Assembly (NCBI GenBank): GCA_965199855.1
Contig: OZ241326.1
Coordinates: forward strand, 2,688,001-2,752,000
Length of the DNA stretch: 64,000 bases
From: a bacterium
GTDB lineage: Bacteria > UBA8248
Reading direction: 5' to 3'
The position numbers and the translations under genes are program-made. The notes under the pieces were generated by a model. It made no database searches. It worked only from the letters and a program-made list of their open reading frames with translations, and had not been told where the DNA came from. Each line of letters starts with the position of its first letter. Position 1 is the first letter of the stretch. Below, in pieces: positions 1-64,000 of this stretch.

Positions 1-329
1 CGCCCGAACGCCTGGTAGGCCGTCGTGGAGTCATGGAAGCGGTCGCAGAGCACGTGAACGCCCGCCTCGAGCGCCGGCCGAATCACCTCCCGCGCGTGCT
101 GCGCCCTGTCCGCCTCGTAGAGGAGGAGCTCGGCCGCGGGCTCCATGCTCTCGCCGCGGGGATCGTCGAGGAGCAAATCCCGGATTCCCTCCCCTATCCG
201 CGTGCCGCCGGGCTCGCGCGTGGAGAGCGCGGGGAGGCCCGCCTCCTCCATCCACGCCCGCAGAAGCTCCAGCTGCGTCGATTTTCCGCAACCCTCCACC
301 CCCTCGAACGTTATGAAGCTGCCCCGCAT
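1..329 (-). CDS. tmk: Thymidylate kinase (5' part; runs off the window edge)
   Basis: Own translation of the minus strand from ATG at 329: MRGSFITFEGVEGCGKSTQLELL...TREPGGTRIGEGIRDLLL...AELLLYEADRAQH...VLCDRFHDSTTAYQ. It contains the dTMP kinase P-loop, REPGG and DRF motifs. Not in the ORF track because it lacks a stop in the window. Confidence 0.93.
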   Translation of the reverse strand, partial: MRGSFITFEGVEGCGKSTQLELLRAWMEEAGLPALSTREPGGTRIGEGIRDLLLDDPRGESMEPAAELLLYEADRAQHAREVIRPALEAGVHVLCDRFHDSTTAYQAFG

Positions 330-397
330 CGTCCCTCCGGAAACTCCCTGAAAGCCCCCTCCCCGAGAGAGCCTACCACAAGCCGCGCGCGCGGCGA

Positions 398-1774
398 TCA
401 GCGCCCGTCCAGCTTCCGGTAGATGGTGCGCGCGGCGATTCCCAGCAGGCGGGCGGCGGCGCTCTTGTCCCCGCCCGTGTGCCGCAGGGTCTCCAGAATC
501 ACCCGGCGCTCGACATCGGCGAGCGTGGCGCCCACCTCCACGCTGATGAGCGGCGCGTCCGACGCCGCCCCCTCCTCGCCGGCGCTCCCGCCCCGAGCGA
601 CGCTCGCCGGCAGGTCCTCCGCCGAGAGCACCTCTCCCCGCCCCAGCACCACGGCGCGCTCCACCGCGTTTTCGAGTTCGCGCACGTTTCCCGGCCAGTC
701 GTGGTTCGACATGGCGTCGAGCGCCTCGCGCGAGAACGCGAGCGCGGGGCGGTCGTTCTTCGCGGCGAAGCGCTGGAGGAAGTGCTCGGCGAGCAGGGGA
801 ACGTCGCCGCGCCGCTCCCGCAGGGGGGGCAGGTGGATGGTGATGACGTTCAGGCGGTAGTAGAGGTCTTCCCGGAACCTTCGCTCGGCGACCGCGCTCT
901 GAAGGTCCGCGTTGGTGGAGGCCACGATGCGCGCGTCCACCTTGAGCGTCTCCGTCCCGCCCACGCGCTCGAACTCCCCCTCCTGGAGGACGCGCAGGAT
1001 CTTCGGCTGCAGGACGAGGGGCATGTCCCCGATCTCGTCGAGGAACAGCGTGCCCCCGTGCGCCAGCTTGAAGCGGCCCTCCTTGCGGCCCGCGGCGCCG
1101 GTGAACGCCCCGCGCTCGTAGCCGAAGAGCTCGCTCTCCAGCAGGGTCTCGGGAAGCGCCGCGCAGTTCACCCGCACCATCGCCCGGCCCGCCCGCTCGC
1201 TCCCCTCGTGCAGGGCGCGCGCGACCAGCTCCTTGCCCGTTCCGCTCTCGCCCAGAATGAGGACGGTCGCCGAGGTGGGCGCGACCTGGCGCGTCATCTC
1301 CTTCACCCGCCGGATCGAGGGGTGGCTGCCTATCATGCCCGACTCGTCCATCAGGCGCCGGAGCCGCGCGCGCAGGTCGGCGTTCTCGCGCAGAAGCGCC
1401 TGCTTCTCGAGCGCCTTGTCCATCGCCTTCAAAACGACCACGCGCTCCAGGGGCTTGGTCAGGAAGTCGTAGGCGCCCTCGCGCATCGCCTCCACGGCCG
1501 ACTCGATGCTGCCCGCGCCGGAAATGAGAATCACCTCCGTCTCCGGGCTTTCGCGCTTGACGCGCTTGAGCAGGCCGATGCCGTCCATGCCGGGCATTCG
1601 GAGGTCGGTGATCACCAGATTCGCGGGCCGCGCCCCGAACATCCCGGCGGCCGTCTCCGCGTCGTGCGCCATCTCGACCTCGAAGCCCTCCTTGGCGATC
1701 ATCTTGCGGAGCGCCTCGCGGCTGCCGCGCTTGTCGTCCACCACCAGCACGCGCGCTCCCTCGCGGCCGCTCAC
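398..1774 (-). CDS. Sigma54-dependent response regulator (NtrC/AtoC family)
   Basis: Receiver domain (VLVVDD, DLRMPGMDG), AAA+ GESGTGKE, GAFTGA loop, WPGNVRELEN and a C-terminal Fis-type HTH. Confidence 0.95.
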   Translation of the reverse strand: MSGREGARVLVVDDKRGSREALRKMIAKEGFEVEMAHDAETAAGMFGARPANLVITDLRMPGMDGIGLLKRVKRESPETEVILISGAGSIESAVEAMREGAYDFLTKPLERVVVLKAMDKALEKQALLRENADLRARLRRLMDESGMIGSHPSIRRVKEMTRQVAPTSATVLILGESGTGKELVARALHEGSERAGRAMVRVNCAALPETLLESELFGYERGAFTGAAGRKEGRFKLAHGGTLFLDEIGDMPLVLQPKILRVLQEGEFERVGGTETLKVDARIVASTNADLQSAVAERRFREDLYYRLNVITIHLPPLRERRGDVPLLAEHFLQRFAAKNDRPALAFSREALDAMSNHDWPGNVRELENAVERAVVLGRGEVLSAEDLPASVARGGSAGEEGAASDAPLISVEVGATLADVERRVILETLRHTGGDKSAAARLLGIAARTIYRKLDGR

Positions 1775-3993
1775 GCCCTCGCCTCCCGCGCCGGGGCGAG
1801 CGGGAGCTCCACGATGAAGGCGGCGCCCGCCCCCGGCTCGCTCTCGAAGCGGACGCTCCCCTTGTGCTCGCTGACGATCTGCTGGCTCAGGGCGAGGCCG
1901 AGGCCGGTTCCGTTGGCCTTGGTCGTGAAAAACGGGGTGAACAGGGAGGCCTGATCCTCGGGCCGCACGCCCGCGCCGCTGTCCGAGACGCGGATGAGGA
2001 GGCGGTCGTCCTCCAGCTCCGTCCTCACCACGAGGCGGCCGCCGTCGGGCATCGCGTCGAACCCGTTGAGGATGAGGTTCTGCACCGCGAGGCGCACCTG
2101 CGCCTCGTCCAGGACGAGGTCGGGAAGATCCGCCGCCAGCTCCCTTTCGATTTCGATCTTCCGGCTCGCCGCCACTTCCGCGTGAGCGTTCAGCAGGTCC
2201 TCGAGCATCTCGCTGCAGTCAACCGGCGCCCTCGCCTCGCTCGGCATCCGCACGAACTTCAGATAGTCGGCCGTCACCTGGCTCAGAATATCGACCTCCG
2301 CCTTCACGGAGCGCAGCAGCGCCCACGCCTCCGAGGTGTCCGCCTCCCGGAACTGCGCCAGCTCGTCGCCGAGCAGCTCCGCGCTCAAGTTGATGGCCGA
2401 GAGCGGATTGCGGATGGAATGGGCCACCTGGGCGCTCATCTTGCCGACAATCGAGAGCCTGTCGCGCTGGAGCGCCCGCCTCTCGAGCGCCTTGCGCTCG
2501 GTCGCGTCCTTGAGATAGAGAATCACCTGCCGCGCCGCGCCGGAGGCGTCGAGAATCGGATAGGCGTAGTATTCCATCTCCATCTCGCGGCCGTCCTCCA
2601 GCGCGACCGTCCTCTCGGCGAAGCCGCGCTCGCCCGTCTCGAACGTCCCGGCGACCAGGGCGCGATCCACGAAGGGCGCGGGCACCCGGCTTCCGGGCGA
2701 CGCCTCCCACTTCTGGTTCAGCAGCTCGTCAATCTCGCGGCCGAGGAGCGCGGCCATCGGGCGATTCAGCATCCGGATGCGGAACGCCTCGTCCAGGATG
2801 CCGATGGCGTCCGCGATGCCGTTGAAGAGCGCCTGGAGCCGGCGGTTGCTCTCCAGCGCCTCCTCGGACCAGCGCATCCTGTCCTCGGCGCGGATGCGCC
2901 TGCGCTCCCTGTCCAGCATCAGGCCGGCGGCCAGAATCACGGCGATGAAGCCGAAGCCCGTCAGGAGCAGCCCCTTTCGGAAGAGGCGCCCGATCAGCCC
3001 GACGAACTCGGAGGAGGGCGCGGTGAGGGCGAGCGTCCACCGCTCCTCCCCCACCGCGAAGCTGCTGAACGCCGTGAGGTATCGGCGCCCCTTCTGCCCC
3101 CCTCCGGGGCGCAGGTCGAGATGCCAGTCGAACCCCGCGTCCTCCTTCTTCATGCGCCGCGCGATTCTCCCGAGCCTCTCATCCCCCAGCCCGCGCGCGA
3201 GGGCAGAGAGCCGGAGTCCCTTCAATCGGGAGATGTCCGGCGCGATGACGATTTCGCCCGTCCCGTCGGCGACCCACGCCCGCCCCCGGCTTCCGGACTC
3301 AACCGGCCGGACGAACGAATGCGCCAGGTCCGCCATGGAGATTCGCGCGTAGAGCCAGTCGCGCGCCCCGCCCCCTTCCGGCGCGTCCCCCCCGGAGGCC
3401 ACGCGCGCCGCCGCGAACAGGGCGGCGACCCTCCCCTCCTCGCCGCGGACGACGAGGAGGCACGCGCCCCGCTTCCGCGCGCAGAGCGGCAGCTTCCGCA
3501 GGTATTTCCGCGGAATCGCCGCGTTCGGCTCTCCCGCTTCCTGAAGATAGCCCACCTCGCTCACGCGAAACCGCCCGCCCAGCCTTTCATACAGGCCCGC
3601 CATCGCCGCCATCCTGCCCGGGTGGTCGGGCTCGATGGTGCGCAGAAAGCCCGCGCTGTAGCGCAGGGACGCGGTGAGCGCCTCCAGGAACGAGGCGATT
3701 CCCTCGCCGGCCTGCTCCGCGAGAAGAAGCTGCCGGCGGTTGAAGCGCTCCTCCGTCTCCGCCTTGGCGTCCGCGTAGATGCGGTAGGAGAGGAAGCTCA
3801 GCGCGCACAGCAGGACGACCGTGCAGGCTATCGTGCAGTACTGGAACTTCCGCCCCGCCCGGCGCGAGCGCGCGATGCGCGAGCGCGCGGAATCCTCCGC
3901 CTCGCGCGCCGGGGGCGAAGGCGGCGGCCTCTCCGGCCCGCGCAGGCGACCGAGCGCCTCCCTCCAGAAACCCCGCGTTCCCTGGCCCGGCAT
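1771..3993 (-). CDS. Membrane sensor histidine kinase (periplasmic/Cache-like + PAS + HisKA/HATPase)
   Basis: Two TM segments, H-box AHSIRNPL, N-box NLILNGFDAM, DSGAG, FTPFFTTK and GTGLGL. It overlaps the response regulator start by 4 nt. Confidence 0.92.
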   Translation of the reverse strand: MPGQGTRGFWREALGRLRGPERPPPSPPAREAEDSARSRIARSRRAGRKFQYCTIACTVVLLCALSFLSYRIYADAKAETEERFNRRQLLLAEQAGEGIASFLEALTASLRYSAGFLRTIEPDHPGRMAAMAGLYERLGGRFRVSEVGYLQEAGEPNAAIPRKYLRKLPLCARKRGACLLVVRGEEGRVAALFAAARVASGGDAPEGGGARDWLYARISMADLAHSFVRPVESGSRGRAWVADGTGEIVIAPDISRLKGLRLSALARGLGDERLGRIARRMKKEDAGFDWHLDLRPGGGQKGRRYLTAFSSFAVGEERWTLALTAPSSEFVGLIGRLFRKGLLLTGFGFIAVILAAGLMLDRERRRIRAEDRMRWSEEALESNRRLQALFNGIADAIGILDEAFRIRMLNRPMAALLGREIDELLNQKWEASPGSRVPAPFVDRALVAGTFETGERGFAERTVALEDGREMEMEYYAYPILDASGAARQVILYLKDATERKALERRALQRDRLSIVGKMSAQVAHSIRNPLSAINLSAELLGDELAQFREADTSEAWALLRSVKAEVDILSQVTADYLKFVRMPSEARAPVDCSEMLEDLLNAHAEVAASRKIEIERELAADLPDLVLDEAQVRLAVQNLILNGFDAMPDGGRLVVRTELEDDRLLIRVSDSGAGVRPEDQASLFTPFFTTKANGTGLGLALSQQIVSEHKGSVRFESEPGAGAAFIVELPLAPAREARA

Positions 3994-4320
3994 GGCGTCC
4001 TCCGAAGACGCGGCGCGCTCCCATCCAACCCGGGCGCGGCGAGCGCCCGCGCCTCATTCTAGCGCATCGCGCGGGGGTGACCAGAAGGGCCCGCGCATTT
4101 TCCCGTATTTCGCCCCGGTTTTTCGACGCGCGGGGATTCCGCCGCCCCTGCGGGATATTCGAGTTGCCGGGGATACGAACGCGAGGCGGAGGACGCATCC
4201 CCGCGCCGGTTTCCACACCGGCGGGGACAAGCCTTGAAAAGCCGACGAAGGAAACGCCCCTCCGCTCCGGATTCCGGACTGCGGCGGAATGACGGCGAAA
4301 AACCGCCCCCTCCCCCGCGC

Positions 4321-4349
4321 TTGACAGGCCGGGCTTCCCTTTCTATCGT
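4321..4349 (+). promoter_or_regulatory. Putative sigma70 promoter of hrcA
   Basis: TTGACA (4321)-17 bp-TATCGT (4344), upstream of the hrcA ATG at 4415. Confidence 0.55.
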
Positions 4350-4414
4350 GAACGCGCCGACGCCCCCGGTCGCCGCGCCGCGCGCGGCGGACGCCCAGCC
4401 GCGAGGTTCACGGA

Positions 4415-5464
4415 ATGGACGCCCCGGAGCTTGCCCGCAGAGACAGGGAAATCCTGCGCGCCATCATCAACATCTTCGTGGACACGGGCGAGCCCGTGGG
4501 CAGCCGCACCCTCGCCCGGCGTTCGGACGTCGCGCTCAGCCCCGCCACCATCCGCAACATCATGAGCGACCTGGCCGAGGCGGGCTTCCTCACGAAGCCG
4601 CACGCCTCCTCCGGCAGGATGCCCACCGACCTGGGCTACCGCGTCTTCGTGGACGACCTGATGGACGCCCACACCCTCACGCCCGAGGAGGAGGAGTCCA
4701 TCCGCCTCGACCCCTCCGCCGAGGCGGCGCGGATAGAGCAGGCGCTCGCCCGGGCGACGCGCGCGCTCTCGGAGCTCGCCGACACGGCGGGCTTCGCGCT
4801 CCTGCCGGCGGGCGAGCAGCTGCGCTTCAAGCACATCAACTTCGTGCGGATGTCGGAGGAGAAAATTCTCGCCGTCATCGTCTCGATGAGCGGGGTGGTG
4901 CAGAACCGCGTCGTGCCGATGGAGGCGCCCCTGGACCAGGAGGAGCTGAACCGCGTCTCGAACCTTCTGAACGAGGAGTTCAGCGGCCTCTCGCTCAGGG
5001 AGGCGCGGGAGAGAATTTTCCAGAAGATGGCGGGCGCGCGCGACGGCCTCGACGCCCTGCGCCGGCGCGCGCTCGAGCTGGGCGGGGAGGCGCTCTCGGA
5101 GGAGGGGAGCGCGCGCGAGTCCGTCTTCGTGGAGGGCGCCTCGCGCGTGTTCTCCCAGCCCGACTTCGCCGCCAGCGCGGAGAAGCTCCGCTCCCTCTAC
5201 CGCGCCTTCGAGGAGCGCGAGAAGCTCGTCCGCCTGCTGGATCGGTGTCTGGAGTCCTCGGACATCACCATCCTCATCGGCTCGGAGAGCGACTTCGAGG
5301 AGATGAAGGACTGCAGCGTCGTCGCCCAGCGCTACTACATGGACGAGCGCCCGCTCGGCAGCATCGGCATCATCGGCCCCAAGCGGATGCGCTACGACCG
5401 CGCCGTCTCCCTCGTCGAGTGGACGGCGGATTCCGTCTCCCGCTTCCTCTCCTCGGGCGGCTAG
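4415..5464 (+). CDS. hrcA: Heat-inducible transcription repressor HrcA
   Basis: ILRAII...TGEPVGSRTL...SPATIRNIMSDL...PHASSGRMPTDLGYRVFVD and C-terminal GSIGIIGPKRMRY. Confidence 0.96.
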   Translation: MDAPELARRDREILRAIINIFVDTGEPVGSRTLARRSDVALSPATIRNIMSDLAEAGFLTKPHASSGRMPTDLGYRVFVDDLMDAHTLTPEEEESIRLDPSAEAARIEQALARATRALSELADTAGFALLPAGEQLRFKHINFVRMSEEKILAVIVSMSGVVQNRVVPMEAPLDQEELNRVSNLLNEEFSGLSLREARERIFQKMAGARDGLDALRRRALELGGEALSEEGSARESVFVEGASRVFSQPDFAASAEKLRSLYRAFEEREKLVRLLDRCLESSDITILIGSESDFEEMKDCSVVAQRYYMDERPLGSIGIIGPKRMRYDRAVSLVEWTADSVSRFLSSGG

Positions 5465-5676
5465 CGCCCCCGCGAAATCACAAAACCCGCGCGCCCCGCC
5501 GTCATTCCGGAGAAGGCCGGAATCCAGGAAGGTCGGCCGTTCCTCAAAACGGGCGGTTGACGAACCGCCCGCGCCCCGTCAACGAAAACGGCGCGGGACG
5601 CATATATGCGTCCCCTACGGGGGGGGGACGATTCGATTGCAGGGGGCGCATTCTCGCGCCCCATCGGGGATTGGCG

Positions 5677-5705
5677 TTGCCGCGACGCGCCCGATTTCGT
5701 ATGAT
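5677..5705 (+). promoter_or_regulatory. Putative sigma70 promoter
   Basis: TTGCCG-17 bp-TATGAT upstream of the ORF at 5757. Confidence 0.45.
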
Positions 5706-5756
5706 ATGCGGGATCCTCCGGCGTGAATGCGTGAACCGGGAGCGAGGAGACGGACG

Positions 5757-6233
5757 ATGACGGAGTTTGAGCTGGCGACGACGGCTTTCCAGAACGCGAC
5801 GATTGAGTTTCAGAACGCGACCCTCGAATTTCAGAACGCGGCCCTTGAATTTCAGAAATGGGGGGTCGAGTTTCAGAAGTGGGAGGTGGCGGCGCAGTGG
5901 GTCGTCGGTCTTCTGCAGGTCGCCCTGATCGCCTACGGCCTTCGCCTCATGGAGCGCGGCGGCGCGCGGCGCGCGGCGCTCTCCGAGCGTCAGCACGAGG
6001 AGACGATGGCGGCGCTCGCCGAGGAGCGGGCCGCCTCGGAGCGCAGGCACGAGGAGGCGATGGCCGAATCGGAGAAGCGGCACGAGGAGGCGATGGCCGC
6101 GCTCAAGCGCCAGCACGACGAGACGATGACCGCCCTCGCCGGTGAACGGGAAGAATCCCAGAAGCGGCACGAGGAGGCGATGACCGCGCTTACCGAGCTC
6201 ATCAGGCGGACGGGGGGCGGGGGAGGCTCCTGA
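5757..6233 (+). CDS. Small repeat-rich membrane protein (EFQNATL heptads, one TM, RHEEAM repeats)
   Basis: SD GAGGAG before ATG 5757, 21-bp coding repeats, a hydrophobic segment and five R/QH(E/D)E(A/T)M units. Confidence 0.7.
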   Translation: MTEFELATTAFQNATIEFQNATLEFQNAALEFQKWGVEFQKWEVAAQWVVGLLQVALIAYGLRLMERGGARRAALSERQHEETMAALAEERAASERRHEEAMAESEKRHEEAMAALKRQHDETMTALAGEREESQKRHEEAMTALTELIRRTGGGGGS

Positions 6234-6340
6234 GAAGGGAGAGCCCGCGAGCGGCCCCTCCCGCGAGGGCGGCCGACGCGCCCCGCTTCATTTCACCACG
6301 CGTCCCGCCGGAGCCGGCGGGCGGGAAGGAGACTTCTGAA

Positions 6341-7123
6341 ATGTCGGAGAGAGTCACCGTCGTGGAGGTCAGGGACAAAACCCTCTGGGTGGGGCTGAAC
6401 CGCCCCGAAACGCTCAACGCCATGAACTTCCAGATGATCAACGAGGTCATCGAGGCCTTCACCCGGCTGGACGAGGACCCCGACGTCGGCGTGGGCGTGC
6501 TCTACGGGCTGAACGGGAACTTCTCCTCCGGCGGCGACATGGACATGATGCTGGGGCTGAACTACCAGACGGGCCACGTGTGGAACAACAAGATGCGCCG
6601 CCTGTGCATGACGCTCAGGAACTCGGGCAAGCCCACCATCGCCATGGTGCGCGGCTGGTGCATCGGCGGGGGCAACGAGTGGCAGCTCTACTGCGACCTG
6701 TGCGTCGCCAGCGAGAACGCGACCTTCGGGCAGTCGGGGGCGCGCGTGGGCGCCCTGCCCGTGGTGGGCGCGACGCAGTATCTCCCCCTCCTCATGGGGG
6801 ATCGCCGCGCGCGCGAGATGCTCTTCATGGCGAAGCGCTACTCCGCGCGCGAGGCGAAGGAGGTCGGCCTCATCAACGAGGTCGCGCCGGACGCCGAGCT
6901 CGAGAAGACGACCGAGGAATGGTGCGCCACGATCAACTCGCACGCCCCGGCGACGCTTCGCTACATGAAGACGAACCTCAACTTCCTGGGCGACCTGCAC
7001 TACCCCTCCTGGATGCACGGCAGCGAGCTGCTGAACGCCGTGTGGAACAACGAGCAGTCCGTCGAGGGGATGAACGCCTTCAAGGAGAAGCGGCCGCCCG
7101 ACTTCAGCCGCTTCCCCCGCTAG
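6341..7123 (+). CDS. Crotonase-family enzyme (enoyl-CoA hydratase / MenB- or BadI-like)
   Basis: LNRPETLNAM, FSSGGDM, KPTIAMVRGWCIGGGNE, FGQSGARVG and C-terminal EGMNAFKEKRPPDF. Confidence 0.9.
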   Translation: MSERVTVVEVRDKTLWVGLNRPETLNAMNFQMINEVIEAFTRLDEDPDVGVGVLYGLNGNFSSGGDMDMMLGLNYQTGHVWNNKMRRLCMTLRNSGKPTIAMVRGWCIGGGNEWQLYCDLCVASENATFGQSGARVGALPVVGATQYLPLLMGDRRAREMLFMAKRYSAREAKEVGLINEVAPDAELEKTTEEWCATINSHAPATLRYMKTNLNFLGDLHYPSWMHGSELLNAVWNNEQSVEGMNAFKEKRPPDFSRFPR

Positions 7124-7411
7124 GAGCGGCGGGAGAGCCCGGGCGGGAAACCCCCGCCGTCATTCCGGCGAAGGCCGGAAGCCGGGGTTTTGTCTTTTGA
7201 CGAGGGACAGCCCCGCGGGGTTGTCCCTCGCCGGATTTCTCATCCCGCCGAGGTCCAAAAGTCCCGCAGGGGCGGTTCGGGAGCCGCCCGCATCGCATTA
7301 ACGGGAAAAACGCGGGACGCATATACGCGGCGAGGGCGGCGGTTTCGCAGGGGAAGCGCTAGAGCGTTTCCATTCATGCGCCCCGCCCGCGGCGGGGTAT
7401 CGCCAGGAACC

Positions 7412-8074
7412 CTAGCGGGCGTAGCCCCGGCGGCGGTAGAGGCCGGGGGAGCCGGGCGCCTGGCGGTAGTAGCCGCGTACGCGCGCCGTCCATTCGGAGG
7501 CGTTCATGCGCCTCCACCCGGGCGTCTCGCGCACGGCCTCCTCCTCCATCTCGTAGAGAACGACCATGAGCCGCTCCCCCTCCACGGGGACGTAGCGGCG
7601 CACCCGCCGCACCCCCGGAACCTCGCCGCAGAGGGGGACGCGATCCCGCGCGTACCACCCGTTGAAGTCGGCGAGCCGCTCCTCGGGCGCGCGGATTCTG
7701 CCGAACTGGACGACGGGGGCGAGGCCCGCCGCGTCCACCGTCGGAAAGTCGGGCGGGGCGGCCGGAAGCCCCGGATAGATCTGGGCGCAGACGAGGCGGA
7801 CGCGCTCCTTCGGCGGGCGGGGCGGGCGCGCCCCGTCCGAATCCTCGAGCGCGGCGAACTCCGCCCCGTAGAAGACGTGAACGCTGTCCGCCTCCACGAG
7901 GTTCAGGAAGCGGGGGGCGCCGTCAACGGCCTCGTAGCCCGCTCCCCCGCGCGCGCCGGGGACCTCGAGCATCCGCGCGAGGCGCGTCCCGTCGAGCCAC
8001 GCGCGCGCCTCCTCCTCGGCGCCCTCCCCGAAGTCGAAGAGCTCCGCGAGCAGGCCCATGCCGTGGGTTCGCAT
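7412..8074 (-). CDS. Hypothetical protein with EthD/DUF4286-like dimeric alpha-beta barrel features
   Basis: Duplicated FNGWY..RVPL..EVPGVRRVRRY..LYE-type pattern. Confidence 0.55.
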   Translation of the reverse strand: MRTHGMGLLAELFDFGEGAEEEARAWLDGTRLARMLEVPGARGGAGYEAVDGAPRFLNLVEADSVHVFYGAEFAALEDSDGARPPRPPKERVRLVCAQIYPGLPAAPPDFPTVDAAGLAPVVQFGRIRAPEERLADFNGWYARDRVPLCGEVPGVRRVRRYVPVEGERLMVVLYEMEEEAVRETPGWRRMNASEWTARVRGYYRQAPGSPGLYRRRGYAR

Positions 8075-8113
8075 ACGCGCCTCATCCTTCGGGGCGGAAG
8101 GGGGGAAGCCGCG

Positions 8114-8410
8114 CTATTTCTTCTGGAGCGCCACCCGCATCGTCCCGCCGTATTGCGCGGCCACCAGATGACGGGGGCGGTATCCTTCCTTGCGAATCTC
8201 GATGGTGAAGGTATCCGCGTAGTGATCCTTGATCTTCTTCCAGGGAATGAGGACGGGAGATTCGCCGATCTTCTCGCGGCCGAGCTTCACCGTGGCGCCC
8301 GGCGGCTCCGTGATCACCTCCACCCCGCGCGGCACCATGTCGCCGCATCCGCCCAGGATGAAGAGAAGCGCGGCGAGAAGCGCCGCTCCCGCTCCGAGTG
8401 TCCCGCCCAT
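8114..8410 (-). CDS. Lipoprotein with PEGA-like domain
   Basis: Lipobox LGGC; VITEPPGATVKL...IGESP...IEIRKEGY PEGA pattern. Confidence 0.75.
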   Translation of the reverse strand: MGGTLGAGAALLAALLFILGGCGDMVPRGVEVITEPPGATVKLGREKIGESPVLIPWKKIKDHYADTFTIEIRKEGYRPRHLVAAQYGGTMRVALQKK

Positions 8411-8519
8411 CCTTCCTCTCTCCCTCGCGTCCGCCGGACGCCGCTCGCCAAAGAACGCGCGGGGCGGGCGGCCCGCTCCGGCCCTCCCCCGCTTCGCGCA
8501 TTATGAACCCGTCGCCCCG

Positions 8520-9010
8520 CGAAATCCACCCCGAAACCGACCGCGAGCCGCCCCTGCGAAACCTGAAGCCCGCGCGCCCCGGCGTCATCCGCGGCGTCAA
8601 TTCCGACAAGGCGGAGGGATTGTCCCGCCGGGGCGGAGGGATTGCGGAATCCGAGGGGGGAGTTATGGTCGTCATTGCGGCGAAGGCCGCAATCCGGGAT
8701 TTTGTTTTTTGATGAACGACAACCACGGGGGGTTGTCCTTCCCCGGGTTCCCGTCTCGCCAACGCGCGGACATTCCGTAGGGGTCGTTCGGGAACGACCC
8801 GCCGCCGCCGATGCGAACCCTTCCTGAATACGGGCGGTTCCCGAATTGTGGGGCGGGCCCGGGGAGGGGCCGCCCCTACGAAACCGTCGCCACCTGCCCG
8901 TAGGGGGCGCATATATGCGCCCCGTTTGCGGGCCGGCGACGGCGAAGGCCGGAATCCGGGGTTTTGATTGTCTTTCTTCAAAACGGGCGGTTCCCGAACC
9001 GCCCCTACGA
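8520..9010. repeat. Cluster of REP-like palindromes (GTAG- and CGTC-tagged)
   Basis: GGGCGGTTCCCGAACCGCCCCTAC, GTAGGGGGCGCATATATGCGCCCC and CGTCATTGCGGCGAAGGCCGCAATCC units. Confidence 0.8.
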
Positions 9011-9048
9011 ATTCACAAACCCCGCATCCCCCCGAAGGCGAGCCGCGC

Positions 9049-9078
9049 TTGACCCCGCGCGCCTTCCTTCCATAAGAT
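9049..9078 (+). promoter_or_regulatory. Putative sigma70 promoter upstream of the autotransporter locus
   Basis: TTGACC (9049)-18 bp-TAAGAT (9073). Confidence 0.4.
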
Positions 9079-9194
9079 TCGGCTTTCAGATCAAGCTCGA
9101 AGCCTCAACGCATCCGCGTTGCTCCGCGCGGACGGGAGAAACCGGGACTCCGCAATGGCGTTTGCGCCCACCTCGAAAACGCGGCATACTGTTG

Positions 9195-9290
9195 CCGCCT
9201 CACCGCCTCACCGCCTCACCGCCTCACCGCCTCACCGCCTCACCGCCTCACCGCCTCACCGCCTCACCGCCTCACCGCCTCACCGCCTCA
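9195..9290 (+). repeat. Perfect simple sequence repeat (CCGCCTCA)x12
   Basis: 96 bp counted directly, ending 4 nt before the autotransporter ATG. Confidence 0.97.
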
Positions 9291-9294
9291 CCTT

Positions 9295-12200
9295 ATGAGG
9301 AACGCCCGGGCGTGGGGGGGCGGACGGCCGCTGCTCGTTCTCGCGCTTTTCCTGCTCGCTCTCTGCGCGGGCGAGGCGCGGGCGGCGGCGGTGTGCAGCA
9401 ACGCGCCGGGGGTCGGCGACAGAGTCGAGTGCGAGGTCGCCAGCGGCGTCACGCAGGATATCGACATCGACCTCGCGAACTCCGCCATCTCGACGACGGC
9501 GAACGTGGGCGTCTCCGCCTACCACCAAGGCGCGGGCGCCATCGACATCGAGATTCAGGGCGGATCCATCACGACGGCGGACGACAACTCCGAAGGCGTC
9601 CGGGCGCAGCATAGCGGCTCGGGCGGCATCTCCATCTCGACGCGGAATCTCGCCGTCAAGACGGGCAGTTCGACGAAAGGCCAGCACTCACCCGGCGTCA
9701 GCGGCTTTCATTTCGGGGCATCGGGCGGCGTCTCCATCGACGTTCAGGGCGGATCCATCACGACGACGGGAAGAACCGCCGCCGGCGTCACCGGCCGTCT
9801 TCGGGGCGCCGGCGATATGGGCATCACCCTCCGGGACGCCGCCATCGAAACGACGGGCTACCAGGGCTACGGCGTCTTCGGCACCTTCGATTCCAGGCGG
9901 ACGTCCGCCGGAAATCTTTCCATCAAGGCGCGGGGCGGCTCCATCATGACGACGGGCGATCAAGCCTTGGGTCTCTGGGGCAGTCATTTCGGCTCGGGGC
10001 GGGTCGGGCTCGACGCGGCGAACGTTCGCGTTACGACGGAGGGGATGTACGCCCACGGCGTCTATGGCTACCACCCGGGCGCGGGGGGCGTATCCATCAG
10101 TCTGAACGACGCGGATATCGAAACGACGGGCGCGACCGCCTACGGCGCCTATGGCCGGAACGAAGGCGCGGGGGGAATCGACATTGAGCTGAACGGCGCG
10201 CGGATCGAGACGGCGGGCGAGCGCGCCTACGGCGCCTTGGCCTGGATCCGGAACGCCGCGAGCGAGGCGGACGTCTCTATCGGCGCGGCGGGAGGCTCCG
10301 TCAGGACGGCGGGCGAGCGAGCCGCCGGCGTCTATGCCCGGAGCGACGGCCTGGGCGGGGTCTCCGTCAATCTGAACGACGCCGCCATCACGACGACGGG
10401 CGTGGACTCCTACGGCGTCTTCGCCTGGGCGACAAACGCCGCGAGCGAGACGGACGTCACCGTCGGCGCGGCGGGCGGCTCCGTCGCCGTGGAGGGACTG
10501 GGCGCGAGGGGTCTCTACGGATACCACCGGGGTCTCGGCTCCGTCTCGATGACGACGGACGCCGCCAACGTGATCGAGGCGCCGTTCGCCGTCGGAGTGG
10601 AGGCGCGCCTGACGAACGACGCGAACGCGGCGGGCCGCCTCCTCGTCACGAACGGGGGCGCGGTGGAGGCGCGCGACGTCGGCGTTCGCGCCCGGGCGGC
10701 GCGTTCGAGCGGCTCCACCTTCGGGGAGGGGACGCGGACGGCGGACGACGCGGCGCGAACCGGGCCGATGATTCACGTCGCGTCGAGCGGGGACGTCACC
10801 GTCGGCGAAAGCGTGACGGACGCCTTCATCCGGAACAAAATCGCGGGGGAGGACGGGACGCTCTCGACGGGCGAGCGCGCCGTCCTGGACGCCGTCACGG
10901 CGGGTGATTCAGACGCGCTGGATACGGCGCTCGCCGCCCTTCCCGCCGCCTACGACGACGACTGGAAGGCGGAGGCGCGGGAGCTTCTTCGCAAGCGCGG
11001 CCATGAGCCGACCTCCGCCGCCGCGCTGGCGATCCGGGCGGCCGGGGAGATTCTGGGTCTTTCTCTCGCGGGCGTCCGCGCCCTGGCGCTTTCCCACGCG
11101 GCGATCGCCGATTACGTCCGGGGCGGCGACCGGGACCCGGCGATTCTCGCCATCGCCGAGGCGAGCCGCGCGACCCGGCAGCAGGCGGCGCTGGCGGAGC
11201 AGGAGAAGCTCTCGGCCGCCGAGCGGGCGGTTCTGGCGGCGGCGCTGACGGGCGGCGATCTGGAGGGCGCCCTCGCCGCCCTTCCCGAGAGCTACGCGGA
11301 CGCCTGGAAGAACGACGTCCGCCGGCTCGCGGCGAGCTACAACGCGGGCGACATCCGCGTGGACGTGACCGGAGGCGCGATAGCCGCGGAGGGCAACGGC
11401 GTGGAGGCGCTCTACGCCGTTCCGCACGAGAGGAACGGGGGCATAGCGGTGCGCGTGGCCGAGGGCGCGAGCGTCTCGGGCGGCGCGAACGGGCTCTATC
11501 TTTCCGGCGCGGGCGCGGGCGCGGGGAATTTCTTGGCGCAGAGCGTCTCGATTGACGGGGAGGTGAGGGGCGGCGCCGGCGCGGGCGTCTATATGAAGGG
11601 CGGCGGCAGGCTGACCATCGGCGCGACGGGCCGCGTGGGCGCGACCTCCGGCGTGGGGGTTCTGGCGGATGGTCCCGGGGATTTCCACGCGACGGTGGCG
11701 GGGAGGGTGACAGGCGATATAAGAGGCGTGGGCGCGGGCGATCATGCGGTCACGGTCTCCCCCGGCGGCGAGGTGACGGGAACGATTCATCTGGCGGCGA
11801 GTACCGTGACGGTGGACGGGACGGTCGGCGCCGTTCGTCTGGACCGCGGCGGGATGGTGACGGTGGGGCGGAGCGGCGTCATCCGGGGCGCGGGAGGGAC
11901 GGCGATCCGCGCGGGAGGCGCGGCGCTCCGCGCCGATCTGAACCCGAGCGGCCGCCGGTTCCACAGCGTGGCGGGCGGCGGCGTCATCATCCACAACGCG
12001 GGCGGGAAGACGACGCTCCTCGTCAACGGGGTGAAGCTGCACGACGCGGAGACGGGCGAGACGGGCGCGCGGGCGCGCAACGGCCCTCGCGTCGTCTCCC
12101 TGCTCCCCGGGGCGGGCGACGACGGAATCTTCACGGCGGAGGAATTCATCGAGCGGGGCCTGTACCAGGGAATATACGAGGCGCTGCCGGGGCTTCTGCA

Positions 12201-13056
12201 CAGGATGGAGAGCGGCCGGACGCGGGAGGCGCGGATGACCGCCCCCGGCTCGCCCGTCTGGGTCCGGCTGTCGGCGGTGGAGGGCTCCCGCGGGGCGAAG
12301 GGCTCCACCTCCTCCGCCGAATACGACTTCGCCTCTTTCGGGGCGGAGGCGGGGCTGAACGTCTCCTTCCCCTGGACGAGCGGCCTCACGGGCTCGCTCT
12401 CCCTCCGGCATCAGAGGGGCGCGGCGGAAACCTCGCTGGCCGACGGCAAGGGGGAGATTGACTTGGCCGGCGTGGGCCTGGGCGCGGGCCTCTCCTGGCG
12501 AAGTGGAGACGGCTGGTATCTGCGCGGGGACTTCTCCGTCATGGACTACGCCGCCGACCTCGCCTCCCAAAAATGGGGCAAGCTCGAAAACAACGTAGGC
12601 GCGAGCGTTCGCGTTCTGGATATCGAGGCCGGCAGGCGCTTCACGCTGAATGAGAAAATCGCGCTTGCGCCCAGGGGCTGGCTCACGCGCTCGGAGATCT
12701 CGATGGGCGGCTTCGCGGACGCCTACGGGGAGCGCTTCCGGCTCGTCCGGGCGAATCGCCTGGCAGGGGGCTTCGGCGCGGTTGCGGAGACCACCCGTCC
12801 CTTGGCGGTCGGGGGAGGGACGCTCGCTTGGCGCGGCTCGGCGGACGTGGAGGAGATCCTGAGCGGAGAGAGGACGACGGTCGAGGTCTCCGGCGAGCGG
12901 CTCCACTCGCGCGCGGAGAAGACCCGCCTTCTGCTGGGGATGGGGGCGCGCTGGCGCAAGGGGCGCTTCACGATAGGCGGGGAAATCTCCTCCTCCGGTC
13001 TCGGCTCGAACGACAAGACCCTCGGCGCCCGCATCAGCCTGGGCGTGAGGTTCTAG
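9295..13056 (+). CDS. Autotransporter (type Va) outer-membrane protein, probable adhesin
   Basis: Signal peptide ending AGEARA, repeated (I/V)xTTGxxAxG(V/L)xG beta-helix-like units, and a C-terminal beta-barrel ending in ...ISLGVRF. Confidence 0.9.
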   Translation: MRNARAWGGGRPLLVLALFLLALCAGEARAAAVCSNAPGVGDRVECEVASGVTQDIDIDLANSAISTTANVGVSAYHQGAGAIDIEIQGGSITTADDNSEGVRAQHSGSGGISISTRNLAVKTGSSTKGQHSPGVSGFHFGASGGVSIDVQGGSITTTGRTAAGVTGRLRGAGDMGITLRDAAIETTGYQGYGVFGTFDSRRTSAGNLSIKARGGSIMTTGDQALGLWGSHFGSGRVGLDAANVRVTTEGMYAHGVYGYHPGAGGVSISLNDADIETTGATAYGAYGRNEGAGGIDIELNGARIETAGERAYGALAWIRNAASEADVSIGAAGGSVRTAGERAAGVYARSDGLGGVSVNLNDAAITTTGVDSYGVFAWATNAASETDVTVGAAGGSVAVEGLGARGLYGYHRGLGSVSMTTDAANVIEAPFAVGVEARLTNDANAAGRLLVTNGGAVEARDVGVRARAARSSGSTFGEGTRTADDAARTGPMIHVASSGDVTVGESVTDAFIRNKIAGEDGTLSTGERAVLDAVTAGDSDALDTALAALPAAYDDDWKAEARELLRKRGHEPTSAAALAIRAAGEILGLSLAGVRALALSHAAIADYVRGGDRDPAILAIAEASRATRQQAALAEQEKLSAAERAVLAAALTGGDLEGALAALPESYADAWKNDVRRLAASYNAGDIRVDVTGGAIAAEGNGVEALYAVPHERNGGIAVRVAEGASVSGGANGLYLSGAGAGAGNFLAQSVSIDGEVRGGAGAGVYMKGGGRLTIGATGRVGATSGVGVLADGPGDFHATVAGRVTGDIRGVGAGDHAVTVSPGGEVTGTIHLAASTVTVDGTVGAVRLDRGGMVTVGRSGVIRGAGGTAIRAGGAALRADLNPSGRRFHSVAGGGVIIHNAGGKTTLLVNGVKLHDAETGETGARARNGPRVVSLLPGAGDDGIFTAEEFIERGLYQGIYEALPGLLHRMESGRTREARMTAPGSPVWVRLSAVEGSRGAKGSTSSAEYDFASFGAEAGLNVSFPWTSGLTGSLSLRHQRGAAETSLADGKGEIDLAGVGLGAGLSWRSGDGWYLRGDFSVMDYAADLASQKWGKLENNVGASVRVLDIEAGRRFTLNEKIALAPRGWLTRSEISMGGFADAYGERFRLVRANRLAGGFGAVAETTRPLAVGGGTLAWRGSADVEEILSGERTTVEVSGERLHSRAEKTRLLLGMGARWRKGRFTIGGEISSSGLGSNDKTLGARISLGVRF

Positions 13057-13059
13057 GAT

Positions 13060-14230
13060 TCGCCCGACGGCGCATTCGCGTAGGGCGGATTGTAGGGACA
13101 ACCCCTGCGGTGTCCTTCGCGCATTTCGATTGCAGGGGTCGTTCGTGAACGACCCGCCCGCGCCGACCAAACGGACAATCGCCGGGTTGTCGGCCCATGC
13201 CGCCAAAACGGGCGGTTCACGAACCGCCCCTACGAAACCATGAAACCCGCATCGCCCGCCGTAGGGGGCATCCCCGGCCGTCATTCGCGGCGTCAATCCC
13301 GACAAGGCGGAGGGATTGCGGAATCCAGGGTTTTGATCGTTTTCCTTCAAAACGGGCGGCTCCCGAATTGTGGGGCGGCCCCGGGGAGGGGCCGCCCCTA
13401 CGGAACCGTTGCCGCCTCGCCCGTAGGGGGCGCATTCTTGCGCCCCGCCGCAGGGACAACCCCCTGTGGTTGTCCGCCCCGCGTCCTTCCGCCGTCATTC
13501 CGGCGAAGGCCGAAATCCGGGGTTTTGCTTATGACCGCCCCCGCCGGGACAATCCCTCCACCCCGTCGGAATTGATCTCGCATTTGCCCGCATTTGCGGT
13601 TATGGGGCCTTCCCTCGAACGCGCGAGAATCCGCCGGCGAGAGGGAGGAGGCGAACGCATGGACTTCGGGAAGCGGATGATGACGAAGGCGTGGGCGTGG
13701 GTCAGGGCGTTTGTCGCCCCGCGCCGTTCCCGCGTCGTCAATTCCGGCGAGGAGGAAGGATTGCGGAATCCGGGGGTTGTCGTCCAGCAACGGGCGGTTC
13801 CCGAACCGCCCCTACACGTTTTAGAGGCGGCGTTCGCGCGTCGTCCGCGCCATAATGAAAACAATCCCGTTTTCGACAAAATCCGACAAATTCACGCCTT
13901 TATCCCGCAAATTCACGCCTTTTTTCGACAAATTCAAGACCCTTCGGAGCGCGGAAAAAATATCAAGTCATTGAAAATAAAAGGATTGTGCGAAAAAGAG
14001 GCGCCGGGAGGGGGTATTTCGCAAGGCCGCGGCATCTGCCCGCATCTGCGCGCATCCGCGCCGCCCCGGCGGGAGCGTAGGGACAACCCCCTGTGGTTGC
14101 CCTTCGCCGCCTACGATGCGAACCCTTCCCCAAAACGGGCGGCTCGCGCCCCGCCCCTACGAAACCGTCGCCAGCACCGCCGTAGGGGGCGCATATATGC
14201 GCCCCGTTTGCGGGTCGGCGAGGGCGCGGG
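13060..14230. repeat. REP-like palindrome cluster containing copy 1 of a ~550-bp dispersed element (about 13566-14111)
   Basis: Multiple GTAG and CGTC hairpins; near-identical inverted copy at about 50099-50667. Confidence 0.85.
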
Positions 14231-14275
14231 CCGCTCCCCGGCGCGGGCGCGAGCGGACGGACGAATCCCCCCGGT

Positions 14276-15061
14276 TCAGGAGGCCGCGCCCTCGTCCTCC
14301 GGCGGCGCGCCGCCGCCCCTGCGCTCCTCCACGAAGGGGCGCAGCAGATCGAGCGGCAGGGGGAAGACGATGGTGGAGTTGTTCTCGGTGGCGACCTCCG
14401 AGAGGGTTTGCAGGAACCTGAGCTGAAGCGCGCCCGGAGCGGTGGCGATGGTGGCGGCGGCCTCGGAGAGGCGCGCGCTCGCCTGGAATTCGCCCTCCGC
14501 GTGAATGACCTTGGCGCGGCGCTCGCGCTCCGCCTCGGCCTGGCGGGCGATGGCGCGCTGCATCTCGCCGGGCAGATCGACGTGCTTGAGCTCCACGTTG
14601 GTGACCTTGATGCCCCAGGGGTCGGTGGCGTGGTCAAGAAGCTCCTGCAGCTGGCCGTTGATCTTCTCGCGCTCGGAGAGGAGGTCGTCCAGGTCCATCT
14701 GGCCCAGCACGCTCCGGAGGGTGGTCTGGCTCAGCTGGCCGGTGGCGTAGAGGAAGTCCTCCACCTCGATGACCGCCCGCTCGGGGTTCAGCACGCGGAA
14801 ATAGACCACCGCGTTCACCTTCACCGACACGTTGTCCTTCGTCACGATGTCCTGCGGCGGCACGTCCATCGTCACCAGGCGCAGCCCCACGCGAATCATG
14901 CGGTCGATCACCGGAAGCACGATGATGAGGCCCGGCCCCTTCGTGGCGCAGAAGCGGCCCAGCCGGAAGATGACGCCGCGCTCGTATTCGTTCAGGACGC
15001 GGATGGCGCTGACGAAGAACAGCAGGACGATGAGGACGCCGACGATCAAGCCCAGGTTCAT
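14276..15061 (-). CDS. SPFH/band-7 (slipin/stomatin-like) protein
   Basis: Start MNLGLIVG at 15061; [53 protein letters not shown]. Confidence 0.95.
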
Positions 15062-16392
15062 TTCTCCCCCTCCTCTTTCTCGACGCGGAGCCTGAGGCCC
15101 TCCATCGCCACCACGCGGACCCGGTCGCCGACCCTCAGCCGCTCCCGGGAGTCGGCCAGCCACGTCTCGCCGCGCACCCGCACCCTGGCGGGCGCGCCGC
15201 GCCTGGAAGAAGCGCTCACGACGCCGGCCTGATCGAGCATTCCCTCGGCGCCCGAGACCGGCCTGGGCCGCTGGGCGCGGAAGCCCACCCCCACGATCCA
15301 GACGAAGAACATGGCCGTTCCCGCCACCGCTGGCAGGATGACCTTCAGGCTGATTTGCAGGTAGGGGTCGGGGGAGTCGATGAGCATGATCGAGCCGAGC
15401 GTCATGGCGATGACGCCGCCGATGGTGAGCCCTCCGTAGCTCACCACCTTGATCTCCAGGAGGAACATAACGACGGCGAGCCCCATGAGCAGAAGCCCGA
15501 CGTAGTTCACCGGCAGCACCTTCAGGGCGTAGAGCGCCAGGAGGAGGCTGATGGCGCCCACCACCCCCGGAAGGATGGAGCCGGGGTTCGAGAGCTCGAA
15601 GAACAGCCCGTACATGCCCAGGAGCATCAGGATGTAGGCGATGTTGGGGTCGCTCAGCAGGGTGAGCGCCTTCTGCCGCCAGCTCCTGCCGAGCGCGACC
15701 TGCTCCGCGTCCCCGGTCGCCAGGACGGCTTCGCCGCCGCCGGCGAGCCTGATCTTCCTGCCGTCAATCGCCAGGAGCAGGGACTTCACGTCCGCCGCCA
15801 CCAGGTCGATGACCTTCTGCCTGAGCGCCTCCGCCTCGTCCACGGAGATCGCCTCCCGAACCGCGCTCTCCGCCCATTCGGTGTTGCGCCCCGTGCGCGA
15901 GGCCACCGCCCGCGCGAAGGCGGCCACGTCGTTCATGGCCTTTTTGCGCATGTCCCCCTGAATCTGCTTTCCGCCGCCCGAGACGGGAGAGGCCGCGCCG
16001 ATGTTGGTGCCCGGCGCCATGGCGGCGACGTGGGCCGACATCGTGATGAAGGTGCCGGCGGAGGCGGCCCGCGCCCCGCCCGGAGCGACGTAGACGGCCA
16101 CCGGCACGCGGGAGCCGAAAATGGACTTCACGATGTCGCGCGTGCTGGTGACCAGCCCGCCGGGGGTGTCGAGGCGAATGACGAGAAGCTGCGCCCCCCT
16201 GCGGGCGGCCTCCTCGACTCCGAAGGCGATGTATTCGGCGGTGCCGGGCGAGATGGCGTCGGCCACGTCGAGGATCAGGACGGGCGGCGCCTTCCGCGCG
16301 TCGGCGGCGTGGTGAGCGGCCAGCGCCGCGCCCGCCGCCGCCAGAAAGCACCAAAGCGCCAGATGCGCCCTTCTCGGAAATTTCCTCGGCAT
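15058..16392 (-). CDS. nfeD: NfeD-family membrane-bound serine protease (ClpP class)
   Basis: [34 protein letters not shown] region and C-terminal OB domain; coupled to the SPFH gene. Confidence 0.92.
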
Positions 16393-16469
16393 CTCATCCC
16401 CCGGAGCGGCGGCGTCGCCCCCATCTTACCACAAGGGCGAGCGCTTCACCGCCTCCCGCGCCGCGGCGG

Positions 16470-17837
16470 TCAGCCGCCCATTTCGAGCAGCGTCTCGTCC
16501 ACGATGGCGACGGCCGCGTCGATCTGGCGCTCCTCGACGCTCAGGGGAGGCAAAAACCCCAGAACGTTCCCGTGGTGGCCACCCGGATAGAGGAGCAGCC
16601 CCTTCCCGAGGGCCGCTTCGCTCGCCCGCTTGGCGGCGCGCAGGGGCTCGCGCGTCTCGCGGTCGGCGACCAGCTCGATCGCCGTCATCAGCCCGCGTCC
16701 CCGAACCTCGCCGACGACGGCGTGGCGCCCGGAGAGCTCCTCCAGCTTCCGCAGGAAATGCGCGCCCAGCGCCAGGGCGCGCTCCGCGAGGCTCTCCTCC
16801 TCATACACCTCGATGGAGGCGAGGCCGGCGGCGCACGCCATGACGTTTCCCGCGTAGGTGCCGCTCTCGGTCCCGGGCGCCGAGGCGTCCGCGATCTCTT
16901 TTTTCGCCAGGCAGGCGGCGAGGGGCAGCCCCCCGGAGATCGACTTTCCCATCACGACGAGATCGGGCTCCACCTCCTCGTATTGATAGGCGAACATCCT
17001 GCCCGCGCGGCAGAATCCGCTCATCACCTCATCGACGATGAGCAGGGCCCCGTGCCGATCGCAGGTCTCGCGAAGCGCCTTCAGGAAGCCCGGAGGCACC
17101 GGAATCATGCCGCCGTTTCCCTGCACCGGCTCGATGATGACGGCGGCCACCTCCCCCCAGCCGCTCGCCGGATTGCCGAGAAATTCCTCGAGGTAGCGAA
17201 TCGTTCCCGCCGCGCACTGCTCCGCGCCGTCTCCAAAGGGGCTTCGATACGGATAGGGATAGGGGACGTGATGCGTCCCCGCGACGATCGCGCCCAGCCC
17301 CTCGCGCTGGCTTCTTTTGCCCATCAGGGCGAGGGCGCCCAGGGTTCTGCCGTGAAAACCGCCCGTGAAGCCCACGACTTCATCGCGCCCCGTCGCCCGG
17401 CGCGCCAGCTTGAGGGCGATTTCGGCCGCCTCGCTGCCCGAGGAGGCGAGGATCATGCGCTTGGGCGAAGCGCCGGGATGAAGCGAGAGCGCCTTTTCAT
17501 AAAACCGGTTCCGCACCCTCGAACCCAGGGACATGGCCTGATGAACCTCGCCCGCCTGCTCCCGCATCGCCGCGACCACCCGGGGGTGGCAGTGCCCCGC
17601 GTTGAGGGAGCCGAAGCCGGCCACGAAATCCAGGAACGAGTTGCCGTCCACGTCCTCGACGACCGCCCCCCGCGCGCGCTCCACGACGACGGTCTCCGGG
17701 CTCATCCCGAAGCTGAGGGCGGCGCGCCCCTCCGCGCTCCTGAGGCGCGCGAGCTCCCTTCGCGTCTCGGGGCCGGGATGGGGAACCACGAAATCCGGCG
17801 CTTTCACGCGGAACTCCTCCTCTGTTGACGCCTCCAT
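16470..17837 (-). CDS. Class III PLP aminotransferase (4-aminobutyrate aminotransferase-like)
   Basis: DVDGNSFLDF, SGSEA, FHGRT, EPVQGNGG, DEVMSGFCRAG and GKSISGGLP. Confidence 0.92.
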   Translation of the reverse strand: MEASTEEEFRVKAPDFVVPHPGPETRRELARLRSAEGRAALSFGMSPETVVVERARGAVVEDVDGNSFLDFVAGFGSLNAGHCHPRVVAAMREQAGEVHQAMSLGSRVRNRFYEKALSLHPGASPKRMILASSGSEAAEIALKLARRATGRDEVVGFTGGFHGRTLGALALMGKRSQREGLGAIVAGTHHVPYPYPYRSPFGDGAEQCAAGTIRYLEEFLGNPASGWGEVAAVIIEPVQGNGGMIPVPPGFLKALRETCDRHGALLIVDEVMSGFCRAGRMFAYQYEEVEPDLVVMGKSISGGLPLAACLAKKEIADASAPGTESGTYAGNVMACAAGLASIEVYEEESLAERALALGAHFLRKLEELSGRHAVVGEVRGRGLMTAIELVADRETREPLRAAKRASEAALGKGLLLYPGGHHGNVLGFLPPLSVEERQIDAAVAIVDETLLEMGG

Positions 17838-17963
17838 CTCTACCACATTCCGAAAGGGGCGAGGAACCGCCCGCGGCGCTTCGGAAAAACGCGGCGGGGG
17901 CGGGTGCGATTCAGCCGTTCATGGTATAGGATGCGGGCATACGGAAATTTCGCCCGCGCATGA

Positions 17964-19232
17964 ATGACTTCGAGGCTGCCGGTGAGCGAAAGCGCTTCTC
18001 CCAAAAAGATCTACTACGGCTGGTACATCCTCGCCGCCTGCTTCTTCATGATGTTCCTGGGGATGGCCACCAGAAACTCCTTCGGCCTCTTCCTGAAGCC
18101 GATGATTGAGGATTTCGGCCTGAGCCGCGCCGCCCTGTCCCTGCCCTTCTCCCTCTCCCTCATTCTCTTCGGCGCGTCGCAGCCGCTGGGCGGGCTGATG
18201 ATGCGCCGGTGGAGCCCCAAAACCGTCATCATCTGGGGATCGGCGCTGACGACCATCGCCATGCTGGGCATCAGCCAGGCGGGCTCCCTCTGGGGGGTGT
18301 ATCTGTTCTTCGGCATCCTCCTGGGCATGGGGGGGATCGGCAACAGCCTCACCGCCTTCACCCCGCTGGTCTCCAGCTGGTTCCCGGACAGGCGGGGGCT
18401 GGGCATGTCCCTGGTCAGCTCCGGCGCGAGCATGGGCCAGCTCCTCCTGCTTCCCGTGTTCGCGCATCTCATGGGGTTTCTCGACTGGCGGACGACTTCG
18501 CTCGTCATCGGCGTCATGTTCCTGGTCGCCATGATGCCCATCGCCCTCTTCGTCGTCAGGAACGCCCCGAAGGCCGGCGAGGTCTCCGGGAGCGCGCCGG
18601 CCCCCGGCGGCGTCCGCATGGTCGTCCCCTACGATTTGCCCTGGGTGGAATGCCTGCACAAGGCGCCGTTCGTCCTCCTGCTCACCAGCTTCTTCACCTG
18701 CGGCTTCACCGTGACCGTCGTCTCCGTTCACTGGGTGCCCTTCGCGACGGACGTGGGCTTCTCGGCGGCCGTGGCGGCCACGGCGTTCGCCCTGGGCGGG
18801 GGCCTCAACACCGTGGGCGTTCTGGCCGTCGGCCCCCTTTCGGACAAAATCGGGCGGAAAGTCCCCCTGAGCCTGGTCTACGCCTTCCGGGGCCTCGGCT
18901 TCATCCTGTTCATCTTCTTCAAGAACGACTTCACCGTCTGGGCCGCGCCCATGATGATCGGCCTCTCCTGGATAGCGACCGTCCCCCTCACCTCGGCGCT
19001 GACGGGAGACTTCTTCGGCTCCAGGAACGTGGCCATCCTGTTCGGCCTCATCACGTTCAGCCACCAGCTGGGCTCGGGCCTGAGCGCCTGGCTGAGCGGA
19101 TACATCTACGACGTGACCGGCAGCTACAACCTCGCGTTCGCGCTGGCCGCCTACCTCTGCTTCCAGGCGGCCGTGATCGTCTCCTTCATCAACGAAAGAG
19201 AGGTTCGCGTCGCCGGGACCGCGGCGGCGTAG
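17964..19232 (+). CDS. MFS transporter
   Basis: About 12 hydrophobic helices; [19 protein letters not shown] and [10 protein letters not shown] motifs. Confidence 0.92.
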
Positions 19233-19363
19233 CCGCGCGCGAGCGGCGCCCCCAAGCCGCGCGGCCCGAAGCGAACGGGCGGTTTGCCGCGTCAGGAAGC
19301 CTCTGCGATAATTCCGTCTCGCCCGGGCGAGGCCCGGCCTCGCCCCCCGCGCCTGGTGAAGAC

Positions 19364-20707
19364 ATGGACTGCAACTGCTGGTTCGAGTGCATCAGCCCCG
19401 AATGCGGGGCGACCTACTCCATCTTCGACTCCGTATATCAGTGCCGCGAGTGCGGGAGCCTCCTCGAGGTCGCGCACGACCTGGAAACCCTGCGGATGCG
19501 AAGCGCCTCGGAGTGGCGCCACCTGTTCGACGACCGCTACCAGCGCAACACGTGGCCCTACGGCAGCGGCGTGTGGGGGAAGAAGGAATGGGTCTGCCCG
19601 CTGATCGGCGATGAGAACATCATCTCGTTCTACGAGGGCGGAACCAACCTTTTCTGGGCGAACCGCCTGGGCCGGGAGCTGGGTGTCGGCGAGCTGTGGA
19701 TCAAGCAGTGCGGGAACAGCCACACGGGCTCCTTCAAGGACCTGGGCATGACGGTCCTCGTCTCCGCCGCCCGGCAGATGATGGCCGACGGCAAGAAGCT
19801 TCGCGCCCTCGCCTGCGCCTCGACGGGCGACACCTCCGCCGCGCTCGCCGCCTACGCCGCGGCGGCGGACATTCCGGCCATCGTCTTTCTGCCGAGGGAG
19901 AAAGTCTCCGTGGCCCAGCTCATCCAGCCGATCGCGAACGGCGCCGCGGTGATGGCCATCGACGCCGACTTCGACGGCTGCATGCGCATCGCGCGGCAGG
20001 TGTGCGAGGAGCAGGGAATCTACCTCGCCAACAGCATGAACTCGCTTCGCATCGAGGGCCAGAAGACCATCAGCATCGAGCTCGTTCAGCAGTTCGACTG
20101 GGAGGTTCCCGACCTCATCGTCATCCCCGGCGGCAACCTGGGAAACGTGAGCGCGCTGGGCAAGGGCTTCACCCAGATGCGCGATCTGGGACTCATCGAC
20201 AGGCTGCCCCGCATCGTCTGCGCCCAGGCGGAGAAGGCCAACCCCCTCTACAGAAGCTTCATGACCGGCTTTCGGGAATTTCATCCCGTCGACGCCGAGC
20301 CGACGCTGGCGACGGCCATCCAGATCGGCAATCCGGTGAGCGTCGAGCGCGCCATCCGGACTCTCAAGGCGTTCGAGGGCTCCGTCGAGCAGACCAGCGA
20401 GGAGGAATTGTCAAACACGGCCGCCCGCGCGGACAGAACCGGCATGTACAACTGCCCCCAGACGGGGGTGGCGCTGGCCGCCCTCGAGAAAATCATCGCG
20501 CGCGGAGAGTGCCGCCCCAAGGATCGGGTGGTGGTCATCTCCACGGCGCACGGGCTGAAGTTCACCGAGTTCAAGGTCGGCTATCACCAAAAGGACATTC
20601 CGGGCATCGAGAGCCGATTCGCCAACGCCCCCATCGAGCTCCCCGAAGACATCGACGCGGTTCAGGACGCCATCGAGAAGCAGCTCGGCGCCTTCTCCGC
20701 GAGGTAG
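19364..20707 (+). CDS. thrC: Threonine synthase
   Basis: True start MDCNCWFEC (Zn-ribbon); [44 protein letters not shown] and STAHGLKF. Confidence 0.93.
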
Positions 20708-20764
20708 CGTTCATTCAACTTTCAGCGCGCCTCGCCCGGCGCGGGAAGCGGGAGACGAGCCACT

Positions 20765-21919
20765 TTGCCTGACGACAGGAGGAGTGCCGCGCGCCGCCAG
20801 GCGATGAATTCGCTCTCGCCGCCGATTTTCCAGACCGCGACTTTCGCCTTCGAGAACCCGGACGACCTGCGAGCCTTCCATCTCGGCGAGAAGGAGGCGT
20901 TTTTCTATTCGAGGTTCGGGAATCCGACGAACGAGTCCGCGGAGCGCCGCCTCGCCCTGATGGAAGGGGCGGAAGCCTCCCTCCTGTATGCGAGCGGCAT
21001 GGCGGCCCTCTCTTCGGCGCTTCTCTCCCTGCTGGCGCCGAAGGCGCGACTCGTCCTTCCCCGGGAATGCTACCGGCACACGAGGGACGTCGCCGAGGGT
21101 CTCCTCGCGCGCTACGGCGTCCGCGTCGATATTCTGCCGGACAACGCGGCCGAATCCCTGGAGGCGCTCCCCGACGGGCAGGCGCGGGTGCTGTTCGCGG
21201 AAATTCCCTCCAACCCCACGCTTCGGGTGCCGGACGTCGGGCGAATGGCCGAATGGGCGCGCAAGAGAAAAGCCAGGTTCGTCGTGGACGCGACCGTCGC
21301 CTCCCCCGCCCTGTTCCGCCCGCTCGAGCACGGAGCCGATCTGTCGATCCAAAGCGCGACGAAATACATCGGCGGGCACAACGACGTCGTCGCGGGCGCG
21401 GCGTCGGGCGCGCGGGACGTCATCGACGCGCTGCGCGAGCAGCGAACCCTGCTGGGCTCCGTCCTCGGGCCGCAGGATGCGTTTCTGGTCGAACGGGGAC
21501 TGAAAACGCTTGACCTGCGCGTCCGGCGCATGAGCGAGACGGCGCTCAAACTGGCCGAATTCCTCTCGGGCCATCCGAAAGTCGCCCGCATTCATTACCC
21601 CGGACTCGCGTCCCATCCGGATCACGCGCGCGCCGCCCGGTATATGGACGCCTTCGGCGGACTGCTCAGCTTCGAGCCCGAAGGCGGCCCCGAAAAGGCG
21701 GGCGCTCTGGTCGCCTCTCTCCGGGCGCCTGTCCTCGCTCCGGGCTTCGGCGGCGCGGAGAGCCAGGCGGAGCATCACGTCGATATGGCCTACGCCGACG
21801 TCGGGGCGGAGGGCGCCGCGAGCCGGGGCGTCTCCGCGAGGCTGATTCGATATTCGGCGGGACTCGAGGATTTCGAGGCGCTGAGGGACGACCTCGCCGA
21901 AGGGCTGAAAAAACTCTGA
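20765..21919 (+). CDS. Cys/Met metabolism PLP enzyme (cystathionine gamma-synthase/lyase family)
   Basis: PIFQTATF, YSRFGNPT, ASGMAA, EIPSNPTL, SATKYIGGHND and RGLKTL. Confidence 0.9.
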   Translation: MPDDRRSAARRQAMNSLSPPIFQTATFAFENPDDLRAFHLGEKEAFFYSRFGNPTNESAERRLALMEGAEASLLYASGMAALSSALLSLLAPKARLVLPRECYRHTRDVAEGLLARYGVRVDILPDNAAESLEALPDGQARVLFAEIPSNPTLRVPDVGRMAEWARKRKARFVVDATVASPALFRPLEHGADLSIQSATKYIGGHNDVVAGAASGARDVIDALREQRTLLGSVLGPQDAFLVERGLKTLDLRVRRMSETALKLAEFLSGHPKVARIHYPGLASHPDHARAARYMDAFGGLLSFEPEGGPEKAGALVASLRAPVLAPGFGGAESQAEHHVDMAYADVGAEGAASRGVSARLIRYSAGLEDFEALRDDLAEGLKKL

Positions 21920-21920
21920 A

Positions 21921-22529
21921 TCAACTCCCGCCGCGCGAGAGAGAGGGCGCCCGCCTGATGAGCCAGCGGGTGCGCACCCACATTGTTTCCCCCGCCCAGC
22001 GTCCCGACTTCACCTGAACCCGGGTGAAGCCGCGGCTGTCCGCGGAAAGGACGGCCACGCGCGTTCCGGGCGCGAGCCTGTAGGGATAGCTGGCGCCGCG
22101 CGGCGCGCGGTAGCCGCCCGCGAAATTGAGCGGCAGCCCCCGATATGCGCGGCGGACGTATCTCGTATTCACGCGCGCTTCGCTTCCGCCTGCGGGCTTT
22201 CCGGCCGACGCCTTCTTCGGCGCCGGCTGCGGCGCGCCCTGCTCCCGCGCGGACTTCGCCTTCAGCCCCTTGAATTTCTCCTCGGCGCTGGACGCCGCGT
22301 CCCGAAGCCGCAGTTTGAATTCGTTCAGCGACCTGCCGTGATTCGCCAGTATCTGCGTGTGGGCGAGCAGCTGGCTGCGAATCGCGCCGACTTCCTTTCG
22401 GGTCTCCTCCCTGTCCTTCTCGTAGGCGGCCCGCCGCACCCCGAGGCCGCAGCCGGAGATCAACAGAGCAAGCCCGCAGGCAAGCCCCGCGCGCAGCCGC
22501 CCTCCTCGCGCGTCCTTCCGCAGGCTCAT
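21921..22529 (-). CDS. Putative lipoprotein (coiled coil + SH3-like C-terminus)
   Basis: Lipobox-like LLISGC; C-terminal LAPGTRVAVL...RVQVKSG...WV. Confidence 0.6.
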   Translation of the reverse strand: MSLRKDARGGRLRAGLACGLALLISGCGLGVRRAAYEKDREETRKEVGAIRSQLLAHTQILANHGRSLNEFKLRLRDAASSAEEKFKGLKAKSAREQGAPQPAPKKASAGKPAGGSEARVNTRYVRRAYRGLPLNFAGGYRAPRGASYPYRLAPGTRVAVLSADSRGFTRVQVKSGRWAGETMWVRTRWLIRRAPSLSRGGS

Positions 22530-23359
22530 ACGGGGTACCATCCCTCGATGGGGGGCATCACCACCAGTTCGCTCTCCAGTTCGACGACGCCGGCGCACTC
22601 TCTGGCGATCCCCTCGGCCAGCTCCTTCTCCTCGTCGCTGTTGACCCGCCCGTGCAGGAGCAGCTTGCCGGGCTCGGGGCAGTCCACCACGACGCCGCTC
22701 GCGTCGATGCGCTCATCCGTCATGATGGTCGCCTTGACCTTCTGCGCGAAGGCCAGATTCCGGAGCCTTTGGGAGTCCGCCGGCTGAGCCCGCGAGAATT
22801 TTTCACCCCGCAGGACGCCCGCCAGCAGGCGCATCGCCATCTCCTCGCCGAACAGCCCCGTGTTCAGCACGAGGTCGAAATGACTCGCGTCCCCCCACCG
22901 GACGTCGAAGAAATGGCGCGTGTAGGCCATTCGTTCATGATCGTTGTGACGGATGAACTGCTCCGCCATGGCCGGGGTGATGCCCTCGTTCCGCACCAGC
23001 GCGCGCCGCCGATATTCACGGGGCGCGACGACGCGCGCCCGGAACACGCCCTCGATTCCCTGCAGCAGGATGTTGGAGCCGCGGCCCAAGATGACGAAAT
23101 TGTCTTTCAGGGCCGATTCATACACGATGGCGCGCATGATGTCGAGATACACGAGCTGCCTGTCCCGAAAGAAGCGATCCACCAGCCCGGGCTTTCGCTC
23201 GTCCACCTGCTCGAGTTCGGCCCGGACATAGCCGTAGGACTGCGCCGCCTCCGCGAACCCGTCGTTGTCCAGGAGGGACCAGCCCAGCTCCTCGGCGACT
23301 TTCTTGGCGATCACGTCGCCGCCGCTTCCCAGCTCTCTCGATATCGTCAGGATCCCCAT
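22526..23359 (-). CDS. Cytidylate kinase-like family protein with C-terminal BON domain
   Basis: TISRELGSGG..IAKKVAEELG, VILGRG, FDLVLNT, then a BON-like region (LHGRVNSDEEKELAEGIARECAGV). Confidence 0.82.
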   Translation of the reverse strand: MGILTISRELGSGGDVIAKKVAEELGWSLLDNDGFAEAAQSYGYVRAELEQVDERKPGLVDRFFRDRQLVYLDIMRAIVYESALKDNFVILGRGSNILLQGIEGVFRARVVAPREYRRRALVRNEGITPAMAEQFIRHNDHERMAYTRHFFDVRWGDASHFDLVLNTGLFGEEMAMRLLAGVLRGEKFSRAQPADSQRLRNLAFAQKVKATIMTDERIDASGVVVDCPEPGKLLLHGRVNSDEEKELAEGIARECAGVVELESELVVMPPIEGWYPV

Positions 23360-23503
23360 CGTCGGCCCTCCAGACTGCGGGCGGCGGCGCATCGAAGCGC
23401 GCCCATGGCGCTCCTCGCCAGCCGTCGCGTCAAGCCCCTTTCCGACCCTCAGACAATCGCCGGGCGCCATCGCGGCGGCCCGGGCCGCCGTCCCCCCGGT
23501 ACG

Positions 23504-25249
23504 TCATTTGCGGCTCGCTCGTTTGAACTTTTCCAGTTGCACCCGAAAATAGCGGTTTCCCGGCTCCAGTTCAATGGCTCTCTGGATGAGCGGAAGCGCC
23601 TTGACCGACTGCCCGTTCAGGTAGTGCAGCTCCGCCAGGGTATCCAGGTAGGCCGGCGTATCGGGCTGAATTTCGAGCGACCGCTTGGAAAGCCGGATGC
23701 CGCGCTCGATGTCCTTCTTCTCCGTCGCGTGAAACCACGCCAGACGGTTGAGGGCGCGCGCCGAGTTTCCGTCTATTTCGAGCGCCCGCCTCAGCGCCTT
23801 CTTCGACTCTTCCGCCTGCCCGCTTTCCCAGAGAAAATCGCCCAGTTCCACCAGGGCGAGGGAGGAGCGCGGCCGCTTCTTCACCAAATCCCCGAGCATC
23901 CTGCGGGCGGTCGTCTTGCGGCCTCTCGATTTGTGAAGCCGGGCGATGCGAATGGGCATATCGACGTCATCGGGGTCCAGCGCGCCCGCCTTCTCATACA
24001 CGGCGATCGCCTCCCTGTCCCGGCCCTGCGCTTCGAGAAGCGCGCCCAGGCGAACGTATCCGTCCAGCCAGTCGGGGGAGAGCGAAACGACTTTTTTATA
24101 CGCGCGGACGGCCTCGCCCGTTCGGTTCATCTCGACCAGGGCGGCGCCCAGCAGAAAATGCAGCCTCGCGCTGTCCGCCGCTTTCTTGATGGCGTCCCTC
24201 AGCAGGCGCGCGGCCTCCGCCGGCCGCTTCTCGGAGATGAGGCGCTCCGCGTCGATGAAAATCCGCTCCGCCGGCGCGGCGCGCCTCGCGGACGCGGCCG
24301 CTTTCGGCCGGGCGGCTTCGACGCGCGCCGCCACGGCCTCGAGCCGCCTTTTCAGGACGACGTCCTCGGGCTCGCGCCGGAAAGCCTCCCGATACGTTTC
24401 CAGCGCCTCCGGGAGACGCCCGCTGCGAACGTACAGGTCTCCGAGCAGAATCATGCCTTCGATGTGCCCGGGACTGTCCGCGAGAAGGGCGCGCGCTTCG
24501 CGTATGGCGTCCCCGACGCGGTTGCGCCGCGCGAGAACCTTCGCCAGGAGGTATCGTGCGACGCTCTGATTGCCGCCGCCCTCAACTTCCAGCGCCTTTC
24601 TCAGGCTGATCGCCGCCTGCTCGAACTCCCCTTTGCCTTCATGGCGAATCGCCTCCGCGATATGCTCTTTCCGCCGTCTTTCAGCCGCGGGCCCGGGGCC
24701 TTCCCGCTCGCCGGATTCCGGCCGCGCGCGAACCTTCGCCTCCCAGACGGCGTCGAGGCGCCTCCAGATGCTCCAGAAATACTGCGGAGATTCGCGGGGC
24801 ATCGCGGCAGCGGCGGCGCCGGCGGCCAGAACCAGAGCCAGCCCCGCCGCGATCCGCATCCGTTGCTTGGAAAACAGGGGCTTGGGGGCGGGCGTCGGCT
24901 CGACGTCCGGCATCACCGATCTGCCCTCGAACCTCGCCGCCGGGCTGATCTTCATTTTGGGGGTCGCAACGTCGCCCCGATGATGGCATCCGTCGCCGAG
25001 CTCGACGCGCCGCTCCGCGCGTATCAAGCCCCGGGTATGGCCGTAATTGACGAATTCCGTCGCTCGCATGTCGCCCTCGGCCCTTCCCGTCTCCGCGATT
25101 TCGAGGCGTCCCTCGCCGTTGATTTCGCCCCTGAAGTCCCCGCCCATGAGAACCTTGCCACGGAAGAGCAGGGAGCCCTCAAGGCGCGTCTCCGGGCCGA
25201 TGAAGGAAAAATCAAGCTGCGGCCGCAAGCCTGGGGGTCGATGTCGCAT
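23504..25249 (-). CDS. Bactofilin (polymer-forming cytoskeletal) domain + TM + TPR-repeat protein
   Basis: N-terminal SFIGPETRLEGSLLF..G..RGEI..L.I..TGRAEGD...G.V.T....I...ARFEG, one hydrophobic segment and many TPR motifs. Confidence 0.78.
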   Translation of the reverse strand: MRHRPPGLRPQLDFSFIGPETRLEGSLLFRGKVLMGGDFRGEINGEGRLEIAETGRAEGDMRATEFVNYGHTRGLIRAERRVELGDGCHHRGDVATPKMKISPAARFEGRSVMPDVEPTPAPKPLFSKQRMRIAAGLALVLAAGAAAAAMPRESPQYFWSIWRRLDAVWEAKVRARPESGEREGPGPAAERRRKEHIAEAIRHEGKGEFEQAAISLRKALEVEGGGNQSVARYLLAKVLARRNRVGDAIREARALLADSPGHIEGMILLGDLYVRSGRLPEALETYREAFRREPEDVVLKRRLEAVAARVEAARPKAAASARRAAPAERIFIDAERLISEKRPAEAARLLRDAIKKAADSARLHFLLGAALVEMNRTGEAVRAYKKVVSLSPDWLDGYVRLGALLEAQGRDREAIAVYEKAGALDPDDVDMPIRIARLHKSRGRKTTARRMLGDLVKKRPRSSLALVELGDFLWESGQAEESKKALRRALEIDGNSARALNRLAWFHATEKKDIERGIRLSKRSLEIQPDTPAYLDTLAELHYLNGQSVKALPLIQRAIELEPGNRYFRVQLEKFKRASRK

Positions 25250-25350
25250 GAGCCGTTTCCGATAAAGGCGTCAGTTTGCGAGCCTCAACGAGCCCGCATG
25301 AGCCGCATTTTACCAAAACGCGCGAAAATCGCGCCAATCCGCATTTCGCC

Positions 25351-26664
25351 TCAAAGCCGGCCGGCGCGGCCGGAGAGCGCGTGAAACCAGAAAACCTCCT
25401 GCCCCCATCCCTCGCCGAGGATCAGGCGATCCTGCCCGGCCGGCGGCGTCCAGGGCCTTTCGGGAGCGCCTCTCGCCACGTCCCTGTAGGTGAAGGCGCG
25501 CTTTTCGCCCCGCGCGGACAGCCCGAGCCGCGCGCGCGCCGCCCGTATGACCGAAGCGCCGGAGAAGGGCTTCGCACGAGACGCGAAATAGATGCGGTAG
25601 CTTTTCGATTCGTCCCGCAGCCTCATCGTAAAGCGGGAATAGGCGTCGGGACGCAACAGAACCGCCTCGCCCCTCTTTTCCGCCGAACCCAGCAGCTCGG
25701 AGACTTTTCCGGCCTCATCAATCGAGAACCCGTAGACGTATAAAGGGGCATAGACCCGCAATCTTCCGAGAACGAGCGCATGGGAGGGAATCGTCTCTCC
25801 GCCGTAGAGTTTTTTTCTGACGCCGTTCCTGTTCATCCGCTCGATGGCGGCCTCAAACAAGGGACGCCCCCAGGACTTTCGGGGAGCGGGCCTTGCGCGC
25901 GGACGAGCGAACGCCCTTTTCGTCAGCCACGCGCGCGGAACGGCGCGAAGGGGCAGGGCGACCCGGGCGTATCCGAGGGAGGGACGGGAGGCCCGGCGGC
26001 GAACCGCCTCCCCGAAAACGTCCCTTATCCCCCTTCTGTAATAGCCGGAGCGAGACGGCGCGTTCAGCGCGAGCGCCGCCCAGACGCGAACCCGGTTTTC
26101 ATCCAGGGCGTATGCGCCATAGACGGCCGCCTCCGCTCCCAGCATCGAGGCCGCGTATATCGCCGACTCCTCCCCATACCGGCTCGCGCGCGCCTTCGGC
26201 CACAAGCCCTCCAGTGGATGATCGGCGTCCAGCTCCCGCGCGGAGGCGTAGCGAATTTCCACCTCGCCTCCTTCCCCCCCGGCGGGCGGCGTCCGATGGT
26301 CAGAAAACGCTTCCTGCCACGCCGCGCCCGTCCGCCCGCCGACGACGCGAAAAACATCCGCCTCGGCCAACCGGCGCCGCACGGCCTGCTCGATCCGAAG
26401 GCTCAGCGTCGTCCGGGCGCCCGAGCGCGCCTCGGCGAATCCGGCGACGACCACCCGCAGCGGCCTGCTCCGCGCCCTCCCTTCGGAATCTCCTTGAAGG
26501 CGATCCTCCCTCGCGGACGCCGCCAGGGAGCCGACCAGCCCTCCCGCCGCTTCGCCGAGCGAAGGGCGGCGCGCGCCCGCGTCGCGCCAGGGGATGGGTT
26601 CGTAGCGGGCGCAGGAGAGCATCGACAGCGCAAGGGAGAAGAGCAGGCCGGAGAATAGACGCAC
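25351..26664 (-). CDS. Putative lipoprotein of unknown function
   Basis: Signal peptide with lipobox-like SMLSC; starts 12 nt after kdsA on the same strand. Confidence 0.6.
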   Translation of the reverse strand: MRLFSGLLFSLALSMLSCARYEPIPWRDAGARRPSLGEAAGGLVGSLAASAREDRLQGDSEGRARSRPLRVVVAGFAEARSGARTTLSLRIEQAVRRRLAEADVFRVVGGRTGAAWQEAFSDHRTPPAGGEGGEVEIRYASARELDADHPLEGLWPKARASRYGEESAIYAASMLGAEAAVYGAYALDENRVRVWAALALNAPSRSGYYRRGIRDVFGEAVRRRASRPSLGYARVALPLRAVPRAWLTKRAFARPRARPAPRKSWGRPLFEAAIERMNRNGVRKKLYGGETIPSHALVLGRLRVYAPLYVYGFSIDEAGKVSELLGSAEKRGEAVLLRPDAYSRFTMRLRDESKSYRIYFASRAKPFSGASVIRAARARLGLSARGEKRAFTYRDVARGAPERPWTPPAGQDRLILGEGWGQEVFWFHALSGRAGRL

Positions 26665-26675
26665 CGCCTGAAGCC

Positions 26676-27509
26676 CTATCGGGCGCCCAGGCGCGCCGAA
26701 TCTATCGCCCGCAGGGAGGCGAGGAGGGGTTCAAGGTCGTCAAGGCTGATCATGTTGGGGCCATCGGAGAGGGCCTCGTCCGGCTTCGGGTGGCATTCGA
26801 TGAAGAACGCATCGACGCCCACGCCGGCCGCTGCGCGCGCCAGGTGGGGAGCCATGCGCCTGTCCCCTCCCGAGCTCTCGCCGAGTCCGCCCGGAGATTG
26901 AACGCTGTGCGTCGCGTCGAAAACGACGGGGTAGCTGCATTCGCGCATCCGGACGAGCGAGCGCATATCGACCACCAGGTCGCGGTAGCCGAAGCTGGCG
27001 CCTCTTTCGGTGAGAAGAATCCGCCGACAGCCCGCCTCTTCGAGCTTGCCGACCACGTTCTTCATGTCCTCCGGGGCCATGAACTGCCCCTTTTTCACGT
27101 TTACGGGCTTGCCGGCGCTCCCCGCCGCGCGCAGAAGATCCGTCTGGCGGCACAAAAAAGCGGGAACCTGAACGGCGTCCAGCGCGCGCGCCGCGCGCGC
27201 GGCCTCGTCGGGGCCGTGAACGTCGGACATCACCGGAAGGCCGGTCTCCTCCCGCACCCTGGCGAGGATTTCGAGTCCCCTCCCGATGCCGGGGCCGCGC
27301 GGAGAGCGCCCCGAGCTGCGGTTCGCCTTGTCGTAGGAGGCCTTGAACACCGCGCCCACCCCGCACGCATCCGCCGCCTCCCTGATTTTTTCCGCGCATC
27401 GCCTCGCGAGATCCTCGCTCTCGATCACGCAAGGCCCCGCGATGAGGCACGGCGCGCCCTCCAGCCCGAAGGAGACGTCCCCGATTTTCACGACGTTTCT
27501 TTCCGTCAT
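26676..27509 (-). CDS. kdsA: KDO-8-phosphate synthase
   Basis: [47 protein letters not shown] and DATHSVQ. Confidence 0.97.
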
Positions 27510-27552
27510 GCTCCCGTCTTCTCCGGGCTTCGCGCCGGGCGCGGCCGCGCTT

Positions 27553-29972
<2,420 letters not shown>

Positions 29973-29993
29973 GCTCCCCTCCCGGGGCGGCGT

Positions 29994-31373
29994 CTAATAC
30001 GCATTTTTGTTGATCAGCCCCTTCCAGATCGTAAGCCACAAAATCTTGACGTCGAAGCCCAGCGACCAGTTTTCGATGTAGTGGAGGTCGAACTCGATTC
30101 TTTTCTCGATGGAGGTGTTCCCGCGCCATCCGTTCACCTGCGCCCAGCCCGTCATCCCGGACTTCATCTTGTGGCGCAGCATGTAGCCGGGCACGGAGCG
30201 CCTGAATTCCTCGACGAATACCGGACGCTCGGGCCTCGGGCCCACCAGACTCATTTCGCCGCGGAGCACGTTGAGCAGCTGCGGGAGCTCGTCGAGGCTC
30301 GTTTTTCTGAGGATCGCGCCGATCCAGGTGCGCCGGTCGTCGTCCTCGCGCGCCCACACCGCGCCCGATTCCGCCTCGGCGTCCGTTCGCATGGAACGAA
30401 ACTTGTACATCTCGAACCGGACGCCGTCCAGCCCCATTCTCTCCTGGCGGTAAAGGACGGGCCCCGGGCTCGTCCACCTCACGGCGAGCGCGATGGCGCC
30501 CATCAGCGGACTCAAAATCAGCAGGGCAAGGGCGCCCAGGGAGTAATCCATCATCACCTTCATCCAGCGGCTCCAGCCCAGAAGCGGAGTCTGCGACAGG
30601 AGAATCACCGGCAGGCCGTCCAGCTCCTCGATGCCGGCGTTCAGCCGCATGTGCTCGACGGCGTCGGGCACCAGGCGGATGTCCACGCTCGAATCCGCCA
30701 GATCGCCCAGCAGCCGCTCCGCCTCGGCGCGCAAATCCGGAGAAAGCGCCACGTAGACCTCGTCGATGCGCTCTCTCTCCACCACCTCGCGCGCCTCGTC
30801 CAGCATTCCCAGCGCCGGCGCGTCTCCGCCCTCGGAGAGGTGGCCCGCGACCTGAAAGCCGAGATAGCGATACGACTCCAGACGCTCCGCGAGCCGGCGC
30901 GCGAGGGGCGTCGTTCCCGCGATGAGGATGCGCCGCATGTCCACCCCCCGCCGCCTCAGATGGCGAACCAGCGACCAGACCACCCGCCGGACGGAGAAGA
31001 GAAGCGCGGGCCCCAGCCCCATGAACAGGACGATCAGCGCGCGGCTGTAGCTTTGCTCCCGATAGAAGAACATGAACAAGGCGATGAACAGCACCGTCCA
31101 GATCATCGTGCCCGTGAGGCGGATGATTTCCTGCGCGCTCTTGAGGCCGGCCCGGTAATGATACAGATGCGAAATTCTCGCGGCGAGAAGCCAGGCGGCG
31201 AGAAGCAGGGGCAGCAGAACCAGATAGACGCCCGGGTCGGGAACCCCGAGCGTGGCGGGGATGACGCCCGCCCCGAAGCGAAGCCAGTAGGCCCCGAGCC
31301 ACGCCAGGGTCAGCGCAACGGCGTCCCCGGCGAAGAGGAGGAGCACGTTCAACTGGCCGTATTTGCTCAGCAT
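29994..31373 (-). CDS. Undecaprenyl-phosphate glucose phosphotransferase (WcaJ family)
   Basis: N-terminal TMs; KFRSM, LRKTSLDELPQLLNVLRGEMSLVGPRPERP, GMTGWAQVNG and DLHYIENWS. Confidence 0.93.
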   Translation of the reverse strand: MLSKYGQLNVLLLFAGDAVALTLAWLGAYWLRFGAGVIPATLGVPDPGVYLVLLPLLLAAWLLAARISHLYHYRAGLKSAQEIIRLTGTMIWTVLFIALFMFFYREQSYSRALIVLFMGLGPALLFSVRRVVWSLVRHLRRRGVDMRRILIAGTTPLARRLAERLESYRYLGFQVAGHLSEGGDAPALGMLDEAREVVERERIDEVYVALSPDLRAEAERLLGDLADSSVDIRLVPDAVEHMRLNAGIEELDGLPVILLSQTPLLGWSRWMKVMMDYSLGALALLILSPLMGAIALAVRWTSPGPVLYRQERMGLDGVRFEMYKFRSMRTDAEAESGAVWAREDDDRRTWIGAILRKTSLDELPQLLNVLRGEMSLVGPRPERPVFVEEFRRSVPGYMLRHKMKSGMTGWAQVNGWRGNTSIEKRIEFDLHYIENWSLGFDVKILWLTIWKGLINKNAY

Positions 31374-31453
31374 GATCCACCGCCTCTCGTCGAACCCGGC
31401 CGCGCGCTCCTAGCGCAAAAGATTTCAGGGCGCCCGCATTCTACCAGCATCGC

Positions 31454-32650
31454 TCAGCCGTCCTCGGCGAATTTCTCGATGCGCTCCCGATGCTCCCGCA
31501 AGCCCCGCGCGAAGCGCTCGGCCGCCTTCTTCTTGAAGTCCTCGCGGCCGAAGCGCTCCGCCTGCCGGCGCGCGGCGCGCGGCGAGAAGCGGCCCTCCAT
31601 CTCCTCGAACGCGAGCACCGCTTCCGCGATATGCTCCGCGTCGGAGCGGGCGAAAAACATTCCCGTGGGCGCCGCCGCGCCGCCGTTCGCCTCCTCCCAC
31701 GGGGCGAAGCCGGGCGGCGGCTCATATTCCTCCGCGTTCACGCCCACGACGGTCTCGAGCGCGCCGCCCGCGCCAAGAGCCAGCACCGGGCGGCCGCAGG
31801 CCTGCGCCTCAAGCGGCGTGATGCCGAAATCCTCCTCTCCCGGAAAGATGAAGGCGCGGCACCCCCGATACAGCTCCCGGATGGTCTCATCGTCCTGCCA
31901 GCCCAGGAATTCCACGTTGGGCTTCGCCATCGCGCGGACGCGCTCGAACTCCTGTCCCGCTCCCGCCACCTTGAGGGGTCGGCCAAGCCGGCCGAACGCC
32001 TCGACCGCTATGTCCACGCGCTTGTAGGGCGCAAACGCCGTGACCATCAGATAATACTCCGAGGCGCGCCCGTCCGCCGGCCTATAGAACTCCGTATCCA
32101 CCGGGGGATAGAGCACGTCCGCCTCCCTCCCGTAATAGCGGCGGATGCGCTCCGCCACCGTGCGGCTGTTGGCGATGAACTCGTGCACCCCCTTGTTCGC
32201 CTCATTGTCCCAGCGCCTCAGATACTCGACAACGCGGGGAAAGAGCCGCCGCGCCGCGCCGCCCAGGCGGGAGCGATATTCCTCATACCCGCTCCAGGCG
32301 TAACGCATCGGCGTATGGCAGTAGCTGATGTGGCAGGCGTCGCGCCCTCCCCGCGCTCCCTTGGCGACGCAGTGCGAGCTCGAGAGGATGAAGTCGTATC
32401 CCTCGAGCGGAAGCATCCTCACGGCCGTCGGCATCAGGGGCAGCAGATGCCGGTAGCCGCGCCCGGCGCCGGGAATCCACTGCAGGGGGCTGGTGCGGAT
32501 GGAATGCCGCTCGATGGCCTCCGAAACCGACCCCGGCAGGTGAAGCAGGGTGAAAATGTCCGCCTCCGGGTAAATTTCACAGAACGCCTCGAGGCACTTC
32601 TCCCCGCCTCTCATGCCTGTGAGCCAATCGTGAACGATAGCGACCTTCAT
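31454..32650 (-). CDS. Glycosyltransferase family 4
   Basis: MKVAIVHDWLTGMRGGE, YCHTPMRYAW and EDFGITPLEAQACGRPV. Confidence 0.93.
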   Translation of the reverse strand: MKVAIVHDWLTGMRGGEKCLEAFCEIYPEADIFTLLHLPGSVSEAIERHSIRTSPLQWIPGAGRGYRHLLPLMPTAVRMLPLEGYDFILSSSHCVAKGARGGRDACHISYCHTPMRYAWSGYEEYRSRLGGAARRLFPRVVEYLRRWDNEANKGVHEFIANSRTVAERIRRYYGREADVLYPPVDTEFYRPADGRASEYYLMVTAFAPYKRVDIAVEAFGRLGRPLKVAGAGQEFERVRAMAKPNVEFLGWQDDETIRELYRGCRAFIFPGEEDFGITPLEAQACGRPVLALGAGGALETVVGVNAEEYEPPPGFAPWEEANGGAAAPTGMFFARSDAEHIAEAVLAFEEMEGRFSPRAARRQAERFGREDFKKKAAERFARGLREHRERIEKFAEDG

Positions 32651-32665
32651 GCGCGCTCCGGAAGC

Positions 32666-33784
32666 CTACGCCCCGGCGGGCCGGGAAGCCGCCTCCCCAG
32701 ACGGGCGTTCGAGCGCGTCCCCGTAGGCGCGCCGCGTTTCGGAGGCGAGCGTCTCCCAGCGGAACAGGCGCGCGCGCTCCCTGGCTTTTTCGCCGAGCGC
32801 GTCCCTGAGGCCCGGCTCCCTGAGCATCCGCAGCATCGCGTTTCGCAGGGCGTCCCTGTCCCCTTCGGGAACGATGATCCCCGCGTCGCCGACCACCTCG
32901 GGCAGGGCGGCGGCGTCCGAGACAATCGGCGGCGTCCCGCAGGCCATGGCCTCCAGGGGGGGGTAGCCAAACCCCTCATAGCGCGAGGGGAACACCAGGG
33001 CGATGGCGGAGCGATAGACGCCGGGCAGCGCCTCTTGCGGAACCCGTCCCAGAAAGACGACTTCTCTCGCCAGGCCCAAAGAGCGCAAAACGGCTTCGAG
33101 CGCCCCCGTCTCGCCCGTCAGGAGGAGGCGAACCCCGCTCTCTTCCTTCAGCAAATCCGCGAAGGCGTGAAGCAGCAGCGGCAGGTTCTTGTGACGCTTG
33201 TGGTTGCCCGCGTAGAAGAAGTAGGGCGCATCGCCCGGCTCTTCCAGCGCCTCGGGCGCGGGCGCCTCCCCCCAGCCAGGCGGCAGCGCATTGTAGGTCA
33301 CGCGAATTTTCTCCTCCGGGACGTCCGCGTGCTCCGAAATATCCTTCTTCGTATGCTGGGAAACTGTGAGAATCAGACGCGCCCTTCGCGCCGTTCGCCT
33401 CAGCATCCACTTCGAGACGCGCCAGTGAAGCGGGGAGGGGCAAAGCGCCGGGAAGAGCTGATGAATCAGGTCGTGAATCGTCGCCACCATGGGCGTCCCG
33501 CCGAAAAAAGGCGCGAAGTAATGCGGATGGTGAATCAGGTCGAGGCGCGCGCGCGCCGCCAGCAGGGGCAGCAGAGTCTGCTCGGCCGCGGAATAGAGCG
33601 GCGCCGCGCAGGCCACCCGCCTGAAATTGCTCCCCAGATCGGCGCAGGACTCCATGTCCTCCTTCCGCAGGAACAGGACGTATTCCGTCTCCCCATCATG
33701 CCGGCTCAGCCCGGCGAGCAGGCTCCGCAGATAGGTTCCCATGCCGCTCATGGAGAGCATCCGGGCGTCGATTCCTACACGCAT
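32666..33784 (-). CDS. Glycosyltransferase family 4 (GT-B)
   Basis: Start MRVGIDARM; TIHDL, HKNL and FPSRYEGFGYPPLEAMACGTP. Confidence 0.92.
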   Translation of the reverse strand: MRVGIDARMLSMSGMGTYLRSLLAGLSRHDGETEYVLFLRKEDMESCADLGSNFRRVACAAPLYSAAEQTLLPLLAARARLDLIHHPHYFAPFFGGTPMVATIHDLIHQLFPALCPSPLHWRVSKWMLRRTARRARLILTVSQHTKKDISEHADVPEEKIRVTYNALPPGWGEAPAPEALEEPGDAPYFFYAGNHKRHKNLPLLLHAFADLLKEESGVRLLLTGETGALEAVLRSLGLAREVVFLGRVPQEALPGVYRSAIALVFPSRYEGFGYPPLEAMACGTPPIVSDAAALPEVVGDAGIIVPEGDRDALRNAMLRMLREPGLRDALGEKARERARLFRWETLASETRRAYGDALERPSGEAASRPAGA

Positions 33785-35214
33785 CTTCTCGCCGCCTCGA
33801 ATACGCGCTCCAGCTCCCGCTCCGCTCCCGCCCGGGAGCCTCCTCCGGAGGCGGGGCGCTTGCGCAGCACCACCACGTTCGAGCCGCGCGGCCCCCATTC
33901 TCTCGGCTCGTTCTGTCCCTGAAAAACGCAGATCGCCGGAACGCCGAGCGCCGCAGCGACGTGGGTGGGGTCCGAATCGCCGCCGATATAGAGCCGGCAG
34001 CACTTCATCACCCCCATGAGCGTCCTGAGGCCCTGAACCTTCTCGCCCATGTCCACGACCGAGCCCCGGGCGCGAACGCCCCTGATGGACGCGAGAATGG
34101 CGTCAATGACTTCCCTGTCGGCCGCCCCTCCCAGCAGCAACACCCTCGCGGAAAGATCGGAGACAAGCCGGCTGATCAGCTCCCCGTAGAGCTCCGGCCG
34201 CCAGATTCTCTCCTCGCCTCCGGCGTCCGGGTGAATCCCGATGAGAGCCTCCGCGTCGTATTCCGCCAGGGAGGAGACGCAGGCCCACGCCTGCGCCGTC
34301 TCCTCCTCGGAGAGGGCGAGCGCGGGGTTTCTCGTCTCGAAGCGGCCCAGGCCCGCGCACTCGAGCAAGTCCAGATTCCTCTCCACGTGATGCCTTCCGG
34401 GAATCTCCCCGGCCTCCGCGTCGAGGCAGAAGCCGCCCCCCCCGAGACCCCGCCCGACGAGATAGCGCGCCCCCGCGAGCCGGGCCGCTAGGATGGATTG
34501 AAAATCCCCCCGGAAATCCACCGCCAGATCGTAGGGCCCGCCGATTTCCGCCATCCTGAGCCTGAGCAGCTGCCGCAGGCGCGCCGCCGAGCGCAGGCCG
34601 AACTTCCCGCCTCCGGGCGGCCCCCGGAGCCAGGAAGCGTTGAACACGAGAAAATCCACGCCGGCCAGCTCTTTCTCCAGGCCGATGAACAGGGGGCGGG
34701 CCGATGCGCCTATCAAGAGGTCGATATGCGCGTCCGGCAGCCTTTCGCGAACCGCGCGAACGGCGGGCAGCGCGCAGACGACGCCGCCCATATTGTCGGG
34801 ACGCATCAGCAGAACGCGATGTACCTCGCTGGGTCTTTCCCTGGCTTTGGCGAACAGCGCCTCGCCCGCGAGGTCGAGGGCGCGGAGCGCCGCCCGCGCG
34901 AGGCGGCCCCGGCAAGCATAGCTCCTCTGGAAAACGGGAATCCGCCGCCGCGCTCGCCCGAAGGAGATCGTCTCCAGCGAGGGCGCGGGCGATTTCGGGG
35001 GAGGCCGCAGACGCTCGATCGGCGGCTTCCCCGGCTCTATGTCCCGAGGCGGGGGAGATTTCGGAGGCGCCTGCATCCGCCCGGGAGGCGGTTTCCCGAA
35101 GTTTCCGTTCCGGGGCGGGGGCGATTTCGGAGGAGGCCGCAGGCGCTCCTCGGCGAAGAAGCTCGCCGCGTCGAGGGGCGCTCCCTGCGCTTGCGCTTTT
35201 CCGGCTTCATCCAT
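33775..35214 (-). CDS. Glycosyltransferase family 9 (heptosyltransferase-like) with Pro-rich N-terminal repeats
   Basis: LLMRPDNMGGVV, HHVERNLDLL, IGIHP and YIGGDSDPTHVAAALGVP. Confidence 0.82.
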   Translation of the reverse strand: MDEAGKAQAQGAPLDAASFFAEERLRPPPKSPPPRNGNFGKPPPGRMQAPPKSPPPRDIEPGKPPIERLRPPPKSPAPSLETISFGRARRRIPVFQRSYACRGRLARAALRALDLAGEALFAKARERPSEVHRVLLMRPDNMGGVVCALPAVRAVRERLPDAHIDLLIGASARPLFIGLEKELAGVDFLVFNASWLRGPPGGGKFGLRSAARLRQLLRLRMAEIGGPYDLAVDFRGDFQSILAARLAGARYLVGRGLGGGGFCLDAEAGEIPGRHHVERNLDLLECAGLGRFETRNPALALSEEETAQAWACVSSLAEYDAEALIGIHPDAGGEERIWRPELYGELISRLVSDLSARVLLLGGAADREVIDAILASIRGVRARGSVVDMGEKVQGLRTLMGVMKCCRLYIGGDSDPTHVAAALGVPAICVFQGQNEPREWGPRGSNVVVLRKRPASGGGSRAGAERELERVFEAARRCV

Positions 35215-36670
35215 CGCGCGTTCCCGGGGCGAATGCGATCTTCTTCGGCAGCAGGAAATATAGCGCGCTTCGTCCTTCGGCGGAAATTCCGCCGACCAGA
35301 AAAATTCCCGCCAGATAGACGCCGCCGCCGCAAGCGAGACGAACGAAAGCCGGCGCGGGCAGCCAGAGGAGAGCCGCCCCCGCCGCGAGCGCCGCCAGAG
35401 ACGCCCGAAGCATCGACCCGAAGGGGGGCGAGGCGACCCATCGCCCCAGGATCGCCGCGCACGCGCACAGCATGACGCCCTCGGTGATGAGGCTCGCCCA
35501 GCTCGCCCCCACGAAGTCGAAGCGGGGTATGAGCAGGGCGTTGAGCGCGACGTTCAGCAGGGCGAGCGAAAGCGCGAAGCCCATGAACGCGCGCTCGCGC
35601 CCCAGGGCGACGGCGATCGTGGTCATCACGTAGAGCGCGAAATTTATCGCCACCATCCAGCAAAGAACGCGCAGGGCGGCTGAGGCCGCGAGATATTTCG
35701 CCCCATAGACCACGGAGATGATTTCGTCGGCGAATGCGAATCCGCCCAGCACCAGAGGCAGAGCCGTGACGAGGACCAGGGACAGCGCGCCGCGATAGAG
35801 CTTCGCCACCCGCTCCGCGTCTTCCGATGCGCCGGCCTCCGAGACCAGCGGCAGCAGGCTCGTCGTGAGCGCGAGCGGAATGACGCCCAGGGAGCCCGCC
35901 AGCCGCTGCGCCGCGCTGTACATCCCCGTGGAAACCGGGCCGCTCATCCACTCCAGCATCAGAATGTCGCTGCGCACGTAGGCGACCAGAAAGAAATTCG
36001 CCGCCCCCACCGGCAGAGCGGCGGCAAGCAGGCGCCTCCACAGCGCGAAATCGCGGCCGAATTCCGGACGCATCTCGCGGAAGGAGAGCCGGCCGAGAAC
36101 GAGCGCGCCCGGAACGAGCGCGAGAAACTGAATGGCGATGATCGCCGGCAGGGGCCACCGGCTCCAGGCCGCCCAGAGCAGACAGAGGGCGGAGAACGTC
36201 TCCGCCGCAATCGACGCGAGCATCGGAGTCGCCATCTTCAGCCTCGCCTCGAAGGGCAAATCGAGCGCCGAGCGCAGCGAGACGATGCGGAACGAGCCGA
36301 AAATGAAGAAGCAGGCCGCGAGCGCGGCCCAGCGAACCTCGCCCGCCGGCGCGGCGTAGAGCGCGATGAGGCAGGCCGCCAGCCAGCTCGCCAGGGACAG
36401 AACCAGCTTGAGAACGATGCCCTGGCCCCATATCGCGGGCGCGCGCGCGGCGTCTTTCGCCATTTCGCGGACGAGAACGCTGTGAAGCCCGAAGTCCGTG
36501 AAGACGGCGAACATCTCCGCGTAGGCGAAGGCGAAGGCATAGACCCCGAAGCCGCGCACCTCCAGCAGGCGCGCCAGCGCAATGATGACGCCCAGCCGGA
36601 CGAGGCGCTCGAACGCTCTGCCGAAAAACACCCAGCCCGAATTCTTCGCCGCCCGCCTCACCTCGTCCAT
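35207..36670 (-). CDS. Polysaccharide flippase (Wzx/MOP family)
   Basis: AAKNSGW, ARLL....FGVY, DFGL, GMYSAAQRL and LNALLIPRF..VGASWASLITE. Confidence 0.9.
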   Translation of the reverse strand: MDEVRRAAKNSGWVFFGRAFERLVRLGVIIALARLLEVRGFGVYAFAFAYAEMFAVFTDFGLHSVLVREMAKDAARAPAIWGQGIVLKLVLSLASWLAACLIALYAAPAGEVRWAALAACFFIFGSFRIVSLRSALDLPFEARLKMATPMLASIAAETFSALCLLWAAWSRWPLPAIIAIQFLALVPGALVLGRLSFREMRPEFGRDFALWRRLLAAALPVGAANFFLVAYVRSDILMLEWMSGPVSTGMYSAAQRLAGSLGVIPLALTTSLLPLVSEAGASEDAERVAKLYRGALSLVLVTALPLVLGGFAFADEIISVVYGAKYLAASAALRVLCWMVAINFALYVMTTIAVALGRERAFMGFALSLALLNVALNALLIPRFDFVGASWASLITEGVMLCACAAILGRWVASPPFGSMLRASLAALAAGAALLWLPAPAFVRLACGGGVYLAGIFLVGGISAEGRSALYFLLPKKIAFAPGTRDG

Positions 36671-37010
36671 GCGGCGTCCATGCGAACCATCAGGGTTTCC
36701 TCGCGGGGGGAATGCGTCTTCCCGCCGGGCGTCACCCGGCTGCCCGGCATGATGCGGGAGGAGATCAAGACGCGCGCGATCCTACTCCTCCCGGGTTGAT
36801 GACGCGCTACGCTTGACAGAGCCGGCTTTGGCGCGCTGCTCGGAAGCCTCGCGTGTTTTCGCTCGTGCGAAAACCGGCGATTCCACGCAGGCGAGGGCGA
36901 GGCGCACTCTATCCCTGGGAGCGGCCGAAGCGCAAGGCGCGCTTGACACGGGCCAGCGCGTGGGAGAACTTGCCGAGAGCCATCCATTCACCCATTCGAG
37001 GGATGAATCC

Positions 37011-37877
37011 ATGAGCCACCCCGGGGCGCGCCTGCGGGCGCTTCTGGAAGCGGGAGAGCCTGTGCTCGCCCCCGCCTGCATCGACGCCTTCAGCGCGCGC
37101 ATGGTCGAGCAGGCGGGGTTCGAGGTGAACTATCTGACGGGCAACGGCGCGTCAGCCGCGCTTCTCGGCAAGCCGGACGTGGGGTTCATGACGCTGCGCG
37201 AGGTGGCTGACGTCTGCCGCAACGTCGTCCAGGCCACCTCGATTCCCCTCATCGCCGACGCCGACGCCGGCTACGGCAACGCCCTCAACGTGGTTCGCGC
37301 CGTCCGCGAGATGGAATCGGCCGGCGCCGCCTGCATCCAGCTCGAGGATCAGGTCACGCCCAAGCGATGCGGCTTTCTGCCCGGCTCGGTGCCCGTCGTC
37401 CCGCTCAAGGAGCAGCTCGGCAAGCTGAAGGCGGCCCTCGACGCCAGAAAGAGCGAGGAATTCCTCATCCTCGCCCGCACGGACGCCGCCGCCGACCACG
37501 GGCTGGACGAGGCGATTCGCCGGGCGGCGGCCTACCGGGAGGCGGGGGCCGACCTCACGTTCATCGAGGTGGAAGGAGCCGAGGAGGAGCTCAGGAGAAT
37601 CGCGGCGGAGGTTCCCCCGCCCCGCGCGACCACGCTGGACGAATCGAGGCGCGAGGCGGCCCTGGGCGCGGAGGATCTGGGAGCGCTCGGCTTCGGCGTC
37701 CTCATCTATCCGGGCGTCGTGCGCTGCGCCTACCTGAAGGCGGTGCGGGACGTTCTGCGCATCCTCAAAGAGGAGCGATCCACGCGCTCCGCGCGCGGAA
37801 TGATGGCGACTTTCGAGGAATACAACGACGCCCTGGGCATCGCGGAAATCCGGGGGTGGGAGCGCGAATATCTGTAG
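37011..37877 (+). CDS. Isocitrate lyase/PEP mutase family (methylisocitrate lyase-like)
   Basis: DAFSAR, LGKPDVG, DADAGYG, EDQVTPKRCG and ARTDA. Confidence 0.9.
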   Translation: MSHPGARLRALLEAGEPVLAPACIDAFSARMVEQAGFEVNYLTGNGASAALLGKPDVGFMTLREVADVCRNVVQATSIPLIADADAGYGNALNVVRAVREMESAGAACIQLEDQVTPKRCGFLPGSVPVVPLKEQLGKLKAALDARKSEEFLILARTDAAADHGLDEAIRRAAAYREAGADLTFIEVEGAEEELRRIAAEVPPPRATTLDESRREAALGAEDLGALGFGVLIYPGVVRCAYLKAVRDVLRILKEERSTRSARGMMATFEEYNDALGIAEIRGWEREYL

Positions 37878-37908
37878 CGCCGGGCCGCGTCTTTCTTGGG
37901 AGCGAAAC

Positions 37909-38208
37909 ATGATTACCGTAGGAATGCATTACGAAGTCCTGCCGGGCAGGGAAAAGGAATTCGAGGAGAAATTCGAGGCCGTGGAGAACGCCCTGGAAGG
38001 ACAGGCCGGCCACGTGCGGAGCCTTCTCTATCGGCAGGTGAAGAAGCCGAATTCCTACGCCATCCTCTCGGAGTGGAGCGCGAGGGAGGATTTCACGGCC
38101 TTCATCAAAAGCGATGCGTTCCGCGCCGTCACGGACTGGGGCAAGGCGGAAATTCTCGCGGGACGGCCGAGCCACAAGGTCTATGGCCGGGAGAGCGGCC
38201 TCGACTAG
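37909..38208 (+). CDS. Antibiotic biosynthesis monooxygenase (ABM) domain protein
   Basis: GMHYEVLPGREKEFE...YAILSEW....F..F..S..F pattern; SD GGGAG. Confidence 0.8.
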   Translation: MITVGMHYEVLPGREKEFEEKFEAVENALEGQAGHVRSLLYRQVKKPNSYAILSEWSAREDFTAFIKSDAFRAVTDWGKAEILAGRPSHKVYGRESGLD

Positions 38209-38335
38209 ATCGAGAATGCGGACGCCAGCGCCCGGGGCGGCGGCCCGCAGGCTCCGCCGATGGACGAGACCCCGGATGAAGGCGTTCGCCTGAAAAGGCG
38301 CGCAGCCGCTTCCCCACCAGGAGACAGGAGAATCC

Positions 38336-39241
38336 ATGGCGCGCGAGAAGACGAAAAAAATCGGGTTTCTGGGACTGGGCCGCATGGGCGGCCTGATGAC
38401 GAAGCATCTGCTCGACGCGGGCTTCGACGTCACGGGCTACGACCCCGTCCCCAAAGCGGTCGCCGCCGCCCGGAAAAACGGAGCGAAAATCGCCAGAAGC
38501 GCCGCCTCGGCCGTCAAGGGCGCCGATGTGGTGTGCAGTTCGCTGCCCACGCCCGCCGTCGTGCGGAGCGTCTATCTCGGCGCGGGCGGCGCGCTGGGAG
38601 CGATGCGGCGCGGCGCGGTCTGCTTCGAGCTCTCGACGAGCGCCGTCGCTCTTGCCAAGGAGATCGCCGCGGAGGCCGAGAAGAAAGGCATCGCCTTTCT
38701 CGACGCGCCCGTCAGCGGCAGCGTCCCCCACCTCGAACGCAGGGAAGTGGCCGCCATCGTGGGCGGAGACAAAGGCGCGCTCGACGCCCACCGCGACGTG
38801 CTCGAGGCTTTCAGCAAATCCATCACCTACATGGGAAAAACGGGCAACGGCCTCATTATGAAGCTGGTGACGAACCACATCCTGAACATCCACCACGCGG
38901 GCATGGCCGAGGGGCTGGCGTTCGGGATGAAGGCGGGGCTTCCGGCCAGGAAAATGATGCGGTTCCTCCGGGGAAGCGCGGTTCCGCACGTCATGCACTA
39001 CAAGGGCCCGACGATGGCGGCGCGGGACTACTCCGAGGTCATCGCCAACGTGGGCGTCAGCCACAAGGACCTGGGACTGAGCATCGCCGAGGCGAACGAC
39101 CTGGGCGCGCCCGTCCCCCTGGGCGCCGCCGCGCGCCAGCAATACACCTCCGCCGTCGCGCTCGGACTCGAAGGGGCGGACTTCAACGCGGTGTTCGAGT
39201 CCTTTCTGAACGCCATGGGCGTGAGGCCGAAGAAAAAATAG
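38336..39241 (+). CDS. NAD(P)-dependent beta-hydroxyacid dehydrogenase (HIBADH/GarR family)
   Basis: GFLGLGRMG, FLDAPVSGS and KLVTN. Confidence 0.92.
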   Translation: MAREKTKKIGFLGLGRMGGLMTKHLLDAGFDVTGYDPVPKAVAAARKNGAKIARSAASAVKGADVVCSSLPTPAVVRSVYLGAGGALGAMRRGAVCFELSTSAVALAKEIAAEAEKKGIAFLDAPVSGSVPHLERREVAAIVGGDKGALDAHRDVLEAFSKSITYMGKTGNGLIMKLVTNHILNIHHAGMAEGLAFGMKAGLPARKMMRFLRGSAVPHVMHYKGPTMAARDYSEVIANVGVSHKDLGLSIAEANDLGAPVPLGAAARQQYTSAVALGLEGADFNAVFESFLNAMGVRPKKK

Positions 39242-39363
39242 GGGAGAAATTCCTCGCCTTTCATCGTCATTGCGGAGTCAATCCCGACGGAGAGGAGGGA
39301 TTCCCGCTATCCGGGGCCAAGGGACGTCCGGCGCGGCGCATGAAACTTCAGGAGTGGTGAGCC

Positions 39364-40251
39364 ATGGCGAAAACAGTCGCTTTTCTGGGTCTGGGCAACA
39401 TGGGCTCGGGCATGTCGGAGAATCTGGCGAAGGCGGGCTTCATTGTGCGCGGGTTCGACCCCGTCCCCGCCGCGCGCGAGCGGGCGGCGGCCGCAGGCCT
39501 CCGAGTGTTCGAGACGGCGGCGGAAGCCGCCTCGGGCGCGGAGGTCGTCTGCAGCTCGGTGCCGGAGGTCGCCCACGCGAGACGGGCCTATCTGGGCGAG
39601 GCCGGCGCGCTCGCGTCCGCTCCCGAGGGGGCGGTCTGCTTCGATCTATCGACCCTGACGGTCGAGGACAGCCGGGATCTCGCCGAGGAGGCGCAAAAGC
39701 GCGGCGCGCGGTTTCTCGATACCCCGGTCAGCGGAAGCGTCCCCCACGCGCGGGCGGGAACCCTCGCCATTATGGCGGGGGGCGACGAGGCCGCCCTTGA
39801 AGCCCACCGCGACGTGCTGGAGGCCTTCAGCGCCTCGATCCACTACTTCGGGGCGAACGGGGCGGGCCTCCAGATGAAGCTGGTGACGAACCACATTTTC
39901 GCGGCGCACATCTGCGCCATCGCCGAGGCGCTCACCATGGGGACGAAAGGGGGACTCGACCCGGAGCGGATGGTCGAGTTCCTGAAGGCGAGCGTCATCC
40001 CGAAAATTCTCGAATACAAGGCCTCCCCCATGATCGCCAAGGACTATGCGCCCACCTTCACGGTGAACCTCATGCTCAAGGATTTGCGCATCATCGCGGC
40101 GATGGCGGACGGCCTGGACGCGCCGATTCCCCTGGGCGCGGCGGCGCGGCAGGTCTACATGAGCGCGGCCGCTTTGGGCCACGGGGAGGCCGACCAGAAC
40201 GCCATCATCGAGTTTTTCGAGAAAAGCGCCGGCATGGATGAGCGCGGGTGA
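39364..40251 (+). CDS. NAD(P)-dependent beta-hydroxyacid dehydrogenase (tandem paralog)
   Basis: FLGLGNMG, FLDTPVSGS, KLVTN and F...LMLKDL. Confidence 0.92.
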   Translation: MAKTVAFLGLGNMGSGMSENLAKAGFIVRGFDPVPAARERAAAAGLRVFETAAEAASGAEVVCSSVPEVAHARRAYLGEAGALASAPEGAVCFDLSTLTVEDSRDLAEEAQKRGARFLDTPVSGSVPHARAGTLAIMAGGDEAALEAHRDVLEAFSASIHYFGANGAGLQMKLVTNHIFAAHICAIAEALTMGTKGGLDPERMVEFLKASVIPKILEYKASPMIAKDYAPTFTVNLMLKDLRIIAAMADGLDAPIPLGAAARQVYMSAAALGHGEADQNAIIEFFEKSAGMDERG

Positions 40252-40509
40252 GCCGGGAGGGAGCCTCTTCTCCGCTCACGCCCGAAACCGCGCGAAAGCG
40301 GAGCGAAGGCGGCGAGAAGTCCCTTTTCGGGACGCGGCGCGACTCGCTTTTCAACTCCGGCGCGAAAGGCTTGCTATTCCCGAGCATTTTGGTTTAGTAT
40401 TTCATGGAATTGCCGGGGCGGCGGATTCCGCCGAGACGGCGTCAGCCATGCGATCATACCAACCCAGCCCACCCGGATGAAACGCCGGGCGGCGAAGGAG
40501 ACGCGAACG

Positions 40510-41706
40510 ATGCCCAGAACAGGACGAGACCTGCTGGAAGCCGCGCGGAGCGAGGTGCCCGAAGTCACGGCGGAGGAGGTGAAGGCCGCCATGGAGGCAG
40601 GAAGCGCGCCCGCTCTCATCGACGTGCGCGAACCCGACGAATTCCGGGGCGGCTACCTGCCGGGGGCGGAGCACGTGAGCCGGGGGTTCCTCGAGCTCAA
40701 AATCGAGGGGGCGGTGCCAGACCGCGCGACCCCCATCGTCGCCTACTGCGCGGGCGGGGTGCGCTCCCTGCTCGCCGGCCAGGTCCTCCGGTCGATGGGC
40801 TATGAGAACGTGAAGTCCATGGCGGGCGGCTACGGGAAGTGGAAGGATCTGGGCTTTCCCGTCCAGGTGGACAGGCAGATGAGCGCGGAGCAGCTCAACC
40901 GCTACAGCCGCCACTTCCTGCTCTCCCAGATCGGAGAGAAGGGCCAGGCGAAGCTGCTGGACGCCAGGGTCGTCCTCATCGGCGCGGGCGGCCTCGGCTC
41001 TCCCACCGGGCTGTATCTGGCGGCCATGGGGGTGGGGAGCATCGGCATCGTGGACCTCGACGTGGTGGACATGAGCAACCTTCAGCGCCAGATCGTCCAC
41101 AGCAACGAGCGCGTGGGAACCTCCAAGGTGGAGAGCGCGCGCGCCGCCCTCACCGCGCTGAATCCCGACGTGAACGTCATCGCCCACGAGGAGCGAATCA
41201 ACCGGGAGAACGCCCTCGACATCCTCGAAAGTTACGACGTCATCGTGAACGGGGCGGACAACTTCCCCACCCGCTATCTCGTGAACGACGCGGCCGTCTT
41301 CCTGGGCAAACCCGTCGTGGACGCCTCCATCTTCAAGTTCGAGGGCCAGGCCACCGTCTACCACCCGGGCGCGGGCGGCCCCTGCTACCGCTGCCTCTAT
41401 CCCGAACCCCCGCCCCCCGGCATGGTGCCCTCCTGCCAGGACGCCGGCGTCCTCGGCGCGCTGTGCGGCACGATGGGCTCCATCCAGGCCACGGAGACGG
41501 CCAAGCTCATCGTGGGCTTCGGCGAGCCGCTCATCGGCAAGCTGCTGATGTATGACGCGCTCAAATCGCAGTTCCGGACGCTCAAGATCAGGCGCGACCC
41601 CGCCTGCCCCGTCTGCGGGGACAGCCCCTCCATCACGGAGCTCATCGACTACGAGTTCTTCTGCGGCCTCACGGAAGCCCCCGCCGCCCTCAACGGGGGT
41701 TCATAG
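40510..41706 (+). CDS. moeB: Rhodanese-MoeB/ThiF adenylyltransferase fusion (MoeZ-like, N-terminal rhodanese)
   Basis: IDVREPDE..YCAGGVRS rhodanese; RYSRH, GAGGLGSP, SNLQRQ, CYRC and CPVC. Confidence 0.9.
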   Translation: MPRTGRDLLEAARSEVPEVTAEEVKAAMEAGSAPALIDVREPDEFRGGYLPGAEHVSRGFLELKIEGAVPDRATPIVAYCAGGVRSLLAGQVLRSMGYENVKSMAGGYGKWKDLGFPVQVDRQMSAEQLNRYSRHFLLSQIGEKGQAKLLDARVVLIGAGGLGSPTGLYLAAMGVGSIGIVDLDVVDMSNLQRQIVHSNERVGTSKVESARAALTALNPDVNVIAHEERINRENALDILESYDVIVNGADNFPTRYLVNDAAVFLGKPVVDASIFKFEGQATVYHPGAGGPCYRCLYPEPPPPGMVPSCQDAGVLGALCGTMGSIQATETAKLIVGFGEPLIGKLLMYDALKSQFRTLKIRRDPACPVCGDSPSITELIDYEFFCGLTEAPAALNGGS

Positions 41707-41840
41707 GAGCGGGGGCGGAGAAATAGACGAGGAGAAGCGCCTAGCGGCGGAATCAGAAAGCCGGATTATCTTCTTCTTGCGCCTCCCGCGGGAATCGTCC
41801 TTCAACCGCTCGAAGGCGCGCCGCTCCCGCCTGAATCCGC

Positions 41841-42749
41841 TCATCGCGCCGCCACCTTTTTCCATTCAGGAATGAGGTTGTATTTTCGCTTTCCGCCCGC
41901 GCCCGCGCGAATCGCCTCCGCCGCCATGCGAAGATAGGACGGCTCGATGTCGTATCCCACGCATCGCCGCTTTTCCCGCAAGGCGGCGATGGCGGTTTGG
42001 CCGCTCCCCAGAAAAGGATCGAGAATCTCATCATCTTCCTGCGAGTAGAGAAGGACGAGACGGCGGACAAGCTCCTCGGGGTATGGGCATGGGTGATCGA
42101 TAGTTCGAGGCGGCACGGGCGCGATGTGCCACACGTTGTTCGCGATGTCGCGCGTGAAGAGCTCGTCTATTTCAAGGGTCTGCTTCTTCCCGCGCCTCGG
42201 CGCGCCCGGCTTGCGGAACACGAGGATGTATTCCGTCATGATGTTGGGGTAGTAGTAGCCGGCCTTGGGGCGCTGAATGAAGCTGCCCGCCCGCTTCACG
42301 CCGCCCGTCACCTTGTTCCAGATGATGTCCTGGTGAAAATCCCATCCGATATCCAGCAGGCGGCTCGTGATCATCATGGGAACGGGGTAGTGCCGTCTTT
42401 TGTATAGAATCGTGCCGACTACGACGGCGCAGAACCCGCCGGGCAGGGTTGCTCTGTGAACTTCCCTGAACGCCCGTTGGATGTTGTCGAGATAATCCTC
42501 GAACGTTCTCCCGAACGCCCCGTATTCGCGCTCCCGATGCCACGCCTCCTTGTCTCCGTTCGCGTGGATGTCGTAGTCGATGGCGTTCCAGTAGGGCGGC
42601 GAGGTGACGGTGAGGGCGATGGAATCATCGGCGCATTCGGGCATTTCGAGAGAGGAATGGCAGTAGAAGCGGTAGCCTTCTCCCTCCAAGCCTGCTTCGT
42701 ATCCGGGAGACCGCGCCAACGCCCTCCCCGTTCCGTTTGTCTCGCTCAT
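41841..42749 (-). CDS. Orphan site-specific DNA methyltransferase (N4-C/N6-A, beta-class motif order)
   Basis: Catalytic TSPPYW precedes IIWNK, HPCPYP and the SAM motif LDPFLGSG. Confidence 0.9.
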   Translation of the reverse strand: MSETNGTGRALARSPGYEAGLEGEGYRFYCHSSLEMPECADDSIALTVTSPPYWNAIDYDIHANGDKEAWHREREYGAFGRTFEDYLDNIQRAFREVHRATLPGGFCAVVVGTILYKRRHYPVPMMITSRLLDIGWDFHQDIIWNKVTGGVKRAGSFIQRPKAGYYYPNIMTEYILVFRKPGAPRRGKKQTLEIDELFTRDIANNVWHIAPVPPRTIDHPCPYPEELVRRLVLLYSQEDDEILDPFLGSGQTAIAALREKRRCVGYDIEPSYLRMAAEAIRAGAGGKRKYNLIPEWKKVAAR

Positions 42750-42918
42750 GCCATGCCCTCCCCATATTTAAGAAAAAATGTCATCCAAGGGCGGGATATA
42801 CATTTGCTTTCGGTGTCTTGCTTCCTCGGCATTGAGGAGACAAACCCATTTACAGATTCTTTGTCATGCCAGCTAAAATTCATTACGTATCGGGCTTCGA
42901 GCCGTTGCCGCGTCTCCC

Positions 42919-43830
42919 TCATCCGCCCCGGGCGGCGTGAAGGGATATGCCCCGCTCCCCCCTGCCCCGAAACTCGTTGTAGAGCTTCATCACCGCCTGC
43001 TCCACGCGGTCGGGCTTCATCCAGCCCGCATACGCTCCCAGGGGAATCTCGCGCGCGGCGCGGCGGGCGGGCGTCCCCCTCTCGAAGCGCTTCTTCGCCT
43101 CCCGGCGCACCAGCCGGAGGTAGCCCAGGGTTTCCCGAAGCGCCCGCGCGTCCCCCGGCGGCCCATGGCCGGGGACGATCGTCTCGATGGGGAAGGTTCT
43201 CAGGATTTTCCCGGCGATTCGTATCCACCCGCCGACGTGGCCGTCAAAAGTGGCGGGCGTGACGAGGTGAAAGCAGACGTCGCCCGTGAAGAGAACGCGC
43301 TCCTTCGGCAGCCAGACGAGGGTGTCGCCCGCCGAGTGCGCGTGGCCCAGGTGATGGAGCTCGACGGCGCGCCGGCCCAGGTGGAGCGTCATGCCGCCCT
43401 CATAGACGACGTCGGGGAGGCGCTGCTTCAGCCCCTTGAGTTCATCCGCGTATTCGGGGTTCACGCTCCGGTAATGCGCGAGGTCGAGGCCCGTCTCCAG
43501 CATCCGCTCGCGCGTCCGGCGGTGGGCGATGACGGGGACGTCCCGGTCGAACCAGACGAGGCCCAGGGTGTGATCCGCGTGGTGGTGGGTGCAGACGATT
43601 CTTCGCACCGGCTTTCGCGTCGCCTTCTGAATCGCGCGCTGGAAGGCCCGCGTCATGGAGGGCGCGTAGAGCGCATCGACCACGAGGGCGTCCCGGTCGC
43701 CCACGACCAGCCCCGCGTTCGAGACGTTCAGCCCGCCCGCCTGAACGTAGGCATAGACGCCGGGGGCGACGCGCCGCAGCCCCGTTTTCCACCTGGAAGG
43801 CATTTGACGATCCGCCCGGGCCATCTCCAT
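42919..43830 (-). CDS. MBL-fold metallo-hydrolase (cyclase-like)
   Basis: SNAGLVVG, THHHADH, AHSAGD, LFTGD and VPGHG. Confidence 0.9.
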   Translation of the reverse strand: MEMARADRQMPSRWKTGLRRVAPGVYAYVQAGGLNVSNAGLVVGDRDALVVDALYAPSMTRAFQRAIQKATRKPVRRIVCTHHHADHTLGLVWFDRDVPVIAHRRTRERMLETGLDLAHYRSVNPEYADELKGLKQRLPDVVYEGGMTLHLGRRAVELHHLGHAHSAGDTLVWLPKERVLFTGDVCFHLVTPATFDGHVGGWIRIAGKILRTFPIETIVPGHGPPGDARALRETLGYLRLVRREAKKRFERGTPARRAAREIPLGAYAGWMKPDRVEQAVMKLYNEFRGRGERGISLHAARGG

Positions 43831-43967
43831 CTCCTCTCTCGCCTCCGGTTTCTCATTCTACGCCCTTGCGCGCGATTGACCAGCCCCCGCCGGACGGCAT
43901 CGGGGCGCGCGCGAGGCGCGCTTCACGGATGCTCAGGGAATTTTCACGCGACGGGAAGGATGCGTCG

Positions 43968-44168
43968 ATGCGCCTGTCGTTCGATCACGCGCGCGTCATC
44001 CGCGAGGATAAGGAGAGAATGATCGCCTGGTTCGGGGACGTCTTCGGCGGCGAGGCAGTCTGTCGGGAGGAGAATTTTCATGCCCCCGGCGTCAAGGCCC
44101 GGGACGGGAGCGCCAAAGGCCTTAGACCTGCCTGTGGCCATACCTCGCGGGCAAGCCGTTTCCGTTGA
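43968..44168 (+). pseudogene. Possible truncated VOC/glyoxalase-family remnant
   Basis: MRLSFDHARVIREDKERMIAWFGDVFGGE resembles a VOC N-terminus, then degenerates into the end of ino1; SD-like GGAAGG. Confidence 0.35.
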
Positions 44169-45273
44169 ATTCGACCTGATCGCTCGCGCGAAGATCGCCC
44201 GCGATGAATTCGTCGATCATCTGGCGCGAGACGGAATCGGGCATCTGCGCCGGCGGGTGCTTCATCAGGTAGGCGCTCACGGGATAGAGCGGCCCCGCCT
44301 CGCCCCGATCGCGCGCGATGCGCGCCAGGCGAATGGCGTCGATGACGACGCCGCCCGAGTTGGGCGAGTCCTCCACCGAGAGGCGCGCCTCGATTTCGAG
44401 CGGCACCCCGCCGAAGCCCTCCGCCTCGATTCTCAGGAAGCATATCTTGTTGTCTTCCTGCCACGGCACGTAGTCGGACGGGCCGATGTGGATGTCGTCC
44501 GCGTCCAGGGGTTCGGGCAGCTGGCTCTGGACGGCGTCGGTTTTGGAGATTTTTTTGGATTTCAGGCGCGAGCGCTCCAGCATGTTCAAAAAATCGGTGT
44601 TCCCGCCCGTGTTCAGCTGGTAGGTGCGCTTGATCTTGACGCCCCGGTCCGCGCACAGCCGCGCGAGGGCGCGGTGGAGGATGGTGGCGCCGAGCTGGGC
44701 CTTCACGTCGTCGCCCACTACCGGAATCCCCGCCTCGGTGAAGCGGGCCGCCATGTCCGGCTTCGAGACGATGAAGACCGGCATGCAGTTGATGAGGGAG
44801 ACGCCCGCCTCCAGCGCCGCCTCGGCGTAGTGGCGCGCCGCCCGCTCCGAACCCACCGGCATGAAGTTCAGGAGAATCTCCGCGCCGCTCTCGCGCAGTT
44901 CGGCGGCCACGTCGCAGGGCTCGGCCTCGGCGGGCAGAAAGGAGCGGTCAGAAGGGTATTCCGCCATGTGGGGCGCCACCCCGTCCAGAATGGGGCCCAT
45001 GCGCACGCTCACCCCGTAGTCGGGCAGGTCCTGCCAGATGGTCTTCGTGCAGTTGGGACGGGCGAAGGCCGCGGCGTGAAGCGGCTGGCCGACCTTGCGG
45101 ACGTCGACGTCGAAAGCCGCGGCCACCTGCACGTCCTCCGGCGCGTAGCCGCCCAGGCTGCGGTGCATGAGGCCCAGCTCCTCCTCCGGATGATGGCGGT
45201 AATGCTCGATGCCCTGGAGCAGGGAGCTCGCGCAGTTGCCCACGCCGGCGATGGCGATGCGAATGGGGGACAT
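44122..45273 (-). CDS. ino1: Myo-inositol-1-phosphate synthase
   Basis: IRIAIAGVGNCASSLLQG, GDDVKAQLGAT, YQLNTGGNTDFLNM and EDSPNSGG. Confidence 0.95.
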   Translation of the reverse strand: MSPIRIAIAGVGNCASSLLQGIEHYRHHPEEELGLMHRSLGGYAPEDVQVAAAFDVDVRKVGQPLHAAAFARPNCTKTIWQDLPDYGVSVRMGPILDGVAPHMAEYPSDRSFLPAEAEPCDVAAELRESGAEILLNFMPVGSERAARHYAEAALEAGVSLINCMPVFIVSKPDMAARFTEAGIPVVGDDVKAQLGATILHRALARLCADRGVKIKRTYQLNTGGNTDFLNMLERSRLKSKKISKTDAVQSQLPEPLDADDIHIGPSDYVPWQEDNKICFLRIEAEGFGGVPLEIEARLSVEDSPNSGGVVIDAIRLARIARDRGEAGPLYPVSAYLMKHPPAQMPDSVSRQMIDEFIAGDLRASDQVEFNGNGLPARYGHRQV

Positions 45274-45490
45274 AACCGGGTTTCCTTTCTTGCCCTGCCG
45301 CCGCGCGCGCCCGAGGGACGCCTTCGGGATCGAAGTCCTCCGCCGGGGCTTCGTTCGTCGGCGACGCTCATGCGGATTCAAAGGCTCATCGATTCGCTGC
45401 GAACAGCCGCTTCCACAGAGAGGCGACTATATCCCAAAACGCGCGTCTTCTCCAAGAGGGAGAGAGAAAGCGAGCCCAGGCCGCCCGAAG

Positions 45491-46489
45491 CTAATAGAGC
45501 AGGCAGCGGACGAAGTGGCCGGGGGAGACCTCCTTCAGCTCCGGTTCGTGCTCCAGGCACATCGCCTTCGCCTCCGGGCAGCGCGGGTTGAAGCTGCATC
45601 CCGTCGGCAGGCGGTTCAGGCTCGGCACGATGCCCTTGATCTCCTCCAGGCGAACCCGCTCGCCGGGCTTGTCGGTGTTGAGCTTCGGTATCGAGTTGAG
45701 CAGCCCCCGGGTGTAGGGATGGAGCGGATTCCCGAAAATCTCCTCCGTCGGCGCCTCCTCGACCACCTTCCCCGCATACATCACCACGACGCGCCTGCAG
45801 GTCTCGGCCACGAGGCCCAGATCGTGCGTGATGAGGATGACCGCGGTTCCCAGATCCTCCTGGAGCTTCACCATGAGATCGAGAATCTGCGCCTGAATGG
45901 TCACATCGAGCGCCGTGGTGGGCTCGTCCGCCAGCAGGATTTTCGGGTTGCACGAGAGCGCCATGGCGATCATCGCGCGCTGCCTCATGCCGCCCGAAAG
46001 CTGATGGGGATACTCCCTGACCCTCTGCCGCGGCAGGGGGATGCCCACGAGGTCGAGCATCTCGGCGGCCTTGTCCATCGCGTCCTTCTTCGTCATCCCC
46101 TGGTGGAGCATGACGGCCTCGGCGATCTGGAAGCCGACGGTGAACACCGGGTTCAGGCTCGTCATCGGCTCCTGGAAAATCATCGAGATGTGGTTGCCCC
46201 GAATCCCGCGCAGCTCCTTCGTGCCGAGCTTCGTCAGGTCGCGCCCCTCGAAGAAGATGCCGTCGCCGAATATCTCGCCCGGAGGCTCCGGGATGAGGCG
46301 AAGCACCGAGAGGGCCGTCACGGTCTTCCCGCACCCCGACTCGCCGACGACGCCGAGCGTCTCTCCCGCCTTGAGGCTGTAGCTCACGCCGTCGACGGCG
46401 CGCACCGTCCCCTCCGGCGTGTGGAAGTAGGTGTGCAGATTCCTCAGATCGAGAATCGTGTCGGTGCCGACGGCTGCGCCATTGGCCAT
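45491..46489 (-). CDS. Oligopeptide/dipeptide ABC transporter ATP-binding subunit (OppD/DppD family)
   Basis: [43 protein letters not shown] and a C-terminal Cys motif. Confidence 0.95.
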
Positions 46490-46734
46490 GAATCACCTCC
46501 GGGTTGCGGGCTCGCGCCCGAACGGGGAATCATCGGACGCCCGATTATAGAAAGGCGGAAGCGGAATTGTCCAGCCGGACGGGAAAACCTCCGCCAGGCG
46601 GCTCACATGCGCGACGCCGGGATTCCGGGCGGAATCCGGGCTTTCGGGCGATTCGCCGGTTTTGGATTCCGGCTTTCGCCGGAATGACGGGTTTTGCGGC
46701 GGCGTTCGTCAGAGATGCCCCCCTCCCGAAGCTC

Positions 46735-47373
46735 TCAGGAGGCGACCGCCTCCCGTCCGTGGGGGCAGTCCCGCAGAAGGGGACAGTTCCCGCAGTCGGG
46801 CCTTCTCGCCGAGCAGCGGCTCCTTCCGTGATGAATCAGCAGCAGCGTCACGCGGCCCCACCACTTCTTCGGCGCCGCCTCCATGAGCTGAAACTCGGCC
46901 TTCACCGGATCCTTCGTGGATATCCAGCCCAGCCGGTTCGCCGTTCGCAGGACATGCGTGTCCACGGCGATGGCGGGCCGGCCCCAGACCTCGTTCAGGA
47001 CGACGTTGGCCGTCTTGCGGCCGACGCCGGGCAGGCTCGTCAAATCCTCCAGCGCGTCGGGAACCTCGCCGCCGAACTCCCCGGCGATGCGGCGGCAGCA
47101 CGCGCGGATGGCCTTCGCCTTCTGGCGGTAGTATCCGCAGGAGCGAATCAGCCGCTCGAGCTCGCCGGGGGCGGCCTCGGCGAACGAGGCGGCGTCCCCG
47201 TAGCGGGCGAAAAGCGCGGGCGTCACCCCGTTCACCCGCTCGTCCGTGCACTGGGCGGAGAGCATCGTCGCCACCAGCAGTTGGAGCGGGCTGCCGTAGC
47301 GAAGCGCGCAACGCGCGTCGGGGTAGGTATTCTCCAGGACGCGCAGAAGGCGCGCGACCGGGGACGCGGGCAT
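46735..47373 (-). CDS. nth: Endonuclease III
   Basis: LVATMLSAQCTDERVN, LPGVGRKTANVV, AVDTHV and C-x6-C-x2-C-x5-C. Confidence 0.96.
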   Translation of the reverse strand: MPASPVARLLRVLENTYPDARCALRYGSPLQLLVATMLSAQCTDERVNGVTPALFARYGDAASFAEAAPGELERLIRSCGYYRQKAKAIRACCRRIAGEFGGEVPDALEDLTSLPGVGRKTANVVLNEVWGRPAIAVDTHVLRTANRLGWISTKDPVKAEFQLMEAAPKKWWGRVTLLLIHHGRSRCSARRPDCGNCPLLRDCPHGREAVAS

Positions 47374-47542
47374 CCGACTCTCCTCTCCCCTGAAAAGCCC
47401 GGCTTCGGGAGGCGACTCCTTCTCCCGTTCGCCGCTGTCGGCCGGCCCTGGCCCCGCCTTCTTTTCAATAGCGGCGATTGCGGCTAGAATAGCGGACGAA
47501 ATCCACATCGCCTAACCGCGTCGGACGAAGGAGAGCGAACCG

Positions 47543-47782
47543 ATGGCCGAACCTCGCGTGGCCCAGAAATCGCCCTACATCTACAAGCCGGAGAAGGACG
47601 AGAAAGTCGCCTGGTGCGCGTGCGGGCTGAGCGAGTCGCAGCCCTTCTGCGACGGCTCCCACAAGGGTTCGAGCTTCCGCCCCGTCGTGCTCGACGTTCA
47701 GGCGGGCAAGACCTGCGCCTTCTGCGGCTGCAAGCGGACGGGCGGCGCGCCCATGTGCGACGGCACCCACGCGAAGCTCTAG
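47543..47782 (+). CDS. CDGSH iron-sulfur domain protein (two CDGSH motifs)
   Basis: WCACGLSESQPFCDGSH and FCGCKRTGGAPMCDGTH. Confidence 0.93.
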   Translation: MAEPRVAQKSPYIYKPEKDEKVAWCACGLSESQPFCDGSHKGSSFRPVVLDVQAGKTCAFCGCKRTGGAPMCDGTHAKL

Positions 47783-47810
47783 GGGACGCGGCTTACACAA
47801 CCATGAGGAC

Positions 47811-47886
47811 GCGCGTGTAGCTCAGAGGATAGAGCGCCTGCCTCCGGAGCAGGAAGCCGCAGGTTCGACTCCTGCCACGCGCACCA
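47811..47886 (+). tRNA. tRNA-Arg (anticodon CCG)
   Basis: Acceptor stem GCGCGTG/CACGCGC, D-arm TAGCTCAGAGGATAGAGC, anticodon arm CCTGC-CTCCGGA-GCAGG, GGTTCGACTCC and encoded CCA. Confidence 0.97.
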
Positions 47887-48001
47887 GATAAAACCAGCGG
47901 GCCCGGGCCCGAGCGGGCGCGGGGGACGCGCCCACGCCCCTCCCGCGCCGCGCTTCCGGCTCCTGAAAGGACGCGCGGCGCCGGGCCGAGCGAGAAATCC
48001 C

Positions 48002-48910
48002 ATGTTCGGCGAATACATCGACAGCCACAACCACATGCACGCCCTCGCCTGGGACGACTGGGAGCTCCTCGGAACGACGGGAATGCGCGCGGCGGTGCTC
48101 TCCTGCGGCAACCCCCATCTTTACCGCGAGGTGTGGGAGGAGGCGCCGGGCTTCGACGACATCATGCGCTTCTGGGAGGGCCCCCTCCGGGCGGCGCGGG
48201 ATTTCGAGGCGGAGCACTTCATCCAGGTCCGGTGCGCCCTCGGCGTGAGCTCGATGACCCGGGTGCGGGACTGGGAGAAGCTGCTGGAGGAGCTTCCGGG
48301 CTTCCTCGACGACCCCCGCGTCGTCGCCCTGGGCGAGGTCGGCCTCGACCCCACGCAGTATTTCTCCCTCGCGTGGCCGATGGAGGAGCAGGCCGCCTGC
48401 CTGGAGGCGCAGGCGGAAATCGCCCAAAAGCGCGGCAAGCCCATCATCCTGCACACGCCCACTCCCAAGAAGAGCGGGGATTTTCTCGGAAAAGTCGCCG
48501 TTCGGGAGGACGCGCCGCCGCCCGGGAGCCTCCGCCTCCACTACCTCAGGAAAGACCTGGAAATCATCAACAGGGCGGGCTTCGACGAGAGCCGCGTCGC
48601 CGTGGATCATTCCGACGATACGACGATCCGGTACGTCCACGAGGAGACCCGCGCCGTCTGCGCCGTCAGCATCGGCAGCGCGCTTCGCCCGGTTCAGCCC
48701 GCCCAGGTGGTCGAGTGGGTGAAGACCTTCGGGCCCGACCGCATCATGCTGAACTCGGATCACCTGGGCTACCGGCCCATCGACATTCTCTCGATTCCCA
48801 AAACGCTGCGCGCCATGCGGAGCGCGGGGCTGCCGGAGGAGGCGATCCGCAAGGTCTCCTTCGGGAACGCGAAGCGGTTCTACGATCTCTCTCTGGGGAC
48901 GGACGATTGA
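48002..48910 (+). CDS. TatD-family metal-dependent hydrolase
   Basis: IDSHNH, VALGEVGLD, PIILHTP, DH and MLNSD. Confidence 0.85.
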   Translation: MFGEYIDSHNHMHALAWDDWELLGTTGMRAAVLSCGNPHLYREVWEEAPGFDDIMRFWEGPLRAARDFEAEHFIQVRCALGVSSMTRVRDWEKLLEELPGFLDDPRVVALGEVGLDPTQYFSLAWPMEEQAACLEAQAEIAQKRGKPIILHTPTPKKSGDFLGKVAVREDAPPPGSLRLHYLRKDLEIINRAGFDESRVAVDHSDDTTIRYVHEETRAVCAVSIGSALRPVQPAQVVEWVKTFGPDRIMLNSDHLGYRPIDILSIPKTLRAMRSAGLPEEAIRKVSFGNAKRFYDLSLGTDD

Positions 48911-49938
48911 GCGAAGCGGCGGATCCATTCGAGCATTTCTTCAATATGCCGTGGTCGGACGGGCTGCCCGTGGTCCCGCCCACCCCCGATCGCCTCGCCC
49001 GGATGCTGGGCGGAACGGGCAGGGCGCCGGGCGAGGCCCTGGGCGAGATTCCGCCCGCCATGAACCCGGCGACGGTGGAGAGCGCCGCCCTCCACGCGGT
49101 GATGGCGGGCTGCCGGCCGGAATACCTGCCCGTGGTCCTGGGCGCGGTCGAGGCCATGCTTGTGGAGTCCTTCAACCTCGCGGGCATCCAGGCCACCATG
49201 TTCACCGGCGGCCCCCTCCTCATCCTCAACGGGCCCTACGCGAAGCGAATCGGCGCGCACGGGGGGTCGGGCTGCTTCGGCCCCGGCTTTCGGGCGAACG
49301 CCGCCATCGGCCGGGCGCTGCGCCTCATCATGATGAACCTGGGCGGCGCCCTGCCGGGCGTCTCCGACATGAGCACCTTCGGCAGCCCTTCCAAGTTCAC
49401 CTACTGCGTCCGGGAGAACGAGGAGCGCAGCCCCTGGCCGCCGCTGCCGACCGACTTCGGCTTCGGGGCGGAGGAGGACGCGCTCACCGTCTGCAACGCC
49501 GAGGCGCCCCGCATGGCGATGGACGACGTGAGCGCGGCGCCCGAGGGCGTCCTCACCACCCTGGCGCACACGATGCGGACGATGGGCTCCACGACAGCGT
49601 ATACGCGGACGAACTGGGTGGTCGTCGTAGGTCCCGACCACGCGGACGTTCTCGCGCGCGGGGGGCTCGGCCGCGCCGACGTGAAGCGCGAGCTCTTCGA
49701 GCGGGCGCGAATGCCCCTGGGCGTCCTCAAGCAGGGCGGGCGCTATCGGGGCCCCGCCCTCTCGCGCTGGCCCGACTGGGTGGATCACGCGGACGACGAC
49801 TTTCCCGTCCCCATGGTTCACGCGCCCGAGGACATCCTGCTCATCGTCGCCGGAGGCGTTCCCGGCCCCTCCTGCCTCGTCATCCCCGGCTGGAACACGT
49901 CGAGCCAGGCCGTCACCCGCCGCTACCGGACGGACTGA
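48907..49938 (+). CDS. Conserved hypothetical protein (WSDGLPVVPPT family)
   Basis: TTG start overlapping the TatD stop; WSDGLPVVPPT, AVMAGCRPEYLPVV, GPGFRANAAIGRAL and ENEERSPW. Confidence 0.75.
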   Translation: MSEAADPFEHFFNMPWSDGLPVVPPTPDRLARMLGGTGRAPGEALGEIPPAMNPATVESAALHAVMAGCRPEYLPVVLGAVEAMLVESFNLAGIQATMFTGGPLLILNGPYAKRIGAHGGSGCFGPGFRANAAIGRALRLIMMNLGGALPGVSDMSTFGSPSKFTYCVRENEERSPWPPLPTDFGFGAEEDALTVCNAEAPRMAMDDVSAAPEGVLTTLAHTMRTMGSTTAYTRTNWVVVVGPDHADVLARGGLGRADVKRELFERARMPLGVLKQGGRYRGPALSRWPDWVDHADDDFPVPMVHAPEDILLIVAGGVPGPSCLVIPGWNTSSQAVTRRYRTD

Positions 49939-49984
49939 GGGAGCGCCGCGCCCCGCCAGGCGCTCCCGTGAGGGCAAGCGCGAT

Positions 49985-51992
49985 TCGCCTTCGCAGGGGC
50001 GGCTCGCGAACCGCCCGTTTTCAGGAAGGGTTCGTATCGGAGGCGGCGGGGCGTTCCCGAACGACTCCTGCGGGATTTTTGGGCCTCGGCGGGATGAGGA
50101 GGCGGCGAAGGGCAACCACAGGGGGTTGTCCCTACGCTCCCGCCGGGGCGGCGCAAGTGCGCGCAGATGCGGGCAAACGCCGCGGCCTTGCGAAATGACC
50201 CCTCCCGGCGCCGTTTTTTCTCACAATCCGTTTATTTTCAATGACTTGATATTTTTTCCGCGCTCTGGAGGGTCTTTAATTTGTCGAAAAAAGGCGCGAA
50301 TTTGCGGGATAAGGCCGTGAATTTGTCGGATTTTGTCGAAAACGGGATCGTTTTCATTATGGCGCGGACGGAGCGCGCGCGTCACTCCTGAAACGCGCGG
50401 GGGCGCCCCCTCCTCGCCGCCGCCCCACAACTCCCGAGCCGCCCCTCGCCGGACGACAACCCCCGGATTCCGCAATCTTGCCTCCTCATTGGAATTGACG
50501 ACGCGGGAACGGCGCGGGGCGAAAAACGCCCTGACCCACGCCCTCGCCTTCGTCGTCATCCGCTTCCCGAAGTCCATGCCCGCCTCCTCCCTCTCGCGGC
50601 GGATTCTCGCGCGTTCACGGGAAGACCCGATAACCGCAAATGCGGGCAAATGCGCGATCGATTCCGAATGGGGAGGAAGGATTGTTCTGATGCGGGGAAT
50701 AGATTGGGCGTGCCGCGGCGAAACGCGCTCTCTGGATTCCGGCCTTCGCCGGAATGACGGCGGAAGGGACGCGGGGTTTATAGTTCCGTAGGGGCGGTTC
50801 GGGAACCGCCCGTTTGGGGATGGTTGCTTATGGGTGATGATGGGGCGCAGGGGCGCCCCCTGTGGCCGCCCTTGGCGATGATCGCCCTCTGCGCGGGTTT
50901 CTCTACCGCCGCGCGACCCGGAACGGCGCCCCGCGAACGGGGCGCATGAATGCGCCCCCTACGGCGAGGGTGTGACCGGTTTCGCAGGGGCGGCCCCTCC
51001 CCGGGGCCGCCCCACAATTCGTGAACCGCCCGTTTTGAAGGGAAGGGAATCAAAACCCTGGATTCCGGCCTTCGCCGGAATGACGGGCGCAGGGGCGGCG
51101 TTCGCCGGCGGGGAAATCTTCGCCGCCGTCTCGATGCTATTCCCGATCAGAGCGAAGGGACGCTAGGGTTGGTCTTTTGCCGTCATTCCGGCGAAGGCCG
51201 GAATCCAGAATAGAGGGGCCGCTTCATCCATCGGCTTTTCAAGAGGAACAATCATGGGGGTTGTCCCTACGGGCCGCGGCATCGCCGACCCGCAACGGGG
51301 CGCAAGAATGGAAACGCTCTCGCGCTTCACCTACGAAACCGTCGCCACCCTCGCCGTAGGGGACGCATATATGCGTCCCGCCCGGCGTTTCTCACGGGGA
51401 TGCGGGTTTTGCGCCTTCGTAGGGGCGGCCCCTCCCCGTGGCCGCCCCACAATTCGTGAACAGCCCGCATTCAAGAGGCATTCGCCATCGGAGGAGGCGG
51501 GGCGTTCCCGAACGCCCCCTACGGAGTGGTTGCACAATCGGTGGGATGGAAATGCGGCAAAGGACAACCACGGGGGCGTCCCTACGGGGCCGGACGGCGT
51601 GATCCGATTGTAGCCCCGGCGTTCGGAGGGGACGCGGGGTTTATGGTTCCGTAGGGCCGGCCCCTCCCCGGGGCCGCCCCACAATTCGGGAACCGCCCGT
51701 TTTGAAGGGAAGGGAATCAAAACCCTGGATTCCGGCCTTCGCCGGAATGACGGGCGCAGGGGCGGCGTTCGCCGGCGGGGAAATCTTCGCCGCCGTCTCG
51801 ATGCTATTCCCGATCAGAGCGAAGGGACGCCAGGGTTGGCCTTTCGCCGTCATTCCGGCGAAGGCCGGAATCCAGAATAGAGGGGCCGCTTCATCCATCG
51901 GCTTTTCAAGAGGAACAATCATGGGGGTTGTCCCTACGGGCCGCGGCCTCTCTCCGCGAAACCCCGGCGGCGCCGGGAAGGGCCGCCCCTAC
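49985..51992. repeat. 2-kb REP-like mosaic, including inverted copy 2 of the ~550-bp element (about 50099-50667) and a ~295-bp direct duplication (50986-51280 / 51653-51947)
   Basis: Direct sequence comparison; many GTAG and CGTC hairpins; no credible CDS. Confidence 0.88.
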
Positions 51993-52903
51993 GAAGCGGA
52001 TCGTTCGGCCGCCGCGTCGACGAAGCGCATGTCCACCGCCTGCTCGAAGGAGACGCCCGCTTCGATCAGTCCGCCGTCCAGGCACGCGGCGCGCAGCCAC
52101 TCGAAGCTCTCGCGCGCGAGGCGCGGCTCCTCGTTCCAGAGGCCGAGGCTTTGGTATCGCGCGATGGAGCGCGTCAGAAGCCCGAAGGGAGCCTCCTCGA
52201 ACCAGGGCCGCGCGCGCCGGGCGACCTCCTCCGCGCCGCGTCCGGCGAGCCACGCCTGCGTCTCGCGCATGGCGCGCGTCATGCCGAGGGCGGCTTCGGG
52301 CGCGTCCCGCAAAAACGATTCCCGCGCGTAGAACCCCGTATAGGTCGTCAGGCCCCGCTCCGCCGCCGCGCGCCAGACGTGGCCCGCCCCCTCCTCGACC
52401 AGCTCCTCCGCCAGGGGCTGCAGCGTCTGGATGACGTCCGCCCCGCGCGCGCGCAGGGCCGCCGCGTTCTCGGCCATCGTCCGATCCGGGATTGCGTCCA
52501 GGGCCTCGGGGTCAAGGCCGGCCAGGCGCAAATCGCGCTGAAGACACAGCCAGGGGGTGGGCACCTCGCTGACGACGGCGATTCTCGCGTCGAGCAGATC
52601 GCGCATCCGAAACGCGGGGTTCGGCTCCGCGCCGATGAGGAAGAAAGGATCGCGGCGGACGGCCTCGCAGAAGATTTTCAGATCGCAGCCGGGCGCGCGA
52701 TCATACGCCGCCAGGACGCGCATGGGGCCGCCCCAGCCGACCTGCGCCCCGCCGGAGGCGATCAGATCCGCGGTTCGATCCGGGGCGGGCGAGGCTTCCA
52801 GACGAACGTCCAGGCCCTCCCTCTCATACGCCCCCAGCGCGAAGGCCAGGTAGAACGGCGCGTAGAAAAGGGCGCGGAAGTTCTCGAGCAGCGTGATTCT
52901 CAA
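51989..52903 (-). CDS. ABC-type substrate-binding protein (NMT1/THI5/SsuA-like)
   Basis: TTG start LRITLLENFRALFYAPFYLA..GAYEREGLDV, WGGPMR and DPFFLIG. Confidence 0.8.
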   Translation of the reverse strand: MRITLLENFRALFYAPFYLAFALGAYEREGLDVRLEASPAPDRTADLIASGGAQVGWGGPMRVLAAYDRAPGCDLKIFCEAVRRDPFFLIGAEPNPAFRMRDLLDARIAVVSEVPTPWLCLQRDLRLAGLDPEALDAIPDRTMAENAAALRARGADVIQTLQPLAEELVEEGAGHVWRAAAERGLTTYTGFYARESFLRDAPEAALGMTRAMRETQAWLAGRGAEEVARRARPWFEEAPFGLLTRSIARYQSLGLWNEEPRLARESFEWLRAACLDGGLIEAGVSFEQAVDMRFVDAAAERSAS

Positions 52904-52995
52904 GCGAGCCTCCCGACGCGCCCCGGGCCGGATTCGCCGCGCCCCGCGGAAAAGGAGCGTTGACGGGGAGCGGCGAGCGCCACGCTTCGCCCGCC

Positions 52996-54968
52996 TCAGG
53001 CCGAGGCGGCCTCTCCCGCCGCGGCGGGGGGCGCGGGCTCCCCCTCCCGCGCGAGGCGCTTTCTCTGCGCGAGGAAGATCGCGCCCAGGATGAGCGCGCC
53101 CGCCGCGTGGCACCAATACGCCGGCCAGAACAGAAGCCCCGCCGAGAGGAACAGGAGCGCGCGGGCGGGCCCGGCGAAGGAGAAATACATGAACCCGACC
53201 ATCGCGGCGGCCAGCGCCTGGAAGCCGAGCAGGGCGGCGGCGAAGGTCTCCAGGGAAAGCCAGGGCTGGCGAATCAGCAGAATCGGGGTGAAGGCGAACA
53301 TGAGGGGGACGATGTACATGCCCTTGGCGGCGCGGAAGGAGGCCCAGGCCGCCTTCGCCGGATTGGCGTCGGCGATGCCCGCCGCCGTGTAGGCGGGCAC
53401 GCACACGGGCGGCGTGAAGCAGCTGTCCAGGCTGTACCAGAAGACGACGAGGTGGGCGGCGAGGAGGGTGAGGCCATACGGCTCGCCGAGCTCCAGCAGC
53501 GCGGGCACCGCCATGACCGACAGGACGATGTAGGCGGCGCTCGTCGGCAGGCCCATGCCGAGTACGAAGGAGGCCGCGCCCACCAGGAGAATCCCCAGAA
53601 ACAGGCTGTCGTTCGCCAGGTTCGTGACCAGGGAGGAGAACTTGAGGCCCAGGCCGGTCTGAAAGAGCGCCCCCATGATGAGGCCCACCGCGCCCACGGC
53701 GGCGCATATCGGGAGCGACTGCACCGCGCCCTTCTCCAGCGCCAGAACGACGTTCCACAGCCCCCGGAGAGCCTCGCTCCCGACCTCGCCCGCGCTCGTT
53801 CCCTCCCGCCTCGCCTTGCGCCACAGGGCGACGCCGCCCTTGAGCCCCGCCAGAAGCACGACGGACGCGATGCCGGCGAGGCCCGCGTAGGGAACGCTTC
53901 GCCCCGTCATCAGAACGAGCAGAATCACGACGGGGGGAAGAAGGTAGAACCACCCGTCTCTCAGGATGGGCCCCAGGGGGGGGATCATCTCCCGGGGCAT
54001 TCCCACCAGCCCCCCCTTTCTCGCCTCCAGGTGAACCATCGCATAGACGGAGAAGAAATACAGGGCGGCGGGCAGGATGGATACCTTGACGATCTCCCAA
54101 TACGAGATGCCGGTGAACTCCACGATCAGGAACGCGGACGCGCCCATGACGGGCGGCATGATCTGCCCCCCCGTGGAGGCGGCCGTCTCGATGGCCGCCG
54201 CCGTCTCGGGCCGGAACCCCGTGCGCTTCATCATCGGAATGGTGAACGAGCCGGTGGTGACCACGTTCGCGTTGGCGCTGCCCATGATGGTTCCCGTCAT
54301 GGCGCTGGCGAACACCGCCGCCTTGGCGGGTCCCCCCCGCAGCTTGCCCGCCGCCGACATGGAGAGCCTGACGTAGAAGTCGGCGGCGCCCATGCGGTCC
54401 AGAAACGCGCCGAACAGGATGAACAGGAAGATATAGACCGAGAAGACGCTCAGGGGCGCCGTCCAGAGGCCGTCGTAGGTCATGTATTGATGATCCACGA
54501 TGTGCATGTAGGACGCGCCCTTGTGCGCCAGATGCCAGGGAAATAAGGGCCGAAGTAGGAATAGACGATGAAGAAGAGCGATATCATCGGCAGCGCCAGA
54601 TTGATGGTTCTTCGCGCCGCCTCGAAGGTGAGCGCCAGAACCGCCGTGCCCAGAATCAGGTCGAGGGGCGTCAGCGGATCGACGTAGTAGAGGCGATCCA
54701 GAAAATAGTCGATGTTCAGGATCGGGTAGGCGACCGAGGCGACCGCCAGGAGGAAGACGGCCGCCGCCGCTGCGGCGCGCCATCCTCCTCCCGCCGGCCT
54801 TCGATAGACGATGAAGATCAGCGCCATCCCGAACAGATAGGAGAGCGCCCGCTGGTAGAGCGGCTCGTAGCCTCCCGTATAGGCGACCTGTATGTGGAAG
54901 ACGGACATGCCGACCGCGATGGCCAGCACGAGCCAGTCCAGGGGCGTTCTTTCCCTGTCGTCGATCAC
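52996..54968 (-). pseudogene. TRAP transporter fused 4TM/12TM permease, frameshifted near 54531
   Basis: The N-terminal ORF (to ...YFGPYFPGI) continues in another frame as LAHKG...GGPAKAAV...ANVVTTGSFTIPMMKRTG...ASTGGQIMPPVMGA. One missing C would restore it. Confidence 0.85.
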
Positions 54969-54995
54969 GCCTGCGCCTCTTCTTCGCCGAAGGGG

Positions 54996-55979
54996 CTAGT
55001 TCAGCGCCCCGATCTCCCTGTAGAAGCGCGCGGCGCCCTCGTGCAGGGGCGCGCCGATGTTCATGCCCGCCTTCTTCGGGTCCCACCTCTTGTAGATCTT
55101 GTGGACGCCCGAGAGGAACTTCTTCTCGCTCTGCGCCGTCTTGAGAATCGAATACACCACGTCGCCGCTCATCTTGGTCGTGGTGAGCAGCACGCCGGAC
55201 AGCCCCATCGAATCCTTCGGCTTGTCATTGCCCTTGTAGATGCCGCCCGGAATCCGGCAGGGCGTGAACCCGTGGCTCGCCAGCATCTTCCTCACGTCGT
55301 CGGCCATGTCCAGGAACACGAGGTTGCGGCCCAGCGCCGCCTGGATGCCCGCGCCGTTGGGGTCGCCCGAGTTGTGGAAGTAGAAGTCGATCTGGCGCGC
55401 CCGAATCGCGCGCGACATGCCGCCCGCGCCCGGGAAGGTGAGCTTGTAGCCCCGCCCGGTGAGCTCCTTGTAGCTCGTGCCGTAGTGCCTGACGATGAGG
55501 CTCGCCACGTACTCCGAGCTGGTTCCCTTCTTGGCGGGCGCCAGCTTCAGGGGCTTTTTCGACCTGATGATGTCGCCCCAGGTCTTCACGCCCGCGTCGT
55601 AGAGCTCCTTCGCCGCGTACTGGTGGTAGCAGGAGGCCCAGAACGTGGCGACGCCCCGGATGTTCTTGTACGCCTTCTTGTAGGGGGTCTTGCCGGCGAT
55701 GGCCGCGCTGGCGAAATTCGAGAACGAATAGGCGAAGTCGGCCCCGCCCGTTCCCAGGCGCGCCGGGTTCGCCCGTCCGCCGCCGGGCACCACGCTGATG
55801 ATGGTCTTGTCCTGCTTCTTGTTGAAAATCTCGGTGAGGCCCGCCCCCAGCCGGCCCATCGTCCCGCGCAGGCTACCGACCGCCAGGTCGTATTTCGCGG
55901 GCGCGCCCCAGGCGCCGCTCGCCGCCAGAAGCGGCGAAGCCAAGGCCAGGACGCCCAGCATCATGGTGATTTTCTTCAT
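54996..55979 (-). CDS. TAXI-family TRAP solute-binding subunit
   Basis: Signal peptide MKKITMM..., GGGRAN, IPGGIYKG and C-terminal PLHEGAARFYREIG. Confidence 0.9.
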   Translation of the reverse strand: MKKITMMLGVLALASPLLAASGAWGAPAKYDLAVGSLRGTMGRLGAGLTEIFNKKQDKTIISVVPGGGRANPARLGTGGADFAYSFSNFASAAIAGKTPYKKAYKNIRGVATFWASCYHQYAAKELYDAGVKTWGDIIRSKKPLKLAPAKKGTSSEYVASLIVRHYGTSYKELTGRGYKLTFPGAGGMSRAIRARQIDFYFHNSGDPNGAGIQAALGRNLVFLDMADDVRKMLASHGFTPCRIPGGIYKGNDKPKDSMGLSGVLLTTTKMSGDVVYSILKTAQSEKKFLSGVHKIYKRWDPKKAGMNIGAPLHEGAARFYREIGALN

Positions 55980-56255
55980 TTTTCCTCTCCCTTGATGAAG
56001 TGTGCTGCGTTTTGACGGCATCCGCCGCTCGCCGGGGTTCATCGCGCCGCTTTCTCCTTCGGGAGCGAGACGCGCCACCGGCCCTGAATGCGCGCCGGCC
56101 TCATTCCCAGCGAACGGGCTTTCATGTATGCTTTCGGACATCTTACAGACGGGAGCGCTTCGCTGTCAACAAATCACGCGAGGGGCGCGCGCGTTCGCGC
56201 TCCGGCACGAGGAACGGCCCGAAAGGCGCCGCTTCCCGGGAAAGGAGCCTGAAAA

Positions 56256-56606
56256 ATGCCGTTTTACCGCTGGGAGGAGATGAAGCGCAAAAACCTGGCC
56301 AAGCCCTCGGATTCGGAGGGCAGCATCATCATCGGCGAGCATGTGACCCTGAACCGCTCGGTGAGCCGGCCGGGCAAGCTGGCGCGCCCGCACACGCACG
56401 GCTGCGAGCAAATCATCAACGTCGTGGAGGGAACGGCGTGGTTCCGGGTGGGCGATGAGGAGAAAACGGTCACATCGGGCGACGTCGTGCACATCCCCGA
56501 AGGGACGGAGCACGAGTTCAGGAACGAGGGCGCCGGCGAGTTCATCTACCTCTCGTTCAAGAACAAGTCCGGGGACTGGCCGCCGCCGACCGCCACGATG
56601 GACTAG
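56256..56606 (+). CDS. Cupin domain protein
   Basis: PHTHGCEQIINVVEG and GDVVHIPEGTEHEFRN. Confidence 0.9.
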   Translation: MPFYRWEEMKRKNLAKPSDSEGSIIIGEHVTLNRSVSRPGKLARPHTHGCEQIINVVEGTAWFRVGDEEKTVTSGDVVHIPEGTEHEFRNEGAGEFIYLSFKNKSGDWPPPTATMD

Positions 56607-56639
56607 CGCCTCTCCCGCCCGAACGGAGGAGACAGACCC

Positions 56640-57284
56640 GTGTCCCGCGTCCCCATGCTCGAATCCGGCGCCGACGACCCCGCCGTGAGGAGGCTGTTCG
56701 ACCACGCCGGCGTTCTCCTGAACCGCGTCCCCAACGCCTGGCGGGTGATGGCGAACCAGCCCTTCGTCGCGAAGTTCATGCTGCCGCTCACCTCGGCGCT
56801 CCTGCGCCAGGGGCTGGGCTCGGCGCTGGACACGAGGACGAAGGAGCTCGCCATCATCCGGACCAGCCAGCTCAACGGGTGCGCCTACTGACTGGCGCAC
56901 AACGCGCCGGTTGGTCAGTCGGCGGGCATCACGGAGGAGCAGATCGAGGCCATCGGGGCGGGCGACTACGCCTCCTTCTCGGAGAAGGAGCGCGCCGTCC
57001 TCCTCTGGGCGGAGCACGTGACGCTGGGCACGGCGCGGGCGCGCGACGACGTGTTCGCCGAAGTGAAAAAGCGCTTCAGCGACGCGGAGATCGTGGAGCT
57101 CACCATGGTCATCACCTACTTCAGCATGAGAAACAAGTTCAACGACGCGCTGGCGATTCCCCTCGAGGCGCAGGAGGAAATCGACCGCAACAGGATTCGC
57201 CGGAAAAGGCCGGAAGACCTCCGGGCGTATCTGGAGGCGCTGCTCGCCGACTGGCCGGAGGAGTTCCCCGAGGCGGGGGAGTGA
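56640..57284 (+). CDS. AhpD/carboxymuconolactone decarboxylase-family protein, probable selenoprotein (CxxU)
   Basis: One frame with a single in-frame TGA (56889-56891): KELAIIRTSQLNGCAY-U-LAH...GITEEQI...FSEKERAVL...FSDAEIVELT, giving 214 aa. Confidence 0.85.
56905..56924 (+). promoter_or_regulatory. Putative bacterial SECIS hairpin
   Basis: CGCCGGTT-GGTC-AGTCGGCG: an 8-bp stem (two G-U pairs) with a G-initiated tetraloop starting 21 nt after the TGA. Confidence 0.7.
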
Positions 57285-57304
57285 GGGGGGACTGACAAGG
57301 GCGT

Positions 57305-58429
57305 CTATTCAAGGCGGGTCCATGCCGCATCGATGTTTCGGCGCCTGTTTCCAGGCATCAAAAAATCGACTTCTCCCGGTGAGGTTGATACATCGTTAAA
57401 ATGTGCAGTCTGCGTCCTCTCTCTCGGGCGATCATATCGCATAAACCGTTTTCTGTTCGGCCAAAGTTCGCGCACTAGGTGTAGCGTCGTATGTTTCGTA
57501 AATGTTCTCGCGTCCGTCCGTAGCCAAATAACGCCGTTAGGCTTGAGGCGTTTCTTCGCTTTAGAAAGCACCTCACACAACATACGGCGGTAGGAGGCTT
57601 GCCGGCTGTCTCGCGGATCTTTCTTCCAATCAGGTAAAGGTGGCCCCTCTCCAAGCATCCATAATCGTATCCAGCTGTCTTGACGGTAGTTGGTGATGCC
57701 AAAATACGGTGGAGACGTGAACAAGAGATCGAAATCCTTGCCTTTGTAACCGGAAAGAACTTTCGCCGCATCTCCTTGCAAAATCTTTGAGGCACCCCGG
57801 TCCTTGATAACACCGTGTGCATATCGCCACTGGATTCTCTTGCGGAAGTAGGTATATGGGTCGACTTCCGGTGGGCGCATTCGCCTCTTTTTCCACCATC
57901 TAACGGCGTAATCAGGGCCCATTGCCCGTGACTTCTGCATCTGATTGCTAATGCCATCGTTCAACCTGCCGTGAAGGTTGACAAGAATAAATCCCATGAG
58001 AGTCCGATCCGTTATATTTTTACGCCAGTCAAGATCGCGTCTCGCGGTATTGAGGAAGCCGAGAACACCAGGAGACCAAGCCCAATGTTGAAACTCGTTT
58101 TCTGGTTGTGTGTCACGCGGCCGTCCTTTGCCGCGCAGATCTTCTAAACGTTGCAATAGCTTCACAACATTTGATTCAGGCAGGGTCTTCACTTCGGCAA
58201 AGAGCCAAGCCACTGGATTGATATCGATCCCAAGAGCAGAACGCCCGGACGTTTGAGCGACGAAAGGTGCCGTTCCACGTCCGCAAAATGGATCCAGGAT
58301 GTGGCCGCCTTTCGGAGTCATCGTGTCTATAACTTGCTGGGCAAATTGAACCGGGAACATAGCATAGTATGGGCCAAAGCCAGACCAGCGACCGGATGCA
58401 CTACCATATTTTCCTATTGGCAGGCTCAT
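57305..58429 (-). CDS. DNA methyltransferase, probable N4-cytosine (SAM motif before the SPPY catalytic motif)
   Basis: GPYYAMFP, ILDPFCGRGT, GIDINP and DLLFTSPPY. Confidence 0.88.
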   Translation of the reverse strand: MSLPIGKYGSASGRWSGFGPYYAMFPVQFAQQVIDTMTPKGGHILDPFCGRGTAPFVAQTSGRSALGIDINPVAWLFAEVKTLPESNVVKLLQRLEDLRGKGRPRDTQPENEFQHWAWSPGVLGFLNTARRDLDWRKNITDRTLMGFILVNLHGRLNDGISNQMQKSRAMGPDYAVRWWKKRRMRPPEVDPYTYFRKRIQWRYAHGVIKDRGASKILQGDAAKVLSGYKGKDFDLLFTSPPYFGITNYRQDSWIRLWMLGEGPPLPDWKKDPRDSRQASYRRMLCEVLSKAKKRLKPNGVIWLRTDARTFTKHTTLHLVRELWPNRKRFMRYDRPRERTQTAHFNDVSTSPGEVDFLMPGNRRRNIDAAWTRLE

Positions 58430-59748
58430 GGATCCTCCAGCAAACTCCGAATAATGTCTGTCCCCCGCTTTAGTGGAATTGCGGCATGCGCATGAGCGCG
58501 TATCAGAGGCAAGAATCCGCCATCATAGATGTAAGTTGCCAAGTGGTCCATGACATCTAGAATATCTCCTAGTCTAGGAAAGCATCCAGGAGAATTATTC
58601 CTGAAATTTTCCGCGAGTTGGTCCAGCATAGCAGTATGAATGACTACATGCTGTCCTTTGTTGGTTTTGTAAAGAATGATACGGCCAAAGTGAGTGTCTT
58701 CGCCAAAGCATTTTCCCTTTTTATCAGAGGGGACAACGTTGCTACTGATATATTCAGCATCCAGTGGGATTGTAGTCTGTTCTGGAAAACGCGAGCCCGG
58801 CCCCATTTGATCCTGCCAATCGATCTCCTCCCAATGCTCCTTAAAACGGCCCGTTTTTTCTATTCCGAATACGACTATGTCGGTTCCATTGGCTTGGCGT
58901 GCTTTATGGTTTAATCGTCTCAGCTCTTCACGGATTGGGCGCAATATGGAAGCTGGAGTTCCAAAAACAGCTAGAGGACCATCTAGCACAAAAGCACACG
59001 TATCAAGGTAAGCCGGATGTTTTTCGACAAAGAAACGCAGGATATTTAATAGTATCAAGATTTCAAGCACGGAGCGTAGTCGGCCCAACGCCTCGCCCCC
59101 CGTGCGAATCCCATCGAAGTATTCATGCAGACGCAACAGGTCAGTTTCAAACATCTTTTCGCGTCTCTCGCAATGACACAGATATTCTCCGGTGTTGCGC
59201 TCATATTTTTCTTCGCAATCTACCGCGGGGCAAGGAATCCGGGATTCGAGATCGACACAAATTGTCCGCATGGTTTCCAGCAATGTCTCATGGTCGTCCG
59301 CGATGACGTTTGACAAGGTGTCATAAGTTTTTTGCCGGAAGAAATTTATCGGCGCATCATGGTCAACATCCTTGCGAACAACTCCTATGCCCGGCATTGC
59401 GGCTTCCAGAGTATGAGCTTTTTCGATCTCACGAAAAAATGATGGGCGAGGAATAACATTCGTACTTAAGCTATTTAGTTGATCCAGTTTGATAGCTACC
59501 ACCGATATCATCAACAAACCTGCTTCCGCACCCGGGAATCCACCGTTGACGCGGTGCATAAGATGGGAACCATCAATGGCAATGACTCGTCTTGGACACC
59601 AGCCGCGCCGCCGCGTTTGAAAAATCGGTGGTTTTACAGGCTTATCTCTGTCCCTCGCAAGGATGGTTCCTTCAAATTCTTTCAGTGCTTGGCTGTTTTC
59701 CAGCCATATCAAGCTGTCCCCGCTAGCTTTTTCGTTCTTATGGGGCAT
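58426..59748 (-). CDS. NurA-family (RNase H-fold) nuclease
   Basis: VIAIDGS, LEIL, FVLDGPL, GIEKTG and C-terminal PLIRAHAHAAI. Confidence 0.8.
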   Translation of the reverse strand: MPHKNEKASGDSLIWLENSQALKEFEGTILARDRDKPVKPPIFQTRRRGWCPRRVIAIDGSHLMHRVNGGFPGAEAGLLMISVVAIKLDQLNSLSTNVIPRPSFFREIEKAHTLEAAMPGIGVVRKDVDHDAPINFFRQKTYDTLSNVIADDHETLLETMRTICVDLESRIPCPAVDCEEKYERNTGEYLCHCERREKMFETDLLRLHEYFDGIRTGGEALGRLRSVLEILILLNILRFFVEKHPAYLDTCAFVLDGPLAVFGTPASILRPIREELRRLNHKARQANGTDIVVFGIEKTGRFKEHWEEIDWQDQMGPGSRFPEQTTIPLDAEYISSNVVPSDKKGKCFGEDTHFGRIILYKTNKGQHVVIHTAMLDQLAENFRNNSPGCFPRLGDILDVMDHLATYIYDGGFLPLIRAHAHAAIPLKRGTDIIRSLLEDP

Positions 59749-61914
59749 CTAGGTACTCTCTTTCTCGTCTGTTATAGGATTTGCCGTGAATTTATTGATC
59801 TGCACTGGCACTATATATGGGTTGGATAAACAACGCATCCGCAAAAAGCCGGTATCCGGCACCCTCAGAATTTGATCAACGAACATCTCAAAGTCGTAGT
59901 ATTTCCTCAACTCCCGTGTTTCGTCCCGGTTGTTCAAGTGCGCCACAAACCAGTTGTCGGTGTTCTTCAAGATGTTCGCCAAAATAGAGCTTGGCTCTTG
60001 GGTGGAATACATCAAACCAATGCGGAACTTAGAGCCTTCTTTGGCTGTCCGCGCCCATATTGAGTCTAATTCAGCATTTTGAGAGGGAAGCAAATTGTGG
60101 GCTTCCTCAACATACACAATTACATCCGGCGGCGGCGTGATGTTGCCGTTATCATCTCGGAGAAGCTCTCCGTCCGCGCCGCGCGGCGGATTTGTGAAGA
60201 CTTCCCTCTGACGGCCGAAAAGCTCCCACATGATGCGTTCAGATGTGTGCTTAATTTCAGCCGGTGCACCAATCGACTGGTCAACAATGACCAAGTTACC
60301 ACGAACAAGCTCATCAACAATTTCCGTGGAATAGTCGGCCCCGACGGCCGGACTGTGCCGCTCTTGCAACTCCCGTATTCTGCCGACCCCTCCTGCCCAA
60401 CTCAAAAGAGAAAGCAATCCGTTCAAAGTGTCGTCATTCCACGGCTTGCCCCTTTTGGCTTGATACTTCTTGTTAAATTCCTGAAATGCACTATTACCCG
60501 TCCCTTGTCGGCCTCCTATAACGAACTCTTGAAAAGCCGTTAGCGCTTGATGTAATTCGTTCCATGAAACGCTTGCCTTCTCGAAAGTATGGGCGACCCC
60601 TTGATATTTGGCTTCATTGGTAGATTGCAGGGCTTTTATTAACTCGTTACTAAAAAGCCCTTTGATACTGGCTTCTCGCAGGTTGGGCGGCGCACTAAAA
60701 TTGGCCGCGGCGAGTATGGCTCTATACAATGTGATGTTGCGCCGAAAGCGAGTTTGAGTCCCTCTGTCCCAATCATCGGCAAGGGCTTCTATATTGGTAT
60801 TGATGAATCTGCTAACGTATTGGGCGTCAGACCGGACCCGAAGATGCTCGTCAATTATTCCTTTCCCGGCGAAGAGCATGACCAGAGCGGAGCGGACAGC
60901 TTCCTTATCGCTCCAGTCTCCGATGCCTTCACCAAAGAAGTTCAGCTTGATCAAACGCCGGCCTGAATCGTTAGGGTGCTCAAAGAGTCCGTAGGTCACA
61001 ACATCATCCAAGCCAATGTTGCGCAGACACCCGGCATCCTGCGGATTGTCGTTAGCGTATTCTCCGTTCACATCGAAAATCAGTTGGCCGATGCGCCCTT
61101 TGTTCGGATCAATCTTTCGCAGATCGAATATGGCGGATGAAAGAGTTTTAATGGTGTTTGATTTACCGCTACGGCTCATCCCGAAAAGCGCGGTGCGCCG
61201 AGCCAACATATCTGTTGGTTCAATATGGACGGAGACGTTTTCGCGATTTTCGTCAACTGCAATTTCACTGGAGGAATAGCGAACTCGCCCAACTGGGACA
61301 GGATGTCCAGCGAGCGGATGCAAGACGCCCATAGGCTTGGTGAAGTTAACTATGTTGTATAACGCAGTGTCTATCGGTTTGTATACCTTCATCCCCTGCC
61401 CGGAATAAAAATTGGAGATGTCAGCACCAAAGGTAGGCTCCCATTTATCGCTATTTTTATCATGGGCATATCGAAAAGTTCCCAGCACGCTACAACGCAC
61501 TCCCGCATGCCGTAGTTGATTCAACGTGAATTGATCGGTGTTGCTGTCTGCATCCCACTGCTTAGAAGAATCAATGGAGCGACGCGCCGCATCAAAACGC
61601 CATTGGTCTGTATCCGTTCGATTGGGTAAAGATGAATGTCCTAAGACGCGAAGCAAGATGAGTGCAGTGTCTTCCTGATCTGATCGGGGTTTGGTGTCCG
61701 GCTCTACCCTCGTAGCAAGCAAGAAGCACCCCATTGGCAATCCGCCTACCTCTTGCCTCTGTGCATCATGGACTAGAACGGTCGCCTCTGTATAATCAAG
61801 CGACAATAAGTCGCCAACCCTTTCATCTTCTTTGATCCATGCCGCTAATTTACCGCCGTATTCTTCGGCCCTAGCTCTCTCAAAGTCTCTTCCCTCTTGA
61901 TCAATCAATGCCAT
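59749..61914 (-). CDS. HerA/FtsK-superfamily ATPase (DUF87-type)
   Basis: N-terminal barrel-like region; TALFGMSRSGKSNT (Walker A), IFDVNGEY, YVEEAHNLLP (Walker B) and AKEGSKF..GLMYSTQEPS. Confidence 0.88.
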   Translation of the reverse strand: MALIDQEGRDFERARAEEYGGKLAAWIKEDERVGDLLSLDYTEATVLVHDAQRQEVGGLPMGCFLLATRVEPDTKPRSDQEDTALILLRVLGHSSLPNRTDTDQWRFDAARRSIDSSKQWDADSNTDQFTLNQLRHAGVRCSVLGTFRYAHDKNSDKWEPTFGADISNFYSGQGMKVYKPIDTALYNIVNFTKPMGVLHPLAGHPVPVGRVRYSSSEIAVDENRENVSVHIEPTDMLARRTALFGMSRSGKSNTIKTLSSAIFDLRKIDPNKGRIGQLIFDVNGEYANDNPQDAGCLRNIGLDDVVTYGLFEHPNDSGRRLIKLNFFGEGIGDWSDKEAVRSALVMLFAGKGIIDEHLRVRSDAQYVSRFINTNIEALADDWDRGTQTRFRRNITLYRAILAAANFSAPPNLREASIKGLFSNELIKALQSTNEAKYQGVAHTFEKASVSWNELHQALTAFQEFVIGGRQGTGNSAFQEFNKKYQAKRGKPWNDDTLNGLLSLLSWAGGVGRIRELQERHSPAVGADYSTEIVDELVRGNLVIVDQSIGAPAEIKHTSERIMWELFGRQREVFTNPPRGADGELLRDDNGNITPPPDVIVYVEEAHNLLPSQNAELDSIWARTAKEGSKFRIGLMYSTQEPSSILANILKNTDNWFVAHLNNRDETRELRKYYDFEMFVDQILRVPDTGFLRMRCLSNPYIVPVQINKFTANPITDEKEST

Positions 61915-61986
61915 TCTTCACCTCAGAATAGAAATAACGATTTTTTCCAACACACAAAGAATAATTGCTTAATTCGCCTCCCCCCC

Positions 61987-62104
61987 TCAATACCCATCGT
62001 CGGCGTAATTCCCCGGTGTGGGCGTGGCGCCGGTGGCCATGGCAGCCGAGCGTCCTGACGTTGTGCTCATCCGACATGATGACGAGCAGGTTCATCGGCT
62101 CCAT
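61987..62104 (-). pseudogene. Sulfatase remnant (N-terminal ~24 codons only)
   Basis: SD GGGAGAG + MEPMNLLVIMSDEHNVRTLGCHGH matches a sulfatase N-terminus (N.L.IMSDEH...LGC.GH), and the similarity stops there. Confidence 0.7.
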
Positions 62105-62150
62105 ATCGAAGGCTCTCCCATCGGAGGGCGCCCCCGGGGCGCGCGGCGCG

Positions 62151-63026
62151 CTACATGTGGGGCCACACGGGGTCGGGCCGGACGCCGAGCGGCCCCGAGG
62201 GGTGCTCCTCCAGATAATCATAGACGTTGCCCAGCCCCCCTTTTCGCAGCATCGTGAGGCGCTCTCCCATGTGATCGTTGCTCTTGAGGTCGGTCTCATA
62301 GACCTCGAATACTCTCGCGCAAACCTCCTCCCGGCTCAGCCCCTCGCCCTTCAGGGCCCTGACCTTCTCGATCAGCGCGTGGAGCTTCTCGCGCTGGCGC
62401 GGCAGCTCGTCCTTCCCGCAGGGCCGCCCGTGTCCGGGGACGTACCAGTCCACGTCCAGCACCTCGAGCATCCCCAGCGACTGGAACCAGCCCCACACGT
62501 CGGCCGAGTGGCACGCCACGTTGTAGGCGGGCGTCAGGTTGTCCGCCGTGAAGGCGACGCGATCCTCCACCGCGTGGACGATGGTCTGTCCGCGCGTGTG
62601 GCCGGGGGAATGGATGAGAATGAACGTCTTGCCGCCCATGCGAATCGTCATCCGCTCCCTGTAGGTGACGTCGGGGGGGCGGAGCTCGAAGCCATCGAGC
62701 AGCGCCTCGCTCCCGGGGTCGTATTTGAGCATCCGCTCCCTGCCCTCGGCCGCCGTGGCGATGGACGCGTAGAAGTCCGCGTTCGTGCCCTCGCTCGCAA
62801 TGATCGTCTCGGGCTGAAGGAGCCAGTTGCCCGCGATGTGATCCTGGTGGTGCTCCGTGTTGACGAGGTAGCGAAGCGGGCCCTTCTCCCGGATGAAGCC
62901 GCGCCAGGCGACCGCCTCCGAGGGCCGCATGGGGCCGTCTATGGCGAGGACGCCCTCATCGGTCGCCGCCATGCCCACCGTCGGGTAGCAGTCGTAGAAA
63001 AAGACGCTTTCGGTCAGCTGCTCCAA
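62151..63026 (-). CDS. MBL-fold metallo-hydrolase
   Basis: Probable TTG start LEQLTESV; NTEHHQDHIAGN, PGHTRGQ, FTADN and VPGHG. Confidence 0.88.
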   Translation of the reverse strand: MEQLTESVFFYDCYPTVGMAATDEGVLAIDGPMRPSEAVAWRGFIREKGPLRYLVNTEHHQDHIAGNWLLQPETIIASEGTNADFYASIATAAEGRERMLKYDPGSEALLDGFELRPPDVTYRERMTIRMGGKTFILIHSPGHTRGQTIVHAVEDRVAFTADNLTPAYNVACHSADVWGWFQSLGMLEVLDVDWYVPGHGRPCGKDELPRQREKLHALIEKVRALKGEGLSREEVCARVFEVYETDLKSNDHMGERLTMLRKGGLGNVYDYLEEHPSGPLGVRPDPVWPHM

Positions 63027-63066
63027 TCGTCCATCCTCTTGAACGGCGTCCGCGAGGACGCTCCGC

Positions 63067-63951
63067 CTAATCGCCCAGCCCCGCCTCGCGCTCGAACCAC
63101 TCTCGTATGGCGCCCTGATCCAGCGCGCCGAGCCCCATGTCCATCGCCCCCTGATAAGCCTTTTCAACCGCGTCCGTCAGCGGCAGGGGAGCGCCGTTCG
63201 AGCGGGCGAACTCCCGGATGAGGCCCAGGTCCTTGCGCATGAGGGCGAGCGAGAACTTCACGGGCTCGTATTCCTTTTTTCGCAGGCCGCGGCCGCGCGC
63301 GCGCATCACGCCGAAGACCGTGCTCGAGTAGAGATATTCCATCATCTGATCCGGGTCGAGGCCCGACTTCACCCCGAGGGTGAATCCTTCCGCCAGCGCG
63401 CACAGCTGGCACGAGACGAGCTGGTTCGTGATGAGCTTCATTCTCAGCCCCGAGCCGTTGGGGCCGAAATGGTCGAGCAGTTCGCACACGCTGTCCAGCA
63501 CCCTGCGGTGCGCGTCCAGCACCTCCCGGTCGCCTCCCACCATGAGGCCGATTTTCGCGTCGCGCGCGATGATCGCGTTCCCGCTGATGGGGGTGTCCAG
63601 AAAATGAAAGCCGCGGGCCCCGGCCTCCTCCGCGATGGCGATGCTCTCCTCGGGCAGGATGGTCGAGAAATCGAAGCAGACGGCGCCCTCCCCGGCGGCG
63701 AGCAGCGCGCCGCGCTCCCCCAGATAGGCGTCGCGCGCCTGCGCGCCCGTGGGCACCGCGCTGCAGACGTAATCCGCGCCCCGCGCCGCCCCGGCGGGAG
63801 AGTCGAAAGCGCGGACGCCCGCCTCCTTCGCCGCCTTCCGGGCGGCCGGGGCCGGATCGAAGCCCGCGACCTCGAAGCCCGCCCTCACGAGATTCGCCGC
63901 AATGGCGCCGCCCATGTTGCCCAGGCCCAGAAACGCGACTTTTTCAGCCAA
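63067..63951 (-). CDS. NAD(P)-dependent beta-hydroxyacid dehydrogenase (third paralog)
   Basis: FLGLGNMG, FLDTPISG, KLITN and FSLALMRKDL. Confidence 0.92.
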   Translation of the reverse strand: MAEKVAFLGLGNMGGAIAANLVRAGFEVAGFDPAPAARKAAKEAGVRAFDSPAGAARGADYVCSAVPTGAQARDAYLGERGALLAAGEGAVCFDFSTILPEESIAIAEEAGARGFHFLDTPISGNAIIARDAKIGLMVGGDREVLDAHRRVLDSVCELLDHFGPNGSGLRMKLITNQLVSCQLCALAEGFTLGVKSGLDPDQMMEYLYSSTVFGVMRARGRGLRKKEYEPVKFSLALMRKDLGLIREFARSNGAPLPLTDAVEKAYQGAMDMGLGALDQGAIREWFEREAGLGD

Positions 63952-64000
63952 GCCCGCCCCTCCTCAAGCGCCGTATTTTCGTATGGCGCGCTCGGTGAAT

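Follow-up and report, generated by a model that had tools for sequence, protein, structure and literature searches.

We identified a cassette of three genes, encoding a HerA/TdpA-like ring ATPase, a NurA/TdpB-like nuclease and a DNA methyltransferase (MTase), and consider it reasonably likely that these genes constitute a mobile, horizontally acquired and self-contained restriction-modification (RM)-like system. In such a system, the methyltransferase would mark the host's own DNA, and the HerA-type hexameric ATPase together with the NurA-type nuclease would form a TdpAB-like translocase-nuclease complex that would load onto DNA without the mark, pump it using ATP, and degrade it. In the window, that is, the whole stretch of 64,000 nucleotides that was analyzed, the cassette is laid out as follows:

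57293..61985, no strand assigned: the whole insert, 4693 bp, over which homology to the closest same-genus genome is lost and then regained
57305..58429, minus strand: DNA methyltransferase, PF01555, permuted motif order (ATG start, 374 aa)
58426..59748, minus strand: NurA/TdpB-like nuclease with an RNase-H fold, assigned by fold (ATG start, 440 aa)
59749..61914, minus strand: HerA/TdpA-like ring ATPase, PF01935 (ATG start, 721 aa)
61915..61985, minus strand: AT-rich leader 5' of the HerA gene; a GAGG ribosome-binding site lies a few bases 5' of the ATG

The open reading frame (ORF) listing shows three coupled minus-strand genes with exactly the coordinates and lengths given in an earlier, sequence-only reading of this DNA. 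When the minus strand is read, the ATG of the NurA gene directly abuts the TAG of the HerA gene, and the TGA of the NurA gene overlaps the ATG of the MTase gene in an ATGA, both as previously described. The AT-richness pointed out in the same reading is also evident in 1-kb windows, with a GC content of 0.46-0.55 within the cassette compared with 0.63-0.73 beyond it (0.494 for the trio vs 0.678 for the remainder of the window). The bounds of the insert were derived from the closest same-genus genome (G001), in which homology extends over 56626-57292 and picks up again at 61986; the ORFs within 57293-61985 include the three genes and no further gene. The insert is flanked by transporter and hydrolase genes, the nearest and only tRNA in the window lies ~9.4 kb away, and no type IIG enzyme, integrase, att repeats or tRNA were found in or beside it. 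A 36-nt imperfect inverted repeat surrounds the insert (57255-57290 and 61981-62016) and was rejected as a pair of terminal repeats because both arms fall within sequence conserved in the closest relative, the right arm being the 3' end of a sulfatase gene. Promoter-like and terminator-like matches were not enriched over shuffled controls (6 vs 4.1 and 7 vs 6.0, respectively), and no promoter was identified in the HerA leader. The search of sequencing runs for the cassette yielded 7 holders from 3 studies, with no RNA holder among the matches listed.

The foreign origin proposed earlier is borne out by the low GC content, the patchy presence, and the location of the closest homologue. The insert is missing from all 22 other same-genus genomes searched, and among 61 genomes, made up of the window's own (G000) and 60 relatives, NurA is present in 2, namely, in G000 and in one relative at 27% identity, so that vertical inheritance in the relatives was not seen. 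The closest NurA homologue, 82% identical, belongs to another phylum, and more generally, the hosts of the relatives represent many bacterial phyla and are not only thermophiles. The GC content of the trio is below that of the flanks in 26 of 28 loci. Relatives were found on five plasmids, one of them archaeal with the same gene order, and in two Vibrio temperate-phage records; in the one whose context was examined, the genes lie between integrase and excisionase, and the annotation of the Vibrio phage record labels the methylase only. The anticipated enrichment in defense islands was seen only weakly: defense or mobile-element neighbors are located within two genes in about 9 of 33 loci, but most loci stand alone among housekeeping genes.

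All the motifs named in the earlier reading (Walker A and B, the NurA DGS and DGPL, and the MTase DPFCGRGT and SPPY) are found in the translations, and motif alignments indicate that the catalytic motifs are intact in all three protein families. The HerA protein (PF01935, E 1.5e-8) carries the Walker A motif GMSRSGKS at residues 245-252 and the Walker B motif VYVEEAH at 600-606, with the Walker residues invariant across 19 sequences, and consists of an N-terminal helix, a beta-barrel and a RecA-type core that includes both Walker motifs, along with a ~200-residue all-helical insertion (about 337-537). Its best sequence relative among solved structures is TdpA (8wet, E 9.3e-17), a component of the TdpABC system, which reportedly comes from extreme thermophiles, with TdpAB as the restriction half, TdpC inserting sulfur, and cryo-EM structures 8wet and 8wfd. 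Structurally, too, the predicted HerA model (pLDDT 81.7) is matched best by TdpA, with Z scores of 29.1 and 28.9 over 518-531 aligned residues at 21-22% identity (in the top alignment, 518 of 574 residues, 22% identity, Z 29.1); the margin in Z is small, 29.1 for TdpA vs 27.2 for Sulfolobus HerA, and the remaining HerAs align over 345-455 residues. The folds of SIR2-HerA and DUF4297-HerA match with Z 25-26. The HerA_antiphage model scored 54 bits for this protein against a cut-off of 800, and the PADLOC 2.0 and NCBIfam matches were sub-threshold or partial only.

For the middle protein, no family match was obtained with Pfam (E up to 0.1), PADLOC 2.0 or NCBIfam, such that its previous designation as NurA is upheld only via relatives that bear PF09376, which is present in some of the 964 homologues found, and via the fold. 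Judged by the predicted model (pLDDT 77.9, pTM 0.80), the fold is that of NurA. The best match of the model is TdpB (8wfd_G; Z 18.2, rmsd 4.5, 301 of 358 residues aligned; Foldseek E 1.1e-6), whereas canonical NurAs match with Z 8-11; the search of the NurA profile against the sequences of solved chains found none (best E 0.16). The motifs IAIDGS (56-61) and LDGPL (255-259) are present, and residues D59, E154, D256 and H419 are invariant. In addition, the protein has a cysteine cluster at positions 173, 178, 191 and 193, of which the first two are invariant among 13 aligned sequences, and one or both of the 191/193 pair are missing in 2 of the 13.

The MTase matches PF01555 (E 1.2e-16, residues 19-72 on profile positions 160-213) as well as Type II MTase models. 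The motif order is permuted: DPFxGRG leads (DPFCGRGT, 46-53), and TSPPY follows about 190 residues on (SPPY, 239-242), with DPFxGR (46-51) and TSPPY (238-242) invariant across 19 sequences. The enzyme is probably an N4-cytosine MTase, as predicted from the SPPY motif, which we take to be a sign of this class; its relatives of solved structure include cytosine-N4 MTases (E 1.4e-4).

The trio is conserved and inherited together and moves horizontally as a unit, as shown by the shared gene order, the co-variation of the proteins, the patchy spread and the GC drop. Of the 46 genome loci retrieved with the NurA profile, 34, drawn from many phyla, share the cassette's order of HerA, NurA and methylase genes, and the co-occurrence on which the sequence-only reading depended holds across neighborhoods; ORF clustering over 35 loci detected no conserved fourth gene. 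Across 26 loci, the protein identities of the trio rise and fall together (Spearman 0.84-0.92). The same association was found in an independent sample of 301 Deinococcota genomes, in which 7 genomes gave full-length methylase-profile matches (E at most 1e-130); these are the very 7 genomes that had a strong match to NurA, and each of these methylases is encoded directly downstream of NurA; the Deinococcota genomes of about 2.1-2.5 Mb gave no NurA-profile match, and methylase matches at motif I only. With regard to gene decay, 24 of 35 loci are intact, 6 have a break in HerA alone, one of them lying at a contig edge, and the methylase is never clearly broken alone; the HerA-first decay could be due to gene length and to assembly frameshifts in metagenomes. 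Among 5416 candidates screened for longer, fused forms, a single NurA-methylase fusion was recovered (P0124, locus L014), which is too rare to serve as an argument for a physical complex and was rejected as such.

Within the clade of the cassette itself, all but one of 35 loci retain the PF01555 methylase. Of the distant HerA-NurA loci, 10 of 11 lack a PF01555 enzyme and instead adjoin a D12/Dam-class methylase (PF02086) in varied positions, and five further Deinococcota loci have D12 (three), a standard-order PF01555 (one) and a DUF4357 protein (one, L087). Because distant relatives swap in a non-homologous methylase, the methylase is functionally tied to HerA-NurA. There is no adjoining methylase at locus L037, on a Nostoc plasmid (with AbiTii in its place) or at L087 with its DUF4357 protein, and given such relatives, the HerA-NurA pair can work in other contexts too.

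By analogy with the solved HerA-NurA and TdpAB complexes, we infer that the HerA and NurA proteins of the cassette form a complex; in our reading, methylation would further protect self DNA, and the targets of the system would be phages or plasmids. It is not obvious how a ring translocase gripping the backbone could read a methyl group on a base. As candidate readers, we propose the helical insertion of HerA (~200 residues) and the insertion of NurA that carries the Cys cluster; alternatively, the methylase could be recruited as a specificity subunit.

The cassette could be a defense system in which self-marking is not the task of the methylase: HerA-NurA would attack free ends or be triggered by infection, as in SIR2-HerA and DUF4297-HerA, and the methylase would, for example, shield the carrier of the mobile cassette from host restriction or have a role in epigenetic regulation. 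Canonical HerA-NurA acts on DNA ends, the HerA partners of known defense systems need no methylase in the solved complexes, some of the relatives have none, and a methylation reader is not evident. However, the retention of the methylase in 34 of the 35 clade loci and its replacement by another class in 10 of the 11 distant ones form a pattern that is otherwise hard to explain, so methylation is likely to be integral to the system, and the fact that the methylase is never clearly lost alone points in the same direction; we therefore consider this possibility unlikely. Even less probable, in our view, is that the HerA-NurA pair is an ordinary double-strand-break resection machine and the methylase a chance neighbor, an idea in favor of which are the HerA and NurA folds and the NCBI naming of several relatives as 'DNA double-strand break repair nuclease NurA'. 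Against it, the genes are not vertically inherited but scattered over phyla at low GC, no Mre11/Rad50 neighbor was detected, the linkage to a methylase is systematic rather than accidental, and TdpB is a much closer structural match than the canonical NurAs.

The same three domain types occur in one operon of the Thermus thermophilus element ICETh1, which raises the possibility of a module for DNA export or transfer that pushes donor DNA out for uptake by neighbors. According to the available parts of the published work, ICETh1 encodes TthHB27I/Tth111II, the NurA-like TTC1878, TdtA and the PF01555 methylase TTC1880; the operon was shown to serve DNA donation, genetics demonstrated that the NurA-like protein and TdtA are needed for transjugation, and the methylase has minor effects only. 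Nevertheless, the gene order in ICETh1 is different (NurA-TdtA-methylase), the site of our cassette is devoid of the accessory features of such an element (type IIG enzyme, integrase, att repeats, tRNA), and TdtA is described in the same sources as membrane-located, whereas the three cassette proteins are without hydrophobic segments (Kyte-Doolittle means over 19 residues peak at 0.89-1.58). A role in export thus seems quite improbable, and an RM-like function remains our preferred interpretation.

We are evenly divided on a broader generalization, namely, that HerA-NurA-methylase cassettes represent a distinct, widespread RM class found in bacteria, archaea and mobile elements, in which a ring translocase and an RNase-H-fold nuclease processively destroy DNA that lacks a base methyl mark, with a marking enzyme that can be exchanged freely (PF01555 in permuted or in standard order, a Dam-class enzyme or, in TdpABC, phosphorothioation) and TdpABC being one branch of a larger, modification-agnostic family. 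If so, the HerA-NurA machine, mainly known for its part in archaeal DNA repair, would also be the killing arm of a modification-dependent immune family with members in many bacterial phyla, on at least one archaeal plasmid and in temperate phages, and the single described example, the sulfur-based TdpABC, would be extended to ordinary base methylation. This would also raise the mechanistic question of how a ring motor on the backbone tells methylated from unmethylated DNA. The PADLOC 2.0 and NCBIfam models do not flag the cassette, and because defense-finding model sets pass over such cassettes, they are probably counted as orphan methylases.

Among the known systems, the canonical archaeal/Deinococcus HerA-NurA end-resection complex (2ygk, 4d2i, 7f6d, 9x1l-n) shares the two folds and presumably the hexamer-dimer architecture with the cassette, but serves core repair, is linked to Mre11/Rad50 and lacks a methylase. 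SIR2-HerA and DUF4297-HerA similarly combine a HerA-family motor with an effector partner on mobile defense loci; however, their effector is a NADase or a DUF4297 nuclease, they have no methylase, and family models detected no SIR2 or DUF4297 match in either neighbor of the HerA gene. Types I and III R-M systems resemble the cassette in being mobile units that join a methylase of swappable class to an ATP-driven nuclease, but employ an SF2 helicase in place of a HerA/FtsK-clade ring ATPase and a PD-(D/E)xK nuclease in place of an RNase-H-like fold, and neither a known restriction endonuclease nor an SF2-helicase restriction subunit was found in the cassette using family models and fold. The methylation-associated defense system (MADS) is an eight-gene set, mad1-mad8; membership in it was rejected, given the three genes only and the weak partial matches to mad8 (41 bits) and mad2 (31 bits). 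ICETh1 is the only experimentally studied operon with the domain content of the cassette: compared by domain content, both encode, within one operon on a mobile element, a NurA-like nuclease, an ATPase of the HerA/FtsK family and a methylase of PF01555, which in ICETh1 are co-transcribed, but the type IIG enzyme, integrase and att repeats of ICETh1 have no counterpart in the cassette.

In line with the earlier view of the trio as an unnamed system, our literature search found no paper that names the HerA-NurA-methylase set, and PMC3417536, PMC10853773, PMC7251087, PMC11514479 and PMC12839542 are, in their available text, about other HerA systems. The proposal of a novel RM-like system is partly supported, by the conserved mobile trio, the tie to a methylase, and the TdpAB-like motor and nuclease, but the novelty has to be toned down, because TdpABC is already of the same kind. 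TdpABC (An et al., Nat Chem Biol 2025) is cited as a phosphorothioate-based R-M system, tdpC being its only modification gene, and reportedly has a HerA-like/NurA-like restriction module under the control of DNA modification. TdpA and TdpB are the best structural matches of the cassette HerA and NurA and, judged by gene names, the order of motor, nuclease and DNA-modifying enzyme is the same. The differences are that the third gene of the cassette encodes a PF01555 MTase (D12 class in distant relatives) and not TdpC, that the identity of TdpA and TdpB to the cassette proteins is only 11-22%, that the cassette NurA is about 80 residues longer, with the Cys-cluster insertion, and that the hosts of the cassette are not restricted to thermophiles. 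By this analogy, the cassette looks like the methylation counterpart of the sulfur-based TdpABC.

The sequence-only reading had proposed three co-oriented genes here, and all three were reproduced:

59749-61914, minus strand, HerA, ORF of 721 aa with an ATG start
58426-59748, minus strand, NurA (the middle protein), ORF of 440 aa with an ATG start
57305-58429, minus strand, methylase, ORF of 374 aa with an ATG start

The tight coupling described for them was read directly in the sequence at both junctions: the TAG stop of HerA directly abuts the NurA ATG, and the NurA stop overlaps the methylase start in ATGA. HerA is preceded on its 5' side by an AT-rich leader, with a GAGG ribosome-binding site ahead of the start. 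GC content is 0.46-0.55 over the three genes versus 0.63-0.73 to either side (0.494 for the trio versus 0.678 for the remainder of the window), in agreement with the AT-richness noted earlier, and every motif that had been named was found in the translations.

HerA matches the HerA central domain (PF01935, E 1.5e-8), with only partial matches to the HerA models of PADLOC and NCBIfam (best, 60 bits; 54 bits versus a cut-off of 800). The methylase matches PF01555 in two stretches (E 1.2e-16), and its motif order is permuted, the AdoMet motif DPFCGRGT coming first and SPPY ~190 residues further on; some Type II methylase models span its full length. The middle protein had no match in Pfam, PADLOC or NCBIfam, but its assignment as NurA is borne out by its 964 homologues at E <=0.001, some carrying PF09376 or named NurA by NCBI, and by a structural model from 13 homologues (pLDDT 77.9, pTM 0.80), which has a predicted NurA fold. 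In structural comparison this model comes closest to chain G of 8wfd, the TdpAB complex (Foldseek E 1.1e-6; Z 18.2, rmsd 4.5, 301/358 residues aligned). TM1739 is next at Z 11.3, canonical NurAs reach Z 8-11, and Z is ~7 for Endonuclease V and Argonaute PIWI domains. The HerA model (pLDDT 81.7) is most similar to TdpA, the HerA-type ring ATPase of TdpABC (Z 29.1 and 28.9, 518-531 aligned residues, 21-22% identity), versus Z 27.2 and 354 aligned residues for Sulfolobus HerA and Z 25-26 for defence HerAs. The margin in Z is small; the aligned length suggests that a modelled helical insertion in HerA (about residues 337-537) is common to TdpA, which also gives the best sequence match to any solved chain (E 9.3e-17, confined to residues 598-707). 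Walker A and Walker B of HerA and DPFxGR and TSPPY of the methylase are invariant (19 sequences each), as are D59, E154, D256, H419 and two cysteines of a four-Cys cluster in NurA (13 sequences). No membrane-like hydrophobic segment was found in any of the three proteins.

The NurA profile, run against a single genome from each species, yielded 46 loci; going by record titles, they span many phyla: Latescibacterota, Thermodesulfobacteriota, Chloroflexota, Nitrospirota, Proteobacteria, Acidobacteriota, Planctomycetota, Bacteroidota, Firmicutes, Spirochaetota and Deinococcota. The conserved trio that the sequence-only reading proposed to look for was recovered by tblastn in 34 of the 46, with HerA upstream and the methylase downstream of NurA as in the window; HerA has been lost from one locus (L005), and 11 distant loci (NurA identity 24-29%) retain HerA and have no homologue of the window's methylase. 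When ORFs were clustered over 35 loci, only HerA, NurA and the methylase were conserved, the next cluster occurring in three loci. Identities to the three window proteins co-vary (Spearman 0.92, 0.84 and 0.88; 26 loci, nine partial-match loci, L005, L012, L014, L016, L019, L024, L025, L031 and L035, being omitted). Among 1.84 billion clusters, the profile matches 724 representatives at E <=0.001; the family is thus real but not large. A NurA-methylase fusion was found solely in an alphaproteobacterial MAG (L014:6992-9361, one 787-aa frame), where HerA is also split. In a gammaproteobacterial MAG (L016:8411-9346), a 312-aa ORF intervenes between the NurA and methylase genes; HerA there is divided into two parts.

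In 10 of the 11 distant loci (18 ORFs scanned), a non-homologous D12/Dam-class methylase (PF02086) adjoins HerA-NurA. Six of these methylases lie upstream on the pair's own strand, two lie downstream, and two are encoded on the opposite strand. At the remaining locus, L037, which adjoins a transposase, no methylase was detected among the ORFs tested. Five weaker Deinococcota loci repeat this pattern, with D12 in three, a PF01555 methylase in standard order in one and a DUF4357 protein in one. The exchange of methylases at the eleven distant loci is the strongest argument that methylase and HerA-NurA are functionally tied. Of 301 Deinococcota genomes sampled independently, 14 matched the NurA profile, and full-length methylase-profile matches occurred in just seven, the same seven that have strong NurA matches, directly downstream of NurA in each. 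One further methylase match, close to where a contig begins, was partial, and in 121 genomes the generic AdoMet-motif region alone was matched. The methylase's place is taken by a DUF4357 protein at L087 (6024-10550) and by an AbiTii protein on a Nostoc plasmid (L068, 2931-7433).

The foreign origin proposed for the cassette is upheld: among 61 genomes, namely that of the window and 60 relatives, NurA was found in two, the second being a same-genus genome with a relative at 27% identity; its nearest homologues (77-82%) belong to other phyla; and the trio is poorer in GC than the sequence on either side of it in 26 of 28 loci (median difference -0.087, after setting aside seven loci that were broken or at an edge). 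A second, weak HerA-like match in the window's genome lies outside the window (G000:C1:291771-292124; 31% identity over residues 594-709, within a 713-aa frame). Homology to the closest same-genus genome (88-90% nucleotide identity) ends at 57292 and restarts at 61986, so the insert is 4693 bp, in place of ~970 bp. Two features mark its edges:

61986-62110, minus strand, sulfatase remnant; relatives have a 484-485-aa PF00884 sulfatase at the same place
57255-57290 and 61981-62016, 36-nt inverted repeat, 72% complementary, exactly at the insert's two ends

Only ~60 nt of the sulfatase start and 45 nt of its end are retained, which gives an internal deletion of 1.35 kb immediately beside the insert. 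The repeat probably arose by chance or reflects the target site itself, since in the relative both arms fall within conserved flanking sequence. No integrase, flanking direct repeat or adjacent tRNA was found at the insert. The interval from TRAP transporter to MBL hydrolase is variable throughout within the genus; at 56606-56626 the closest same-genus genome is ~2.5 kb longer, with two GFO/IDH/MocA oxidoreductases.

Enrichment in defence islands, also suggested earlier, is only weakly borne out: defence or mobile-element genes lie <=2 ORFs away in ~9 of 33 loci (122 ORFs scanned; L019 and L031 left out), namely ApeA and DUF4276, NotI, AAA_21, serine recombinase with SIR2_2, RhuM, HNH, Uma2, a transposase and a large PF01555 protein, but the flanks are mainly unrelated housekeeping genes. 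Distant relatives are carried by five plasmids and two Vibrio temperate phages. In one phage (L067, PQ189353.1, 1309-5751), integrase and excisionase flank the module, which comprises HerA (given as two CDS in the annotation), a NurA-like gene and, in convergent orientation, a D12 methylase; the record labels the methylase alone as R-M. On a haloarchaeal plasmid, the window's gene order recurs as DUF87, a NurA-like gene and a permuted PF01555 methylase.

We favour, with some reserve, a restriction-modification-like system. This interpretation, that of the sequence-only reading, is the best available, and it is strengthened by the methylase replacement, the independent co-occurrence and the TdpAB resemblance. 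It is unlikely that the cassette serves defence with a methylase that does not mark self DNA. Counting a gene as intact when >=85% of the query aligns in one stop-free frame, all three genes are intact in 24 of 35 loci; HerA alone is broken in six (one at a contig edge), HerA and methylase in two, HerA and NurA in one, and all three are damaged in one. At L015 the methylase is just below threshold (83%, in a normal-length frame), which we regard as an artefact. In no locus, then, has the methylase clearly gone first. A nuclease that spares the host only where the mark is present would predict this, but the evidence is weak: HerA is the longest of the three genes, and many of the loci derive from metagenome assemblies. 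Plain DNA repair we hold to be very improbable.

Our literature search found no name for a HerA-NurA-methylase system, and recent comparative genomics of HerA/FtsK 'capture' systems and BREX relatives describes other architectures. Among operons with these domain types, one was found to have been studied experimentally, that of Thermus ICETh1: its DNA donation is described as depending on TdtA, on the NurA-like gene and on a type IIG enzyme, but little on the PF01555 methylase. By that published description, ICETh1 differs from the window's cassette in gene order, extra genes and mobile-element context, and we consider a comparable DNA export role here quite improbable. TdpABC, cited as a phosphorothioate-based R-M system, has tdpC as its only modification gene. 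The window's cassette has TdpA-like and TdpB-like parts, but a base methylase where TdpABC has TdpC, and therefore is not a TdpABC member on that feature. In TdpABC, backbone sulfur reportedly stops TdpAB translocation on self DNA; the window's cassette probably works in a similar way.
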